Shown: positions 1 through 64,000, counted from the first letter of the stretch. The stretch is 64,000 nucleotides of DNA from an uncultured Candidatus Cloacimonadota bacterium (GCA_964454815.1 CAYVXJ010000009.1:29775-93774); one strand, 5' to 3'. Notes: generated by a model from the sequence alone, not told the origin. Program-made: numbers and translations.

Positions 1-1068
1 TCGATTACGTTCAGTATATATAACTATAGATCTAGTACATATTATCTATATGTTTGGGATGATATTTATAGCGCACCATATCTTTTCCGCTCAGGTGACT
101 GGACGCCCTTGGGACTACTTGGCATAGGTGATGTGAATGGAGATGACATTGATGATAGCCATCTTAGTGAACCGATTTACGGTCAGCATAGTCATTTCAG
201 GAAGATTGTTTTTTTTGGATCCACCGGATTTCCTCAATCTGATTCACTTGTTTTGGAGGAAGATATTTACTATCCAGATCCCCGAGCCTGTGCTTTGGGT
301 GACATCAATGGAGATGGTTACGACGATTTTAGCAGCTACGGTTTGAATGTTCACATGGGCTCAACATATCTATCCCCAAGTCCCAGCTTCACTTTATCGG
401 TTCCATCGATTACTTGGAGTTCTAATAACAACACGGGTTTACGCATGGTCTATGGCGACTTCAATGGCGATGGCTATGATGATATCGTGGCCTCAGACAA
501 TCGTTGGAGCTATTTTGATGGTGACGCTCTACTTTGGTTGGGTGGGCAGAACGTTAACGGAACATATGACCTTCGATTGGCGCATCCACAAGTAGCTGAC
601 AATTTCGGCTATTCAAAAGCTACTGGTGACTTCAACGGCGACGGGCTCTCTGATATAGCAGTATCTGCTCCTTTCTTTTGGGACGAAGGTAGCGGCCACG
701 ATGTTACGCCGGGCAAAGTGTATATTTACGCAGGGAATGCTTCATTGAATGATACAACAGTTAGCAATGATGACGAGCTTGCCCCGGTTATCTCAAACAG
801 CATTAGATTATATCCTAACCCCATCTCAAGGAATGAGCCTGTGGCAAAACTGATCCTATCTGCTTCCGGAACTGGTAGAACTGAGAGAATCGCAGTAGAG
901 ATGTTCAATCTAAAAGGGCAGAAGATCAAGACTTGGGATATAGCTGCGGACAATCCTGGCAGTGGGGTTTATGAAATAGATTGTGAGGGAATCGCTACCG
1001 GCATATACTTCATCCGTGCAAAGCATGGGACTGATAGGCTGGGCAGCACGAAGCTATTGATCTACTAA
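1..1068 (+). CDS. FG-GAP/VCBS-repeat surface protein with T9SS C-terminal sorting domain (5' end outside window)
   Basis: Frame 1 is open from nt 1. The translation matches the C-terminal 355 aa of the downstream paralog. Repeated GDxNGDGxDD (FG-GAP, Ca-binding-like) motifs. C-terminus is LYPNPISRN...MFNLKGQKI...IYFIRA...LLIY, typical of a T9SS CTD. Confidence 0.8.
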   Translation, partial: SITFSIYNYRSSTYYLYVWDDIYSAPYLFRSGDWTPLGLLGIGDVNGDDIDDSHLSEPIYGQHSHFRKIVFFGSTGFPQSDSLVLEEDIYYPDPRACALGDINGDGYDDFSSYGLNVHMGSTYLSPSPSFTLSVPSITWSSNNNTGLRMVYGDFNGDGYDDIVASDNRWSYFDGDALLWLGGQNVNGTYDLRLAHPQVADNFGYSKATGDFNGDGLSDIAVSAPFFWDEGSGHDVTPGKVYIYAGNASLNDTTVSNDDELAPVISNSIRLYPNPISRNEPVAKLILSASGTGRTERIAVEMFNLKGQKIKTWDIAADNPGSGVYEIDCEGIATGIYFIRAKHGTDRLGSTKLLIY

Positions 1069-1154
1069 CAATCAGGAGAGACAAATGAAAAAGTTGACTG
1101 TGTTGGCTATAGTATGCTTATTGCAGTGAATTCATCTATCCCTTCCTGAATGAA
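1..1154 (+). repeat. Tandem duplication, copy A (pairs with 1868-3022)
   Basis: Direct comparison: 1-173 is identical to 1868-2040, and 490-1083 is identical to 2357-2950. The middle segment is divergent. Homology decays after about 1154/3022. Confidence 0.9.
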
Positions 1155-1324
1155 CAGAATTTCTACATATAATAGCTTGACAGCAAAATGGATACTAACA
1201 AGAATGAACTGTAATGATTATCGAGTGTAGCGGTCACATTAAACTATGCAATCTTGAGATCGTTACGCACGTAAGGGATTATCTGTAACAAGGTTTCTTA
1301 ACTCCGGGGATTAAGGAGACTAAG

Positions 1325-2935
1325 ATGAGAAAAAGGTCTTTGCTGTTTATCGCACTCACGCTAGGAATAGTGTGTCTTTCCGCCCAGAACCACATGGATC
1401 TGATGACCACACTATATGGCGAGTTTATCGGCAGCTACTTTGGTAGAACGGTAGTGAGCCTGGACTACAATGGCGATGGCTATGACGATCTGGTAGTAGC
1501 TTCCTCCCACTGGAATCCCACCGGAGTTTACAACGAGAATATCAGATATGGCAAGCTCTACTTCTATTGGGGTGGTCCAGGTTTCGACAATATCCCGGAT
1601 TTCGTGATCGAAGGGGCTTATACACCACAGTTTGGAAATACGCCCGCACTCATTAATGCAGGAGATTTGAATGATGATGGCTTTGATGACCTGCTGGTTA
1701 GAGCACACGGCACAACTTACAATCCCAATATAGATTGTTATCTTGGTGTTTACCTGGGGAGGGCTAATCCCTCAGCTACGCCTGACATTATATGGTCGGC
1801 TCCGGGTGGAGTGGGGTTTTCTGTTAATGCCTTAGGTGACATAAATTCTGACGGGAAAGATGACCTTTCGATTACGTTCAGTATATATAACTATAGATCT
1901 AGTACATATTATCTATATGTTTGGGATGATATTTATAGCGCACCATATCTTTTCCGCTCAGGTGACTGGACGCCCTTGGGACTACTTGGCATAGGTGATG
2001 TGAATGGAGATGACATTGATGATAGCCATCTTAGTGAACCTATCTACGGTCAGCATAATCATTTCAGGAAGATTGTTTTTTTCGGATCCACCGGATTTCC
2101 TCAATCTGATTCCCTTGTTTTAGAGGAAGGTATTTACTGTCCAGATCCCCGAGCCTGCGCCTTGGGTGATATCAATGGAGATGGTTACGACGATTTTAGT
2201 AGCTACGGTATGAATGTTCATCTGGGTTCGCCCAATCTGTCTGTGCCACCCAGCTTCACTTTATCTGGTCCTACCATTACTTGGGGTACTGAGAATTGTA
2301 CGGGTTTACGCATGGTTTATGGCGACTTCAATGGCGATGGCTATGATGATATTGTTGCCTCAGACAATCGTTGGAGCTATTTTGATGGTGACGCTCTACT
2401 TTGGTTGGGTGGGCAGAACGTTAACGGAACATATGACCTTCGATTGGCGCATCCACAAGTAGCTGACAATTTCGGCTATTCAAAAGCTACTGGTGACTTC
2501 AACGGCGACGGGCTCTCTGATATAGCAGTATCTGCTCCTTTCTTTTGGGACGAAGGTAGCGGCCACGATGTTACGCCGGGCAAAGTGTATATTTACGCAG
2601 GGAATGCTTCATTGAATGATACAACAGTTAGCAATGATGACGAGCTTGCCCCGGTTATCTCAAACAGCATTAGATTATATCCTAACCCCATCTCAAGGAA
2701 TGAGCCTGTGGCAAAACTGATCCTATCTGCTTCCGGAACTGGTAGAACTGAGAGAATCGCAGTAGAGATGTTCAATCTAAAAGGGCAGAAGATCAAGACT
2801 TGGGATATAGCTGCGGACAATCCTGGCAGTGGGGTTTATGAAATAGATTGTGAGGGAATCGCTACCGGCATATACTTCATCCGTGCAAAGCATGGGACTG
2901 ATAGGCTGGGCAGCACGAAGCTATTGATCTACTAA
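1325..2935 (+). CDS. FG-GAP/VCBS-repeat surface protein with signal peptide and T9SS C-terminal sorting domain
   Basis: AAGGAG 6 nt upstream of the ATG. N-terminal signal peptide MRKRSLLFIALTLGIVCLSAQ. Multiple DxNGDGxDD FG-GAP motifs. C-terminal YPNP...FNLKGQ CTD. Confidence 0.85.
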   Translation: MRKRSLLFIALTLGIVCLSAQNHMDLMTTLYGEFIGSYFGRTVVSLDYNGDGYDDLVVASSHWNPTGVYNENIRYGKLYFYWGGPGFDNIPDFVIEGAYTPQFGNTPALINAGDLNDDGFDDLLVRAHGTTYNPNIDCYLGVYLGRANPSATPDIIWSAPGGVGFSVNALGDINSDGKDDLSITFSIYNYRSSTYYLYVWDDIYSAPYLFRSGDWTPLGLLGIGDVNGDDIDDSHLSEPIYGQHNHFRKIVFFGSTGFPQSDSLVLEEGIYCPDPRACALGDINGDGYDDFSSYGMNVHLGSPNLSVPPSFTLSGPTITWGTENCTGLRMVYGDFNGDGYDDIVASDNRWSYFDGDALLWLGGQNVNGTYDLRLAHPQVADNFGYSKATGDFNGDGLSDIAVSAPFFWDEGSGHDVTPGKVYIYAGNASLNDTTVSNDDELAPVISNSIRLYPNPISRNEPVAKLILSASGTGRTERIAVEMFNLKGQKIKTWDIAADNPGSGVYEIDCEGIATGIYFIRAKHGTDRLGSTKLLIY

Positions 2936-3022
2936 CAATCAGGAGAGACAATAGAAAAAGTTGACTGTGTTGGCTATAGTTTGCTTATTGCAGTGATTTT
3001 TATCTATCCCTTCCTGAATGAA
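1868..3022 (+). repeat. Tandem duplication, copy B (pairs with 1-1154)
   Basis: See copy A. The offset is 1867 nt, with a 1-nt indel near the end. Confidence 0.9.
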
Positions 3023-3060
3023 GATTGTACGTGCTATAGCTTTAACCATCAGGGCGGCTC

Positions 3061-3275
3061 ATTTCATTCCCTTTTCTTCCTCAGATGACTCTCTCATGAC
3101 CCTCTCATCACTCCCTCATCAAGACCAGGGAATTACCTGAGAAACATCTGTGAGAAATCAGACCATTACCAAGAGATTCCCGCGTGATCCCCGCGTGAAG
3201 CCCGCGTGAACCCCGCGTGAGCACGCGGGAATCACATGGGGATCACCCGTGCTTCACACGGGCAAGCTAAGGGAT
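3061..3275 (-). repeat. Composite intergenic element, copy 1 (canonical orientation on minus strand)
   Basis: Contains the 11-nt TCATGAGAG-type array (3079-3125, read as reverse complement), the CAGACCATTACC linker, and a long imperfect dyad (3177-3263) made of CCCGCGTGA units. Homologous to 18313-18515, 38782-38995 and 55655-55795. Confidence 0.85.
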
Positions 3276-3362
3276 TGCATAAGGTATTAGCCGGGATCTT
3301 TGCGTTCGGTAATTTTGAGCTTGACAGAGAAGCCCTTTACAGGGGCTATAATATCCCTCGAT

Positions 3363-5828
3363 ATGATAAGAAGATTTCTGCTTGTTTTCTCGCTTATAAT
3401 ACTGTCGCTGAGTGTGTTCCTTCCGCTCGGAGCGACAGGTTCGAAGGTCATCCTCAAGGTTTTTGAGCTGCCTGATCCGCGTAAGACAGACGCCTACACG
3501 ACGGCAAATCTGGCGGTGATCAAGGCTTTTCGGGAGAAATACCCCAATATCGAGCTCAGGGCATATTCCGGGATCAAGATCGAAGGGATGGATCTCGATG
3601 CGGGTCCGCTCATGGCAATTGCCGGGGGAGTCGCGCCGGACGTCATCTATGTGAATTTCCGCCAAAGCGATACCTATATCCAAAATGGCTTTCTCTATCC
3701 GCTGGATCGCTTTGTGAGCAAGATGAGCCCGCAGGAACTCCGGCTCCGGGTCGAGAAGCCCGTCTGGCAAGTGATCCGTCGCACCAAGGGCGGAGACAAG
3801 GCAGAGCGCGTCTGGGCAATGCCCTATGAGACGCTTGTCCGGGTCTTGATCTACCGCAAGGATGTGTTTAAGAAAGCAGGATTAGACCCAAACCGGGCAC
3901 CGCAGGATTGGGATGAATTCCTGCGCTATGCCAGGCTCTTTACCGATCCCAAGACCGGAAGCTGGGGCACCGTCCTCGCCTCAGGGCCTCAGGCAGCGTA
4001 TGATTGGCTGCCTTTCCTCTGGGGTGCAGGTGGAGATGCCGTCACCTATGACCCCGTCAAGCAGGAATGGAAAGCGAGTTTTGCCGGAAAAGCCGGGGTT
4101 ACGGCTATGGACTTTTACTTGAAGTTAGCCACGAGCAAATGGACGGATGGCGAGGGTAAGCCACAGACCGGTTTTGCCATTCGCGAGGGTGAATGGGGCT
4201 ATATGTGGCAGGAAGGCAAGATCGCGATGCGGATGGATTATCTCTCCCAGCAGAACATGGGCGGAAGCTATGATCCAAATCTCTACGGCTTTGCACCTGC
4301 TCCCCGTGGTCCTTCCGGCAGAGGTGGAAGCGAGATCAATTGCCGCATGATGGGGATCTTCTCGGGCGCCGGGATCAGCAACAATTCCGGCTTAGGAAAG
4401 CGGGATGCGGAAGCGGTCCGCGACGCGGCATGGAAATACATCAGCTTTTATGACAGTGAGGAAGCGCGTCGGATCCGGATGAAGATCATGGTGGCAAATG
4501 GTTTTGGCAAGATGCAAAACCCGGTCTTTCTCAAGCGTTATGGCTATGGCGAATATCTGAAATATGCTCCCGCAGGCTGGCTCGAGACCTTTGAACGGGC
4601 TCTGATCGACGGCAAACCGGAGCCTTTTGGCAATAACTGCCAGAAGGTCTATGAGTTTATGACCTATCCCCTGGAAGAGCTGGTATCACTGGCTCTGAGC
4701 GGGAAACTCAGCGAAGATCCGGCTGTACGTCAGGCGCAGATCTCCCGCATCCTCAGTGCCGGTGAAAAGCGCACCAACGCGGAGATGATCGGACGCATCG
4801 AGCCAAAGGTCAAAGCCTTTCGGGAACGCCTCGCGATGCTCATCGCGTTCTTTATCATGATCTCCTTTATCCTTGTGCTGTGGCGGGTATGGAGACTGCT
4901 AACCCCGGAGCTGAGGGTGGTCAGTACCACCCGGAATAAGAACCTGCTCTGGATAGTGCTGCTCACCGCTCCCGCGGTCATCACCGTATTCGTCTGGAAG
5001 TATCTGCCGATGATCAACGGAAGTTTGATGGCTTTCAAAGCCTATAACATCGCCGGAGCTTCCCCCTGGGTCGGCTTTGCGAACTTTGCGGAAGTGCTTT
5101 TTGACCCCTCTTGGTGGTCATCGGTGCTCAAGACGCTTTACTATATGCTGCTTTCGCTCGGGCTGGGCTTCGTCCCGCCCATTGCTCTCGCCATCCTCCT
5201 GCAAGAGGTTTCCCATGCGAAGATGATCTATCGGGTCGTCTATTACCTCCCTGCGGTGATCAGTGGCGTCATCGTCATCTATCTCTGGAAACTGCTCTAC
5301 AACCCCTCGGATGCAGGGGCTTTGAACCAGATCCTCCTGGCTCTGGGCTTGCCAAAGAGCATGTGGATCAAGGATGAGACTCTGGCTATGCTCTGCGTCG
5401 TCATCCCGACGATCTGGGCAGGGATGGGACCGGGTAGCCTCATCTACCTTGCCGCGCTCAAGAACATCCCCAATGAGCTGTATGAAGCCGCTGAGATCGA
5501 TGGTGCCGGCTTCCTCAAAAAGCTCCACTATATCGTCATCCCCTCCCTCAGACCGCTCATCATCATCCAGTTCATCGCCGCGTTTATCGTTGCTGCTCAA
5601 TCCAGCGACTTCATATTGGTCATGACTTTTGGCGGGCCAAACGAGGCGACACGGGTCGCAGACCTGATGATCTTTGAAAAGGCATATCTCTATCTCAAAT
5701 TCGGAGTTGCGACGACGATGGCTTGGCTCCTCAGCCTGCTCCTCATGGGCTTTACCGTCTTGCAGATCAAGCACGTCTCAAAGCTGGAGTTTAGAGCAGT
5801 GAATTCCGACAAGGGAGAGCAAAAATGA
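3363..5828 (+). CDS. ABC sugar transporter: family-1 solute-binding domain fused to MalF-type permease
   Basis: About 490 aa of SBP-like sequence follows a signal/anchor helix. Next come a linker TM helix, six TM helices and the EAA loop (YEAAEIDGAGFLKKLHYIVIPSLRP). The ORF track starts at TTG 3300; I prefer ATG 3363 (MIRRFLLVFSL...). The start is uncertain because there is no clear SD. Confidence 0.75.
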   Translation: MIRRFLLVFSLIILSLSVFLPLGATGSKVILKVFELPDPRKTDAYTTANLAVIKAFREKYPNIELRAYSGIKIEGMDLDAGPLMAIAGGVAPDVIYVNFRQSDTYIQNGFLYPLDRFVSKMSPQELRLRVEKPVWQVIRRTKGGDKAERVWAMPYETLVRVLIYRKDVFKKAGLDPNRAPQDWDEFLRYARLFTDPKTGSWGTVLASGPQAAYDWLPFLWGAGGDAVTYDPVKQEWKASFAGKAGVTAMDFYLKLATSKWTDGEGKPQTGFAIREGEWGYMWQEGKIAMRMDYLSQQNMGGSYDPNLYGFAPAPRGPSGRGGSEINCRMMGIFSGAGISNNSGLGKRDAEAVRDAAWKYISFYDSEEARRIRMKIMVANGFGKMQNPVFLKRYGYGEYLKYAPAGWLETFERALIDGKPEPFGNNCQKVYEFMTYPLEELVSLALSGKLSEDPAVRQAQISRILSAGEKRTNAEMIGRIEPKVKAFRERLAMLIAFFIMISFILVLWRVWRLLTPELRVVSTTRNKNLLWIVLLTAPAVITVFVWKYLPMINGSLMAFKAYNIAGASPWVGFANFAEVLFDPSWWSSVLKTLYYMLLSLGLGFVPPIALAILLQEVSHAKMIYRVVYYLPAVISGVIVIYLWKLLYNPSDAGALNQILLALGLPKSMWIKDETLAMLCVVIPTIWAGMGPGSLIYLAALKNIPNELYEAAEIDGAGFLKKLHYIVIPSLRPLIIIQFIAAFIVAAQSSDFILVMTFGGPNEATRVADLMIFEKAYLYLKFGVATTMAWLLSLLLMGFTVLQIKHVSKLEFRAVNSDKGEQK

Positions 5829-8119
5829 GCATTATCGGCAGAGTCGAAAGCAGATCAGCAAAGTATCGGATAATGAACCTCTGCATTCACCTTGTGCTCA
5901 TTATCGGAGCGATCACAATGGTTTATCCCTTCCTGCTCATGATCTCATCCTCAGTAAAGAGTGCCGTGGATAATACGAGATTGACCTTGATCCCGCCTTA
6001 TCTGCATGACAGTGAAGCGTTGTTTCAGAAGTATCTCGAATCCAGATATAACGAGGAAAGCAACCGTTTGACGGATAACTACGCGGGGAAATGGCTGGCG
6101 TTTTCCGAGGTGCGTGCCCCACATAGGCTCTATCCGGCGATCTATCGGGATTGGCAGGACTTCCTCGCCCGGAACAGAGAGAAGTATGGCTCCTATGATT
6201 TTTATGCGGCAGAGCATTATGGCAGAGGGGTCTATCCCCGCAATCAGCGCGTTATCCGCAAGCTGCTCAAAGCAGAGAACGATCATGATCTGAACGTTTT
6301 TAACAATCGCTACAGCACGGGAGTCCAGACTTGGGAAGAGATAGTCATCGAGGAAAAAGAGATCCTCTCCCGCAATTTCATCAGCAGTGACAAGGGCTAT
6401 CTCGGTAGATTTCAGGAGTTTAAGCTCTCGCTTCCGGATTGGCACAGGAACTATATCAATCTGGACGGGAGCTTTGCCCAGGCGGAGCTTATTCCTCTCT
6501 TTGGGGGTGACCTCAAGAAGATGAATGACTCGCTGGGAACGAGCTATACGGAGTGGGATCAGATCGTCCTCAGCCGTGAATGTCCCCCTCTGGACAACCC
6601 CTTACGGGACTTTTGGATCCACTACGTCAAGGAAGTGGTAAATATCCATCATATCCTGATCATGCCCGGCTCTACGCCTAAGTTCCGGGACTTCCTGCGT
6701 GCGAAATACTCTTCCCTGAGTCTCTTGAACCAAACCTGGGGAACCGGGTATCAGAGCTTTGAGGAAGTGACGATCCCGGTGACTATTCCGGATAGCGGGG
6801 CATTCGTCACCGATATCAGCTACTTTGTGCAGTATATTGCCGCACCGGAGGACCTGACGCTTCGCTCCATTCAGGAGGACTTTCGCGACTATCTCGTGCT
6901 TAAATATCGCGATGTAGATGGCTTAGCCAAGAGCTGGGGACTGTATGAAGGCTATTTGGAGCAAGCAGTTCCGTCCTCGGATTATCCCACGGAGAACCTT
7001 GTTCTGAGAGAGCTTTGGCGGGATTTCGTGCGTAGTGTCCCCGCGCAGATCAGCCTCAAGAGCGGTGCACGACAGGAATATCTGGACTATCTGACCCGGA
7101 GATATGGGCAAAACGGTGTCCTGGATCTGCGTCGGGTGAGCCGGATATTGGGGACAGATTACCGCACTCTCGAGGACATCACTCCTGCGACGACTCAGCC
7201 TGCAAGCATATCGCTACGATCTGTATGGCAAGACTTTGTCACTAACTATGTGAACCCTTCTATGATATCTCTCCGGGAACCGGAGAAGGTCACGGATAAT
7301 TATCGGAGCTTCCTGCGAGAAAGGTTCCGCAATGACACGGAGCTTTATCGGCATATCTATCGCTTGGGAGAGGATATCCGGGCATTGCCCTTCCCGCAGC
7401 AGCAGATCGAATACGCGCTGTTCATCGAGCATGAAGGCAACATCCGCAAGGAATTCCTCGTCCGGAACTATGCGATGGTCTTGGAGCAAATGCTGAGCGA
7501 CTCGCGTTCCCTGCGCAATACCCTGATCTATTGCCTGCTCTCCATCCTCTTTGCGATAACGGTCAATCCGCTGGCAGCTTATGCGCTGAGCCGGTTCAAA
7601 CCGAAGTTTGGCTATCAACTGATCATGGTATTTATGCTGACGATGGCTTTCCCGGCTATGGTCATCGGCATACCGAACTTTCTGATGCTCAAGAAGCTGA
7701 ACCTGCTCAATACTTTCTGGGCTTTGGTGCTTCCCGCGGCTGCGGATGGATACTTCATCTTCCTGCTCAAGGGCTTCTTTGACAGCTTGCCCAAGGAACT
7801 CTATGAGAGTGCAAGGATCGACGGTGCGGGGGAATTTCGCATGTTCTGGCAATTCACGCTATATCTATCCAAGCCTATCCTTGCCGTCATTGCGCTCGGG
7901 GCTTTCAATGCCGCATATCGCAACTTCCTCTTTGCCTTTATCGTATGCCAGGATCAGACGATGTGGACGCTCATGGTGCATATCTATGAACTGATGCAGA
8001 GAGCGAGCTTATCGGTCGGTTATGCCGCGCTGGTCATCGCTGCAATACCCACCCTCATGGTGTTTGTATTCTTCCAAAACGTAATCATCAAGGGGATAGT
8101 CATCCCCATGGAAAAATAG
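5825..8119 (+). CDS. ABC sugar transporter permease (MalG-type) with a roughly 500-aa periplasmic insertion
   Basis: ATGA overlap with the upstream stop. TM1 is VYPFLLMISSSVK, and TM2 resumes only at about residue 565. EAA loop YESARIDGAGEFRMFWQFTLYLSKP. Confidence 0.8.
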   Translation: MSIIGRVESRSAKYRIMNLCIHLVLIIGAITMVYPFLLMISSSVKSAVDNTRLTLIPPYLHDSEALFQKYLESRYNEESNRLTDNYAGKWLAFSEVRAPHRLYPAIYRDWQDFLARNREKYGSYDFYAAEHYGRGVYPRNQRVIRKLLKAENDHDLNVFNNRYSTGVQTWEEIVIEEKEILSRNFISSDKGYLGRFQEFKLSLPDWHRNYINLDGSFAQAELIPLFGGDLKKMNDSLGTSYTEWDQIVLSRECPPLDNPLRDFWIHYVKEVVNIHHILIMPGSTPKFRDFLRAKYSSLSLLNQTWGTGYQSFEEVTIPVTIPDSGAFVTDISYFVQYIAAPEDLTLRSIQEDFRDYLVLKYRDVDGLAKSWGLYEGYLEQAVPSSDYPTENLVLRELWRDFVRSVPAQISLKSGARQEYLDYLTRRYGQNGVLDLRRVSRILGTDYRTLEDITPATTQPASISLRSVWQDFVTNYVNPSMISLREPEKVTDNYRSFLRERFRNDTELYRHIYRLGEDIRALPFPQQQIEYALFIEHEGNIRKEFLVRNYAMVLEQMLSDSRSLRNTLIYCLLSILFAITVNPLAAYALSRFKPKFGYQLIMVFMLTMAFPAMVIGIPNFLMLKKLNLLNTFWALVLPAAADGYFIFLLKGFFDSLPKELYESARIDGAGEFRMFWQFTLYLSKPILAVIALGAFNAAYRNFLFAFIVCQDQTMWTLMVHIYELMQRASLSVGYAALVIAAIPTLMVFVFFQNVIIKGIVIPMEK

Positions 8120-8127
8120 GAGTTTAG

Positions 8128-11100
8128 ATGTTTAATGAAAAGATAATCCTGGAACGGATCAAGCGGCTCATCCAGCGAACCGGACAGGAGATATACCTCA
8201 AAGGGGAGAAGGCGACTTGCGTGTATAGCTATGATCCGCAGCCGATCCCCTATGAGAAAGTGAGTGAACTGGAGTATCGTCCCATTCAGGTTGGCGAGAT
8301 CTGGGGACAAGCCTGGGGTAGCGCCTGGTTCAAGATCTCCGGTAAGCTCTCGGCTGTCCCAGTGGGTTTACAAGCAGGGCTTTGGCTGGATTTTGACGGT
8401 GAAGCCTGCGTCTGGAAGGATGGCTCCCCCTGGCAGGGCTTGACCAATAAGGTGGATTGGTATCACAATGCATCGAAGTTCTTTGTTCCGCTTTCCGAAA
8501 ACGAAGGAGAGAGCTTTGAGCTCTTGGTCGAGGTCGCTGCAAATGGTCTCTTTGGCAGCGGGAAAGAGGACTATCGGCTGTGTGAGGCATGCATCTGCTT
8601 CTTTGATCCGGAGCTCTTTGGCACTTTCCTCGAGCTTGAGCTGCTCTTTAACCTCGCTGAAAGCCTCGATAAGGGCTGCACGCGGTATAAGAGACTGGTG
8701 CATGGGCTAAACGAGGTCTGTAACCTGTGGAACACTGATCGGGAAGGCGTCGCTGCCATACTAAAGGAGCTGTCTTCTCACAAGGCGAATTCCAGCGCTC
8801 TGACGGCCTACAGCGTTGGGCATGCGCATCTCGATCTGGCTTGGCTCTGGCCCTTACGTGAGTCCATCCGCAAAGGCGGTAGGACGTTCTCCAATGCCCT
8901 GCGCTATCTGGAAAAGTATCCGGACTATATCTTCGGGGCTTCGCAGGCTCAGCTATATCAATGGATCAAAGTGCACTATCCCGCTCTCTACAGCGAGGTC
9001 AAGGCAGCGATCAAGACCGGGAAATGGGAAGTTCAGGGAGCATCCTGGGTAGAGTTTGATACCAATATGCCCTCCGGGGAATCCTTGGTACGCCAGTTCA
9101 TGTATGGTAAGAGGTTTTTCCGGGATGAGTTCGGGATCGAGCCGGACACACTCTGGCTGCCGGATTGCTTCGGGTTCAATGCAAACCTGCCGCAGATCAT
9201 GCAGGGATGCGAGGTCAGGCACTTTATGACCCAGAAGCTGAGTTGGAACGAGACGAATACCTTTCCGCATCATCTCTTTATCTGGGAGGGTATCGACGGG
9301 AGCAGGATACGCTCGCATCAGCTACCCACGAATGACTATAACTTCTCCAATAACCCCTCCTCCATGCTGGAGACGGAGAAACGCTTTGCCCAGGGACACA
9401 TCGCGGATAGCTTCCTCAATCTCTATGGGATCGGGGATGGTGGCGGAGGTCCGACCGCGCATCATGTCGAGTATGGACTTTTGATGCAGGACATCGAGGG
9501 ACTGCCAAAGTTCCGCTTCGCCCCCTCCACAGCTTTCTTTGACCATATCAGCTCTATCCCGGAGCCTCAGCTACCGGTCATGTATGGCGAGCTGTATCTG
9601 GAGTTTCACCGGGGAACATATACGACGCAAGCGCTGATGAAGAAGAACAATAGAGCCAATGAGCGTCTCCTTGCCTTTGCCGAACTGACTGCTGTCCTCA
9701 GCGGTGTCGAGTATCCTGCGACATTACGCGGAACCTGGGAGAAGCTCTTGCTCCTGCAATTCCACGATATCCTGCCCGGTTCGTCGATCAAACCCGTCTA
9801 TGAGGATGCAGCGCGCATCTCGAATGAGATCGCTGATGACTGCTTGCACACTATCCACAGCCTTCTCTCACCAGATGTTAAGCAGGGAACTACGGCTGAT
9901 GACAAACGCTGGTACATGGTGATCAGCCGTTCAAATCGGGAGACCAAACAGTGGGTGGAGCTGCCCTTTGCCGACGGATATCTGACTCCATGCGACGCTC
10001 AGGGGAACGTTCTCCCGCATTATCACAGCGATAAGCTGATGGTCTGGATGGAGCTTCCTCCGCTGAGTATGAGTTCGCTGTACCTTATAAAAGGGACGAG
10101 TTTGGCACCTGCAAAGCAAGATACCGACCTCAGTCTGGAGAATGCGCATATCCGCGTCCTACTCTCCGAAAGGGGAAGCATCCTCAGCATCTGGGACAAA
10201 GAGACAAATCGCGAAGTCCTCAAGGAAGAATCCAACCTGCTCAAGCTTTGGGAGGATGAGCCGAATAACTGGGGAGCCTGGGATATCAATCACTATTATC
10301 GGGAGACTAAGCCCTCCCTGCCGAAGAGCGTCAGTCTTTGCCCGGAAGAGTGTTTCACGACCGAGAAGCTCAAACGGATGGTCTTTGCCATCGCAATTGG
10401 TGAGTCTCAGATAAAGCAAACCGTGGAACTCTGGGATGACAAGCTCATCCGCATCAAGCACAGTGTGGACTGGAAGGAACATCACAAGATGCTCCGGGTG
10501 CATTTCCTCCCCGATATATATGCCAATGAGGCGACGTATGAGATCCAGTTTGGCGTCATCAAGCGAACGACGAAACCGCGTAACCAGTGGGAATTAGCCC
10601 AGTTCGAGGTTCCCGCTCATCGCTTTGCCGATCTCTCTGAAGCCGGCTATGGAACGGCTTTGATCAATGACTCCAAGTATGGCTATCGCATCCGCGATAA
10701 CGAGATGGAGCTTTCTCTCCTTCGCAGCCCGGCTGACGTCGATCCTGATGCCGATATCCACCATCATGAATACAGCTATGCCTTCTACCCGCATGTAGGA
10801 TGCTATGAAGATAGTGACGTCCTGCACGTTGCGCATGAATTTAACGACAAAGCGGAGATTATAGCCATTCCGGAAGAGCCTCTCATCCCTGCTATAGCGA
10901 TTCCATTCATACCCTGCTCGCATATCAAGCTGGATACGATCAAACCGGCTGAGGACGGCAAGGGTATCATTTACCGGCTGTATGAATTCTGCGGGAAATC
11001 CGGGATGCTCGAGCTTGAGCTGCCTTTCGGATATACCAAAGCTTCCCTGTGCAATATGGTCGAACATGGGAAGGAAGATCCGGAAGTCCAAGCCTCAAAG

Positions 11101-11154
11101 CTAACGCTGCATTTCCGCCCCTTTGAGATAGTCACAGTCAGGATAGAGCCATGA
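8128..11154 (+). CDS. GH38 alpha-mannosidase
   Basis: GHAHLDLAWLWP motif, WLPDCFGF, the about 1000-aa length, and a FHRGTYT-type central region typical of bacterial GH38. AGGAG RBS. Confidence 0.85.
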   Translation: MFNEKIILERIKRLIQRTGQEIYLKGEKATCVYSYDPQPIPYEKVSELEYRPIQVGEIWGQAWGSAWFKISGKLSAVPVGLQAGLWLDFDGEACVWKDGSPWQGLTNKVDWYHNASKFFVPLSENEGESFELLVEVAANGLFGSGKEDYRLCEACICFFDPELFGTFLELELLFNLAESLDKGCTRYKRLVHGLNEVCNLWNTDREGVAAILKELSSHKANSSALTAYSVGHAHLDLAWLWPLRESIRKGGRTFSNALRYLEKYPDYIFGASQAQLYQWIKVHYPALYSEVKAAIKTGKWEVQGASWVEFDTNMPSGESLVRQFMYGKRFFRDEFGIEPDTLWLPDCFGFNANLPQIMQGCEVRHFMTQKLSWNETNTFPHHLFIWEGIDGSRIRSHQLPTNDYNFSNNPSSMLETEKRFAQGHIADSFLNLYGIGDGGGGPTAHHVEYGLLMQDIEGLPKFRFAPSTAFFDHISSIPEPQLPVMYGELYLEFHRGTYTTQALMKKNNRANERLLAFAELTAVLSGVEYPATLRGTWEKLLLLQFHDILPGSSIKPVYEDAARISNEIADDCLHTIHSLLSPDVKQGTTADDKRWYMVISRSNRETKQWVELPFADGYLTPCDAQGNVLPHYHSDKLMVWMELPPLSMSSLYLIKGTSLAPAKQDTDLSLENAHIRVLLSERGSILSIWDKETNREVLKEESNLLKLWEDEPNNWGAWDINHYYRETKPSLPKSVSLCPEECFTTEKLKRMVFAIAIGESQIKQTVELWDDKLIRIKHSVDWKEHHKMLRVHFLPDIYANEATYEIQFGVIKRTTKPRNQWELAQFEVPAHRFADLSEAGYGTALINDSKYGYRIRDNEMELSLLRSPADVDPDADIHHHEYSYAFYPHVGCYEDSDVLHVAHEFNDKAEIIAIPEEPLIPAIAIPFIPCSHIKLDTIKPAEDGKGIIYRLYEFCGKSGMLELELPFGYTKASLCNMVEHGKEDPEVQASKLTLHFRPFEIVTVRIEP

Positions 11155-12596
11155 TACCCGCACCCAAGGAGACTATCCTCTCCGGGGGAGAACTTAAACT
11201 CACACAAGAGATAAGGCTCGATATCCCCGGCAGTATCTCAAGCGGAACCGCAGAACTGATCACGCAGGACTTTTTCTCTTGGTATGAGGCGCAAACTCAG
11301 CACCTGACAAAGACGGATCAGGCAATCTCCCTCAGCTTGCATAAGTTCCCCGCTCTCCCGGCAGTATCACCGGAGATGTACGCTATCGTTATCTCTGATA
11401 AGGGAATAACCATCTCCGCTTCTTCAGAACCAGGCTTTGTTTATGGAATTGCCAGCCTCAGACAGATGGTATATATCGCCATCAAGACAGGAACCGGGAT
11501 CCCCTGTGGCAGGATCATCGACGAGCCAAAGTACAAATGGCGTGGTCTGCATCTGGATGTCAGCCGTCACTTCTTTACCGTTGACTTTATCAAGCAATAC
11601 CTATGCTGGATGAGTGAACTCAAGCTCAATCGCTTTCACTGGCATCTGACAGATGACCAAGGCTGGCGGATCGAGATACTCCGGTACCCGCTCCTGACGG
11701 AAAAAGGTGCCTGGCGTACCGAGCCTGACGGATCTCTCTACGGAGGATTCTATACCCAGTCAGAGATAAGAGAGGTCGTCGAATATGCCCTGCAACGCGG
11801 GATCACTATCGTCCCGGAGATAGACATCCCCGGGCATAGTATGGCTCTTCTCTCCGCCTATCCGGAGCTTGCTTGCTTCCCGGCTAACTTCGAGCCTATC
11901 AACTATTGGGGTATTACCGATGATGTCCTCTGCCCCGGTAATCCGCACACGCTATCCATGCTCAAAGACATCTTTGCTGAGATAGCATCCCTCTTCCCCG
12001 GAGAATACATCCATATAGGAGGAGACGAGGTTCCGACTACCCGCTGGGAAAGCTGCCCCAAGTGCCAGGCTGTGATGAAACAAAACAAGCTCATGTCTGA
12101 GAGAGAGCTCCAGAGCCTATTGCTCCGGGAACTCAGAGACTATTTAAGCAGCCTGGGGAAGCAAGTCATAGGTTGGGACGAGATCCTCGAGGGGGATATA
12201 TCCCCGGATACAGTAGTGATGGTATGGCAAGGAGACGGTAAAGACGCTACCCACAAGGCACTGGAGACTAAGAACCGCGTCGTCCTCTGCCCCAATCACT
12301 ACCTCTATTTTGACTGGAAGCCCAGCTCTGCTCCGGATGAGAAAGGCGCCTTCGGAGTGACAGATATTGAGAAGGTCTATTCTCTTTCTCCAGCTTCTTA
12401 TGATGCGCAAAGAACCGGGCTGATCCTCGGCGGTCAAGCCAATCTCTGGACAGAGAGAATGCAAAGCCCCGATGACGTGAAGTACATGCTCTTCCCTCGC
12501 GCCTACGCTCTTGCTGAGATATTCTGGAGTTCATCTGACAACAGAGACTTCGGTGATTTTAGCAGACGTCTTGAAGAACTGGACGGATATCTATGA
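11151..12596 (+). CDS. GH20 beta-N-acetylhexosaminidase
   Basis: RGLHLDVSRHF, HWHLTDDQGWR and HIGGDE catalytic-region motifs. ATGA overlap with GH38. Confidence 0.85.
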   Translation: MIPAPKETILSGGELKLTQEIRLDIPGSISSGTAELITQDFFSWYEAQTQHLTKTDQAISLSLHKFPALPAVSPEMYAIVISDKGITISASSEPGFVYGIASLRQMVYIAIKTGTGIPCGRIIDEPKYKWRGLHLDVSRHFFTVDFIKQYLCWMSELKLNRFHWHLTDDQGWRIEILRYPLLTEKGAWRTEPDGSLYGGFYTQSEIREVVEYALQRGITIVPEIDIPGHSMALLSAYPELACFPANFEPINYWGITDDVLCPGNPHTLSMLKDIFAEIASLFPGEYIHIGGDEVPTTRWESCPKCQAVMKQNKLMSERELQSLLLRELRDYLSSLGKQVIGWDEILEGDISPDTVVMVWQGDGKDATHKALETKNRVVLCPNHYLYFDWKPSSAPDEKGAFGVTDIEKVYSLSPASYDAQRTGLILGGQANLWTERMQSPDDVKYMLFPRAYALAEIFWSSSDNRDFGDFSRRLEELDGYL

Positions 12597-13552
12597 TCAG
12601 ACACGCATCAAACCCCATCATCACCCGAAAGGACATAGTCAGCACTCATCCATCGCTAAAGGATGTAAGTTCCGTATTCAACCCAGGCGGGATAATGCTA
12701 AATGAACGTATAGTTCTCCTGCTCAGGGTGCAGAACCGAGCCCGTGAGACACTTATCCTTCGGGCAGAATCAACAGACGGTATCCGCTTCGATATTGACG
12801 CCGACCCGGTCAAGATAACGGGGCTGGAGCAATATCCCGGCGTTATCTACCATATCTACGACCCACGTGTGACGCTGCTCAATGGCGAGATCCACGTGCT
12901 GACGGCTGTCGATACGGATAGCGGGTGCTATTGCGCGCACTTCCTCACCGATGATATGAGAGAGCTAAAGCTGATCACTTTTGACACGACCACGCAGATG
13001 CGGAATGCGGTTCTCTTCCCGGAGAAGATCAACGGGATGTATCACCGCTTTGAACGCTACAACAGCTTCACCGGGAGTGATGGGGTCAGCACCGGGAAGT
13101 CCATCACCCATAGCACTTCCGCAGACCTCAGAATATGGAATTCTACGACCGAAGTCCTCAAAGGCAACCCACACTATTGGGATGAACTCATCGGTTCCGG
13201 TCCACCGCCCCTGAAGACCCAGTTTGGCTGGCTACACATCTATCATGGCGTTGCAACCCACTTTGGCTCTGCCAATATCTATCAGGCAGGGATCAGCCTG
13301 CATGACCTTTCCGACCCGTCTATAGTGCTCAAACGGGGTAAATACAACATCCTCGAACCCAGAGAGCTTTACGAACTGACAGGACAAGTCCCGAACGTCG
13401 TCTTCCCGTCCGCTGCAGTACCTCTGAGCATCAGAGATGATGGCACAGTCGCGGAGGATACTGATATCTACGTTTACTATGGTGCTGCTGATACGTCGGT
13501 AGCCCTTGCAGTCACCAACGTCAAAACCCTGATGGAGCATCTTTATGCGTAA
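12593..13552 (+). CDS. GH130 family beta-mannoside phosphorylase/mannosidase
   Basis: N-terminal NPIITRKDI...VFNPGG and the about 320-aa size are typical of GH130. ATGA overlap with GH20. I cannot decide between phosphorylase and hydrolase by eye. Confidence 0.7.
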   Translation: MIRHASNPIITRKDIVSTHPSLKDVSSVFNPGGIMLNERIVLLLRVQNRARETLILRAESTDGIRFDIDADPVKITGLEQYPGVIYHIYDPRVTLLNGEIHVLTAVDTDSGCYCAHFLTDDMRELKLITFDTTTQMRNAVLFPEKINGMYHRFERYNSFTGSDGVSTGKSITHSTSADLRIWNSTTEVLKGNPHYWDELIGSGPPPLKTQFGWLHIYHGVATHFGSANIYQAGISLHDLSDPSIVLKRGKYNILEPRELYELTGQVPNVVFPSAAVPLSIRDDGTVAEDTDIYVYYGAADTSVALAVTNVKTLMEHLYA

Positions 13553-14603
13553 ACTCCTATTTCTGATCCTGTTATGCCTATCACTGCCTCTGCTGGCAGA
13601 GACCTTCCCTGTTCCAAACCTGCCCTATGCCCCACTCTCCTATATCTGCCAAAAGACCGATCAAGCGATCAGCATTGACGGTCTCGCCGATGAACCGGAC
13701 TGGGAAAAAGCAGCTTGGACAAGCGACTTCGTAGATATCGAAGGCTCAAACAAGCCCCTCCCCTATCTCCAAACCCGGGTGAAGCTCCTGAATAGCGACA
13801 AGGGACTCTATATCTTCGCGGACTTACGCGAACCGCATATCTGGGCAAAACTCACCAATCGGGATGACGTAGTCTTCTTTGACAACGACTTTGAGGTCTT
13901 CCTTGATCCCAACGGCGATACTCACGAGTACTACGAGTGGGAGATCAACGCCTATGGGACTCTCTGGGATCTCTTTATTCTGCGTCCCTATCGCGATGAC
14001 CACCGCTCCCTGAACGGATACGATACCCGTGGGATACAGACAGCGATACATTTAAACGGAACGCTGAACGACCCCTCGGATGTAGATACAGGCTGGACGG
14101 TCGAGATGTTCATTCCCTTCGATGCGATCAGCGAAATGGCGCATATGCCTATCCCTCCAAAGGTGGGAGACGTCTGGCGTTTGAATTTCTCCCGCGTGGA
14201 ATGGGAAACTCAATATGACACGGGATCCTACGTCAAGATCCCCGGTGCGCCTGAATCCAACTGGGTTTGGAGCCCACAAGGTTTGATCGCTATGCACTAT
14301 CCCGAACGCTGGGGCTTCTTAGTCTTCTCAGACAGTGCTGATCCTCAGAAGGCAATTGACCCAAGCTCCGGCGCTTATGCGATAGATAACTACCTACGCG
14401 AGCTTTACTATCGCCAAAAGCAGTTCTACATGGATAACCAATACTATGCGCCCAAGCTCAAAGTCCTGGACAGACAGCTGGCAAAGTCTGAACATACCAA
14501 GCATATCAAGATCGAAACGACATCCGTCTCGTATGTCATCACCTATCAGAATCCCAAAACCGGGATCACCAGACACATCCGGGAAGACGGCTTAGCCTGG
14601 TGA
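13545..14603 (+). CDS. Secreted CBM9-like carbohydrate-binding domain protein
   Basis: Signal peptide MRKLLFLILLCLSLPLLA. The IDGLADEPDWEKAAWTSDF motif resembles CBM family 9-like domains. 8-nt overlap with the upstream gene. Confidence 0.5.
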   Translation: MRKLLFLILLCLSLPLLAETFPVPNLPYAPLSYICQKTDQAISIDGLADEPDWEKAAWTSDFVDIEGSNKPLPYLQTRVKLLNSDKGLYIFADLREPHIWAKLTNRDDVVFFDNDFEVFLDPNGDTHEYYEWEINAYGTLWDLFILRPYRDDHRSLNGYDTRGIQTAIHLNGTLNDPSDVDTGWTVEMFIPFDAISEMAHMPIPPKVGDVWRLNFSRVEWETQYDTGSYVKIPGAPESNWVWSPQGLIAMHYPERWGFLVFSDSADPQKAIDPSSGAYAIDNYLRELYYRQKQFYMDNQYYAPKLKVLDRQLAKSEHTKHIKIETTSVSYVITYQNPKTGITRHIREDGLAW

Positions 14604-14675
14604 ACCGAATAATCGTTGACAGGATTACCCCTGAGGTTTTCCGGGATATAACAATAAATACAAAGGACTATAGCC

Positions 14676-15866
14676 ATGTATAGAGAAGCATATCATTTCC
14701 CCATAGAGCGTTACATCAGTGACGATAACTTCAAGCTATTTCGAGAGTATGTAAAAGACTTAGAGACCCCTGTATTGCTCATAGATGTCGATAAGATCCG
14801 GAGAAAGTATCGCGATCTCGCAGAAAACTTCCCTATGGCGAGTATATACTATGCCGTAAAGGCAAACCCCAGAGACGAGGTCATTGATATGTTAGCTCAG
14901 GAAGGATCGTGCTTTGATATCGCTTCCCGCTACGAGCTCGACCAGATGATCCGTCACAACATCAGCCCGGACAGGCTTTCCTATGGCAATACGATCAAGA
15001 AACGCAGTGATATTGAGTATTTCTATTCCAAAGGCGTCCGCATGTTTGCGACCGACTCCGAGAACGACCTTAAAAACATCGCCGAGCTTGCTCCCGGTTC
15101 TCGAATCCTCTTTCGTATCCTGACCGAGGGAACAGGCGCAGACTGGCCTCTTTCCCGCAAGTTCGGTTCGCACTCAGACGTGATCTACTACCTCATTCTG
15201 CAAGCCAAAGAGCTGGGACTGATCCCTTGGGGTGTCTCATTTCACGTAGGCTCTCAACAGCGCGATATCGGCCAGTGGGATGATGCGATAGCCCGTTGCA
15301 AATACCTCTTTGACGCTGCTATGGAAGAGGGGATCGAGCTTCAGATGATCAATCTTGGGGGTGGATTCCCCGCGAGCTACGTCGATCCGACCTATGACCT
15401 CGAAGAATATGCCTCCGAAATACTCCGGTTCATCAGCGAAGACTTTGGTGAGAACATCCCGCAGCTCATCCTCGAGCCCGGACGTTCGCTCGTCGCGGAT
15501 GCCGGAGTCATTGTCTCCGAGATCATCAATATCTCCCGCAAGTCAAAAAACAACCTCTACCTGTGGGTCTATCTCGATATCGGCAAGTTCGGCGGTATGA
15601 TCGAGACTATCGACGAATCGATCAAATTCCCTATCTGCTTTGACAAAGACGGACTGGCGGAGGAGATAATCCTCGCCGGACCTACCTGCGACTCTATGGA
15701 CATACTCTACGAGCATTACAAATACCATATGCCGGAAACCTGTTTCCCCGGGGAGAAGGTCTTCATCTTCACGACCGGAGCTTATACCCAAAGCTATAGT
15801 TCGGTGAACTTTAACGGTTTCCCACCTCTCAGGGTCGAGATGCTTCCTCCTGAGATCCATCTTTAG
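14676..15866 (+). CDS. PLP-dependent ornithine/lysine decarboxylase (alanine-racemase fold, group IV)
   Basis: YAVKANP (PLP lysine), FHVGSQ, INLGGGFP, EPGRSLVADAG and GPTCDSMD motifs. The 396-aa size matches small bacterial ODC/LDC enzymes. Confidence 0.8.
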   Translation: MYREAYHFPIERYISDDNFKLFREYVKDLETPVLLIDVDKIRRKYRDLAENFPMASIYYAVKANPRDEVIDMLAQEGSCFDIASRYELDQMIRHNISPDRLSYGNTIKKRSDIEYFYSKGVRMFATDSENDLKNIAELAPGSRILFRILTEGTGADWPLSRKFGSHSDVIYYLILQAKELGLIPWGVSFHVGSQQRDIGQWDDAIARCKYLFDAAMEEGIELQMINLGGGFPASYVDPTYDLEEYASEILRFISEDFGENIPQLILEPGRSLVADAGVIVSEIINISRKSKNNLYLWVYLDIGKFGGMIETIDESIKFPICFDKDGLAEEIILAGPTCDSMDILYEHYKYHMPETCFPGEKVFIFTTGAYTQSYSSVNFNGFPPLRVEMLPPEIHL

Positions 15867-15878
15867 TATTAAGGAGCT

Positions 15879-16970
15879 ATGATGTACTACTTGCCCGTTG
15901 ACCTGCTCAAGCAGTTTATGATCGAAGTCTTCACGCATATCGGTGTCCCACATGAGGATGCCGTGATCTGTTCCGATGTCCTCATCGCCTCTGACCTCAA
16001 AGGGATAGAGTCTCACGGCATCGGCAGGCTAAAGATGTATTACGACAGGATCAAGCTGGGGATCCAAAACCCCGTCACAGAGATCTCGGTCATCAAAGAC
16101 CGCTATGCAACCGCCGTCTGGGACGGAAACCACGGCATGGGTCACGTAATCGGGCACAGAGCCATGCAGGAAGCCATCGACAAAGCCTCACGCTATGGCA
16201 TGGGCAGTGTCGCTGTCCGCAATTCCACACATTACGGGATCTGCGGATACTACGCGGAAATGGCGACCAAGCAAAACATGATAGGCATGACCTTCACGAA
16301 CGCTCGCCCCTCGATCTGCCCCACTCACGGGACGGATCCTCTCCTGGGCACCAATCCCATCTGTTTCGGTGCTCCCTCCGATCTGCCCTTCCCCTTTATC
16401 TACGATGCTGCGACGTCCATCTCCCAACGTGGGAAGATCGAACAACTGGATAGAGAGGAAAAGCCCACTCCCGCAGGCTGGGCGATCAATGCCCAAGGCG
16501 AGGCGTGCACAGAGACAAAACAACTCCTCAAAGACCTCGTCTCCCAGACCGCAGCGATGCTTCCCATCGGCGGGATGGATGAGCTGACCGGCAGTCACAA
16601 AGGCTATGGACTGGCGACGATGGTAGAGATACTCTCTGCTGCCCTGCAAGATGGCTTTTATACCAATGACCTCCTCGGCGTCGATGCCGAGGGTAAGCCA
16701 ACACAGTACAAACTCGGACACTTCTTCCTGGCGATGAACATCGATTTCTTTACCGAAATAGACAGGTTCAAGACAATTGTTGGTGATATCTCCCGTCAAT
16801 TGCAGAGCTCTCACAAGCTTCCCGGTCGCGACCGCATCTGGGTAGCGGGTGAAAAGGAATATGAGAACGAGCAGCGCGTGCGCGCGAATGGAGTTCCGGT
16901 CGTCCCCAATCTCCGGAAGAATATCGAGTTTCTGCAATCCGAACTGGGCATAGACCTGATCAAGTTTTGA
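15879..16970 (+). CDS. Ldh_2 family (malate/L-lactate/sulfolactate dehydrogenase-like) oxidoreductase
   Basis: N-terminal region ...GIESHGIGRLKMYYDRIK... and NSTHYG are typical of the Ldh_2 family. AAGGAG RBS. Confidence 0.7.
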   Translation: MMYYLPVDLLKQFMIEVFTHIGVPHEDAVICSDVLIASDLKGIESHGIGRLKMYYDRIKLGIQNPVTEISVIKDRYATAVWDGNHGMGHVIGHRAMQEAIDKASRYGMGSVAVRNSTHYGICGYYAEMATKQNMIGMTFTNARPSICPTHGTDPLLGTNPICFGAPSDLPFPFIYDAATSISQRGKIEQLDREEKPTPAGWAINAQGEACTETKQLLKDLVSQTAAMLPIGGMDELTGSHKGYGLATMVEILSAALQDGFYTNDLLGVDAEGKPTQYKLGHFFLAMNIDFFTEIDRFKTIVGDISRQLQSSHKLPGRDRIWVAGEKEYENEQRVRANGVPVVPNLRKNIEFLQSELGIDLIKF

Positions 16971-17038
16971 TTTTGCTTGCATCAGCCTGAGTTTGCGGTA
17001 TATTGTCGATATTAAACAACACCATAAAGGAGAATGTA

Positions 17039-18166
17039 ATGAAAAAACTTGTTGTTTTGGTATTACCCCTGTTGCTGGCTATAACCCTCAATGCCGTTGA
17101 TTTCGGCATTGGTGGTGAGTTCCGCACTCGCGCAGCCATGTACAATGACATGTTCGAGAATAATGGCGGTCATATTGACAATCGTTTATTGCTAAACCTC
17201 ACAGCCAATATTCACCCCTCTCTCAAAGTTATCTACGGCATCGAAGTCGGAGATATCCGTTGGGGTGACGCTCCCTCAGGTGGTCAGCTTGCCACCAACG
17301 GGATCAACGTCGAAACAGACCAGCTCTATCTTGACTATCAGATGAAGTTCATGAATCTGAACCTCAAGCTTGGGCAACAGTATTGGGCGGATCACCGCAG
17401 TCTGGTGATGGATGATACCTTCTCCGGCGTGATGCTCTCGACCGATGACCTCATGGGCTTCAATGCCGAGTTTGGTTATCTCAAAGCCAGCGAGAACGAC
17501 CCTGCAATCAATGACGATCACCATGTCTTCGTCGCTTCTCTTGCTACTCAAAACAGCAATATAGGTATCCAAGCCTTTTACGGCAACGATATGAGAATCG
17601 GCAGAACCGCAAACCTGACCTTCCTCCCCTACATCAATCTCCCCGTTGGTCCTCTGACCTTGGATGCGACCGGTATCCTGGACTATCAGGTCAATAACGA
17701 TGCGGATGAAGCCGTCGGTTATGGCGCAGCCCTCAAAGCTGATATGAAGCTCGGTCCCCTTGCCGTCAATGGCGATATCCTTTACATTGGCGAAAATGGT
17801 CTTACCACCCTCGTTCCTTATTACATGAACGGTCTCTACCTCTTCGGATGGGGACAGTGGCATGACGGCGTGACGGTTGAATTCCCCTATCCCAATGGCG
17901 ATAACGGGATGCTCTCAGCAGTTGCCGGAGCGAGATTCTCCCCCTGCGGAAAAAACGCGCTCTTTGCCCACGCAGGCTACGTCACCACCTTTGCGGACGA
18001 TGATGCAGCTATCGGTCTCGAAGTCAATGCTGGGATGGAATATAACCTCATCCCCGACCTCGCTGATCTCGCCGTATATGGCGCTATCGGCTTGCCCGGA
18101 GATCACCTTGGTGGGAGCACAGAAATGCTCTATCTCCTCGGAAGCACCATCAGAGTCAAATTCTAA
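17039..18166 (+). CDS. Outer-membrane beta-barrel (porin-like) protein
   Basis: AAAGGAG RBS with ATG at 17039. Signal peptide MKKLVVLVLPLLLAITLNA. Alternating beta-strand pattern and a C-terminal ...IRVKF (terminal Phe). Confidence 0.6.
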   Translation: MKKLVVLVLPLLLAITLNAVDFGIGGEFRTRAAMYNDMFENNGGHIDNRLLLNLTANIHPSLKVIYGIEVGDIRWGDAPSGGQLATNGINVETDQLYLDYQMKFMNLNLKLGQQYWADHRSLVMDDTFSGVMLSTDDLMGFNAEFGYLKASENDPAINDDHHVFVASLATQNSNIGIQAFYGNDMRIGRTANLTFLPYINLPVGPLTLDATGILDYQVNNDADEAVGYGAALKADMKLGPLAVNGDILYIGENGLTTLVPYYMNGLYLFGWGQWHDGVTVEFPYPNGDNGMLSAVAGARFSPCGKNALFAHAGYVTTFADDDAAIGLEVNAGMEYNLIPDLADLAVYGAIGLPGDHLGGSTEMLYLLGSTIRVKF

Positions 18167-18186
18167 ACATCATCTTAGCCATACTT

Positions 18187-18215
18187 AGCTCCGGATGTCT
18201 CCGGAGCTTTTTTTA
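18187..18215 (+). terminator. Rho-independent terminator
   Basis: AGCTCCGGA-TGTC-TCCGGAGCT, a 9-bp stem followed by a T7 run, 20 nt after the porin stop. Confidence 0.85.
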
Positions 18216-18312
18216 TTCTCCGGATATCCGGATCTACTGCGCTGCATCTCGCTAATCATCTCCCTTTCATAGAGATCGCCACTCCTCCTCCCCACTCAGG
18301 ATCTGCGGATCA

Positions 18313-18515
18313 TCTCTTAAGCCTTACCTAAGCATTCCCGCATAAAGCGCGTGTGACTCCCGTGTGATTCCCGCGTGCTCACGCGGGAGTCACGCGGGCT
18401 TCACGCGGGGATCACGCGGGAATCTCTTGGTGATGGTCTGAAATTTCGCTGATCTTTCTCAGGTCTTCCTCAGATCGCGATGAGGGAGTCATCTGGGAGT
18501 CATGAGAGGAAGACC
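18313..18515 (+). repeat. Composite intergenic element, copy 2 (canonical orientation on plus strand)
   Basis: CTTAAGCCTTACCTAAG box, dyad 18348-18424 (CCCGTGTGA units facing 4 x TCACGCGGG), AATCTCTTGGTGATGGTCTGA linker, then a GTCATCTGGGA/GTCATGAGAGG array. Confidence 0.85.
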
Positions 18516-18726
18516 TGTGAATCTGACCGGCGATCCCGGGGCGATCGATGCAGATCTTGCGTGGATCTCGAGACGTGGCTGTGAGCCAATGCACAAGTTT
18601 TCCTGATAGTTGCGCAAGAATCTGCTTGACATTTTTTGCTGTATCAGAATTACTAAGAAAAGAAGCAAGATAGGTGTTTTATACTTTTACGGCTTAGTAC
18701 AATGGTTTTATATAGGAGATGTGGAT

Positions 18727-19983
18727 ATGAATCGGTCAGGTTTGATCAGGCTTTGTATGGTAGTGACACTATTAGCAAGTTGCACCCTTGCGAGGGCAGT
18801 TGAGCGGAGTGTTTACAAGCGGCTTAGCTCTACGCATTACGAGTATTACTCTTCGCTCGATGATGCCGGTGGAGCTTCTGATGTTCAATACTACTATACT
18901 AGCCCGAATTCTATGCTGCTTGGTTCTGTGACATACCATGCTGTATCGGATCTCGAGGGTGAGACTAATCTTGCCTATAACTTCCAAAGCTCTATTACCA
19001 ATACTCCATCCGGACGGCAGGTAGATTACTTCGCTACTCCGATCGGGGATGGCATTAGCGCTTTCTCTCTGATGTATGTCCTGGACAGTCAGAACCGAGT
19101 GTTACATAGCAGACACATCGACTATGGAGCTTCCCCGGAGGATACAGTCAGTGTGTCTGAGATCTTCCGGCGTTATAATGCATACGGCTACGCCGATAGC
19201 ATCTATAGCGTTAGTCGGACAGGTAATGAGACCTTTGAAAGCTGCAGTGTAAGCAGTTTTAACAATTCAATGTTATCGGCAACCACTTTGTTCTATAAGA
19301 ATAATGGGGCGTGGAAACCATCCTGGCGATATACATTCTCATATCCGAGCAACCCGACCGTATTGCCGGAGTTTATCCGCTGGGACAATCTGAGCAATCA
19401 AATCCTCTTCGAATCGATCAGTTCTTACGCCTCTGCCTATAACCCCAAAGTCATCCCTTCCGAGATAGTATTTGAGGTTCGTGACAATGGGGTTTGGACT
19501 GAGATCAACGGCGAGCGCATGTTCCAGACATTAGTTGATGGCGTTGTCTTAATGAGGTTCAGTTCACAGTTGTTGTCCGGCTCGGGATCCTACCGTGCAA
19601 ATCAATCCGGGGATATTATCGGTTATTCAGATGGTTGGAGCTATGGGATGGATCATGGATCACGCACTTACGCAATAAACTGGGAATCTGTAGTGTTAAA
19701 TGACGAGGAAGAGGTCATCGCAATAGATCCTTTGCCGCGTGCATACCCCAATCCCTTCAAGGAATCAACCATGATCAGGCTGGAAAATAGCTCGAAGTTC
19801 GGTTCGAAGGTATCGATCTACAATCTGCGGGGACAGCTTGTCCGGCAATGGGATAATGTGTGGGGTAACGAAGTCTTTTGGGATGGCAAAGACGGAAGGT
19901 CTATGGCTGTGCCAAGCGGAGTATATCTGATCAAATATGAGGCAGATGAGAAGGTTCGTTCCGTCAAGGTTATGCGGTACTAA
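18727..19983 (+). CDS. Secreted hypothetical protein with T9SS C-terminal sorting domain (paralog A)
   Basis: AGGAG 8 nt upstream of ATG 18727. Signal peptide MNRSGLIRLCMVVTLLASCTLARA. CTD is YPNPFKESTMI...IYNLRGQLV...GVYLIKY. No recognisable catalytic motif. Confidence 0.7.
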   Translation: MNRSGLIRLCMVVTLLASCTLARAVERSVYKRLSSTHYEYYSSLDDAGGASDVQYYYTSPNSMLLGSVTYHAVSDLEGETNLAYNFQSSITNTPSGRQVDYFATPIGDGISAFSLMYVLDSQNRVLHSRHIDYGASPEDTVSVSEIFRRYNAYGYADSIYSVSRTGNETFESCSVSSFNNSMLSATTLFYKNNGAWKPSWRYTFSYPSNPTVLPEFIRWDNLSNQILFESISSYASAYNPKVIPSEIVFEVRDNGVWTEINGERMFQTLVDGVVLMRFSSQLLSGSGSYRANQSGDIIGYSDGWSYGMDHGSRTYAINWESVVLNDEEEVIAIDPLPRAYPNPFKESTMIRLENSSKFGSKVSIYNLRGQLVRQWDNVWGNEVFWDGKDGRSMAVPSGVYLIKYEADEKVRSVKVMRY

Positions 19984-20045
19984 GGTAAGTAGCTTACTGT
20001 TTTATACTATACAGTATTAGGTCTTTTATGAAAGGAGAAGTTATT

Positions 20046-21299
20046 ATGAAAGGATCAGGTTTGATAAAGATCTGGCTATCACTTGTGATAGTCATCAGTT
20101 CTACATACTTGATAGGCACTGAGAGAAGTGTTTATAAGAGACTTGTGATGTATTTGAAAAGCTCAAACTCGTCTTTAATGGGAAGTTGGGGAACTGATAC
20201 GTTCTATAACTACTTGAATGGCAATTCAATTCTCGTTAGCTCCTCAGTTATCAACACATATTCGGACATTGAGGGTAATAATTCGACATCGTATGAGATT
20301 CAGAGCTCGATAATCGAAAATGAAACCGGACGACAGATAGACTATACTGCTACTATCGCGGGTGAGGCAGAGCCGGATTACACATATATGTTCATCTTGG
20401 ATCGACAGAGCAGAGTAGTCCAAAGCCGGTACTTTCACGATTCAAATCCTGTGTATCCGTCTACAACAACCCGGGATATCTTCCGTCGATATAACGCTGC
20501 AGGATACGCAGATAGCGTGTATGCCAAGCATACAATCGGGACGACCGTCTATGAACAGTATTTCAAGCGCAACTTCGTAGATTCCATGCTGCACAACTGC
20601 TTGGTCTATTACAGAACAACAGGTGAGTGGATCCCCCAATACAGATATACATTCACGTATGCGGCTAATCCCGTTGTTCTACCTGAACTCGTCCGTTGGG
20701 ATTCACTTATCAACCAGACAATGAATGCGGATTTTCTATACTACGAGCAATGCTTTAATCCGAAAGTACTACCATCGTTTATATTGCGGGAACAGAAGAC
20801 TGGCGGTGTCTGGTATGTCGATGATTCTGTTCAATACACCGAGCAGCTTGATGGTAATCGGGTAATCATGTCCGGTCAAGCATCGACAGGTATGAGCGTT
20901 TCAACTATTACGGCAAATTCAGCAGGAGATATAATCATGATATCAAGCTCCTGGTCTGATATTGATGAAGCCGGAGGAAGCTCCAATGCTATGTATTGGG
21001 ATTCAGTCGTCGCGAACGATGACGACACAGCTCCAGAAGTCAATCCCACGCTCTGCGCATATCCTAATCCGTTCCGGGGATCGACCATGATATCTGTTGG
21101 AAAGGAGTCTTTAGCCGGATCGGAGATCGCGATCTATAACCTGCGTGGGCAGCTTGTACGAAGCTGGAAAGACTTGCGGACAGATGATATCACGTGGGAT
21201 GGTAAGGATGAGAGGTCAATGGATGTACCGAGTGGAGTGTATTTGATCAAGTACAGCAAGGGTTCACAAGCGCAGGTTGGAAAGATCTTGCGATACTGA
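20046..21299 (+). CDS. Secreted hypothetical protein with T9SS C-terminal sorting domain (paralog B)
   Basis: AGGAG at 20033-20037, 8 nt before ATG 20046. Shares ERSVYKRL, FRRYNA-GYADS-Y and LPE-IRWD blocks and the CTD with 18727-19983. Confidence 0.7.
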   Translation: MKGSGLIKIWLSLVIVISSTYLIGTERSVYKRLVMYLKSSNSSLMGSWGTDTFYNYLNGNSILVSSSVINTYSDIEGNNSTSYEIQSSIIENETGRQIDYTATIAGEAEPDYTYMFILDRQSRVVQSRYFHDSNPVYPSTTTRDIFRRYNAAGYADSVYAKHTIGTTVYEQYFKRNFVDSMLHNCLVYYRTTGEWIPQYRYTFTYAANPVVLPELVRWDSLINQTMNADFLYYEQCFNPKVLPSFILREQKTGGVWYVDDSVQYTEQLDGNRVIMSGQASTGMSVSTITANSAGDIIMISSSWSDIDEAGGSSNAMYWDSVVANDDDTAPEVNPTLCAYPNPFRGSTMISVGKESLAGSEIAIYNLRGQLVRSWKDLRTDDITWDGKDERSMDVPSGVYLIKYSKGSQAQVGKILRY

Positions 21300-21353
21300 G
21301 ATATGCTGTATGAGTAAACGAACTTTAGGATAAGTTCTTTCGAGCAGCGAAAA

Positions 21354-21377
21354 AGCGGGATGATAACTCATCCCGCT
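21354..21377. terminator. Bidirectional terminator hairpin
   Basis: AGCGGGATGA-TAAC-TCATCCCGCT, flanked by an A5 run on one side and T-rich sequence on the other. Sits between convergent genes ending at 21299 and 21408. Confidence 0.7.
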
Positions 21378-21407
21378 TCCTGTTTCTGTTATATTATTGC
21401 GACTTGT

Positions 21408-21845
21408 TTATTCCGGTTTCTGCGCCGGAGCATTGATCATCCAATTGATCCCGAATTTATCGGTCAGACCACCAAAGTAGTCTCCCCAGAATACTTCCGC
21501 GAGGGGCATGTTGACCGTAGCGCCGACAGAGAGCTTTGCCCAGATCTTGTCCACTTCTTCTTTGGAATCTGCCGTGATCATCAGGGAGATGTTATTGCCA
21601 AAGCTTGCCACTCCGCCGAATTCGGGAGCGGTGTCTGAACCCATGAGCACGGTCTCTTTGCTGATGGGCAGGCTCATGTGCATAATGAGCTGACCAAGCT
21701 CTTCGCTCACGGGATGCTGGGGATCAGCAGGCATGTCTTTGAAACGCCCGACGTAGGGGAAGTCGCCTCCGAAGACGTCTTTGTAAAACTCAAAAGCTTC
21801 CAGGCAATTGCCGTTGAAATTGAGGTAAGGATTTATCTTAATCAT
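21408..21845 (-). CDS. VOC-family (glyoxalase/PhnB-like) protein
   Basis: The N-terminus MIKINPYLNFNGNCLEAFEFYKDVFGG and the about 145-aa size are typical of PhnB/YjdN-like VOC proteins. Confidence 0.7.
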   Translation of the reverse strand: MIKINPYLNFNGNCLEAFEFYKDVFGGDFPYVGRFKDMPADPQHPVSEELGQLIMHMSLPISKETVLMGSDTAPEFGGVASFGNNISLMITADSKEEVDKIWAKLSVGATVNMPLAEVFWGDYFGGLTDKFGINWMINAPAQKPE

Positions 21846-21938
21846 TGTTTACTCCAGGTAAGTATTTAGGGATAATCTAACTGGATTTCAGTCCTGACAA
21901 AGTCATAATTCTATATCACCGAATAATGCCTAAAACAA

Positions 21939-21964
21939 AGAGACCCCGGCAAACCGGGGTCTCT
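21939..21964 (-). terminator. Rho-independent terminator of the V-ATPase operon
   Basis: AGAGACCCCGG-CAAA-CCGGGGTCTCT, an 11-bp stem. On the minus strand it is followed by TTGTTTTA. Confidence 0.8.
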
Positions 21965-22000
21965 TGTATGATAGGTTTTGGTTACTTCAAATAGGTATTA

Positions 22001-22498
22001 TCAGGCGATCGCACCGCTGATAAGGAAGCAGGTAGCAAAGGCGATAATCGCGTAAAGCTCCGGATAAACGGCGAAGATCAGAGTCTTGGTAAAGACGTCG
22101 TTACCGCCACCCATACTCTCGATACCGTTGCAAACGATCTTTGCCTGCTGGATAGCAGAGATCAGACCAACGATGCCCATGATCAAACCGGCACCAAAAA
22201 GGGCACTCGCCTGAAGCATGGTGATGGTAGGGGTGATAATGGTTTGCAGGATGAAGAAAGCACCAAAGCCATAGAGACCTTGGGTTCCCGGCAAAGCTGA
22301 AAGAATCATGCAGTTGGCAAAGATATCGTCTCTTTTCTTCATGGCAGCGACGCTGGCGCTACCACCCATAACTGTTCCGATTGCGCTGCCGATACCGGCA
22401 AGAGCTACCATGAGAAATATTCCGACCCAAGCAAGGATGAACGCAAAGCTGGAACCGGCTACGGCTGTTGTTTGGACTGCAAGTGTTGTTAAAGGCAT
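22001..22498 (-). CDS. atpK: V-type ATPase subunit K (proteolipid, double hairpin)
   Basis: Four hydrophobic helices. LPGTQGLYGF and YPELYAIIAF motifs resemble NtpK. GGGAGG RBS precedes the internal ATG at 22498, which I prefer over 22510. Confidence 0.85.
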   Translation of the reverse strand: MPLTTLAVQTTAVAGSSFAFILAWVGIFLMVALAGIGSAIGTVMGGSASVAAMKKRDDIFANCMILSALPGTQGLYGFGAFFILQTIITPTITMLQASALFGAGLIMGIVGLISAIQQAKIVCNGIESMGGGNDVFTKTLIFAVYPELYAIIAFATCFLISGAIA

Positions 22499-22519
22499 GT
22501 TACCTCCCATTTATCATTA

Positions 22520-24301
22520 TTATTTTGTTTTTCCAAAAGGATGATACTCAATGCCGGGTCCGGAGAAACCGGCGTTCTTAAAGAACTCGACAAAGGTCAG
22601 ACGCATAGGATGGACGAATCCGCCTAAGGCTCCCAAAGCGAGATTTAATGTATGCCCCAAGACCATGAAGATCGGGAAGAGGATATACCCGGCAATCGGG
22701 ATCTTGAGGAAATTGGTAGCAATTGAATTCATCACGAAGCCAAGGATCGCACTCGATACGCCCAGAGCAAAGAGACGAATGTAGGAGAGTATGTCTCCAA
22801 AGAAGCCGGTGACGACGTTGTACATCACCCAAATACCACCGAGGATATTGATGATGATGTTCTTACCCGGAGCATTGAAGAGCATGATCATAGCCAGCCC
22901 GAGATACAAGGGATAGACGGCAAGCTGATGAAGCATTGTCGGCTTTGCTCCCAGAAGGGTAGATCCCATGATCGACAAAGCGAGCAGGAAGAGGAACGTC
23001 CCAAAGGGGGCGATCCCGTGCTTGAAACCGCTTTGACGCACCGCTTTGACTGCGTTGAGGAAGACACCGAAGAGGATCTGGATCGCTCCCAGAAGCAGGG
23101 CGAAGTTGAATATCTGCCCATTCTCGCGGATGATAACAGTCTCCCCGATCCCGGCGATCTTCTTCATGTCAAAGCCGAGGATACTCCCCATGACCCAGCC
23201 CATCAGCACTGCGGATAATCCAAAGAATATAATGAGTTTACCGTAGGCTTTGGTTGCTTCGTTCTTTGCCTTCTTGGTCATAAACCAGCCCGCTGCAATG
23301 ATGATCAAGCCATAAGCCATATCGGCATTGCAAAAGCCGAAGAAGAGCATAAAGAAGGGAGCGAACATCGGAGTCAGGTCCATGTCATTGTAATAAGGGA
23401 GCATGTACATCTTGGCTATAGGCTCAAAGAGCTTGGCAAAGAAGTTGTTCTTTAGCTTGATCGGAGCGTTGTCGTCTGGCTTGGCATCTTCAGAGAAGTA
23501 GATGATCCCGGTCGCATCGAGGAAGCTCTTTAGCTCTTTATCCAACGTGACAGGTATCCAGCCGGTCAGAACCCTGAGGCTATCCTCAGCTTCTTTGTCC
23601 GCTTGAATGATGGCATCTTCAAACTCATACTCGCGCATGAGGGAGGCAATCTCATCCCGGAAGGCGTTGATCGCATACTTAGCGGTAAGTTTGAAGTACT
23701 CATCTATGTCCCGAATCTCGTCTTGGGTCTTCTTTACCAGTTCCTCATAGTCATTTAGAGTGTGATGATGGAAGCTGAAGGTATCTGCTTCTAACTGTGG
23801 GGATTCTCCGGTATAGATGACGGCGAAATAGAGCAAGCCACCGTGTTCGTTGATGATCTCGACGGCATATTTATCCAGCCAATCCTGCTTGAAGTGGTTC
23901 TTCAAGCAAGTGTGGAAATCGATCTTTAGACCGGAACTCTCGATCAGATCGATCATCCGTTGGTCGAAATGCCCCCAAGGCTTGAGGTCCTTGATGTGCT
24001 TTTGCCAGGTCTCGATCTGACGTTGGTGTTTATCCCTCTCCTGCCTTGCCTGAGTGATCTTATTCAGAATGGCTTTGGTCGGCAGGTTTGAGCTTCCGTC
24101 TTCAGGATCCTGTATCTTTTGCAGGAACTTGATCGCTTCAGAATACTCGGCGATGAGTTCCTTGTTTTGGATCATCTTCTCGCTGGTGTCTTTGCGGCTC
24201 TTCTCTATATGAACCATACCCAGTGACTGGAGCTTTTCCAGAAATGCGGTATAGTCCTGATGATAGAGAACAAAGCTGTATTTGCGCATCTTTTCGATCA
24301 T
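22520..24301 (-). CDS. atpI: V-type ATPase subunit I (a-subunit homolog)
   Basis: Soluble coiled N-terminal half plus a polytopic C-terminal half with the conserved SYIRLFALG arginine helix. Operon position supports the call. Confidence 0.85.
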   Translation of the reverse strand: MIEKMRKYSFVLYHQDYTAFLEKLQSLGMVHIEKSRKDTSEKMIQNKELIAEYSEAIKFLQKIQDPEDGSSNLPTKAILNKITQARQERDKHQRQIETWQKHIKDLKPWGHFDQRMIDLIESSGLKIDFHTCLKNHFKQDWLDKYAVEIINEHGGLLYFAVIYTGESPQLEADTFSFHHHTLNDYEELVKKTQDEIRDIDEYFKLTAKYAINAFRDEIASLMREYEFEDAIIQADKEAEDSLRVLTGWIPVTLDKELKSFLDATGIIYFSEDAKPDDNAPIKLKNNFFAKLFEPIAKMYMLPYYNDMDLTPMFAPFFMLFFGFCNADMAYGLIIIAAGWFMTKKAKNEATKAYGKLIIFFGLSAVLMGWVMGSILGFDMKKIAGIGETVIIRENGQIFNFALLLGAIQILFGVFLNAVKAVRQSGFKHGIAPFGTFLFLLALSIMGSTLLGAKPTMLHQLAVYPLYLGLAMIMLFNAPGKNIIINILGGIWVMYNVVTGFFGDILSYIRLFALGVSSAILGFVMNSIATNFLKIPIAGYILFPIFMVLGHTLNLALGALGGFVHPMRLTFVEFFKNAGFSGPGIEYHPFGKTK

Positions 24302-24897
24302 GCTGACACCTCGTTGTTCATCCTGTTCTTGAGGATCTTTTGCCCGGCTTTGGAAAGGTTTTCCTCATCCTCCAGGAAGCGCTTGATCTTCAGGATACCT
24401 TCTTCGAATGCGGGGATCTGTACCTTTTCATAGAGGTTCACCTTTTGGGTCGTCTTTTTACGGACGTTCTCCAATATCTGCATCTTGCGGAAGAAGAACT
24501 GACGTTCGATCTGAAGGTTTGAGACTTCCTTGAGCAATTGCACCCCTTCCAAGAACCAGGTCGGAGCCCGGAAGAGATTGAATTCGCTTATTTCGTAGTC
24601 GATCCTGCCCAAGACGGGAGTCTTGACCCCGGCTATTTTACGGGTAATGATCTCCACATCCTTGATCCGTACCAAGGAGGGGTCAAACTCGCAAAAGAGC
24701 TTCATAAACTCGTTCAATTCATCATAGCGTTGCTTTACCTTGTTCTCCAGTTCATGCACGGCATCCCTCGCCCGCTTCACCTCAAGACGTAAGGCACTTT
24801 CCTTGTTCTTCAGGGTAGGCAGGGCTTTGATCCGCACCTTGAGCTGCTTGTTCAAGTCTTGCAGCGCTGTTTTATTGTATTGAAACTTTAGTGTCAT
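24298..24897 (-). CDS. atpD: V-type ATPase subunit D
   Basis: About 200 aa, coiled-coil, located between B and I. ATG 24897 lies 3 nt after the B-subunit stop codon; the ORF track starts at TTG 24909. Confidence 0.75.
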   Translation of the reverse strand: MTLKFQYNKTALQDLNKQLKVRIKALPTLKNKESALRLEVKRARDAVHELENKVKQRYDELNEFMKLFCEFDPSLVRIKDVEIITRKIAGVKTPVLGRIDYEISEFNLFRAPTWFLEGVQLLKEVSNLQIERQFFFRKMQILENVRKKTTQKVNLYEKVQIPAFEEGILKIKRFLEDEENLSKAGQKILKNRMNNEVSA

Positions 24898-24899
24898 CG

Positions 24900-26210
24900 T
24901 TATTTCCAATAAAGATTCATGAACTCTTCTTTGATGCCTATCTCAGCACGGTTAAAGAACTCCTGGAACAGTGCCCAGGTCGTATCGAGCATTTTATCGA
25001 TATCGATGTTCACATCTATCGCCAGGATCTTGTCCGAATACTTATGCGCGAACTTCAGCACGCGTTCGTCGTAATCCGAAAGGTCGAAGCCGTTCTCCAG
25101 TTTTGTCTTGGCGTTTGCCGCATCGGAATAGAGACGCACAGCAGTGTTCATCACCTGAGGATGATCCGGACGGGTCTTTTTACCGATCACGAGCTGTTTC
25201 AGACGGGACAGAGAGCGGAACGGATCGACGATAACCTTGGAGATATCGGTATCACGACGGAGGTAAAGCTGACCTTCGGTGATATACCCGGTATTATCCG
25301 GGATAGCGTGCGTGATGTCTCCGCCGGACAATGTCGTCACTGCGACGATGGTAATAGAACCGCCATCGGGGAACTGCACTGCCTTCTCGTATAGCTTTGC
25401 CAGGTCAGAATAGAGCGAACCGGGCATACTATCTTTGGAGGGGATCTGATCCATGCGGTTGGAAACGATGGAAAGCGCGTCGCAATAGAGCGTCATATCA
25501 GACAAAAGGACAAGAACCTTTTCCTTCTTCTCCAACGCGAAATACTCGGCAGCGGTCAGAGCCATGTTTGGCACTAAAAGACGCTCAACGGGCGGATTCT
25601 CCGTCGTATTCACGAAAGAGACTATCCTATCGATCACACCTGCGTTCTCGAAGGCATTCTTGTAATAGAGATAGTCGTCATTGGAAAGACCCATACCGCC
25701 AAGGATGATCTTGTCCGCATTGGCACGCAGAGCCACCATCGCCATGACTTGGTTATAAGGCTGGTCAGGATCGGCGAAGAAGGGTATCTTTTGCCCGGTC
25801 ACGAGGGTGTTGTTCAAGTCAATACCGGCGATACCCGTTGCAATGAGCTCAGAGGGTTGTTTACGGCGAACGGGGTTCACGGACGGACCACCGATCTCCA
25901 CTTCAGTACCTTCGACTGCCGGACCACCATCGATCGGCTCTCCATAGGCGTTGAAGAAACGCCCGGCGAGCTCTTCCCCTACCTTTAGCACCGGAGGTTT
26001 GCCAAAGAATACTACTTCGGCATCTGTCCCGATACCTTCCGTTCCGGAGAATATCTGCAGGGTGACCGTATCACCGATGATCTTCACGACCTGAGCAAGA
26101 CGTCCATCGACGATGGCAAGCTCTTCGTTCCCGATCCCGGTGGCACTGACCGAACAGGTGGCTTTGGTTATCTGATTTAGCTTGGTATATATCTTTTGAA
26201 AAGCGGTCAT
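24900..26210 (-). CDS. atpB: V-type ATPase subunit B
   Basis: Non-catalytic A/B-family sequence (…VLVLLSDMT…, SITIVAVTTLSGGDITH). ATGA overlap with A. Confidence 0.9.
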   Translation of the reverse strand: MTAFQKIYTKLNQITKATCSVSATGIGNEELAIVDGRLAQVVKIIGDTVTLQIFSGTEGIGTDAEVVFFGKPPVLKVGEELAGRFFNAYGEPIDGGPAVEGTEVEIGGPSVNPVRRKQPSELIATGIAGIDLNNTLVTGQKIPFFADPDQPYNQVMAMVALRANADKIILGGMGLSNDDYLYYKNAFENAGVIDRIVSFVNTTENPPVERLLVPNMALTAAEYFALEKKEKVLVLLSDMTLYCDALSIVSNRMDQIPSKDSMPGSLYSDLAKLYEKAVQFPDGGSITIVAVTTLSGGDITHAIPDNTGYITEGQLYLRRDTDISKVIVDPFRSLSRLKQLVIGKKTRPDHPQVMNTAVRLYSDAANAKTKLENGFDLSDYDERVLKFAHKYSDKILAIDVNIDIDKMLDTTWALFQEFFNRAEIGIKEEFMNLYWK

Positions 26211-27967
26211 TTCACGCTCCTTTCTGCGACGGTCTTGCGCAGCTCGGCTTCGAACTGGTCAAAAGAGGGGCTTTTGAACTCTGAATAGTTCATCTGTTTG
26301 CAGAGGTTCACTATTTTGATGAAGTGAGGCATGACTTCTTCGAATCCGTCAAAGACAAACTCAGTATCGCAGATGCCCAGGACAAGCTCCATCATATATT
26401 TCTGTCTGTCCATCGGGGTGGATTGGTCGATCTTGTCAAAGCCATCCTGTTGCAGGATAACGCGGTCGATCAGTTCCGATTTCCAGAACTTGTCATGATA
26501 GGACAAAGGAACACCATCGTCACCGAGGATGTTGATCTGCTCATAGGCTTCCTTCCCGCGTAACAAGATGTCTTTGGCGTGAACCACCGAAGCGACCCAG
26601 TTTGGCGAGACATACTTGTTCAGGTATTCCTGAACCTCGTCGTATTCGAGATATTTGGAGTAAGAATCGATCGGATCGACAGCGGGATAACGCTTTGAGT
26701 CTGCTCTGTCCTGAGAGAGAGCATAGAAACATCTCGCTGCTTTCTTTGTGGATTCGGTCACGGGTTCCTTGAGGTTACCACCGGCGGGAGACACTGTTCC
26801 TATAAAGGTGATCGAGCCTGTCGCATCATTATTGAGATAGACGAAACCAGCTCTGGAATAGAAATTGGAGACGATAGCGGGAAGGTCCATCGGGAAAGCG
26901 TCCGGACCGGGAAGCTCTTCCATTCTGTTGGACATCTCGCGTAGAGCTTGAGCCCAGCGGGAGGTCGAGTCCGCAAGAAGCAGAACCTTGAGCCCCATCG
27001 ATCTGTAATACTCGGCAATGGTCATCGCCGTATAAACCGAAGCTTCACGAGCCGCGACAGGCATGTTCGAGGTGTTACAGATGATGATCGTCCGTTCCAT
27101 GAGCTTTCTACCGGTGCGGGGATCGTCCAGCTCCGGGAATTCGACGAAGAGTTCCACGACTTCATTAGCGCGCTCTCCACAAGCAGCGACGATGATCAAG
27201 TCTGCATCCGCATTCTTGGAAATGCTGTGTTGCAAGACCGTCTTGCCACAGCCGAAAGGACCGGGAATAAAGCCTGTCCCGCCTTCGACTATCGGATTCA
27301 GGGTGTCGATGGTGCGGACACCTGTCTCCATCAGTCTGAAAGGACGCGGTTTGTCTTTGTAAGCGCGGATCGGGAGCTTCACAGGCCATTTCTGAACCAT
27401 CGTTATCGAGTGTTCCTTGCCCTCAGAGTCCGTGACCTTGGCGATCTCTTGGGATATCTTGTAGGCACCTGCAGGAGCTATTGAAGTCACAGTGTATTCA
27501 CCGGTCATGGTGAAGGGAAGCATTATCTTGTGGGCAACCCAGCTTTCGGGGACTTCACCCAGCCAAGCACCGCCGGTCACTTTATCTCCGACCTGAGCAA
27601 GGGGCTTGAAGTTCCAGACGCTATCCTCATCAAGCGGATCAGTATATTCACCGCGGGTGAGATAGACGCCTTTCATTTTATTCAGGTCATTCTGGAGACC
27701 GTCGTAGTTCTTGGAGAGCATACCCGGGCCAAGCTTGACCTCGAGCATGTGCTGGGTGAATTCAACAGTGTCGCCGGGCTTGAGTCCGCGAGTGCTCTCG
27801 AAAACCTGCGAGTAAGCAATGTTCCCGAGCACCTTGATGACTTCAGCCATGAGCTTGACACCATTCAGATCGATGTAGCATATTTCGTTTTGCGAAACCG
27901 GCCCGTTCACTTCGACGAGGACCAGGTTTGCAATGATACCTTTGACAATACCTTTGGTCATATACAT
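26207..27967 (-). CDS. atpA: V-type ATPase catalytic subunit A
   Basis: Walker A GPFGCGKT, and LLADSTSRWAQALREMS, typical of V/A-type A subunits. 586 aa. Confidence 0.92.
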   Translation of the reverse strand: MYMTKGIVKGIIANLVLVEVNGPVSQNEICYIDLNGVKLMAEVIKVLGNIAYSQVFESTRGLKPGDTVEFTQHMLEVKLGPGMLSKNYDGLQNDLNKMKGVYLTRGEYTDPLDEDSVWNFKPLAQVGDKVTGGAWLGEVPESWVAHKIMLPFTMTGEYTVTSIAPAGAYKISQEIAKVTDSEGKEHSITMVQKWPVKLPIRAYKDKPRPFRLMETGVRTIDTLNPIVEGGTGFIPGPFGCGKTVLQHSISKNADADLIIVAACGERANEVVELFVEFPELDDPRTGRKLMERTIIICNTSNMPVAAREASVYTAMTIAEYYRSMGLKVLLLADSTSRWAQALREMSNRMEELPGPDAFPMDLPAIVSNFYSRAGFVYLNNDATGSITFIGTVSPAGGNLKEPVTESTKKAARCFYALSQDRADSKRYPAVDPIDSYSKYLEYDEVQEYLNKYVSPNWVASVVHAKDILLRGKEAYEQINILGDDGVPLSYHDKFWKSELIDRVILQQDGFDKIDQSTPMDRQKYMMELVLGICDTEFVFDGFEEVMPHFIKIVNLCKQMNYSEFKSPSFDQFEAELRKTVAERSVK

Positions 27968-27981
27968 ACCTTCTATATTAC

Positions 27982-28854
27982 TTATTTACTTTTGATAGAG
28001 TATTCTTCAGGGAAGCTAAAGCTGTTCTCAAGTGCGTTCAAAGCATCATAGAACAGTGATTTCCCTGAGTCCGTGTCCAGCTTTGTCCAGCGTGTCAGGA
28101 TCCTGAGCTTGCAGAAGTAACCCAATACTTTGTCGATGCTAAAGTACTCAAAGAAGTTCTGCGCATCGATCCATTTCCAACGGTATATATCATATCCGCG
28201 TTCACGGTAGAGGATGTTATTCTGCTCATATATGCGCCAAATAGCTTCGAATACGGGGAATTCCTTCCCCAGTCCGAAGTCATTTGCCTGACTCTTGGAC
28301 AAGCGTTCCACGATCTCGTTTTCACCGATCAGGTATGGGGCAAACCCAAAACCATGCTTTCTGCCATTGATGGCTAAGACGATATTCCGGATATCTCTGT
28401 CAAGCGAGAACCATTTACGCAGATACTCATTAGGATGTTTGCAGACAAACTCGTAGAAAGCCGTCAATAACATCAGATCAGTATCAATGTGTGAGGGCAG
28501 CTCTTCCTTCCTAAGTACTGTGAGTAGGATCGCACTGACGAATCCGGGGATAAGTCTGAACCTCTCCGGCATAGAGATATCTGGACTATTGGACTTGGCC
28601 TTGTGCCATTCCAGATACTCCGCCCAAAATCCTTCAGGGAAGATTGATGAAACATCAGCAGTGGCTTTCCCGGGATATAGCTGATCAAGCAATAAGGCGA
28701 TCTCATCCGGTAAACAGATAAGCTCTATCAGGTGATAGTCCTTTTCGCTAAGTTGCTTGCGCGCATCATCCAGGAAAGACTCAAGCGTGATGTTCAGCTT
28801 GCTGTCATCAATTCCCAAACCCGGTAAACCGGTCACAAAATAGTAATACTGCAT
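27982..28854 (-). CDS. DUF2764-like V-ATPase-associated protein (Bacteroidota-type operon member)
   Basis: Sits between E and A, as in Bacteroidota V-ATPase operons. No other recognisable motif. The family assignment comes from position and recollection only. Confidence 0.5.
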   Translation of the reverse strand: MQYYYFVTGLPGLGIDDSKLNITLESFLDDARKQLSEKDYHLIELICLPDEIALLLDQLYPGKATADVSSIFPEGFWAEYLEWHKAKSNSPDISMPERFRLIPGFVSAILLTVLRKEELPSHIDTDLMLLTAFYEFVCKHPNEYLRKWFSLDRDIRNIVLAINGRKHGFGFAPYLIGENEIVERLSKSQANDFGLGKEFPVFEAIWRIYEQNNILYRERGYDIYRWKWIDAQNFFEYFSIDKVLGYFCKLRILTRWTKLDTDSGKSLFYDALNALENSFSFPEEYSIKSK

Positions 28855-28861
28855 AGCTTGA

Positions 28862-29467
28862 TCAGGAGTTGAACAATAAAGCCTGAGTGCGGGGACGGAC
28901 GAAGGACTTGAAGAGGTTTATAAAGTCTTCTTCGGTAAAACTAAGCTTGTATGTCCCGTCAGCGGGAGAGATCGTAAAGCCCTGTTTCATCTGAGGGGAG
29001 AATTCAATATTCAGCTTGTTGCCCAAGATTGCCTTGATCGAGCCAAGGAAGTGATCGTCCAGCTTGGACTGCAGACTCTCGGAGATGACCAAGTTCCCTG
29101 TGCTGTTACCTGCTTTCCAGCCTTCCAGGACTTCGACGATAACTTTCTTAATGAATTCTGTATCGTTAAAGGCAGCTTTGACATCCTTGTCATACACGGA
29201 TTGAAGTATGATGTCGGTGATCTTGTTCTTGAGAGTTGAGATACTGTGTTGAGAGGCTAATTTGATATCTGAAGTGCTGTTCTTCTGAAGCTCGTCTGCC
29301 TTCTTCTGGGCTTCAGCGACTATCGCTTCGGCTTGCTTTCCGGCATCTTCCAGGATGGAATCCGCTTTGGACTTGGCTCCGGCAAGGATCGCCTCCGCTT
29401 CAGCTTGAGCTTTGGCAACTCCTTCTTCATAAACTCGCTTCAATAGTTCTTGTAACTGGTCGTTCAT
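28862..29467 (-). CDS. atpE: V-type ATPase subunit E
   Basis: About 200 aa. N-terminal long Ala/Glu/Lys-rich helix (AKAQAEAEAILAGAKSKADSILEDAGKQAEAIVAEAQKKA). First gene of the operon. Confidence 0.75.
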   Translation of the reverse strand: MNDQLQELLKRVYEEGVAKAQAEAEAILAGAKSKADSILEDAGKQAEAIVAEAQKKADELQKNSTSDIKLASQHSISTLKNKITDIILQSVYDKDVKAAFNDTEFIKKVIVEVLEGWKAGNSTGNLVISESLQSKLDDHFLGSIKAILGNKLNIEFSPQMKQGFTISPADGTYKLSFTEEDFINLFKSFVRPRTQALLFNS

Positions 29468-29698
29468 AATCTATTACTCCAGCGGTATAATTTCATCGCG
29501 TCAATCTTGATATTAGGCTTATTATGTCAATAAATATGTTATGGTTATAAGCCTCTAATGTCTTTTTTCTTCGACTGTGATCTCACACACTTCATGTGAT
29601 TCTTGACAAAATATCCCCCTGCAATGAGATTGCCACGTTCGCCGAGGTCTATGTCCTAATGCTTGTCATAAAGCGATGGCTAAGACCCGATAGGGTAT

Positions 29699-29791
29699 TA
29701 CCGGAAACGGTAGTGCCTCCCTTTTGGAAAGGCGGGCAGTAAATCTATCTGCTGCTCAGCCTCCGTTTATACTACCTATGGAGGTAAGAAC
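29699..29791 (+). promoter_or_regulatory. Structured 5' leader candidate with an anti-SD element
   Basis: GNRA-capped hairpin TACCG-GAAA-CGGTA (29699-29712). Two CCTCC boxes (29716-29720 and 29760-29764) are complementary to the SD GGAGG (29780-29784). Confidence 0.25.
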
Positions 29792-30604
29792 ATGAAAAGG
29801 ATATTAGTTATCCTGTTTGCCCTCGCTGCTTTGCTTTTTGTCATTGGCTGCAGTGAAAACGATCCCCCAACCGATGTCGATGTCCTTGGTTACAAGCTCG
29901 ACCAGTTCATCACCCGATCCGTAGTCGTTGATTCGATCGATGCAGCTCTCCCGGATACCACCGATCTCCGTCATCTGTTTAACTATGAGATAGTCAGTGG
30001 TGACGAAGATGCATGGAGCCCCAGAAATAGCGTCAATGCCGGTTATGACCTCAATTGGGCTCAGTTTGGCAATGGCTATCTGGTTCCCACGGATGATAAC
30101 CGCACCTGGTTTGAAGATCCAACCCTTCCCGGAGCATTCAAAGTCAAGAACACAGCTCTGTTTAAACTCTACAGAAAGATCGAGGTCATCAGCGGTGGTG
30201 CTTCCAAGCACGTTGAGCTCAAGGGACTTCCGCTTTATCCGATCACCAATTGGGATGGCAATACCGAAAACGCCGTGAAACTCTCCGATCTGATGCAAGG
30301 TATCGCTGCTTATGACTCTGTCAAGATAGTATGCTATGATGGTTATGGCAGTGACAAATATTACCAAGCTGCAGCGATCAATGATGGTTACTACCTTCTC
30401 GATACCGAAAGGACGATCTTCCCTACCGCTACTCTTCCAAACAACCAGAAGAAGATGAAGAAGGTTGCATACATTGAGGTTATCGGTGGTGGAGCCCAGA
30501 ACCACGATTTTGAGCTTGCTCCCCAAGAAACAGCAGATATAATCTTTACCAAACCGGCTTCGATGAACGGCTTTACTTCAACGGTATTGCCGATCGGCGA
30601 CTGA
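29792..30604 (+). CDS. Lipoprotein of unknown function (partner of the TonB-dependent receptor)
   Basis: Lipobox LLFVIGC|SEN. GGAGG RBS. No recognisable enzymatic motif. Confidence 0.65.
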   Translation: MKRILVILFALAALLFVIGCSENDPPTDVDVLGYKLDQFITRSVVVDSIDAALPDTTDLRHLFNYEIVSGDEDAWSPRNSVNAGYDLNWAQFGNGYLVPTDDNRTWFEDPTLPGAFKVKNTALFKLYRKIEVISGGASKHVELKGLPLYPITNWDGNTENAVKLSDLMQGIAAYDSVKIVCYDGYGSDKYYQAAAINDGYYLLDTERTIFPTATLPNNQKKMKKVAYIEVIGGGAQNHDFELAPQETADIIFTKPASMNGFTSTVLPIGD

Positions 30605-30616
30605 TCAAACACAATC

Positions 30617-30640
30617 AAGGGCGGTGTTCACACCGCCCTT
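30617..30640 (+). terminator. Intercistronic hairpin (possible attenuator or weak terminator)
   Basis: AAGGGCGGTG-TTCA-CACCGCCCTT, a 10-bp stem with only a weak T-tract (CATTTGCC) after it. Confidence 0.4.
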
Positions 30641-30657
30641 CATTTGCCTGAGGGAAC

Positions 30658-32553
30658 ATGAAACCTTTCAACTGGACGATCTTCATTATAATAATGACTC
30701 TTCCCCTGACCGCTCAGATAACCAATCCTGACAGCTTAAAACAATACTATCTGCACACAGTGAAGGTCGTGGCGGATCTTCCGGGCCAAACGATAGGCAA
30801 TCTGACACTCAAGCCGGTGACCGTCGGAGAGACTGATGCACCTTTGAATCTCCGTGAGGTTTTCGAAAGCGTACCGGGGATCAGCAGTACCTTCGGGTCA
30901 AAGGATGAAAGCAACCTCAGGATTCGAGGCTTCAGGAAGAACGAGGTCAAGATCCTCGTTGATGGCAGACCTCTGAATAGCGGGTACTTTGGCAATGTGG
31001 ATCTGAACAATATCCCTCTGGCAAACATCAAGGATGTAATGATCATCAAAGGACCCTCATCTGCTATGTATGGATCGGGAACCCTCGGCGGAGTCGTCAA
31101 TCTTATCACAGCTGATCCTTCGACCCAAAAGTGGCTCAAGGTTGCCGCATCCATCAAACGCAATAACACAAATCTCTTTGAACTAAGCAGTTCGCACTCA
31201 TTCCCGGCTTGGAACTACCAGATTTACACATCCCGTGAGCATACTGACGGAATAGTCCTATCCCAGGATTTTCAACCCACGGGATATGAGAACGGAGCAG
31301 TGAGGAATAACTCCCGCAAGACAGTCTATACCTTGAATGGTGCATTGAACTTTGACTTTCTGGACTACCATCAGCTTGGGTTTACAGCAGGTATGACCTA
31401 TATCGGCAGGAAAGAGATACCCTCGAGCATTTTCGAGAGCAAATACCGTCTGTATCGTGATTGGATGAGGAAACAAGCCACCTCCATGGGGACTTTTATC
31501 ATCGGGGACAATGGAACCCTCGATCTAATGCTCTATTACGACCATGCTTCAGATCACTATTTCGAATACAACGATCCCAATTACCAATATCTGTATGTCG
31601 ATTCGATCATGAAGAACCATACTCTCGGCATCAATCCCCGCTACCACATACAGCTTACCGAAAAATCCTCTCTATCCTTCGGCTATCGCGGAGAAGCAGT
31701 TTATTCGACCCGCAAGGACAACGGCAATTATCTAAGCTGGACAGATCATCATCGCACTATCCACCAAGCTTTTACTCAGGCAGAGACTCAGCTTTTTAAG
31801 TCTCTGAAGACTACCGCTTCGCTCGGACTGGCATCATCTTTGACGGATCTCGACCCCAGACCAGATCTTCATCTTGAACCCGCTATAGCCTTGATCTATA
31901 AACCCGGTTCAAACAGCTCTGTGTCTGTATCAGTCGGCTCTGCAACAGCATATCCTACCATGCGTCAGCAGTTTAGCATGGAGCACGGCAATCCCGACCT
32001 CAAGCCTCAGCAGGCATGGAAAACCGAGCTTTCGGCAAACACTCTACGCAAGCTGGCGGGGATAGATATCTCCCTCGATGGCGCAGTATTCTACAATCGT
32101 ACCACAGATCTGATCGATATGTATCAGGAGATCTACCAGAATATCTACCGGGTGGATAGTTACGGACTTGAACTGGGGTTAAAATGCAAACCCGCATCAT
32201 TCATGGAGCTCAATCTCGACTACGCCTACCTGGACTACACAAAGAACTCTGACTACCGATTGACCGAAAGTCCCCGCAACGCAGCCGGGATAAACACTAT
32301 CTTTGCTCTTCCTTATGGAGTCATGCTATCATATTCTGCCAATTACAAAGATATCCGGGCAAGTCTGGATGACAGTTCACGCTACCATATCCTCCCGGCT
32401 TACTGGGTTCACGATCTCCAGCTTAGCCGGAAATGGGATTCTTACAAAGTCTATCTGGGGATAGAAAACCTCTTCGACAAAGACTACCAGTCCGAATACG
32501 GTTTCCCTGAAGCGGGGATCAATTTCAACGTCGGATGCCAAATGGAGTTTTAA
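30658..32553 (+). CDS. TonB-dependent outer-membrane receptor
   Basis: Signal peptide. Plug-domain motifs (...LRIRGF...VKILVDGRPLN...). About 630 aa with a beta-barrel pattern, ending in ...QMEF. Confidence 0.8.
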   Translation: MKPFNWTIFIIIMTLPLTAQITNPDSLKQYYLHTVKVVADLPGQTIGNLTLKPVTVGETDAPLNLREVFESVPGISSTFGSKDESNLRIRGFRKNEVKILVDGRPLNSGYFGNVDLNNIPLANIKDVMIIKGPSSAMYGSGTLGGVVNLITADPSTQKWLKVAASIKRNNTNLFELSSSHSFPAWNYQIYTSREHTDGIVLSQDFQPTGYENGAVRNNSRKTVYTLNGALNFDFLDYHQLGFTAGMTYIGRKEIPSSIFESKYRLYRDWMRKQATSMGTFIIGDNGTLDLMLYYDHASDHYFEYNDPNYQYLYVDSIMKNHTLGINPRYHIQLTEKSSLSFGYRGEAVYSTRKDNGNYLSWTDHHRTIHQAFTQAETQLFKSLKTTASLGLASSLTDLDPRPDLHLEPAIALIYKPGSNSSVSVSVGSATAYPTMRQQFSMEHGNPDLKPQQAWKTELSANTLRKLAGIDISLDGAVFYNRTTDLIDMYQEIYQNIYRVDSYGLELGLKCKPASFMELNLDYAYLDYTKNSDYRLTESPRNAAGINTIFALPYGVMLSYSANYKDIRASLDDSSRYHILPAYWVHDLQLSRKWDSYKVYLGIENLFDKDYQSEYGFPEAGINFNVGCQMEF

Positions 32554-32556
32554 TAC

Positions 32557-34416
32557 TCAGCTTTTGACACCAAAGAACACCACAGCACTCTGTGGCGCGA
32601 TCCGATATTCTCTTCCCTGCGAGATCAGTCCTTTACCGACTTGATAAATTGGAAGGAGTTCTGTGAACACCCGGTGCTCATCCTCCGGTCCAAGATTAAT
32701 GCACACCATGCTTACACTCTTACCCAGAGTCCTTGTATAGCATAATAACTCCGGCTTGCTGTGATCGAATGCTATCTCCCCATCGACAAGCTCAGGATGT
32801 TCCCTGCGTAGTCTGATCAGGGTCTGATATTCTCTTCTCAGGATCTGAGCAGTCTCATTTCGTTCCCAATCCCAGTCGAATGGACGCCGATTGTCCGGAT
32901 CCCCTTTCCCGTGCATCCCGATCTCATCTCCATAATAGATATGCGGAGTGCCGATAAAGGTATATTGAAAGACCAGAAGAAGCATCAATCGGTTCAGATC
33001 ATCACGGCAGAGTTCTCTGACTCTCCAAGTATCATGGCTTCCGATCAGATTCATCATCGCCTTCAGCGGAGATTCCGGATAAGCTCGCAATCCCTCTTCG
33101 ATCCTGCGGGTGAATTCTTCGCAGTCGATGGAGCGATGCAGAAAGAGGTCATGTGCCGGTGCCATGAAGTAGGCATAGTTCATCACCGAATCGAAGTACT
33201 TGTCGTTAACCCACTCCGAAGCGTCATTCCAAATCTCGCCTACCAGCCAGGCATCGGCTTTGATCCGCTTGACCTCGTTGTGGAATAATTCCCAAAACCA
33301 GAATGGAACTTCATCCGGAACGTCCAGCCTGAATCCATCAATATCGATCTCCCCGATCCACCAGCGAACGACGTGGAGCAGATGTGCGACCAAAGTCATA
33401 TTCGGGGTAGCCTGTGCTATGTCCTTGACCTCATTCTCATAGGGATGCGGACGAGCCAGATCGTAGTTTAGATCAGGCATATCCTTGATTCCCCACCAGC
33501 ACTGATAGTATTCTTTGGGGTGAAAATCCTCCGGTAAGGGATCAGGTAACGGCCATTTGAACCAATCATACCAATCCCACCACTCAGAGTCCATCCCCTT
33601 TTGGATACAATCTTCAAAAGCCCAGAAGGTCTCCCCGGTATGGTTGAACGCCACATCGACGATGATCCTCATCCCATATGAGTGGGCTTTGCTAACCAGT
33701 TCTCGCATCTCTTCGACCGTGCCAAAGTGAGGATCGATACTCATGAAGTCTGCGGAATCGTATTTATGATTGGATTTTGCCTTCCACAGGGGATTAAAAT
33801 ACAGAATAGTCACACCCAGGTCCCGGAGATAGTCCAGCTTGGAGATCACTCCACGGAGATCACCTCCATAAAAGGTCCACCAATCGGGCTTACCCTCCGG
33901 CAGATACTTGCTCTGCGTGAGATCAGACACATCGTTCCAGTCACTTACCAGATGAAAGTACTCATGCTGGGCTTTCAGGAATTCACCCTTCGGAGGCGGT
34001 GTCTTGCAGTTATCATAGTATTGCTCGGAAAAGTCCGGATCATTGCCCGGATCTCCGTTACAAAACCTATCGGGAAATATCTGATAGACGATGCCTTCCT
34101 GCACCCAGCGCGGGACATCAAAGTCTTTATGGATCTTCTTTTGGGTTGAGCAGACTTGTTCTCCCGCTCCGACCCGGATCCTGGAATTATGCCCGCCAAA
34201 GGGATCGGCGATCTTGTCCGGATTTGCCGGATCAGCAATCCACTCTCCATCGACCACCAACTTATACAGATACGAGCCCGGTGCCAGATCCAGCTCTGCG
34301 CGATACACTCCGCGTTCATTCTTCATATCTATGATCCGCCAGCCGGCAAAATCACCGCATAGTCCTACGGTATGTTCTCCTGCTGTGAGAGGACTATAGC
34401 TGAACCGCGTAAGCAT
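32557..34416 (-). CDS. GH13 alpha-amylase-family enzyme (neopullulanase/cyclomaltodextrinase-like) with N-terminal CBM48/E-set domain
   Basis: GH13 conserved regions DVAFNH, GFRLDVPDEV, GEIW, GSHDT and IYYGDEIGM. N-terminal GDFAGW...YKLVVDGEW is a glycogen-binding-type module. Confidence 0.8.
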   Translation of the reverse strand: MLTRFSYSPLTAGEHTVGLCGDFAGWRIIDMKNERGVYRAELDLAPGSYLYKLVVDGEWIADPANPDKIADPFGGHNSRIRVGAGEQVCSTQKKIHKDFDVPRWVQEGIVYQIFPDRFCNGDPGNDPDFSEQYYDNCKTPPPKGEFLKAQHEYFHLVSDWNDVSDLTQSKYLPEGKPDWWTFYGGDLRGVISKLDYLRDLGVTILYFNPLWKAKSNHKYDSADFMSIDPHFGTVEEMRELVSKAHSYGMRIIVDVAFNHTGETFWAFEDCIQKGMDSEWWDWYDWFKWPLPDPLPEDFHPKEYYQCWWGIKDMPDLNYDLARPHPYENEVKDIAQATPNMTLVAHLLHVVRWWIGEIDIDGFRLDVPDEVPFWFWELFHNEVKRIKADAWLVGEIWNDASEWVNDKYFDSVMNYAYFMAPAHDLFLHRSIDCEEFTRRIEEGLRAYPESPLKAMMNLIGSHDTWRVRELCRDDLNRLMLLLVFQYTFIGTPHIYYGDEIGMHGKGDPDNRRPFDWDWERNETAQILRREYQTLIRLRREHPELVDGEIAFDHSKPELLCYTRTLGKSVSMVCINLGPEDEHRVFTELLPIYQVGKGLISQGREYRIAPQSAVVFFGVKS

Positions 34417-34438
34417 ATTTAGTAAAACCGGTGTGTAT

Positions 34439-37267
34439 CTACGTGCCCAGATGCGCCTTCAGGAATTGTCCCGTATAGGACTCTTCCACCTTGCAGATAT
34501 CTTCCGGGGTACCGACTGCGATGATCTGACCGCCTTCGTTTCCACCCTCGGGACCAAGGTCTATGACCCAGTCGGCAGACTTTATCACGTCCAGATTATG
34601 CTCGATGACCAGGACGGTATTCCCCATCGCCACGAGCTTCTGCAATACCCCAAGGAGCTTGTTGATATCATCAAAATGCAGTCCCGTGGTCGGCTCATCG
34701 AGGAGATACAGCGTATTGCCGGTACTGGTCTTGGAAAGCTCGCGTGAGAGCTTGATCCTCTGTGCTTCCCCCCCGGATAGCGTGGTCGAGGATTGTCCCA
34801 GCTTGATATACTCCAGTCCCACTTCCATCAATGTCGCCAGCTTTTGCCGGATGGAAGGGATGCTCTCAAAGAAGTTATAAGCTTCCTGGACGTCCATATC
34901 CAGGACTTCTGCGATATTCTTCCCCTTGTAGCGCACGGACAGAGTCTCATGGTTGTAGCGTTTACCTTTGCAGACCTCACAGGTCACAAAGATATCTGCC
35001 ATAAAGTGCATTTCTATCTGTTTGACTCCGGCTCCTTCGCAAGCTTCACAGCGTCCCCCTTTGATATTGAAGGAGAAGCGTCCGGGTTTGTAACCCTTCA
35101 TCTTGGAGGCAGGCAATTCGGCAAAGAGATTGCGAATGGGGTCGAAAAGCTTGATATAGGTACAAGGATTGGATCTCGGAGTCCTGCCGATCGGCTGCTG
35201 ATCGATGGCAATAATCTTATCGATCTCGTCCGTACCGTCGATGCTGCGAACTTTCCCGACCTTATGACTGGTTCGGTAAAACTTATTATGCATAAAGGGA
35301 TAGAGGGTCTGATTGATGAGCGAGCTCTTCCCGCTTCCGGATACACCGGTGATGCAGACCAAAAGCCCCAATGGAATATCGACGTCTATGTCCTTGAGAT
35401 TATTATGCGTAGCTCCTCTGATCTCGATCTGACGAGTATCCGGCTTGACCCTGCGAGTAGGAGTGGGGATCGTCAAGCGACCGCTGAGATACGCACCGGT
35501 AAGCGATGCCTGGGACTTTAGCACGTCCTTGACGCTCCCCGCGACGACTACCTCTCCCCCATAGATCCCTGCCTTGGGACCGAAGTCCACGATCATATCA
35601 GCAGTTCGCATGGTCTCTTCGTCATGTTCGACGACGATCACCGTATTGCCCAGATCCCTGAGCTGCGCCAGCATACTGACGAGCTTGGTATTATCTCGCT
35701 GATGCAGACCGATACTCGGTTCATCCAGGATATACATCACCCCGACGAGCTGAGACCCGATCTGCGATGCCAGTCTGATACGCTGTGCCTCACCCCCGGA
35801 AAGTGTGGGAGAACGACGATCCAGCGAAAGGTAATGCAGACCGACATTGTTGAGAAAACCAAGTCTATTCCGGATCTCTTTCAGGACCTCATCAGCGATG
35901 ATAAGTTGATTCCCCTTGAGTTCGACTCCGCCAAAGAAATCAAGCGCTTCTTTGACGCTCATGGCTGTGACCTCTGTGATGTCTTTTTCCGAGACGCGAA
36001 CCGAGATCGAAGAAGGCTTCAGTTTTTTACCATCACAATCCGGACAGGGTTTATCGCTGATGAATTGCATATAGTATCTGCGCATATCTTCAGAGGTCGT
36101 CTCCCGCATCCTGCGTTCGAGCTGGTTCATTATCCCCTCAAAACGCATCATGAACTCTCCCGATCCATGCGAGGTCTGCCAGGCGATCTTGAAGCGTTTG
36201 CCTTTGGAACCCCAGAGAATAAGCTGTTTGACTTCCTCAGGAAGCTGATACCAGGGAGAGGTAAGCGAGAAGTTGTAAGACTTTGCCAGGTTCTTTATCG
36301 TATTGAGCGTCCAGCTGCTCTGTTTCTCTTCCAGTTTGCCCCAGGCGGCGATAGCTCCGCCAAGAATGGAAAGCTCAGGATCCGGAACGACGAGATCGGG
36401 ATCGAACTCCAGCTTATAACCGAGCCCGTTGCAAGAGGGACAAGCGCCCAGTGGACTATTGAAAGAGAAGTGCTGAGGTGACAGCTCTTCATAGCTTATA
36501 TTGCATTTCGCGCAAGCGTTCTGGGATGACAAGAGGATGGTCTCATCCTCATCCGGGAAGGATATCTTGACCATTCCGTCAGATTGCTTCATCGCCAGTT
36601 CAAGCGAGTCTGCCAGACGGCTTTCAACTCCCGGCTTGATCACCAGACGGTCTATGACTACGTCGATAGTATGCTTGCTCTTTTTATCGAGAACGATCTC
36701 TTCATCAAGATTGCGCACCTTGCCGTTGATCATCACCCGAACGAATCCATCCGCCCTGAGCTGATCCAGCTCTTCCTTATGCTCACCTTTACGGTTCTGA
36801 ACAAGGGGGGACATGACCTGGATCTTCGTGCCTTCCGGATAGCTCATCAGGTTTGAGATCATCTGGTCTATGGATTGTGAACCCACCGGATCCCCGCAGG
36901 AGTAGCAATATTGAGTTCCGACCCTGGCATATAGGACACGGAGATAGTCGTAGATCTCGGTGACCGTTCCGACTGTGGATCGGGGGTTCTTGCTGGCAGC
37001 TTTTTGCTCAATGGAAATTGCTGGAGAAAGCCCCTCGATGTAATCCACTTTTGGCTTCTCCATCTGCCCCAAAAACTGCCTGGCATAGGCAGAAAGCGAC
37101 TCGACATAGCGTCGCTGCCCTTCGGCATATAGAGTATCAAAAGCCAGTGAACTCTTCCCTGAGCCCGAAACACCGGTAAATACGACCAGCTTGTTTCTGG
37201 GTATCTCCAGATCTATGTTCTTTAAGTTATGCTCGGATGCACCTTTAATAATAATCTTCGTCTTCAA
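34439..37267 (-). CDS. uvrA: Excinuclease ABC subunit A
   Basis: 942 aa. Two ABC ATPase modules ([24 protein letters not shown]), Zn-finger cysteines, and two LSGGEAQR signatures. Confidence 0.95.
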
Positions 37268-37511
37268 ACTTCACCTCGCGGGAAAGCTATATTTGGGATG
37301 CCCCCATTCTGTCAATCCAATTATCATCGCTCATTGTGATAAGAAAATCACGAATAAAGTGTTTTTCAACGAATTATGGATTATTATTTGCTACTGATAT
37401 ATGTTGATTTGACGAATGCCTACTCCCGGGTGACCGGGAGTGGGAAAAAGCAGTATATTTTGCTTGACACAATGACGCGCATCCAATAAGTATGCGCGTA
37501 TGAGGATTCAA

Positions 37512-38228
37512 ATGAGAAAGTTATGGTTTTTGATCGTAATGCTCGTGTGCTTCGGCACTACGGCTTGGGCTTTATCCATTTACGATATCCAACACAGTAA
37601 CACCCCCGGTGTTGATAATACCTACCCCTCAGCCTATCTCGGCAAGACCGTCACTATCGACGGCATAGTCACTGCCACAGGCTTCTCCATGGGTGGATAT
37701 TTCATCAGCGAATCAGCCGGAGGACCCTGGCGGGGAATTCTCGTTTTGGACAGAAAAAACTCTCCCAGACCCGGAGATTATCTGCGTCTCACAGCCACTG
37801 TATCCGAGACCTACGGCATGACCTGCCTGGAAAATGTCACCGGCATTCGCGTTTTGGACACGAACCGCCAAGTCCCCCAACCCCTTTTCGTCACTTCCGG
37901 TCAAATAACCGGCACCCGTGACGCTGAAGCCTATGAGGGAGTTCCGGTCAAGCTGCAGAACGTATCTTGCGCCTCCGTCAAAGGCGGTAAAGGCAAGTTC
38001 GCAGTGACGGACGGAACGGGACAGTGCAGTGTCAACCTGGGCAATTTCTCCACGCAGATAAACATGAATCCCGCCGTTGGTTCGCAGTTCAGCGCTATCA
38101 GTGGGATCGTGGTCTTTGCCTTCAGCGAATATTCCGTCAACCCCGTCAATGGCAGCGGGATCAGCGTTCAATCCCCGGTTTACAATCAAAACCGCAGTTG
38201 GGGAAAGATCAAGTCAATCTACAAATAA
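37512..38228 (+). CDS. Secreted protein with OB-fold-like module resembling the N-terminus of ExeM/NucH-type extracellular nucleases
   Basis: GAGGA SD 5 nt before ATG 37512. Signal peptide MRKLWFLIVMLVCFGTTAWA. IYDIQ...GKTVTIDGIVTA...GGYFISE...WRGILV...GDYLRL pattern. No nuclease domain is present. Confidence 0.4.
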   Translation: MRKLWFLIVMLVCFGTTAWALSIYDIQHSNTPGVDNTYPSAYLGKTVTIDGIVTATGFSMGGYFISESAGGPWRGILVLDRKNSPRPGDYLRLTATVSETYGMTCLENVTGIRVLDTNRQVPQPLFVTSGQITGTRDAEAYEGVPVKLQNVSCASVKGGKGKFAVTDGTGQCSVNLGNFSTQINMNPAVGSQFSAISGIVVFAFSEYSVNPVNGSGISVQSPVYNQNRSWGKIKSIYK

Positions 38229-38248
38229 TCCTATAAGAGGTAAAGGGT

Positions 38249-38623
38249 ATGAATAAGTTCGTCAAATCACTCTTAGTTCTGGGTGGCACAGCTCTCGCCG
38301 CACACTTTGGCATGAAAACCTACAAAAAGATCAACGGCACCATCCGGCTTTCCAAATCGCTCCCTGAGTTCTTGAACAACGTCTATGGCGAAATGCCCAA
38401 GGTCGATATCACTCGCGGACTTAGCCTTATGAGCGTCAAAGTCCTGTTTAGCCAGGAACTCCTCGATAAGCACAACGATATCGAGACGACCGTGCGTGAA
38501 TACATTGACGACTTCTATCCCGATCTCGGCAAGAGCAGCGTGCAGATCACCATTGCCGCACAAGGTTCCGAAGCCGATACAGATACATGCTGCGAAGGCG
38601 AGGAAGAACCGGAAGAAGCGTAA
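38249..38623 (+). CDS. Small membrane-anchored hypothetical protein with an acidic Cys-containing tail
   Basis: GAGGT RBS. N-terminal TM helix LLVLGGTALAAHF. C-terminus ...DTDTCCEGEEEPEEA. A terminator follows. Confidence 0.5.
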   Translation: MNKFVKSLLVLGGTALAAHFGMKTYKKINGTIRLSKSLPEFLNNVYGEMPKVDITRGLSLMSVKVLFSQELLDKHNDIETTVREYIDDFYPDLGKSSVQITIAAQGSEADTDTCCEGEEEPEEA

Positions 38624-38645
38624 ATATCCTTCCACAAAGATTATC

Positions 38646-38677
38646 AAGCGGTTGCAGTTGCAACCGCTTTTTCTTTT
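38646..38677 (+). terminator. Rho-independent terminator
   Basis: AAGCGGTTGC-AGTT-GCAACCGCTT, a 10-bp stem followed by TTTTCTTTT. Confidence 0.85.
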
Positions 38678-38781
38678 GCCTGCTCTGCGTGATAATATCT
38701 GCTGCTGGACTGTGACTACCTTTCCCATCCCACGTTTTCTGCGAAACTGCAATTCAAAACCTGACCATTCCTCTCTTGCCT

Positions 38782-38995
38782 CTTTAAGCATCACCTAAGA
38801 AAACCCGCGTCATGCCCGTGTGACTCCCGTGTGATTCCCGCGTGCTCACGCGGGAGTCACGCGGGGATCACGCGGGGATCACGCGGGAATCTCTTGATAA
38901 TGGTCTGATATCTCACTGACATTTCTCAGGTATTTCCCTTATCTCGATGAGGGGGTCATGAGAGAGTCATCTGGGAATCATCTGAGAAAGAAGAG
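38782..38995 (+). repeat. Composite intergenic element, copy 3 (canonical orientation on plus strand; best preserved)
   Basis: TTTAAGCATCACCTAAG box. Dyad 38804-38887 (about 41 paired positions). AATCTCTTGATAATGGTCTGA linker. Three-unit array GTCATGAGAGA / GTCATCTGGGA / ATCATCTGAGA at 11-nt spacing. Confidence 0.9.
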
Positions 38996-39044
38996 GGGGA
39001 TCAGGGCAGATCTGGACAGGGTGGAACTCTCACCCATAAAGCAA

Positions 39045-39068
39045 GCAGGATGCCGGAAGGCATCCTGC
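39045..39068 (-). terminator. Terminator hairpin for the minus-strand gene ending at 39096
   Basis: GCAGGATGCC-GGAA-GGCATCCTGC, a 10-bp stem. On the minus strand it is followed by TTGCTTTAT. Confidence 0.55.
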
Positions 39069-39095
39069 GATGAGTATTCTTTGGAGTATCGAAGG

Positions 39096-40532
39096 TCATT
39101 CACGGACAGCGATCACGCGGTAGAAGCCATAAGCCTCGGTCAAAGGAATGGAATAGTTTGGTGAAGTCGTGATCCCGATCTGCGTGGGGGACGCAAAGTC
39201 CGGGGTTGGTGACGCCTCGATACGGTAGTATGAAGGGGTGACCGGGTTACCAAGCTCGGTCAGCGTCACAGGTTCCCAGCTCAGATCGATGCTTTCTGCG
39301 CCGGGAACTGCAATAACTTCTTCCGGTGATCGTATCCCCAGGATCCGTTCAAAAGACGTCCAGCTTGAGTAGCCAAAGACATCACTATTATCGGTCGCTT
39401 CTATGCGGAACTGATCATCTACGCGTTCGCCCAGAACCGCCGAGAGGTTTACGCTGCGATACTGCACCGGTTGAGAGTAATTCACGGCTTGAGTGTAAAG
39501 CGGGATGACGCTATTATCATTGAGCAGTCTGACGCGGATCTCGCGGGGGAAATTCGCCTCCGGATCGAAGTATTCGGCGGAAAAATAGATGTCTCCCCCA
39601 TCTGCATGGTACACGGGTTGGGAGAGCTGGGGCTGAGTATTGGGGCTGGGATCGAAGTAGAGCGGGACAGGATACAGGGTGACCCCGGGGCTCTTGTCCA
39701 TTTGCACAGTTTCAAACGGAACGATCGTCGTGCGGTTGATCAGGGATTGCATCCCCATTACCGGGTTTTGGGGATCATACCACGAAGCGAACTCCGGCTG
39801 AGCCAATAGATCGGCAATGTTGCAGCTCATGATGAGCAAGTTGCTGGCTGTCACGACTTGATACTCGATATCGCCGATTCGGGTCGCAGTCGTTCCCTGA
39901 AGTTTGTAGAGCCCCGGGGTCAAGCCTCCCAAAGATACGTTCCAATAGACCATTCCCCAAGCAATGGCATTGGGGTCGGACGGGTTGTCCGCAGGATTTG
40001 CAAAGGCTACCATGTAGGAATTGATCTGAGTGCCAAAGGCTGCGGTAAAGGGAAATCCACCACCGCGATTGCGGATCGCTCCGTAGATCTTGGTGCCTGA
40101 AATACTGAGATAATCGGTGAGGATATCGCGGTAGTTCGTGCTCTGGTCGTTGGAAACGTCGTCAGACGCTTTGGTCATCTGGGACTGGGTCGGAAGACCT
40201 GTTCCCCCGTAATAGACCGGAACGAGCTTGCGGATAGAGCTCCCTGAGATCGCGCTGAGCCCGAGATACTTCCGCGTCGTGCCCGAGGGAACGATCGTCT
40301 GATAGGTTGCAGTCGAAGCATCCAGTAGTGACGGGCTGAGGGAGGTGACCCCGGTTCCGGGATCATGCAGGATCAGATTTTCGGACAAGGGGGATAGACC
40401 CAGTTCAAAGCGGGTCAGGACATCTCCGGCGCTGCTGCGTCCGCTAAAGCGGATGTCCTGCCAGTCACCGATGCTGATCGCACTCAAACAAGCTGATATT
40501 ATTAACAATATAGTGATTATGATATGTTTCAT
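39096..40532 (-). CDS. Secreted hypothetical protein with a C-terminal FN3-like domain
   Basis: AGGAG RBS before ATG 40532. Signal peptide MKHIIITILLIISACLSA. C-terminal ...IDLSWEPV...YYRIEA...YRVIAVRE is FN3-like. No T9SS CTD motif. Confidence 0.6.
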   Translation of the reverse strand: MKHIIITILLIISACLSAISIGDWQDIRFSGRSSAGDVLTRFELGLSPLSENLILHDPGTGVTSLSPSLLDASTATYQTIVPSGTTRKYLGLSAISGSSIRKLVPVYYGGTGLPTQSQMTKASDDVSNDQSTNYRDILTDYLSISGTKIYGAIRNRGGGFPFTAAFGTQINSYMVAFANPADNPSDPNAIAWGMVYWNVSLGGLTPGLYKLQGTTATRIGDIEYQVVTASNLLIMSCNIADLLAQPEFASWYDPQNPVMGMQSLINRTTIVPFETVQMDKSPGVTLYPVPLYFDPSPNTQPQLSQPVYHADGGDIYFSAEYFDPEANFPREIRVRLLNDNSVIPLYTQAVNYSQPVQYRSVNLSAVLGERVDDQFRIEATDNSDVFGYSSWTSFERILGIRSPEEVIAVPGAESIDLSWEPVTLTELGNPVTPSYYRIEASPTPDFASPTQIGITTSPNYSIPLTEAYGFYRVIAVRE

Positions 40533-40790
40533 AAGCTTACTCCTTACACTTCTGATATTATAGCCTGTGATGAAAGCCATGCAAGGTTCATATTGAGGTA
40601 TTCAGGCTCCGACGCATTCCGTGGAAAAGCTTCGACATCACTTTGAGCTTAGATCTTGGGTTCGGGAAAGCCTCCCTATAGGCAATAGCTCCTGCCTTTT
40701 CCGAGGATATTTATCGCAAAGGAGGGGATCCGAGCACTTTTTCTTGACAAGAATAAAGCTATTATTCTGCTTACTTAAGGAGTAAATTGT

Positions 40791-41981
40791 ATGATCGAAG
40801 TATTGAATGAAAAATGCGTCGGATGTGGAGCATGTGTCAGGGCTTGTGCTTATGACGCCATATCTATTGTAGATAAACTGGCTGTGATCGATATTGACAA
40901 ATGCACTCTCTGTGGAGCTTGCGTGCAGGCTTGTCCCTTTGATGCGATCCTGATCCGCAAGAAAGCGGTCGCTGAGTTGGATAAGACTCAGTACTCAGGC
41001 ATCTGGGTATTTGCCGAGCAAAATCACGGGGTGATAGCTCCGGTCGTCTATGAACTTCTGGGCAAGGGACGCGAACTTGCAGACCAGATGGGTGATGAAC
41101 TCACCGCTGTCCTGCTGGGTAGCTCGCTCGAAGGAATGGCAAGTCTCTTGATCGCGCATGGCGCAGACCAGGTTATCGAAGTCGATGATCCGGCTTTGGC
41201 GCATTTTCGCGATGAGTATTACGCCTTGGCGATGTCCGAACTTTCCAATAAGTATAAGCCGTCGATCATCCTTGCCGGCGCGACTGTCACCGGACGTTCG
41301 TTTATCCCGCGTGTTGCAGTGAACTTACACACCGGGCTGACAGCCGATTGCACGGGGCTTGAGATCGATCCTGAATCCGGAAACCTGATCCAGACGCGTC
41401 CTGCTTTCGGTGGGAACATCATGGCAAAGATCATCACTGCCAATCACAGACCGCAGATGGCAACAGTTCGGCACAAGGTCATGGATCCGCTGCTTCCCGA
41501 TGATACGCGGAGCGGGATCGTCATACAGGAGACTGTTAATTTTGACCTCATCGAGGAAAAGACGAAATGGCTGGGCTTTGAAAAAGAGAAGTCGAACCTC
41601 GTCAATATCACCGAAGCGAACATAATCGTCAGTGGTGGACGCGGGATCAAGGATGGCAAGAACTTTGCGATGATCGAGGAGCTTGCGACAGCGCTTGATG
41701 GCGCGGTTGGCGCTTCCCGTGCCGCGGTCGATGCTGAATGGATCCCCTATTCGCATCAGGTCGGTCAGACCGGTAAGACCGTCAAACCGAATATCTATAT
41801 TTCCGTCGGGATCAGCGGTGCGATCCAGCATCTTGCCGGGATGTCCAGCGCTGATTATATCGTCGCGATAAACAAAGATCCGGATGCTCCGATCTTCAAG
41901 GTTGCAGATCTCGGTGTCGTCGGAGACCTTTTTGAAGTACTACCCCTACTAATCAAAAGGATAAAAGAAATCAGAAAATGA
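40791..41981 (+). CDS. etfA: Electron transfer flavoprotein alpha subunit with an N-terminal 2x[4Fe-4S] ferredoxin domain
   Basis: CVGCGACVRAC and CTLCGACVQACP cluster motifs. This is followed by EtfA domains, with C-terminal FAD-binding motifs (VSGGRG, SRAAVDAGW-type, GISGAIQHLAG). Confidence 0.8.
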   Translation: MIEVLNEKCVGCGACVRACAYDAISIVDKLAVIDIDKCTLCGACVQACPFDAILIRKKAVAELDKTQYSGIWVFAEQNHGVIAPVVYELLGKGRELADQMGDELTAVLLGSSLEGMASLLIAHGADQVIEVDDPALAHFRDEYYALAMSELSNKYKPSIILAGATVTGRSFIPRVAVNLHTGLTADCTGLEIDPESGNLIQTRPAFGGNIMAKIITANHRPQMATVRHKVMDPLLPDDTRSGIVIQETVNFDLIEEKTKWLGFEKEKSNLVNITEANIIVSGGRGIKDGKNFAMIEELATALDGAVGASRAAVDAEWIPYSHQVGQTGKTVKPNIYISVGISGAIQHLAGMSSADYIVAINKDPDAPIFKVADLGVVGDLFEVLPLLIKRIKEIRK

Positions 41982-43189
41982 TTATCAGACCTTCGATCAG
42001 TGTCATTAGTTCTGATCGGGTGGAATCAGGGATTGATTTGCATGTGGACGCTCAGATGCAGACAACTGCGCCTGAGCGTCTTGACATTCCAAATGCCATA
42101 GCCTATGTACCTTTGATCAATTCTCATGATCATCTGATCGGCAATTGGTTCCCGCGTGCCGGGGATAAGCGTCCCTATCACAATTCGCATATTTGGGTCG
42201 AGGACATGAAGAGCTCCTTTTCATTCCACGAGCGCAATCACTTTTGGTTTAACGACGGTTCATTCAACCTCACTGTCCAGGCAGCTCTCGTTTTGGCTCA
42301 GCTTGGGTGTTACAAGAACCTCTTCTCCGGATGTTCCACCGTGCAAGACCACGGTCCGGTGCAAAAACCCCTCTATTATGACTCTATGCCGATCAATGTC
42401 CTGCGAGATTACCGCCAGTGCCATTCGATAACGCTGGAGAATTGGTGGGGAGGAGAATCCGCGGAAGAAGAGATGAACCTGACCGGCGGAAAGATCCCCT
42501 ACATCATTCATCTGGGAGAAGGCACAGACAGCATTACCAAAGCCGAGTTTTCCGAGCTCAAATCCAGAAACCTCCTACGCCGTAACTCCATGCTGATCCA
42601 CGGAATCGCCTTCACACCTGCGGAACTGAGCGAGATCGCACAAGCGAAAGCTTCGGTCTGCTGGTGTCCGACCTCAAACTTTTACCTGATAGGTGAGACG
42701 CTCAAGGTCGAGGAAGCACTGAGACTTGGCGTGAATGTCACTATCGGGACGGATTCGACGATGTCCGGAGCTGTCAATCTGCTGTTTGAGTTTATCCTTG
42801 CACATGAGAAGTTCCCCTCTATCCCGCTCTCCACTCTTTACAAAATGGCAACGGAGAATGCAGCTTATGCGCTGATGCTCCCGGACAGCTATGCCAAGCT
42901 CGATCCCGAGCGTACCGGAGATCTGCTTTTGATGGATGCCGTCGAGAAAGACCCCTTCGGAAACCTCTTGGTTTGCGATCCCGGAAACATCAGGCTCCTG
43001 ATGCACAAGGGAATCCCGCTCTATGGTGATTCGGAATGGATGGAGCGCTTCGACTTGGGAGATCGGGAATATAGCCTCTTCCGCACAGGAAACAAAGAGA
43101 AATTCGTCATAGGAGACCCTATTGATCTAAACGACCAGATAGACCTCGTCTTGGGTTATCACAAAGACTTTCCCTATTTACCATTCTAA
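41978..43189 (+). CDS. Amidohydrolase-superfamily metal-dependent hydrolase (chlorohydrolase/deaminase-like)
   Basis: HxH motif (NSHDHL), later His residues (IIHLGEG, MLIHGI) and GTDS Asp. ATGA overlap with etfA. Confidence 0.6.
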   Translation: MIIRPSISVISSDRVESGIDLHVDAQMQTTAPERLDIPNAIAYVPLINSHDHLIGNWFPRAGDKRPYHNSHIWVEDMKSSFSFHERNHFWFNDGSFNLTVQAALVLAQLGCYKNLFSGCSTVQDHGPVQKPLYYDSMPINVLRDYRQCHSITLENWWGGESAEEEMNLTGGKIPYIIHLGEGTDSITKAEFSELKSRNLLRRNSMLIHGIAFTPAELSEIAQAKASVCWCPTSNFYLIGETLKVEEALRLGVNVTIGTDSTMSGAVNLLFEFILAHEKFPSIPLSTLYKMATENAAYALMLPDSYAKLDPERTGDLLLMDAVEKDPFGNLLVCDPGNIRLLMHKGIPLYGDSEWMERFDLGDREYSLFRTGNKEKFVIGDPIDLNDQIDLVLGYHKDFPYLPF

Positions 43190-43206
43190 ACTATAAAGAG
43201 AGATCA

Positions 43207-43824
43207 ATGACAGACCCTTTTGAGACCATGTATTCCGCGCACAAGCCGGAAGAATTGGAGATTTGGCAGAATTCTACGGTCGGGATCGCAGGAGCCGGTG
43301 GGCTTGGCTCCAACATCGCCATCGCATTGACCAGAGCCGGGATAGGCAAGATCATCGTCGCGGATTTCGACGTTGTCAATCCCAGTAATCTGAACAGGCA
43401 GCAGTATTACAGTGACCAGATCGGAATGCTCAAAGTACTGGCTCTGCAGATCAATATTGCCAGGATCGGGGCAAATACCGAACTGGTCATCCACCCGATC
43501 AGGATAGTTCCGGAGAACGTTTCAGTCGTTTTTCGCGAAGCTCAGATCATGATCGAAGCATTCGATTCCGCAGAACAGAAGCAGATGCTGCTTGAAACCT
43601 GGATCAAAACCAATCCGGACAAGCCGTATATCGGAGCATCGGGACTTGCCGGTATCGGAGGAAATGAACTCATCACGACGGAGTCCTTTGGCAATGTGCA
43701 CATTATCGGAGACGGTAGCTCGGAGCTTTGTCCTCCCTTTAGCCCTCTGGCTCCGCGAGTCGCAGTCGTTGCCAATATGCAGGCAAACTTGTGTCTCGAA
43801 CTTCTCTTGAAAAGGAACCTATGA
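43207..43824 (+). CDS. thiF: ThiF-family (short form) sulfur-carrier adenylyltransferase
   Basis: Rossmann motif GIAGAGGLGSNIAIALTRAGIGKIIVADFDVV, then SNLNRQ. The about 205-aa size matches short ThiF family-2 proteins. Confidence 0.75.
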   Translation: MTDPFETMYSAHKPEELEIWQNSTVGIAGAGGLGSNIAIALTRAGIGKIIVADFDVVNPSNLNRQQYYSDQIGMLKVLALQINIARIGANTELVIHPIRIVPENVSVVFREAQIMIEAFDSAEQKQMLLETWIKTNPDKPYIGASGLAGIGGNELITTESFGNVHIIGDGSSELCPPFSPLAPRVAVVANMQANLCLELLLKRNL

Positions 43825-44024
43825 AAACGATAAACGTCAATGGACATACGATAGATTGGCAGGAAGGGATGGTCATCCAGGACGTGCTCCGGATCATGAA
43901 CTATACCTTCAAGATGTTGGTGATCAAGATAGACGGGAAGCTCGTTCCCAAAGATGCGTATGGATCAACCCTCGTTCCGGAGGGTGCGACCGTCCACGTT
44001 ATACATCTGATCAGCGGAGGATGA
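43821..44024 (+). CDS. thiS: ThiS/MoaD-type sulfur carrier protein (C-terminal GG)
   Basis: 67 aa, MKTINVNG...IDGKLVP...VHVIHLISGG. ATGA overlap with the thiF stop. Confidence 0.8.
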   Translation: MKTINVNGHTIDWQEGMVIQDVLRIMNYTFKMLVIKIDGKLVPKDAYGSTLVPEGATVHVIHLISGG

Positions 44025-44025
44025 T

Positions 44026-44661
44026 CTATTTCAGATCAATGATCTTGTGCAGCTGAAGATGCAGGCGCACCTTCAGACCGTCTGCGAGGATCCTCTCTGC
44101 GAGGATACTTGCCGGATATAGGGTCGTCACGGGGGAAAAATGGATATTAGTGGTATTGGGCTTGTGCTCTTCCAGGAAGCGCTTGGCATAGTCGTAGTCA
44201 AAAGGTGATGCGATCACGAATTTCAATTCGTCCTTGGGAGTCAGGAACTTCAGATTCCATTTCATAAAGCTGTCTGCTTCTCCACTGCCCGGTGTCTTGA
44301 CGTCCACGATCTTGACTACATAATCGGGAACATCTCCCAGATACAGCGAACCGTTCGTTTCCAGCAGTATCCGATAATCCGCTTTATGCAGAGCAGAGAA
44401 GAGATCGTCTATCTCTTCATCCTGATACATAGGCTCACCCCCGGTTATCTCCACCAGATCACATGGATATTGGCTGATCTCGGTGAGTATCTCCTCAATG
44501 GGCATCATCTTTCCCGCTGAATGGGAATAGGTCGTGTCGCAATAGCTGCAGTTCAGGTTGCATCCGGCAAGGCGAATGAAAATACAAGGATAGCCCGCAT
44601 ATGAGGACTCGCCCTGTAGGGAATAGAAGATCTCGCATACTTCGATCAGCATCGCGGACAT
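44026..44661 (-). CDS. queE: 7-carboxy-7-deazaguanine synthase (radical SAM)
   Basis: EIFYSLQGES...FIRLAGCNLNCSYCDT N-terminus. 211 aa. Confidence 0.85.
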   Translation of the reverse strand: MSAMLIEVCEIFYSLQGESSYAGYPCIFIRLAGCNLNCSYCDTTYSHSAGKMMPIEEILTEISQYPCDLVEITGGEPMYQDEEIDDLFSALHKADYRILLETNGSLYLGDVPDYVVKIVDVKTPGSGEADSFMKWNLKFLTPKDELKFVIASPFDYDYAKRFLEEHKPNTTNIHFSPVTTLYPASILAERILADGLKVRLHLQLHKIIDLK

Positions 44662-44665
44662 GGTC

Positions 44666-45427
44666 TTATGATTTCCTTCGTGGATCGATGCGCAGCTCTA
44701 TCATCGCATCAGGATCAACGCCCTTTAGGTTGCTGACAAAACTCAGGATGTTGTCTTTGAGCAGCTTTTGAACGAAGGGGACGATCACTATTTCCTTGCC
44801 GTCCGCCATAAGAACCAGTTCTTTGGCGGAATCAGCGACGCAAGCATCCCGGGTGCTACGCTTCTGCACGATGTCTCCGGCAAGTTCGTAGCAGGTCTTT
44901 CCGCAAGCAGAACAGCACTCCGGATCGTTATCGGGCAAAGCCTTGAAGCTTTGTTCGATCACCAGATCGACAAATCTGCTGAGGTTCTTTTGCAGACAAA
45001 ATACCGGTAGAGACCTGTAGCTTTCAAGCTTGTCGGCTATAAGCCCAGAGATCCCGATAGTCGTGTCATCGATAAGCTCATCGAGCTGATCTGTAGTCTC
45101 GGCACAGACGATCTTGGGAACGGGTGCGCTCTTCAAACCTTCTATGATGAGGAAATCGCAATCGAAGTGAGGAAGCATATCGTGATAGCTCAGTGGCTTG
45201 GGAAAGATAAGAGCTCCATCACGTAGCCCTCTTGCCCAGACGATTGAGCTTCCCGCTTTGGCGTGTTTGTCCGAGTTTGTGCCTGCCTTGTCGGCAGAGA
45301 ACTTCTCGTCGTGTATATCCTTGATGCTGTTGATTCTGTAACCGCGGGCTACGAGCTCGGATATCAGAGCGCATGCAGCGGTGGTTTTTCCGGTATGGTG
45401 ATAGCCGATAATGCCGATGGCTTTCAT
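44666..45427 (-). CDS. mobB: MobB-like P-loop protein with a Cys-rich C-terminal extension
   Basis: The [13 protein letters not shown]-loop and N-terminal 160 aa resemble MobB. An extra roughly 85 aa contains CCSACGKTC. Confidence 0.6.
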
Positions 45428-45909
45428 TCTGCGTTCCTCTTTGACAGGAGAACTATGGCGGATGCTGAGATGCCCTCTCCCCTGCCACTCACTCCAAGAC
45501 CTTCTTCCGTCGTAGCTTTGACGGAAATGTTCTCGATCTGCGTCTGAAGATCCTGAGCTATGTTCTCCCGCATTAGATCGATATAGGGAGCAAGCTTGGG
45601 CTTCTCTGCACAGATCGTCGTATCGGCATTGACGAGGGTATAACCGGCTTGATGCACAAGCTGAACGGTCTTACGCAGGAGGATCCGGCTGTCGATATCA
45701 TGATAGGCGTCATCGGTATCGGGAAAGTGCTTGCCGATGTCTCCCAAAGCCAGTGCCCCCAAAAGGGCATCCATCAGGGCATGGAGCAGGACGTCCGCAT
45801 CAGAATGACCCAGTAGTCCCTTCTCGTAGTCTATGTGTACGCCGCCAAGGACAAGGGCTCTTCCCTCGACCAGTCGATGCACGTCATATCCGGAACCGAT
45901 CCTGAACAT
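45424..45909 (-). CDS. ispF: 2-C-methyl-D-erythritol 2,4-cyclodiphosphate synthase
   Basis: [28 protein letters not shown] and [11 protein letters not shown] motifs. 161 aa. Confidence 0.95.
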
Positions 45910-45912
45910 AGC

Positions 45913-48690
45913 TTAGTCCACAGTGATAGACTTGGAGACGTTCTTCGGGACGTCGGGATGCACCCCGTGATCCATGACTCCGAGCCTGTCGAGTTTCTTT
46001 AGCTTGCGCACGCTCATCCGAAGGGCAAGAAGCTGGAGGACGATCGTTGCCGAGAAGCTGGTCATCAGGCTGTCACCTGTTTTGGGCAGCATGATATAGC
46101 TCCAGCCGTAGTAACTGCCTTCATTAGGATTCGCGCTGGCATTTTTGAGCAGGTTCTGGTTCTCCTCGGCTATGACGTAAGTATTGGCGCCTCTGATCTT
46201 ATGCGTGTTGATCTGGGATATAGTGAGGTTTACATCTCGTTCGTCCGGACCCGTCACGTAGATCAAGGGATAATTGCGATACATAGGCTCGAAGAAATCA
46301 TGATTGGCGATCACCTCGTTAAAGAGCTGCGTGCCCGCCTTGGAAAGGTTAAAGGGGATATTCCTGGTGAAGATGTAGGTGCTCATGGCTTTGAACATCT
46401 CTTTGGTCTCCGCATGACTGATCCCACGTTCCGTCGCCAGGTCATCTATCTTGTCGATGATCTCGCTGTAGGAATTGACAAAGTTTCGGACATGCTTGAG
46501 CCCAAAGACCGTGTTCTTGCCCAGGATGGTGTTTGGTCCGTGCTTGAATTCAGATGCTTCGCGTCCCTCAGCATGGTTCAGAACCGTCTCACGTATCTTC
46601 AATGCAGCTTCCATGGCAACACCGGTGATCTTGGTCGCGAGAATGTGGATCGAGGGCTCCATATATATCTTGGCAGCCATCGCATCAACGAGGTCGGCAG
46701 TATTGTCGATCGTTTCCTTCAGCAATGAAGGGATGTCCCAGAGGGATTTATAACGCCGTTCCAGGATCTCTTTTTTGATCTTGGTCTCAGGATCATTATC
46801 CGGAAGCTTGGCGATCTGCATATCGGCAACCCTGATCGCCAGATAGTAGAATAGAGTGATCTGGTTCATGAAGCTCTTGGTCGCAGGAACCGCGATCTCA
46901 GGTCCACAGAGGATAGGAATGGCAACGTCGCTTTTCTCCTGACCCAGGGTGGAGTTCATATTATTGACGAGCACTATCTTGCGCACATCAAGCTGCTTCT
47001 TGTCTATGTCGTTAAAGATATCTATCAGGTCTTTGGTTTCCCCTGATTGGGACACTCCGATGATGAGGTCATTATTCTTGATGCAGTGGGAATACTCACC
47101 CCGGAACTCACCCGGAAGGATGGGCACGATCTCGATCCCGGCTATCTCGTTGAAGAAAAGCGCCGCAACTTTCGTGGCATTGTAGGAAGTTCCGCAGGCT
47201 ATCGTATAAGCATTGCGGTTGTTGTCTATGGTCACGTCTATTTGATCGAGGAAGTTCCTGACGCTGATCTCAAAGTCAATAACGTCAACCTGCTCAGCGA
47301 GTGAATCCAGTGCTTTTGCCATGACCAGTCGGCAGATATCAAAGTCCTTACCGACGAGATCGATAAAGACGTTCTTTTCTGCGGAGAAGAAGAACTTCTT
47401 CTCAAAGTCCTCTTTGACCGCGACATCGACAAGTTCCTTATAGTTTGCCGAGACGTGGTCAAACAGTCTGCAGGCGATCTCTGAAGCACAGAGATCGTTG
47501 AACTGCCCTTGTTTGGACTCATGATCCGCATTCCCAAGGATACTCAGCATCTGTGTAGAAAGGATCTCTTTGATATTCTCAGCTTCGATGACCTTGATCA
47601 ACCGCTTACCGCTGTTTGATCCTCCTTGGAAAAGCTTGATCAGCTTACCGGTGGATTCGGACTGGGCATAGATCTCCTGCTCCATGAAATACTCGAACTC
47701 AGGAAGCAATTCGACGTCTTCCGCGCGCAGCTTGGAAAACACAGGCTTGACCATGATCTTATCGCCCATCTTGTATTCCTCGTCAGCGTGACCCAGCTTC
47801 TTAAACCTTAGGTCTTTCTGAGCATAAAGCTGATAATAGTCTGCGGTATATTCGACGAATTCACCTTCTCTGAGATTGACCAAAAGCTTGGTAAAGCGAA
47901 GCACAGCGGTCAGATCACTGGAAGCGAGGGCAAACTTGTTCCCATCCTTCTCCCCTATTCCGAAATAGAGGCTGCTGCCGGCTTTGATCGCCCAAGATGT
48001 CTTGGTCACGGGATCGACGATGACAGCAGCATAGGATCCGACCATCTTCTGAGCGGTCTGGATGATCGCTCTGCGCATACAAGCTTTCCTTGCCTCGTGA
48101 TCCTCAGGGTTTCCGGCTCTGTCCATCTCGATGTCAAAATAGTGTTCAACGCTGTGAACCAACATTTCCCCGTCATTGTCGGAAAGAACCGTGTGTCCCT
48201 CCTGTGTCAGGAATGCTTTGAGTTCACGAGTATTGGTGATATTCCCGTTATGCGCTCCATAGATATGCCTTTTGCATTTGACCTCATGCGGTTGAGCATT
48301 GGTCTTGTTGACAAAGCCAAAAGTCGCCCAGCGCACCTGACCACAAAAGATCAGACCGGCTTGGCGTTCGATCCCCAGTGTCTTGACCAGGGTGCTCGGT
48401 GCTCCAACATCCTTGAGGAGAGTGATCTTTTCATCTTCTCCCTGAAATGCGGCACCGGTCGAATCATATCCCCGATATTCCAGCGCCTTGAGAAGCGTCG
48501 AGGCATATTCGCCGAGGTTGATCGTGACGTGTTGCATCGCCATCCCCAGCACTCCACAGCCTATCCCGGGGATCGGGACTTTGATGCGGATAACGGGATT
48601 GCGCTTCTCGATAAAGCTCAAAGGCTTACTCATGAGGAGCAAAGGCAGTCTGCGGGAAAGACCCGTGAGTTGTTCAGTTATATTTTTCAT
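45913..48690 (-). CDS. Oversized glutamine-fructose-6-phosphate aminotransferase-like protein (GATase II + 2 SIS domains with insertions)
   Basis: GCGVLG nucleophile region, RGYDSTG, two SIS blocks (CGTSYNA...SQSGETKD; EFKHGP), and a C-terminal KSITVD like the GlmS KSVTVE. 925 aa versus about 610 aa for typical GlmS. Confidence 0.65.
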   Translation of the reverse strand: MKNITEQLTGLSRRLPLLLMSKPLSFIEKRNPVIRIKVPIPGIGCGVLGMAMQHVTINLGEYASTLLKALEYRGYDSTGAAFQGEDEKITLLKDVGAPSTLVKTLGIERQAGLIFCGQVRWATFGFVNKTNAQPHEVKCKRHIYGAHNGNITNTRELKAFLTQEGHTVLSDNDGEMLVHSVEHYFDIEMDRAGNPEDHEARKACMRRAIIQTAQKMVGSYAAVIVDPVTKTSWAIKAGSSLYFGIGEKDGNKFALASSDLTAVLRFTKLLVNLREGEFVEYTADYYQLYAQKDLRFKKLGHADEEYKMGDKIMVKPVFSKLRAEDVELLPEFEYFMEQEIYAQSESTGKLIKLFQGGSNSGKRLIKVIEAENIKEILSTQMLSILGNADHESKQGQFNDLCASEIACRLFDHVSANYKELVDVAVKEDFEKKFFFSAEKNVFIDLVGKDFDICRLVMAKALDSLAEQVDVIDFEISVRNFLDQIDVTIDNNRNAYTIACGTSYNATKVAALFFNEIAGIEIVPILPGEFRGEYSHCIKNNDLIIGVSQSGETKDLIDIFNDIDKKQLDVRKIVLVNNMNSTLGQEKSDVAIPILCGPEIAVPATKSFMNQITLFYYLAIRVADMQIAKLPDNDPETKIKKEILERRYKSLWDIPSLLKETIDNTADLVDAMAAKIYMEPSIHILATKITGVAMEAALKIRETVLNHAEGREASEFKHGPNTILGKNTVFGLKHVRNFVNSYSEIIDKIDDLATERGISHAETKEMFKAMSTYIFTRNIPFNLSKAGTQLFNEVIANHDFFEPMYRNYPLIYVTGPDERDVNLTISQINTHKIRGANTYVIAEENQNLLKNASANPNEGSYYGWSYIMLPKTGDSLMTSFSATIVLQLLALRMSVRKLKKLDRLGVMDHGVHPDVPKNVSKSITVD

Positions 48691-48700
48691 CTTAGCTTCC

Positions 48701-49402
48701 TTATAGTTTATTTCGTTCGAGAAGCGATTCGGCGATGAGCCAGTCGCTTTCGTCGGTTATCTTTATGTTTGTATCACCGGTCAAGACGATATGCACGGGA
48801 ATGCCACTGTGTTCCAGAACGGAAGCATCATCCGTACAGACAAGCTCGTCCTCATACGCTTTGAGATAGGCTTCCCGGAGCAGTTCAAAAGCAAAGACCT
48901 GCGGGGTGTAAACTTGGACTAAGTCGCTTCGATCCACTGTCCGAATGACCTGATCTCCCAGAACCTGCTTGATGGTATGCTTGACCCTGGAACAGGGGAT
49001 CACAGCTTGCTTATCCAAAGCTTCACGATAGAGCCCTGCGATCAGTTCGGGGGAAATAAACGGTCTTACCGCGTCATGGATAAATACGTAGTCCGTATCT
49101 GCGGGACAGGCTTGCAGCGCGCCAAATATGGAGTCCTGGCGTTCAGCGCCTCCCGGGATTATCTTGATCGGCTTTTCGTCGCAGTTGTATTCTTCGATCA
49201 TCAGCCTGAGACTATCGATATCCTCTTCCGGAGCGGTGATGATGATATTGGTTATGCACTCCGCCTGCATAAAGCTGCTCAGTGTCCTGATCATCACAGG
49301 GATCCCGGCAAGGTCGCGAAACTGCTTTTTGACGTCACCTTTGAGTCTGGTTCCGCTTCCTGCCCCGGTAATAATGGCACAGTTACAGGTCACTTTCTCC
49401 AT
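48701..49402 (-). CDS. ispD: 2-C-methyl-D-erythritol 4-phosphate cytidylyltransferase
   Basis: AIITGAGSGTRL...KQF..L.G.PV N-terminus and VHDAVRPF motif. 233 aa. Confidence 0.9.
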   Translation of the reverse strand: MEKVTCNCAIITGAGSGTRLKGDVKKQFRDLAGIPVMIRTLSSFMQAECITNIIITAPEEDIDSLRLMIEEYNCDEKPIKIIPGGAERQDSIFGALQACPADTDYVFIHDAVRPFISPELIAGLYREALDKQAVIPCSRVKHTIKQVLGDQVIRTVDRSDLVQVYTPQVFAFELLREAYLKAYEDELVCTDDASVLEHSGIPVHIVLTGDTNIKITDESDWLIAESLLERNKL

Positions 49403-50331
49403 GAATAGGTCACCTCTCCTTTCGCCGATCCTGTAGATACCATATCACTTTTCACTAAGTGTCGTAGTGCCCTGCTGATCTCGTTTATATGGACGTCCAA
49501 TCTACTGCTGATCTCCTCGGCGCTGAGAGGCTCTCCCTCTAAGACGCTTTGGATCGAACTGATGAGAACTTCGTCAATGACGTTTGGTGCCTCGATCACG
49601 CGTGAGATGATCTCGGCTTCGAAAGGACATTGCTGTTCAAAAAAGTGCAAGACCCGAACCAGCCCTTCCTGTGAAGGCTTCGTCACCCAATCCTCGGTTC
49701 CCGTCCTATCCAGAGAGTTGATCTGGATCTTATCCGGCTTGATCCTGTTTATCGCGGAGGCAAGAGCGGAAAGCTCCTCATCCGTGTCATTCAAGCCGGG
49801 GATGATAAAGACTTCCAGCCAGATCTTTCCCCGATATTGCTCCCTGAAAGCTACGACCCCATCGACGAGATCCCCGATCTTCAGCCCCGGTTTGGGACGG
49901 TTGATCAATTCATAAACAGCTTGTGTCCCCGCATCCAGAGAGGGAAGGACAACATCGCAGGGATCGATCTCTTTCCAGAGTGACCTATCACCAAGCAGGA
50001 CGCCATTGGTCAGCAAGGCAAGCTTATACTGAGGATATTGTGTTTTGATATACGCGACGACTTCCCCGATCCCGGTGTACAGAGTAGGCTCACCCGCACC
50101 GGAGAAAGTGATATGATCGACATTCGGGTTTTCAGATATCGCGGCTTCAAACTCACTGATTATCTCGCTCACCGGGAAAAAGTCTTCCCTTTGGGTGACG
50201 AGATGGGTGGTCTTTTGCACCTCGCAATAGACGCAATTCAGCGGACAGTACTTAAACGGTACTAAGTCTATCCCGAGCGAGACACCCAGTCTTCGGGAGA
50301 AGACCGGGCCAAATATATGTTTGAATCTCAT
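49390..50331 (-). CDS. Radical SAM protein with a C-terminal winged-helix-like tail
   Basis: FGPVFSRRLGVSLGIDL...CPLNCVYCE (CxxxCxxC) motif. C-terminal LSAEEISSRLDVHINEISRALRHLV is HTH-like. Function unassigned. Confidence 0.65.
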   Translation of the reverse strand: MRFKHIFGPVFSRRLGVSLGIDLVPFKYCPLNCVYCEVQKTTHLVTQREDFFPVSEIISEFEAAISENPNVDHITFSGAGEPTLYTGIGEVVAYIKTQYPQYKLALLTNGVLLGDRSLWKEIDPCDVVLPSLDAGTQAVYELINRPKPGLKIGDLVDGVVAFREQYRGKIWLEVFIIPGLNDTDEELSALASAINRIKPDKIQINSLDRTGTEDWVTKPSQEGLVRVLHFFEQQCPFEAEIISRVIEAPNVIDEVLISSIQSVLEGEPLSAEEISSRLDVHINEISRALRHLVKSDMVSTGSAKGEVTYSWRK

Positions 50332-50334
50332 TTA

Positions 50335-52587
50335 TCAGAATGTAGTGCCAAACTGGAGATGCGGTTCCCAGGTACGTCCTTCGGGATTATAAGCATAGTC
50401 AAACCCGATCAGCCCAAACGGACTACGGATGCGGACTCCCGCTCCAACGCCTTTCTTGAGGCTCAGGAAGTTAAACTCTCTCAGTTTGTTGTAGCAATTA
50501 CCGGCATCAAAGAACATCACTGCAATGATCTGATCTCCACCAATTGGATAGCCCAGCTCGGTCGAGAATATGATCGCCCGGGTTCCACCGCCTGTAGGAG
50601 CTATGGAACGATCTGCATAACCGCGGATACCATCGGCACCTGTGCCGCCGAGATAGAACTTCTCATCCGGGGGTGCGTCCTCAGATCTGCCATAGGGGGT
50701 GACGTAACAGAAGCGCCATTTGGTGCGCAGAGTGATCTTCTTCCAAGTTTCGGTGTACCAGTTGACCTGCGCGATCTGCTTGAAGTAGTCAAAATCACCA
50801 CCCAGGATCCCACCGGCAAGCTCTGAATAGAGTGTGACCTGTGATCCCTTGGTCGGGAAGAACACGTTATCCCGGGTATCCCGGCTGATGGTGGCATTGA
50901 TAGCTGACGTATAACGCCAGGAAAGCCCGTCCAGCTCGATCAAGGTGCTATTGGATAATGTATCAGCAAGAATCTCATCCATATCCGTGATCTCATAACG
51001 CTTCGAATAGAAGGAATATCCGGCGACAAGACGCGTGCGGTTCACCCAAGGCAGGGACTGACCCAGTCGCAAGCTGGCACCGCGGGTAAAGATCTTGTAG
51101 TAAAAAGAGCTCCAATCCTTCTGAGTGTAATAGGCGTTCGTGCCAAAGAGGATATCCGTATCATAGAGATTGGGATTGGTGAAGTCAAATTCGAAGTTCT
51201 GCGTTGCTCCGCCAAACTCCCATTTGATCCCGCTCGACCAGTTATTGCCAAAGAGGTTGTTCATGGAAACGGAAAGCTCACCGACGAAGCCATCGGAGGA
51301 GTTGTAGCCGACGCCGCCATTGGCGACTCCGGATGCTTTGTCCATGACGTCGATATGCAGGTCGATATCTCCCGCATTGTTGATCCGGTCATAATCGAGC
51401 TTTATATCCGGCTCAAAGAAGCCAAGATTGTAGATGTTCTGCTGACTGCGAACGACCTGAGACTGCCGGAAATAGTCTCCCGGAGCGATCTCAAGCTGGC
51501 GTCTGAGGACCTTGTCCTTGGTACGCATGTTTCCGGTGAAGTGGATCTGACGGATCTTTGCCCGTGTACCTTCTTCGATCTTGAGCTGAACGATCACCTT
51601 GCCATCGGCTTTGACGTAGTTCGGCTGGATATTGGCATAGATATAGCCTTCGTCAAAATACAGGCTATAGACCTTCTGGAGCTGCTTTTCATATTTTTCC
51701 TGGTCAAAGACCTCACCGGTCTGGAGGGTAAAATTGCTCATCAGGTTCTCGGTAGTGAACTGACTATTACCTTCGATCTCTGTCTTATCATAAAGATACT
51801 TGGCACCTTCGTTGATAGTGATATTTAGCTCCAGATAGCGTTCGGAGACCGGGATCAGCTCATAGGGACCGACCCGGACGTCGATAAACCCGTTCTTCTT
51901 GTAGAAATTGGTCAGGCTGGTAAGATCGGCGTCAAACTTCTCTTGTTCAAAGCGACCTGATCTGAGGAGGTTTGCGGTCTTGGTCTTCATCCTGCGGGCA
52001 AGAGTCTTATCCTCAAAGCTATCATTGCCGATAAAGTTTATCTTGCGCAACGCAACCCTGCGTCCTTCATCGACGAATACCGTCAACGCGACTCTGTTTT
52101 TATCCAGCTTCTTTTCGTTGACTTCCATCGTGACGTTGGCGAAGCCTTTGCTCGTATATTCCGCTTTGAGCTTCTTGAAGAGCTGGTTCTTGAGCTGATC
52201 CGACCAATATGTACCCTGACGGATAACGACCAGTTCATCCAGCTTCTCATCCTTGACGGACTTCATTCCCACGTAGGAAACTGAAGCGACTATCGGGTTC
52301 TCGACCACCTGTATAATGACGTTGATCCCGGTGCGATAAGGCTCGGAAAGAACCTGAATATCGGAGAAGATCCCCATTTTGTAAAGAACTTTGATCGACT
52401 CCGCGACTCCATCGGGATCCATCGACTCACCGACGTGAATGCTGATGGCGGATTTGACCAGTTCGGGATCGATATTCTGCGTACCGACTACCCGTATATC
52501 GTATATTGTCTCCCCGGCTGCAAAGACATTGCCAAGAGCCAATAGCATGGCTACCATGATCAGGATATGCTTCAAATTTACTCGCAT
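50335..52587 (-). CDS. bamA: Outer membrane protein assembly factor BamA
   Basis: Signal peptide, repeated POTRA-like modules, and a C-terminal barrel ending ...LQFGTTF. 750 aa. Confidence 0.85.
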   Translation of the reverse strand: MRVNLKHILIMVAMLLALGNVFAAGETIYDIRVVGTQNIDPELVKSAISIHVGESMDPDGVAESIKVLYKMGIFSDIQVLSEPYRTGINVIIQVVENPIVASVSYVGMKSVKDEKLDELVVIRQGTYWSDQLKNQLFKKLKAEYTSKGFANVTMEVNEKKLDKNRVALTVFVDEGRRVALRKINFIGNDSFEDKTLARRMKTKTANLLRSGRFEQEKFDADLTSLTNFYKKNGFIDVRVGPYELIPVSERYLELNITINEGAKYLYDKTEIEGNSQFTTENLMSNFTLQTGEVFDQEKYEKQLQKVYSLYFDEGYIYANIQPNYVKADGKVIVQLKIEEGTRAKIRQIHFTGNMRTKDKVLRRQLEIAPGDYFRQSQVVRSQQNIYNLGFFEPDIKLDYDRINNAGDIDLHIDVMDKASGVANGGVGYNSSDGFVGELSVSMNNLFGNNWSSGIKWEFGGATQNFEFDFTNPNLYDTDILFGTNAYYTQKDWSSFYYKIFTRGASLRLGQSLPWVNRTRLVAGYSFYSKRYEITDMDEILADTLSNSTLIELDGLSWRYTSAINATISRDTRDNVFFPTKGSQVTLYSELAGGILGGDFDYFKQIAQVNWYTETWKKITLRTKWRFCYVTPYGRSEDAPPDEKFYLGGTGADGIRGYADRSIAPTGGGTRAIIFSTELGYPIGGDQIIAVMFFDAGNCYNKLREFNFLSLKKGVGAGVRIRSPFGLIGFDYAYNPEGRTWEPHLQFGTTF

Positions 52588-52722
52588 TCTTCCTCCAGTA
52601 GAAGTGAATTGACGTTTTATACAAAGCCTGTTTTTCGTAAAGTCTTTTTTTACGCTGAAAATTATCCCTTATATGGAAACTAATTTGCATCTGGAATTCG
52701 CAATAGGAAAGCGGGAGTCAAT

Positions 52723-55650
52723 ATGACCAAGTCACTGAATACACTGTTTCTGATCCTAACGATCAACCTCGGGATCATTTGTTCCCTAAACGCTACTCCC
52801 GGTAGCAGATGGCAAGATCCTTCAGCGGAGCTTTATCCATATTCCGGCGCGGCTCAGCCTCTCATCCGGGATAGCTATGAAGCCAGAGCCGATTCCGCCC
52901 ATGGTTTTGATGTACAAAAATACGTGATCACTCTGGCGATAGATCAGCAAGCTCACACGATCTCCGGGAATGTCGTAGCGACCGTTTTGGCGACCTCAAA
53001 CCTTTCCTCGATCGCCTACAATCTCGAGAGCCTTTCCGTATCTTCCGTGCTGGTGAATAACTCCCCGGTGACGTTTACTCACACCAACGGGATCATCACC
53101 ATCCCCGTGAATGCGTCTCCCGGGCAGACCTTCACCACCAAAGTGATATATTCCGGAGCTCCCGTGCTGACCCCAAATGGCTACCATATCGGGATGATCT
53201 TTAGCAACAACACCGTCTTCACCATCTCCGATCCGGATGCTTCGCGATACTGGTGGCCCTGCTACGACCATCCCTGGGATAAAGCCATCGTGGACTTGAT
53301 CATCACGATGCGTTCCGACTGGAAAGTGGCAGCCAATGGCTTGCGTCAGAACATCGTCGATAATGGCAACGGCACTTCGACGACGACCTGGCTGGGGCAG
53401 CATCCCATGACTACCTATCTTGCCTGCATCACCTGCGGACCTTATCAGGAGATAGACCAAACTGCCCTAAACGGCAGTCTCCCGATCAAGAACTTCGTAC
53501 CCCAGAGCATGTACAACAATGCCCTGCTCGATCTTGCCGATCTTCCGGCTATGATAAACTACTTTTCTGCCATCTTCGGCACATATCCCTTTGAAAAATA
53601 TGGCAATAGCGTCGTGACCATGTCCACCTACGGCGCGATGGAACACCAAACGATGACGACCCTGGGAAACTACATCATCAACGGTCAGGGAACCTATGAA
53701 CTCGTCATCGCCCATGAACTCGCCCACCAATGGTATGGCAACGCGGTCAGTTTCCTCACCTTCAAAGACGTCTGGCTCTCGGAAGGATTTGCGACCTATT
53801 CCGAGTTCCTCTGGACGGACAAGGTCTTTGGCTGGCCTTCCGCCGCAGCTTATGCCGGCTCTTCCTATCATGACTACTATATCAACTGGGAAAATAGCTA
53901 TGGAACCGCGGCACGGATCTACGACCCCGGTTTTATGGACTACTTCAGTCCCCCGTCCTACGAAAAAGCCGCTTCCGTACTACACATGCTGCGTCTGAAG
54001 ATCGGCGACGCGCATTTCTTTACCCTGCTTCATAACTGGTTTGAGACCTACAAATACGGAAATGCGATCACCTCCGAGTTTCAAGCCATGGCAGAGAGCA
54101 TCAGCGGGATGGATCTCGACCAGTTCTTTGCCCAGTGGATCTACGGAACGGGCATTCCCAGCCTTGAATATGGCGTTTTCTCCCGCAGCGGAGCTCAAAG
54201 CAGTTCCAAAGTCATCGCAAGGACAAGCTCTCCGACCGCTACAAGCTTCAATATCGACGTCCCTTTCCGCTTCACGAATCAAGCTTCCTCTGACTCATTA
54301 CTCGTTCATGCAGCTTCGGACTGGACTACGACGCTTGGCTCCGGTTCCTTCGTCCCTACCGGTTATGAGGCGAATTACAACCACTGGACTCTGCTTCGCG
54401 GCACGACGGAGATCAAGACGACCCTCAGCGAATGCCTGCCTTCAAATTCGACCATTCTCCTCTCCTGGATCGCTCCGACGCTTCCCGGCTCCTTCAGCTA
54501 CCGCGTCTATCGCCGTTCACAGGGACAAACGGGCTGGACTTTGATCCACACGACCCAGCCGAATATCCTCACCTATCTCGATAACACTGTCTCAAACGGC
54601 ATCACCTACAGCTATAGGGTCCGCGCCGTGGACAGTGATGGCTATGAACTCCTCGGTGCGAACGTGCTCGAGGGAACTCCGATCGCTTTCAGCTTTGCCA
54701 ACGATCTCCTCGTGGTCGATGAGACCAGGGACGGGACGGGAACCGCCATCAGTCCCGATGATGCGATGGTTGATAACTTTTATGCGACCTGCCTCAATCC
54801 CATCGTCTTCGATACCTGGGATGTCGCGACTTCCGGGATGCCAACCCTTACTCAGCTTGGAGCTTACAAGGTCATCCTCTGGCATGCGGACGACTTCTCC
54901 CAAAATATGCTGGGGGATTTTCAATCGATCCTCGGTGGTTACATGCTCGGTGGTGGGAAGGTCGTCCTCTCCGGCTGGAAGACCTCCTCGACCCTGACCC
55001 AGACCTTCTGGGATCGCTTCGCCAATGGCATCACCCCGACCTATGACAATGCCGCTGTGCTCCTCGAAGCGGATTCGAATATCTATCCAGATCTCTCTGT
55101 GGACGTGATGAAGCTGACTCCCTCGTGGAACGGAGCCTTGCCGATGATCTACACCTTCCCCGGCGTGGCTAATCCCATCTACACTGCTGTGATGTCCTCC
55201 CAAAGCCCCAATAACGGCAGCCCCGTTGCCTTCCATAACACCGCAAATGGCAACCTGACTTTCTTTGGATTGCCTCTTTACTTTATGGAGCAAGAGGACG
55301 TTCGCCCCATGCTCCAGAGCATGATCAGCGGTCTGCTCGACCCCACCGACAATGGCGATCCGATGCCGCCACCCCAGGCATTGCTCTATGCCTACCCCAA
55401 TCCCTTTAACCGCTCCATGACGATCAAGTTCATGCTCCCGCACAGCGCTGCTCCACGCATCGAGATCTTTAATCTGCGTGGTCAGATCGTCCGCTCATAT
55501 TCCCCGGGGATCCTCTCCCCCGGTCCTCTGCATGAGATAAGCTTCGATGGCAAGGATCAGCAGGGGAACCCTCTTGCCAGCGGTGTCTATACGATCCGCT
55601 ACAGCTTTGAAGATAAAAAAATCATCCACCGGATCAGCCTGATAAAGTGA
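52723..55650 (+). CDS. M1-family zinc aminopeptidase fused to FN3, an uncharacterised roughly 330-aa module and a T9SS C-terminal sorting domain
   Basis: GAMEH(Q) exopeptidase motif variant. HELAHQWYGN...WLSEGFATY zinc site. FN3-like YSYRVRAVD. CTD is YPNPFNRSMTI...IFNLRGQIV...GVYTIRY. Confidence 0.85.
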   Translation: MTKSLNTLFLILTINLGIICSLNATPGSRWQDPSAELYPYSGAAQPLIRDSYEARADSAHGFDVQKYVITLAIDQQAHTISGNVVATVLATSNLSSIAYNLESLSVSSVLVNNSPVTFTHTNGIITIPVNASPGQTFTTKVIYSGAPVLTPNGYHIGMIFSNNTVFTISDPDASRYWWPCYDHPWDKAIVDLIITMRSDWKVAANGLRQNIVDNGNGTSTTTWLGQHPMTTYLACITCGPYQEIDQTALNGSLPIKNFVPQSMYNNALLDLADLPAMINYFSAIFGTYPFEKYGNSVVTMSTYGAMEHQTMTTLGNYIINGQGTYELVIAHELAHQWYGNAVSFLTFKDVWLSEGFATYSEFLWTDKVFGWPSAAAYAGSSYHDYYINWENSYGTAARIYDPGFMDYFSPPSYEKAASVLHMLRLKIGDAHFFTLLHNWFETYKYGNAITSEFQAMAESISGMDLDQFFAQWIYGTGIPSLEYGVFSRSGAQSSSKVIARTSSPTATSFNIDVPFRFTNQASSDSLLVHAASDWTTTLGSGSFVPTGYEANYNHWTLLRGTTEIKTTLSECLPSNSTILLSWIAPTLPGSFSYRVYRRSQGQTGWTLIHTTQPNILTYLDNTVSNGITYSYRVRAVDSDGYELLGANVLEGTPIAFSFANDLLVVDETRDGTGTAISPDDAMVDNFYATCLNPIVFDTWDVATSGMPTLTQLGAYKVILWHADDFSQNMLGDFQSILGGYMLGGGKVVLSGWKTSSTLTQTFWDRFANGITPTYDNAAVLLEADSNIYPDLSVDVMKLTPSWNGALPMIYTFPGVANPIYTAVMSSQSPNNGSPVAFHNTANGNLTFFGLPLYFMEQEDVRPMLQSMISGLLDPTDNGDPMPPPQALLYAYPNPFNRSMTIKFMLPHSAAPRIEIFNLRGQIVRSYSPGILSPGPLHEISFDGKDQQGNPLASGVYTIRYSFEDKKIIHRISLIK

Positions 55651-55654
55651 CGAT

Positions 55655-55795
55655 TTCCCGGTCTGAACTCAGACCATTACCTAAAGATTCCCGCGTGATC
55701 CCCGCGTGAAGCCCGCGTGATTCCCGCGTGAGCACGCGGGAATCACACGGGGATCACTCGGGTATGACACGGGCTTTCCTTGGTGAAGCTAAGAC
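55655..55795 (-). repeat. Composite intergenic element, copy 4 (canonical on minus strand; linker-distal array missing)
   Basis: CAGACCATTACCTAAAGATT linker followed by dyad 55687-55774. The element abuts the peptidase stop, so the TCATGAGAG-type array is absent. Confidence 0.85.
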
Positions 55796-55919
55796 TATAC
55801 ATTGAGATGGGATAGTCGTTGCTTTCGGCTCATTGGTTGTATTCTCTACTGCTCTCCACTTTGTCCCTATTGCTCGCTTCCTCTCATCTTCGGTTATTCC
55901 CTCAGTCTTCTTGTATGAA

Positions 55920-55974
55920 GTTCAAGAAAAGTACAAGTTGAGTACAAGATGAGTACAAGTTGAGTACAAGCGGA
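55920..55974. repeat. Five tandem 11-nt units (GTACAAGTTGA type)
   Basis: GTTCAAGAAAA GTACAAGTTGA GTACAAGATGA GTACAAGTTGA GTACAAGCGGA, read directly from the sequence. Confidence 0.9.
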
Positions 55975-56054
55975 TCAAGAGGAATCGAGGGTCAGGAGAC
56001 TAAGAGATCAAAGCGGATCTGAGAGGGGTAATGGGGATAAATATGATCAATGAC

Positions 56055-57323
56055 TCAGATCAATCCGTCGGCATAGAGAGTATTCGGGATGATGCTGATC
56101 AGCTCGCCTTGGGGATGGATCGTGGAGGCGTAAGCGCGGATAAAGTGATCCGAAAGAAAGGTAGAGACTCCGCCTTCGCTGTGTTCGACGATGCCGCGGA
56201 GCGGGACTTGATCCTCGATCAGTAGCCGCATGTAGCTTTGACGCTTTTGCTCCGCCAGGTCGATCAGGATATTGGCTCGGGTCTGTTTGGTCTGGCTGTC
56301 GATCTGACCGGGCATAGTCGCTGCGGGAGTTCCCTTGCGTTTGGAATAAGAAAAGACGTGCAGGTAGCAGAAGTCCAGTTCGCTGAGGAAGTTCACGGTC
56401 TCGCGGAATTCATCCTCCGTCTCACCCGGGAAACCCGCTATTACATCAAATCCGATGGCAGCAAAAGGGATCTGCGCATGAATGCGGGAGACCAGCTCCC
56501 GGACTACGGAAGTCCCATATACACGTTTCATGCGTTTGAGGACGCTATCCGAGCCGGATTGCAATGCTATATGAAAATGCGGAGCGAGCTTTGGCGATGC
56601 CTGAACTGCATCGAGTAAGCGCGCATTGAAAAGCTGAGGTTCGAGGGAACTGAGGCGGACGATCTCCAAACCGGGGATCTGGTCAAAAGCCCTTATCACC
56701 TCGGTCAGGTCGTGTTCATTATCCCGGTAAAGCCCGAGGTTCACGCCTCCGAGGACTATCTCTTTATAGCCATTGGCGACAAAGAGCTTTGCCTGAGATA
56801 CGACATCTTCGAGTCTGGCGCTGCGGATATGCCCCCGGGCGTAGGGAACGGCGCAATAGCTGCAATAGTAATCACAGCCGTCTTGGATCTTCTGGAAGGC
56901 GCGGCTGCGCTCCCCCATCCCCTGCTGCGGGACGTAGTGAAAGTCCTTTGCCTGCATGATGTCCATAAAGTCATATTCTCCGCCTTCAAGGAGCGACGGA
57001 ATGTCCAGCTTTGCCTGATTATCGATCACGAGGTCGATATCTCCAAGACTCATGACTTCATCCTTGCTCCGCTGAGAGTAACATCCTGTGACGACGATGC
57101 GGACAGACGGGTCTTGTTTCTTTCTTTCCAGTGCCTTGCGGATGTAATACCTGCTCTTGTAGTCCGTGCGGTTGGTCACCGTGCAGGTATTGATCAGGTA
57201 GAGATCTGCTTCTTCGCCGGGATCTACGAGAGTGTACTTTGCGGGATCGAGAGCACCGATGATCGATGCGGATTCGGCTTGGTTGGTCTTGCAGCCAAGG
57301 GTCGTGACGGATACTCTGATCAT
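56055..57323 (-). CDS. mtaB: Radical SAM methylthiotransferase, MtaB-like (MiaB/RimO family)
   Basis: TLGCKTNQAES, INTCTVT and CSYCAVPYARG motifs. 422 aa. The choice of subfamily is an inference. Confidence 0.7.
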   Translation of the reverse strand: MIRVSVTTLGCKTNQAESASIIGALDPAKYTLVDPGEEADLYLINTCTVTNRTDYKSRYYIRKALERKKQDPSVRIVVTGCYSQRSKDEVMSLGDIDLVIDNQAKLDIPSLLEGGEYDFMDIMQAKDFHYVPQQGMGERSRAFQKIQDGCDYYCSYCAVPYARGHIRSARLEDVVSQAKLFVANGYKEIVLGGVNLGLYRDNEHDLTEVIRAFDQIPGLEIVRLSSLEPQLFNARLLDAVQASPKLAPHFHIALQSGSDSVLKRMKRVYGTSVVRELVSRIHAQIPFAAIGFDVIAGFPGETEDEFRETVNFLSELDFCYLHVFSYSKRKGTPAATMPGQIDSQTKQTRANILIDLAEQKRQSYMRLLIEDQVPLRGIVEHSEGGVSTFLSDHFIRAYASTIHPQGELISIIPNTLYADGLI

Positions 57324-57931
57324 TGGCAGTGAAGTGAGTTCAAGTAAGCAATGATGGTCTTGCCGTAGAGGCTGTGTTCTTGCTTCAGGACGGCTTCGGC
57401 GATCTCTTCTGGACTGGAAAGCGCGCTGATATCGACCTTCGCCTGAGCAATGATCTCACCGTGGTCATACAAGGGATCGACTCTGTGGACCGTAGCGCCG
57501 GAGACTTTCTCTCCCGCTTCAAAGACGGCACGATGGACGTTCATTCCATACATCCCCTGCCCGCCAAAGCTCGGGAGAATTGCGGGATGGATGTTGAGGA
57601 TCGGAACTTCGCAAGCGGAAATGAACTGCGGAGACAATTGCCGCATGAAGCCCGCCAAGGCGATCAGTTCCACTCCGCAAGCACGGATCAAGGGAAGAAG
57701 ATGGCTCTCAAAAGTCGCCATGTTCGTCCCGGAGATAAACTGACAGGGGATGCCCAGTTCGGCGCAGACTTCTTTGACCGGGGCATTACGTCGGGTGATC
57801 ACTGCCAAGGCGATCTCAGCCGGGGAGCCTGCCTCGCGAAAGGAGCTATGGATAGCCCGGAGGTTCGAACCTCGGCTGAGACCACTGGTCAAGACTGCTA
57901 TTCGGTGAGTTTTAGGTGTAGCTCTTTCCAT
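57320..57931 (-). CDS. purN: Phosphoribosylglycinamide formyltransferase
   Basis: IAVLTSG..GSNL, LAGFMR and [12 protein letters not shown] motifs. The start overlaps the aspS 3' end by 34 nt, so the start is uncertain. Confidence 0.85.
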
Positions 57932-59679
57932 GAAAGGTCGGGAACTGTGCTCGGAGCCTGAGACATCAGGTCTGTCGCTTTGAGGGTCTTGGGGAATGCG
58001 ATGACGTCACGAATGGATTCCGCACCGGTCATGATCATGACCAGTCTGTCCAGTCCGGGGGCGATCCCGCCATGAGGCGGAGTTCCATACTTCAGCGCTT
58101 CGAGGAAGAAGCCAAAGCGCTCCTTGAGCTCCTCTTCGCTAAAACCGAGGACGTCAAAGATCTGCCTTTGGATGTCATAGCGATGACAACGGATGCTGCC
58201 CGAGGACAGTTCCATCCCGTTGCAGACGAGATCATAAAGCTGACCGAGGATCTGCCCGATCTTGTCCTTTTGGGTCAACCAGGGGATGTGATCCTCACGG
58301 GGCAGGGTAAACATGTGGTGCGCGGGTTCCCAGGCTTTCGCTTCGGCATTCCAGGCGAAGAGCGGGAAATCTGTTATCCACACAAAAGCGTAAGTATCGG
58401 GACTGATAAGGGACTGATCCTTGGCGAGCTGATTGCGCACCGCGGACAATATCTTGCAGCTCATATCCCAGCTATCTGCAGCGAACATCAGCATGTCATC
58501 AGCCTGTGCCTGTGTCGCGGTAATGATCCCGCTCATCTCTTGCGGGGACAGGAACTTCGCTATACCGCCTTCGAGGGTCTCTCCGGCGCATTTGGCAAAG
58601 GCAAGTCCTTTACCGCCGTTGTGTTTGGCAAGCTCGACCAAGGCGTCCTGCTGTTTGCGGGAAAGGCTTCCGCCGCCTTTGACGACGATAGCTTTGACGA
58701 CTCCGCCGGAGTCAATCGCTGAGCGAAAAACGGCAAAGGTAGATGCGTTCAGGATCTCGGTCAGTTCGACCAATTCCATCCCAAAGCGGATATCTGGCTT
58801 GTCGCAGCCAAAGCGGTTCATCGCCTGTTCATAGGTCAGGCGCGGGAAAGGGGTCACGAGGTCTTTGCCCAGAACGTCTTTGAAGAGCTTCTGCATCAGG
58901 CGTTCGAGCAGATCAAAGATCTGTTCCTGAGTGGCAAAGGAAAGCTCGATATCCAGCTGAGTGAATTCCGGCTGACGATCGGCACGCAGGTCTTCATCTC
59001 TGAAGCACTTGGCGATCTGGTAATACTTGTCGAATCCGCCTATCATCAGGAGTTGCTTGAAGATCTGCGGTGATTGGGGCAGGGCGTAGAACTTACCCGG
59101 TTGGATCCGGCTGGGGACGAGATAATCACGCGCTCCTTCCGGAGTGCTGCGGATCAGGATCGGGGTCTCGATATCAAAGAAACCTTCCGAGTTCATAAAG
59201 TCCCGGATGGCACGGACTATTCTGTGCCGGGTGATAATGATCTTTTGGAGCTTCTCGCGTCTTAGGTCCAGATAGCGGTATGTCAGGCGCAGATCCTCAT
59301 CCGCGAGAGCAGCTTCATTGGTCTGGATCGGCAGGGGTAATGTATCATTCAGCACGAGGATGGAGCTCGCCTTGACTTCGACCATTCCTGTGCGCATGGT
59401 TTTGTTTACGTTGGCTTCACTCCGCAGACAGACTTCCCCGGTGATGGCTATCACGTATTCGTTGCGAACCTTTTCGGCTTTGGCAAACACTTCCGTCTGT
59501 TCCGGAGGGATCATGATCTGGAGGATGCCGGTCACGTCACGCAGATCGATAAAGATCAATCCGCCCAGGTCACGACGCTTGTGCACCCAACCCATGACCG
59601 TGACCTGTTCGCCGGCAGCACCGGCTTCGATCTCCCCGCAGTAATGTGTGCGGGTAAGATTACCCAAGATATCAAGCAT
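57898..59679 (-). CDS. aspS: Aspartate-tRNA ligase (bacterial type)
   Basis: [21 protein letters not shown] domain, class II motifs ([25 protein letters not shown]). 593 aa. Confidence 0.95.
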
Positions 59680-59690
59680 CTATTTCTCCC

Positions 59691-60758
59691 TTATTGTTGG
59701 TTAAACATCTTTATCTGTTCGTATTCCGAGTCTATGGCTTTGACCTTGTCCCCGATGAACTCGATCATGGAGCATTTGTCCAGATAAGCCTTGTCGGGAT
59801 AGATCAGCTTATTGTTCCTGATCTCCGGTTCGAGCATGTCCGCTGCTTGCTTGTTCGGCGAGGCATACTGCGTGTATTGAGCGTTGATCTTTGCGACCTC
59901 CGGATCAAGCAGGAAGTTCACGAACTTATAGGCAAGGTCTTTGCTCGAGGCAGATTTCAGGATGACCATATTGTCCATCCACATGCTGGAACCTTCCTTC
60001 GGGAGGAAGAAGCCGAGATCGGGATTGGAAGCCATCTGTTGCAAGGCATCACCGTTATAGGCTTGCGCCAGCCACGTCGTCCCATCGGGAACCTCATTCT
60101 TGTATGAGTCGGAGTCAAACTGAGTGATATTCTTGTCCCAGGTCGCCAGGACCTTTCTGGCTGCTTTCATAGCTTCATCTGATGTATCGTTGAGATTGTA
60201 GCCCGCATAGATCAGAGCAGCTCCGACGACTTCACGCGCATCGTCCAGCATCGTTATCTTATTCTTGGCTTCAAAGTGCTTGTTGGCTATGATCGACCAG
60301 CTGCTGTCGGCAACGACGCTCATAGGAACGTTCTTCTTGTTATACATCATCCCGGTGAGTCCCCAGAAATAGGGAACGGAATACTTGTTGCCGGGGTCAA
60401 AGGACTCGGCTTTTTTCAGGATCTCGGTATCGAGATTGGGGTAGTTTGAAAGCTTGGTCCTGTCAAGAGGCTCGAGCAGTTCCGCTTTGGCAAGGATAGC
60501 GACGTGATCTCCCGAGGGGAAGATGATGTCGAAAGACTCTTTGGAACTCCGCACTTTGGTCAGCATGTTCTCGTTTGAATCATAGGTGCTATACTTGATC
60601 TTGCAGTTGTTCTCTTTCTCAAATCTGGTGATGAGCTGAGGATCTATATAGTCGCTCCAGTTAAAGATATAAAGTACCTGCTGTTTCTTGCCGCAGCCGG
60701 TGAGCATCAATACCGCAAAAAGGGTAAAGATCAGAGCTATGAGGGCTATCCTTTTCAT
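59691..60758 (-). CDS. potD: Spermidine/putrescine ABC transporter substrate-binding lipoprotein
   Basis: Lipobox LTGC|GKK. YIFNWSDYI and the overall PotD/PotF pattern. 355 aa. No potABC genes are adjacent. Confidence 0.75.
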   Translation of the reverse strand: MKRIALIALIFTLFAVLMLTGCGKKQQVLYIFNWSDYIDPQLITRFEKENNCKIKYSTYDSNENMLTKVRSSKESFDIIFPSGDHVAILAKAELLEPLDRTKLSNYPNLDTEILKKAESFDPGNKYSVPYFWGLTGMMYNKKNVPMSVVADSSWSIIANKHFEAKNKITMLDDAREVVGAALIYAGYNLNDTSDEAMKAARKVLATWDKNITQFDSDSYKNEVPDGTTWLAQAYNGDALQQMASNPDLGFFLPKEGSSMWMDNMVILKSASSKDLAYKFVNFLLDPEVAKINAQYTQYASPNKQAADMLEPEIRNNKLIYPDKAYLDKCSMIEFIGDKVKAIDSEYEQIKMFNQQ

Positions 60759-60780
60759 GATATATCTCCTATGGTGTTTA

Positions 60781-62016
60781 TTATTCCTTTATTAGTTCCG
60801 TCGCCTGGGTCATCCCTTGCCGCAGGTTTACTCCCTGCAGAAGTATCCACCCCAGAACGAAGAATATGATCAAACTCAGTATGGACAGACGGATCGATCC
60901 GGTCTTATGAGCTATCCATCCATATAATATAGGACCGATTATCGCAGACAATCTCCCTGTCAAGGCATAAAATCCGAAGAACTCCGCTTGCTTGGATACC
61001 GGAGTCAGGAGAGAGAGCATCGTGCGGCTATTCGCTTGGCTCGCTCCGATAGCCAGTCCGGCAAGCAAGCCAACGAGATAATATTCGCTTGCAGTGCGGC
61101 AGAAATACGCCCAGACGACTACCCCGATCCAGATCAGCAGCGAGATGTTCAATGAGTGCTTAGCGCTGTATCTGTCGCTCAGCCAGCCAAAGAATCCAGC
61201 ACCGATGATGGAGGTGACCTGCGCGATGAGGAAGTAGTAGATCATATCTATCGTCGTCATCTTAAAACGCTGGATACCGTATATCGAAGCGAAGGCTATG
61301 ACGGTCGTGATCCCGTCATTGTAGATGAAATAGCTGACGATAAAGCGCATCAATTGCGGCAGCCTGCGGATGTTCTTCAGCGAAAAGGCTATCCGCTGAT
61401 AGGCGACGCGGTAATAGTTCGTACGTACCGACGGGCGCTTATATTCCTTCAACCAGAGCAAGGTGAAGAGCGAAAAGATAAAGAGATGCAAAGCTATCGC
61501 GGGAAAGACGTATCGCACATTCTTGCTGACCAGAACAAGGCTATATCCCAAAGAGATGAGCCCGCCCACATAACCGAGAGCCCAGCCATAGCCGGAGACC
61601 TTCCCGATATCCTCCTGCTTGGCGATGTCCGGCAAGAAAGAGTCGTAGAAGACGTTCGCGCTGTTAAAACCAAAATTGGCTATGATGAAAAAGAGCATCC
61701 CCTGAAAGACATCCCCGGCACGCACAAAATAGAGTAGAGCTGTAAAGAGCACGGTCAGATAGCAATTGATAAAGAGCATGCGCTTCTTTGCCCGGGAATA
61801 GTCCGCAACTGCGCCAAGGATCGGAGCGGAGATCGCGACCAAAGCCATAGAAATACCGATAGCCCTACCCCAGAGAAGCTCGCCATATCCCGGATCACCG
61901 ACGACCACTTTATTCACGAAATACGCGGAATAGACGACCGATACGATAATGGTAGTAAAAGCCGAATTAGCAAAGTCATACATCATCCAGCCGATGAGCC
62001 CCTTGTTCAGCTTCAT
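60781..62016 (-). CDS. MFS transporter (UMF1/Atg22-like family)
   Basis: The N-terminal GWMMYDFANSAFTTII motif is typical of UMF1. About 12 TM helices. Confidence 0.7.
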   Translation of the reverse strand: MKLNKGLIGWMMYDFANSAFTTIIVSVVYSAYFVNKVVVGDPGYGELLWGRAIGISMALVAISAPILGAVADYSRAKKRMLFINCYLTVLFTALLYFVRAGDVFQGMLFFIIANFGFNSANVFYDSFLPDIAKQEDIGKVSGYGWALGYVGGLISLGYSLVLVSKNVRYVFPAIALHLFIFSLFTLLWLKEYKRPSVRTNYYRVAYQRIAFSLKNIRRLPQLMRFIVSYFIYNDGITTVIAFASIYGIQRFKMTTIDMIYYFLIAQVTSIIGAGFFGWLSDRYSAKHSLNISLLIWIGVVVWAYFCRTASEYYLVGLLAGLAIGASQANSRTMLSLLTPVSKQAEFFGFYALTGRLSAIIGPILYGWIAHKTGSIRLSILSLIIFFVLGWILLQGVNLRQGMTQATELIKE

Positions 62017-63092
62017 TTCCGCTCTCCCATTTGCATGACCTCCAGACCGCTCCAGATATTCTTCAGCTCGGGCTTGGGGGTAGTAATGAAGACCTGATAC
62101 CTGTCCCCGATCAAATCTCTGATCACCGCGGTGTGACCCGCATCCAGCTCGGCGAAGATATCGTCAAAGAGCATGATCGGCTTGATCCCCGTCAGCTCCT
62201 CGATCAGCCTTGCCTGGATCAGCTTGATCAGGATGACCGAGACTCTCTTTTGCCCCTGCGAACTAAAGGGCTTTTGCCGGGAATCATTGAGCATAAACTC
62301 ATAGTCATCGAGATGCGGCCCGATCAACGTCCTTTGCAGGACAAACTCCTTTGGCTCAAAGCTCTTCAGCAGAGCGAGGAACTTCCCCGGATCTTCCGCG
62401 CCGGACTCCTCATCTCCCGCTGTGCTCCGGTATTCGATCCGCATTTCCCGGATAGTTTCGGACAGGGATCGGTATTCTTTTTCCAGTCGCTGATTCATAA
62501 GCTCCAGATATCGCTTGCGGAAGCTGATGACATGAAGTGCGGACTCCGTGAACCGACCGTCCCAGACCCGCTTTTCACCATTGGAAACAGATGCCTTGAG
62601 CAGGGAATTGCGTTGTTCCACAATATGCAGATATTGATGCAGGACATGGATATACTCCGGGAAGAGCTGAGAAACGGCAAGATCGAAATACTGCCTGCGG
62701 GAGCGGGGACTTCCTGATATGATGTTCAGATCCTCCGGAGCGCAATATATGACCTTGATCCTCTCCATCAGACTGCTAAGGTTGCGGATGGTCTCATTAT
62801 CTATGCGGAGAAGCTTACGCCGTTCCCCATAAGACAGCCCGATCCCTGTTTGCAGCCCGGAATCAAGACAAAAATCCGCGCTGATGCCAAACCCGGATGA
62901 GCCAAACCGCAGCAACTCCGTATCGCTATGATAGCGAATGGATTTGCCGATCCCACAGTAGGCGATAGCCTCGAGCAGATTGGTCTTTCCGCTGCCGTTA
63001 TCCCCGATTATCAGGCAACCGGCAGCGGAAAAAGCATATCTGGCTTCTGAGTAGTTTCTAAAATTCTCTAATGCGATCTGCAGGAGATGCAA
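62013..63092 (-). CDS. recF: DNA replication and repair protein RecF
   Basis: LENFRNY...GDNGSGKTNLLEAI Walker A, SQGQKR signature and LFDDIFAELD Walker B. Located directly downstream of dnaN. Confidence 0.92.
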   Translation of the reverse strand: MHLLQIALENFRNYSEARYAFSAAGCLIIGDNGSGKTNLLEAIAYCGIGKSIRYHSDTELLRFGSSGFGISADFCLDSGLQTGIGLSYGERRKLLRIDNETIRNLSSLMERIKVIYCAPEDLNIISGSPRSRRQYFDLAVSQLFPEYIHVLHQYLHIVEQRNSLLKASVSNGEKRVWDGRFTESALHVISFRKRYLELMNQRLEKEYRSLSETIREMRIEYRSTAGDEESGAEDPGKFLALLKSFEPKEFVLQRTLIGPHLDDYEFMLNDSRQKPFSSQGQKRVSVILIKLIQARLIEELTGIKPIMLFDDIFAELDAGHTAVIRDLIGDRYQVFITTPKPELKNIWSGLEVMQMGERK

Positions 63093-63096
63093 TGCG

Positions 63097-64000
63097 CTAT
63101 GACCGAAGCGGCATTAACAGGAAGGTGATTTCCTGGTTCTCGGGTTGGATCTCATTGTAGATCATCATCGGTTCTTTGGACGAGCCAAGCAGGATCTTGA
63201 CCTTTTCCGTGTCTATAACGTCCAGAATACTGAGCATGAACTTATAGTTAAAGGCAATAGAGGTCGGTGAGCCCTGGAAGCTGTAGTCATCCATAAACTG
63301 CTTCGCATCCCCGGTGTCGCGGTTGGTCGTATTGATCTCGAACTTATCCTGCTCGATCTCAAATCTGGTACGCAGGTTATCATCCGGAGCGATCAAAGCT
63401 ACGCGTTTGATAGCGGTCTTGAGTGCTTCTTTGTTGATGATCAGGCAGTTCGGAAGATCATGCATAAAGGCTTTTTGATATTCGGGATATTTATGCTCGA
63501 TGATGTGAGTGTAGATCGTATATTCGCCATAGACGAACATCATCTTGTTCTGTTCGATAACGAGCTGAAGCTCCTTGATCTGCGGATCGAAGATCTTTTG
63601 CAGGAAGTTCAAAGTCTTGACCGGGATGATCTTTTCGGTATAGCTTTCTTTATTTTCGGCGAAGATATTGTCCTCGGTCTGTTCCTGTTCGGAAGCATTA
63701 TTGCGGATAGAGCTGTTTCGCACCTTGATCTCGGCGACTTTGCGTCCATCAGTGGCTGCCATGAGATGCTCGTTCTCATGAATCTTCCAGCAAACACCGG
63801 TCAGCACGGCGCGATTCGCATCCGAAGAGACCGCAAAACTGGTCTTGGAGACCATCTTCTGGAAAAGCTCGGCATCGATTGTCACGGCATTGGTGAGGCT
63901 CGCGACGGGAAGCAAGGGGAAAAGCGAATGATCGGCGCAGAGGATCTTGAAATCGATCTTGCCGCATTGAATGATGAGCATATCCTCATTCTTCCAGATG
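63097..64000 (-). CDS. dnaN: DNA polymerase III beta sliding clamp (N-terminus outside window)
   Basis: The frame stays open upstream of Met 63981, through to the window edge. C-terminal ...ITFLLMPLRS is typical of DnaN. dnaN-recF synteny supports the call. Confidence 0.85.
   Translation of the reverse strand, partial: IWKNEDMLIIQCGKIDFKILCADHSLFPLLPVASLTNAVTIDAELFQKMVSKTSFAVSSDANRAVLTGVCWKIHENEHLMAATDGRKVAEIKVRNSSIRNNASEQEQTEDNIFAENKESYTEKIIPVKTLNFLQKIFDPQIKELQLVIEQNKMMFVYGEYTIYTHIIEHKYPEYQKAFMHDLPNCLIINKEALKTAIKRVALIAPDDNLRTRFEIEQDKFEINTTNRDTGDAKQFMDDYSFQGSPTSIAFNYKFMLSILDVIDTEKVKILLGSSKEPMMIYNEIQPENQEITFLLMPLRS

Follow-up and report, generated by a model that had tools for sequence, protein, structure and literature searches.

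The 64,000-nt stretch of DNA analysed here (hereafter, the window) is part of the 557-kb contig Ga0248168_1000003 of JGI metagenome 3300022666, and the organism is a Cloacimonadota bacterium of an anaerobic-digester-type metagenome. Its intergenic regions house several copies of a repeated element, one of which (copy 3, the element under study) is located between the intrinsic terminators of two convergent genes. The surrounding genes include housekeeping and carbohydrate-use genes, those of a V-type ATPase, UvrA and BamA, dnaN-recF and the genes of several T9SS cargo proteins. Copy 4 also lies between convergent genes and abuts the stop codon of an M1 aminopeptidase gene; the flanking aminopeptidase has homologues labelled Candidatus Cloacimonadota, Cloacimonas or Syntrophosphaera. 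Copies 1 and 2 have the same tandem-gene context in opposite orientation: copy 1 is antisense to both neighbouring genes, and copy 2 is found downstream of a terminator and upstream of the next gene, which starts at position 18727.

The initial annotation had reported four copies, occupying the four largest intergenic gaps of the window. All four are present at the positions given there, with a pairwise identity of 80–88% in a repeat search, and the gaps that contain them (560, 472, 404 and 364 nt) are the largest ones; the fifth-largest gap (324 nt) is occupied by a Moco riboswitch and carries no copy. A search of the window with an HMM built from the full-length copies retrieved copies 1–4 and no further copy. 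The sequence TCACGCGGGNNTCACGCGGG, which consists of two tandem TCACGCGGG units, was found 18 times with up to 2 mismatches (0.00 expected), and all 16 exact TCACGCGGG sites in the window are inside the copies, at a spacing of exactly 11 nt. A fifth copy is located just past the window end, upstream of dnaN, and no more copies were found in ~9 kb beyond on both sides, giving a total of five in ~76 kb. All five are intergenic, as expected of REP-like extragenic multi-copy repeats, and they occur in either orientation. Confinement to four sites with no conservation in related genomes, which the annotation had named as a refuting outcome, is thus contradicted both by the fifth copy and by orthologous copies in relatives (see below).

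Each full-length copy is a non-coding double hairpin of ~215 bp, the arms of which are built from 11-base units (Table 1). The parts listed in the initial annotation were found with the sequences and the 11-nt spacing that it gave, but its division of the element into two independent arrays plus a separate dyad does not hold, as these are both arms and the tip of one hairpin. The units CCCGTGTGA(nn) and TCACGCGGG(nn) are reverse complements of each other, apart from a T that faces G at unit position 5; because of this complementarity, the degenerate array, the dyad and the perfect array form, respectively, the 5′ arm, the tip and the 3′ arm of a single hairpin of ~40 bp (hairpin 1). In the five copies of this genome, 33–38 of its 41 positions are paired, and the 8 + 8 dyad of the tip is invariant in all five. 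The fraction of paired cells is 82.5%, compared to 25–57% when the partner arm is slid. The short box at the 5′ end, also noticed earlier, acquires a role in this arrangement: its CCTAAG pairs with CTCTTGG of the linker and closes hairpin 1. Likewise, the GTCATswGrGA units do repeat every 11 nt; they are not a free-standing array, however, but the 3′ arm of a second hairpin, the 5′ arm of which includes TTTCTCAGGT and the centre of which is CCCT..TC/GATGAGGG. The 11-nt period is exact in every copy, and the number of units changes by whole units (copy 5 has six in its right arm). In copy 3, the 2-nt spacers of the right arm are AG, GA and GA, and the arm also carries four G3-4 tracts. The calculated folding energy is −80 to −114 kcal/mol as RNA (z of about −7.8 on either strand) and −42 to −56 kcal/mol with DNA parameters.

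Table 1. Repeated elements of the window and neighbouring features. Positions are counted from the first nucleotide of the window; E-values are those of the window search with the HMM made from full-length copies.
Feature	Position	Strand	Remarks
Copy 3, full-length (element under study)	38782..38995	+	HMM E=3.7e-76
Copy 3, 5′ box TTAAGCATCACCTAAG	38786..38799	+	CCTAAG (38794-38799) is the 5′ strand of the hairpin 1 basal stem
Copy 3, hairpin 1 left (5′) arm	38804..38836	+	three 11-nt units CCCGYGTSA+2; degenerate inverted right-arm unit
Copy 3, hairpin 1 tip	38837..38854	+	perfect dyad CCCGCGTG-CT-CACGCGGG
Copy 3, hairpin 1 right (3′) arm	38846..38887	+	four invariant TCACGCGGG 9-mers, 11-nt spacing
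Copy 3, linker AATCTCTTGATAATGGTCTGA, conserved	38888..38908	+	CTCTTG is the 3′ strand of the basal stem
Copy 3, hairpin 2 5′ arm	38909..38945	+	includes TTTCTCAGGT (38922-38931)
Copy 3, hairpin 2 3′ arm	38946..38995	+	GATGAGGG, three 11-nt units GTCATSWGRGA (38953-38986), then GAAAGAA
Terminator beside copy 3	38646-38669	+	one of two convergent genes
Terminator beside copy 3	39068-39045	-	the other convergent gene
Copy 1, full-length	3061..3285 (HMM match 3063-3292)	-	HMM E=6.5e-78
Copy 1, hairpin 1 arms	3179-3262	-	
Copy 1, linker	3158-3178	-	
Copy 1, hairpin 2	3063-3157	-	
Terminator upstream of copy 2	18187-18208		
Copy 2, full-length	18313..18515	+	HMM E=1.8e-72
Copy 2, hairpin 1 arms	18337-18420	+	
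Copy 2, linker	18421-18441	+	
Copy 2, hairpin 2	18442-18515	+	
Copy 4, hairpin 1 only	55655..55795	-	HMM E=2.9e-38
Copy 4, hairpin 1 arms	55690-55773	-	
Copy 4, linker	55669-55689	-	
Copy 5, past the window end	64549-64779	-	L026 2545-2775
Moco/tungsten riboswitch RF01055	29628-29750	+	64.8 bits, E=2.7e-13
11-nt tandem array AGTACAAGATG x4.7	55919-55970		between mtaB and copy 4
dnaN-recF	62013-64000		L026 2480-4227

The earlier statement that the element is non-coding was confirmed, all six frames being closed by stop codons, and coding sequence was rejected on this ground. No promoter-like site was found before any copy, no U-tract terminator after any copy, and no sequence common to the copies upstream of the 5′ box. 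An intrinsic terminator is a G+C-rich hairpin with a U-run immediately behind it, and no T-run is present after either hairpin; the terminators flagged beside copies 2 and 3 are separate from the elements. In agreement with the initial annotation, no transposase, integrase, Cas or reverse transcriptase gene was detected in the window and ~12 kb of flanking sequence.

Of the eight genes next to the window copies, three encode T9SS cargo proteins, compared to 5 of all 46 genes (hypergeometric p=0.03). Just downstream of copy 2, two adjacent T9SS-sorted genes (window 18727-21299 versus L034 2193-4756) share only ~55% DNA identity with their counterparts in a close relative, while the flanking genes and spacers are 88–99% identical; this gene pair is therefore a hypervariable surface-protein locus. 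Three tandem FG-GAP/T9SS paralogues (window 1-681 versus 1868-2548; L043 1809-7111) share 95–97% identical stretches, upstream regions included, and the third is followed by copy 1. In another relative, an extra T9SS-sorted gene is present between the copy 4 orthologue and mtaB (L030 10021-11358). It seems that T9SS cargo genes are readily gained, lost or replaced at sites adjoining the elements. A search with a T9SS tail for paralogues in the same genome retrieved unrelated short fragments only. Other features of the region are listed at the end of Table 1. The AGTACAAGATG array, which differs from the units of the element, contains CTTGTAC/TACAAG and is partly self-complementary, and TACAAG repeats occupy the equivalent place in L030. 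Downstream of the RF01055 riboswitch are an unannotated 270-aa gene and the gene of a TonB-dependent receptor. The dnaN-recF genes have a methyltransferase gene upstream rather than dnaA; the dnaN leader after copy 5 contains two DnaA-box-like motifs, GTGGATCAC and TTGATCCAC, and the GC-skew profile of the window revealed no clear origin.

The two arms of hairpin 1 are conserved very unequally. All 17 right-arm 9-mers are invariant, i.e., there are 0 mismatches at 153 positions, compared to 14 at 135 positions in the left arm (p=1.7e-5). In the right arms of copies 1–4, variation is restricted to spacer columns (four of eight) and affects none of the 35 9-mer columns; in the left arms, 6 of 35 9-mer columns are variable.

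Related organisms were found to carry the element at the same places. In a close relative (L034), copy 2 is located at the same position, and the element (94% identical; its hairpin 1, 96.6%) has been subject to stronger constraint than the flanking spacers (88–89%). MUNK22-1, a more distant relative in which the aminopeptidase is 71% identical, has a full-length diverged copy at the copy 2 site (L032) and, at the copy 4 site (L030, also L036/L037), a copy that consists of hairpin 1 only, truncated like copy 4. The sites of copies 2 and 4 have thus remained occupied at ~71% protein identity, as expected from vertical persistence. A third lineage has a short, decayed copy (L038). Relatives at ~60% identity (L031, L039 and L041) have no member of the family in the orthologous spacer, where unrelated repeats are present instead, and the family is limited to one narrow group of uncultured bacteria within Cloacimonadota. 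The spacers after the aminopeptidase gene in these ~60%-identity relatives (L031 7150-7630 and L039 12930-13235) contain long perfect hairpins, an 11-nt array (CATACCGCTTG x3.9), a 54-nt tandem duplication and 7–8-nt repeats, and repeat-rich spacers may be general in Cloacimonadota. All four short-read contigs of the same strain or of nearly identical ones (L027, L029, L035 and L044) terminate within the array; the practical consequence is that the element breaks short-read assemblies of these organisms.

The copies cluster by genome and not by locus. Paralogues within the window genome are 84–97% identical in hairpin 1 and the two copies of the relative, L032 and L030, are 79% identical, compared to 75% for the orthologous pair copy 2/L032 and 71% for copy 4/L030. 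The window genome has TCACGCGGG as its repeat unit; in MUNK22-1, most units are TCACACGGG. Since the orthologue of copy 4 is equally truncated and the unit of copy 4 is specific to its genome, the evidence points to homogenisation in situ, by selection and/or gene conversion, rather than to re-insertion. Gene conversion alone would homogenise the spacers too; the 9-mer itself therefore appears to be selected. In a 14.9-kb contig of a 99.95% identical strain (L044), all seven substitutions fall within 57 nt (window 3234-3290 versus L044 1-90), in the left arm and 5′ box of copy 1 and the adjoining flank, and three of the seven match the state of copy 5. This cluster is either gene conversion in progress or a chimeric contig end.

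Since the arrays are two arms of long hairpins, the element belongs with palindromic extragenic repeats. The initial annotation had set REP and BIME elements aside, and in this respect it has to be revised, as they are the closest known kind. REPINs are hairpin-forming inverted doublets that are extragenic and vertically persistent (PMC3116915; bioRxiv 10.1101/2021.07.10.451892). The element resembles them in being extragenic and multi-copy, in the folding of two conserved, mutually inverted blocks into a long hairpin as single-stranded DNA or RNA, and in its long vertical inheritance at fixed extragenic sites with genome-specific sequences. In contrast to REPINs, where each arm is one REP of ~20–25 nt, the arms here are made of tandem 11-nt units; only one arm is conserved (0/153 versus 14/135 mismatches), a second, different hairpin is present, and compensatory changes, described as common in REPINs, are few. 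Thus, the hairpin itself is there, but not the conservation of both inverted REPs with common compensatory changes. The element lacks REP hallmarks such as a short unit that is palindromic in itself and a conserved tetranucleotide at the 5′ end, and no RAYT (Y1/HUH transposase) gene was found in the window and ~12 kb of flanks. REPIN-RAYT systems have been described mainly in Proteobacteria, whereas the element studied here is from Cloacimonadota. With BIMEs, the bacterial interspersed mosaic elements of enterobacteria, which are known or proposed to dock IHF and gyrase, the element shares a composite build of intergenic modules, palindromic units in alternating orientation, conserved linkers and a location between transcription units; unit size and sequence are unrelated, and 11-bp phasing and one-arm invariance are not BIME features.

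BOX (pneumococcal, boxA-boxB(n)-boxC), ERIC and Correia elements are modular intergenic repeats of 100–300 bp with a variable internal tandem module and a strong predicted stem-loop. The element matches them in modularity, in the variable number of tandem modules and in the strong predicted stem-loop, but there is no sequence relation, the tandem module is 11 nt long and is itself the stem, and the terminal inverted repeats and target duplications that would make it Correia-like were not found. The phased right arm also recalls parC of plasmid R1, in which about one ParR dimer binds per 11-bp iteron (PMC2241845): both have 4–6 direct repeats of exactly 11 bp, i.e., one helical turn, in two sets around a centre. 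However, parC is a single plasmid locus beside parM/parR, its two sets being direct repeats of one another, while here there are at least five dispersed chromosomal copies with inverted sets, one of them degenerate, and no adjacent partner genes. Compared to plasmid-type iteron or centromere arrays, the helical phasing is the same (exactly 11 nt, 4–6 units), but instead of a single locus by rep or par genes there are copies among housekeeping genes.

Two exclusions made in the initial annotation, those of a CRISPR array and of an Rfam family, were upheld. A CRISPR array has repeats of 23–50 nt, unique spacers of similar length and, usually, cas genes; the element has 11-nt units with 2-nt spacers and no cas genes. 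As to a MITE, no terminal inverted repeats or target duplications were found, nor a parent transposase in ~76 kb. The only match in the window above the Rfam threshold is the Moco riboswitch elsewhere, and the element itself retrieved only generic models of miRNA-precursor hairpins, at 15–28 bits against thresholds of 70–90.

Genome contigs were also scanned with a pattern of 2.5 tandem units. The scan retrieved 25 loci, mostly in high-GC genomes and with 2.5–4 identical 11-mers, and no Cloacimonadota among the matches. Because the search pattern itself selected them, neither these loci nor a viral match (L028, from IMG/VR) were counted as relatives: the 25 loci, which lack the rest of the element, were treated as slippage arrays, and the viral match is inside an ORF. 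Arrays in a rumen Bacteroidales MAG, RUG552, and in a Chthoniobacteraceae MAG were rejected as well, as they have no inverted arm, linker or second hairpin. RUG552 contains tandem arrays of the same 9-mer (L010 4895-4937, L011 4101-4144 and L019 127-199), as does the Chthoniobacteraceae MAG (L013 and L024); the arrays in these two unrelated genomes are AATCACGCGGG x3–7 and TCTCACGCGGG x4 to more than 11, and although each genome has several loci, they are probably independent 11-nt minisatellites. In L028, four GAATCACGCGG units (3744-3790) are in frame in an ORF, after the N-terminal domain and before a KD-rich low-complexity stretch; the N-terminal domain presumably resembles a replisome organiser, and the arrangement is reminiscent of phage initiator genes that contain origin iterons. 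A metagenome scan with the 20-nt hairpin tip retrieved no match, and a second metagenome scan only the known relative and one decayed copy. Several further identities were considered and rejected: a hammerhead ribozyme (CUGAUGAG occurs in one relative only, with no Rfam match), DnaA boxes or CRP sites (the 9-mer fits neither), integron attC sites (the copies are not in a cassette array), retron or toxin-antitoxin RNA repeats (no reverse transcriptase or toxin gene and a wrong unit size) and replication-strand polarity (orientations are mixed and GC skew is uninformative across the window).

We tentatively propose that the elements form a lineage-specific family of extragenic palindromes akin to REPs, BIMEs and REPINs, whose phased 9-mers dock a putative lineage-specific protein. 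In hairpin 1, the 3′ arm presents 4–6 invariant TCACGCGGG 9-mers with free 2-bp spacers, the 5′ arm being the same unit inverted and decaying. A sequence-specific protein, encoded at some other place in the genome, would dock at the 9-mers; it may assemble from the dyad, each helical turn of duplex DNA or of the extruded hairpin taking up one protomer. The copies would be inherited vertically at fixed places between transcription units and kept alike by selection on the 9-mer plus gene conversion between copies. As to the role of the complex, one may guess at an architectural or insulating site between transcription units, or at a substrate of a hairpin-recognising HUH-type enzyme like those acting on REPs. 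The suggestion of the initial annotation that the units are iterons or multimeric binding sites appears to fit the strongest pattern in the sequence, invariant right-arm 9-mers separated by variable 2-nt spacers. Both the docking protein and the function of its complex we infer; no candidate binding protein was identified in ~76 kb, and no exact 9-mers are present in the window outside the elements, which thus gives no independent sign of binding-site use elsewhere. Binding of duplex DNA along both arms would predict a conserved left arm as well, whereas this arm decays; since simple duplex binding leaves this unexplained, the core may be the inner hairpin with the 3′ repeats. The protein-docking reading also has to face the fact that, as RNA, the canonical strand of each copy is the more stably folded one by 5–18 kcal/mol, and that the C-G / U.G / U-A series at unit position 5 also fits a single-stranded or RNA function.

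These last observations bring into consideration a structured noncoding RNA or an RNA-level cis element, in which transcription of the canonical strand would yield an RNA with two long hairpins, the 3′ arm being functional (for instance, as a sponge with multiple sites or a substrate of RNase III) and the 5′ arm serving only to pair with it. The MFEs of the canonical and the other strand (−99.7 versus −81.5, −109.1 versus −96.0, −113.9 versus −102.8 and −80.3 versus −75.3) agree with this, as does unit position 5, which is C-G, U.G or U-A but never C.A across copies and species; one compensated change from G-C to A-U is found in the outer unit of L032, the consensus hairpin of domain 2 is rich in G.U pairs on the canonical strand, and a conserved arm opposite a degenerate one resembles hairpin precursors with one functional strand. 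Yet the lack of promoter-like sites, U-tract terminators and common sequence upstream of the 5′ box speaks against transcription, copies 2 and 3 are outside the flanking transcription units, orientation relative to neighbours is not fixed, and Rfam gave no match. Covariation is weak: the paired fraction is 82.5% compared to 82.1% after shuffling, both sides change in only 5 of 40 pairs while 15 pairs depart by broken cells only, the domain 2 covariation term is −0.33 kcal/mol, and the covariation score was reached in 7 of 500 shuffles by a measure known to be exceeded by related sequences without structure. Moreover, wobbles in relatives are no commoner on the canonical strand (1 versus 3, 5 versus 6 and 3 versus 3), and changes in the left arms of the window genome include four G-to-A events that break RNA pairs. 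We consider an RNA function unlikely, while giving it appreciable weight.

A comparable, and likewise low, probability is assigned to a non-autonomous mobile element of the MITE or foldback kind, or its decaying remains, with no host function; its hairpins and sub-repeats would be transposase-binding ends, and the similarity of copies would reflect past transposition bursts. Dispersed, multi-copy, intergenic repeats in both orientations, one of them truncated, are what such an element would leave; the breaks of short-read assemblies inside the array, the decayed copies in relatives (L030 and L038), the narrow clade and the absence from the orthologous spacer of ~60%-identity relatives are in line with it. 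This reading overlaps with the REPIN idea, which requires a RAYT gene. No terminal inverted repeats or target-site duplications were found at the boundaries, where only copy 3 has a weak complementarity of 6–7 nt, no transposase gene is present in ~76 kb, and there was no match in plasmid or phage records. Instead of presence/absence polymorphism, both comparable sites are occupied in both species (2/2, a small sample), and since these are the sites of copies 2 and 4, with copy 4 equally truncated, an insertion burst cannot explain the genome-specific unit of copy 4. Purifying selection on the 9-mers relative to the spacers is also unexpected for a dead element. Much less probable still are local operator arrays, in which the phased repeats would bind a regulator, such as a winged-helix response regulator, that controls adjacent genes, particularly those of T9SS-secreted surface proteins. 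OmpR/PhoB family regulators typically bind in tandem to direct repeats with 11-bp spacing, T9SS cargo genes are enriched next to the copies, and copy 2 is upstream of the hypervariable T9SS gene pair; however, copies 3 and 4, between convergent genes, have no promoter to control, copy 5 is upstream of dnaN, the whole 215-bp composite and not merely a site is repeated, and no solitary 9-mers occur near other promoters of the window. We give the least credence to purely structural DNA with no dedicated protein, i.e., a cruciform or G-quadruplex acting on supercoiling, replication or read-through. The right arm always has at least four G3-4 tracts with 7–8-nt loops, matched by C tracts in the left arm, and the near-perfect palindrome is stable with DNA parameters (see above), but a quadruplex needs the G tracts alone, while all nine unit positions are invariant and the spacers variable; the hairpin would compete with the quadruplex for the same G tracts, and the outer stem decays.

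Returning to REP-like palindromes that dock a protein, a more specific version can be formulated, which we regard as rather improbable. The elements would be chromosome-wide platforms of phased iterons, coated by a putative clade-specific, filament-forming DNA-binding protein that assembles from the dyad with one protomer per helical turn and whose specificity has co-evolved with the 9-mer (TCACGCGGG versus TCACACGGG). If true, this would be a previously unknown kind of chromosomal organiser or insulator between transcription units.

We conclude that the element is a real, uncatalogued relative of the repetitive palindromic elements of other bacteria; no catalogued match was found in Rfam, plasmid and phage records or the searchable literature. 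Much is known about the dispersed palindromic repeats of Proteobacteria and of a few Gram-positive bacteria, and in the searchable literature we found none described for Cloacimonadota, an uncultured phylum abundant in anaerobic digesters. Three traits are unusual: the arms consist of 11-bp iterons in helical phase; of the two arms, one is frozen and the other drifting; and the same loci are occupied across species, yet copies are closer to their genome-mates than to their orthologues. With this combination, the family is well suited to telling gene conversion apart from selection exerted by a co-evolving binding protein, and the element yields a defined probe (4xTCACGCGGG) for finding the putative partner protein.
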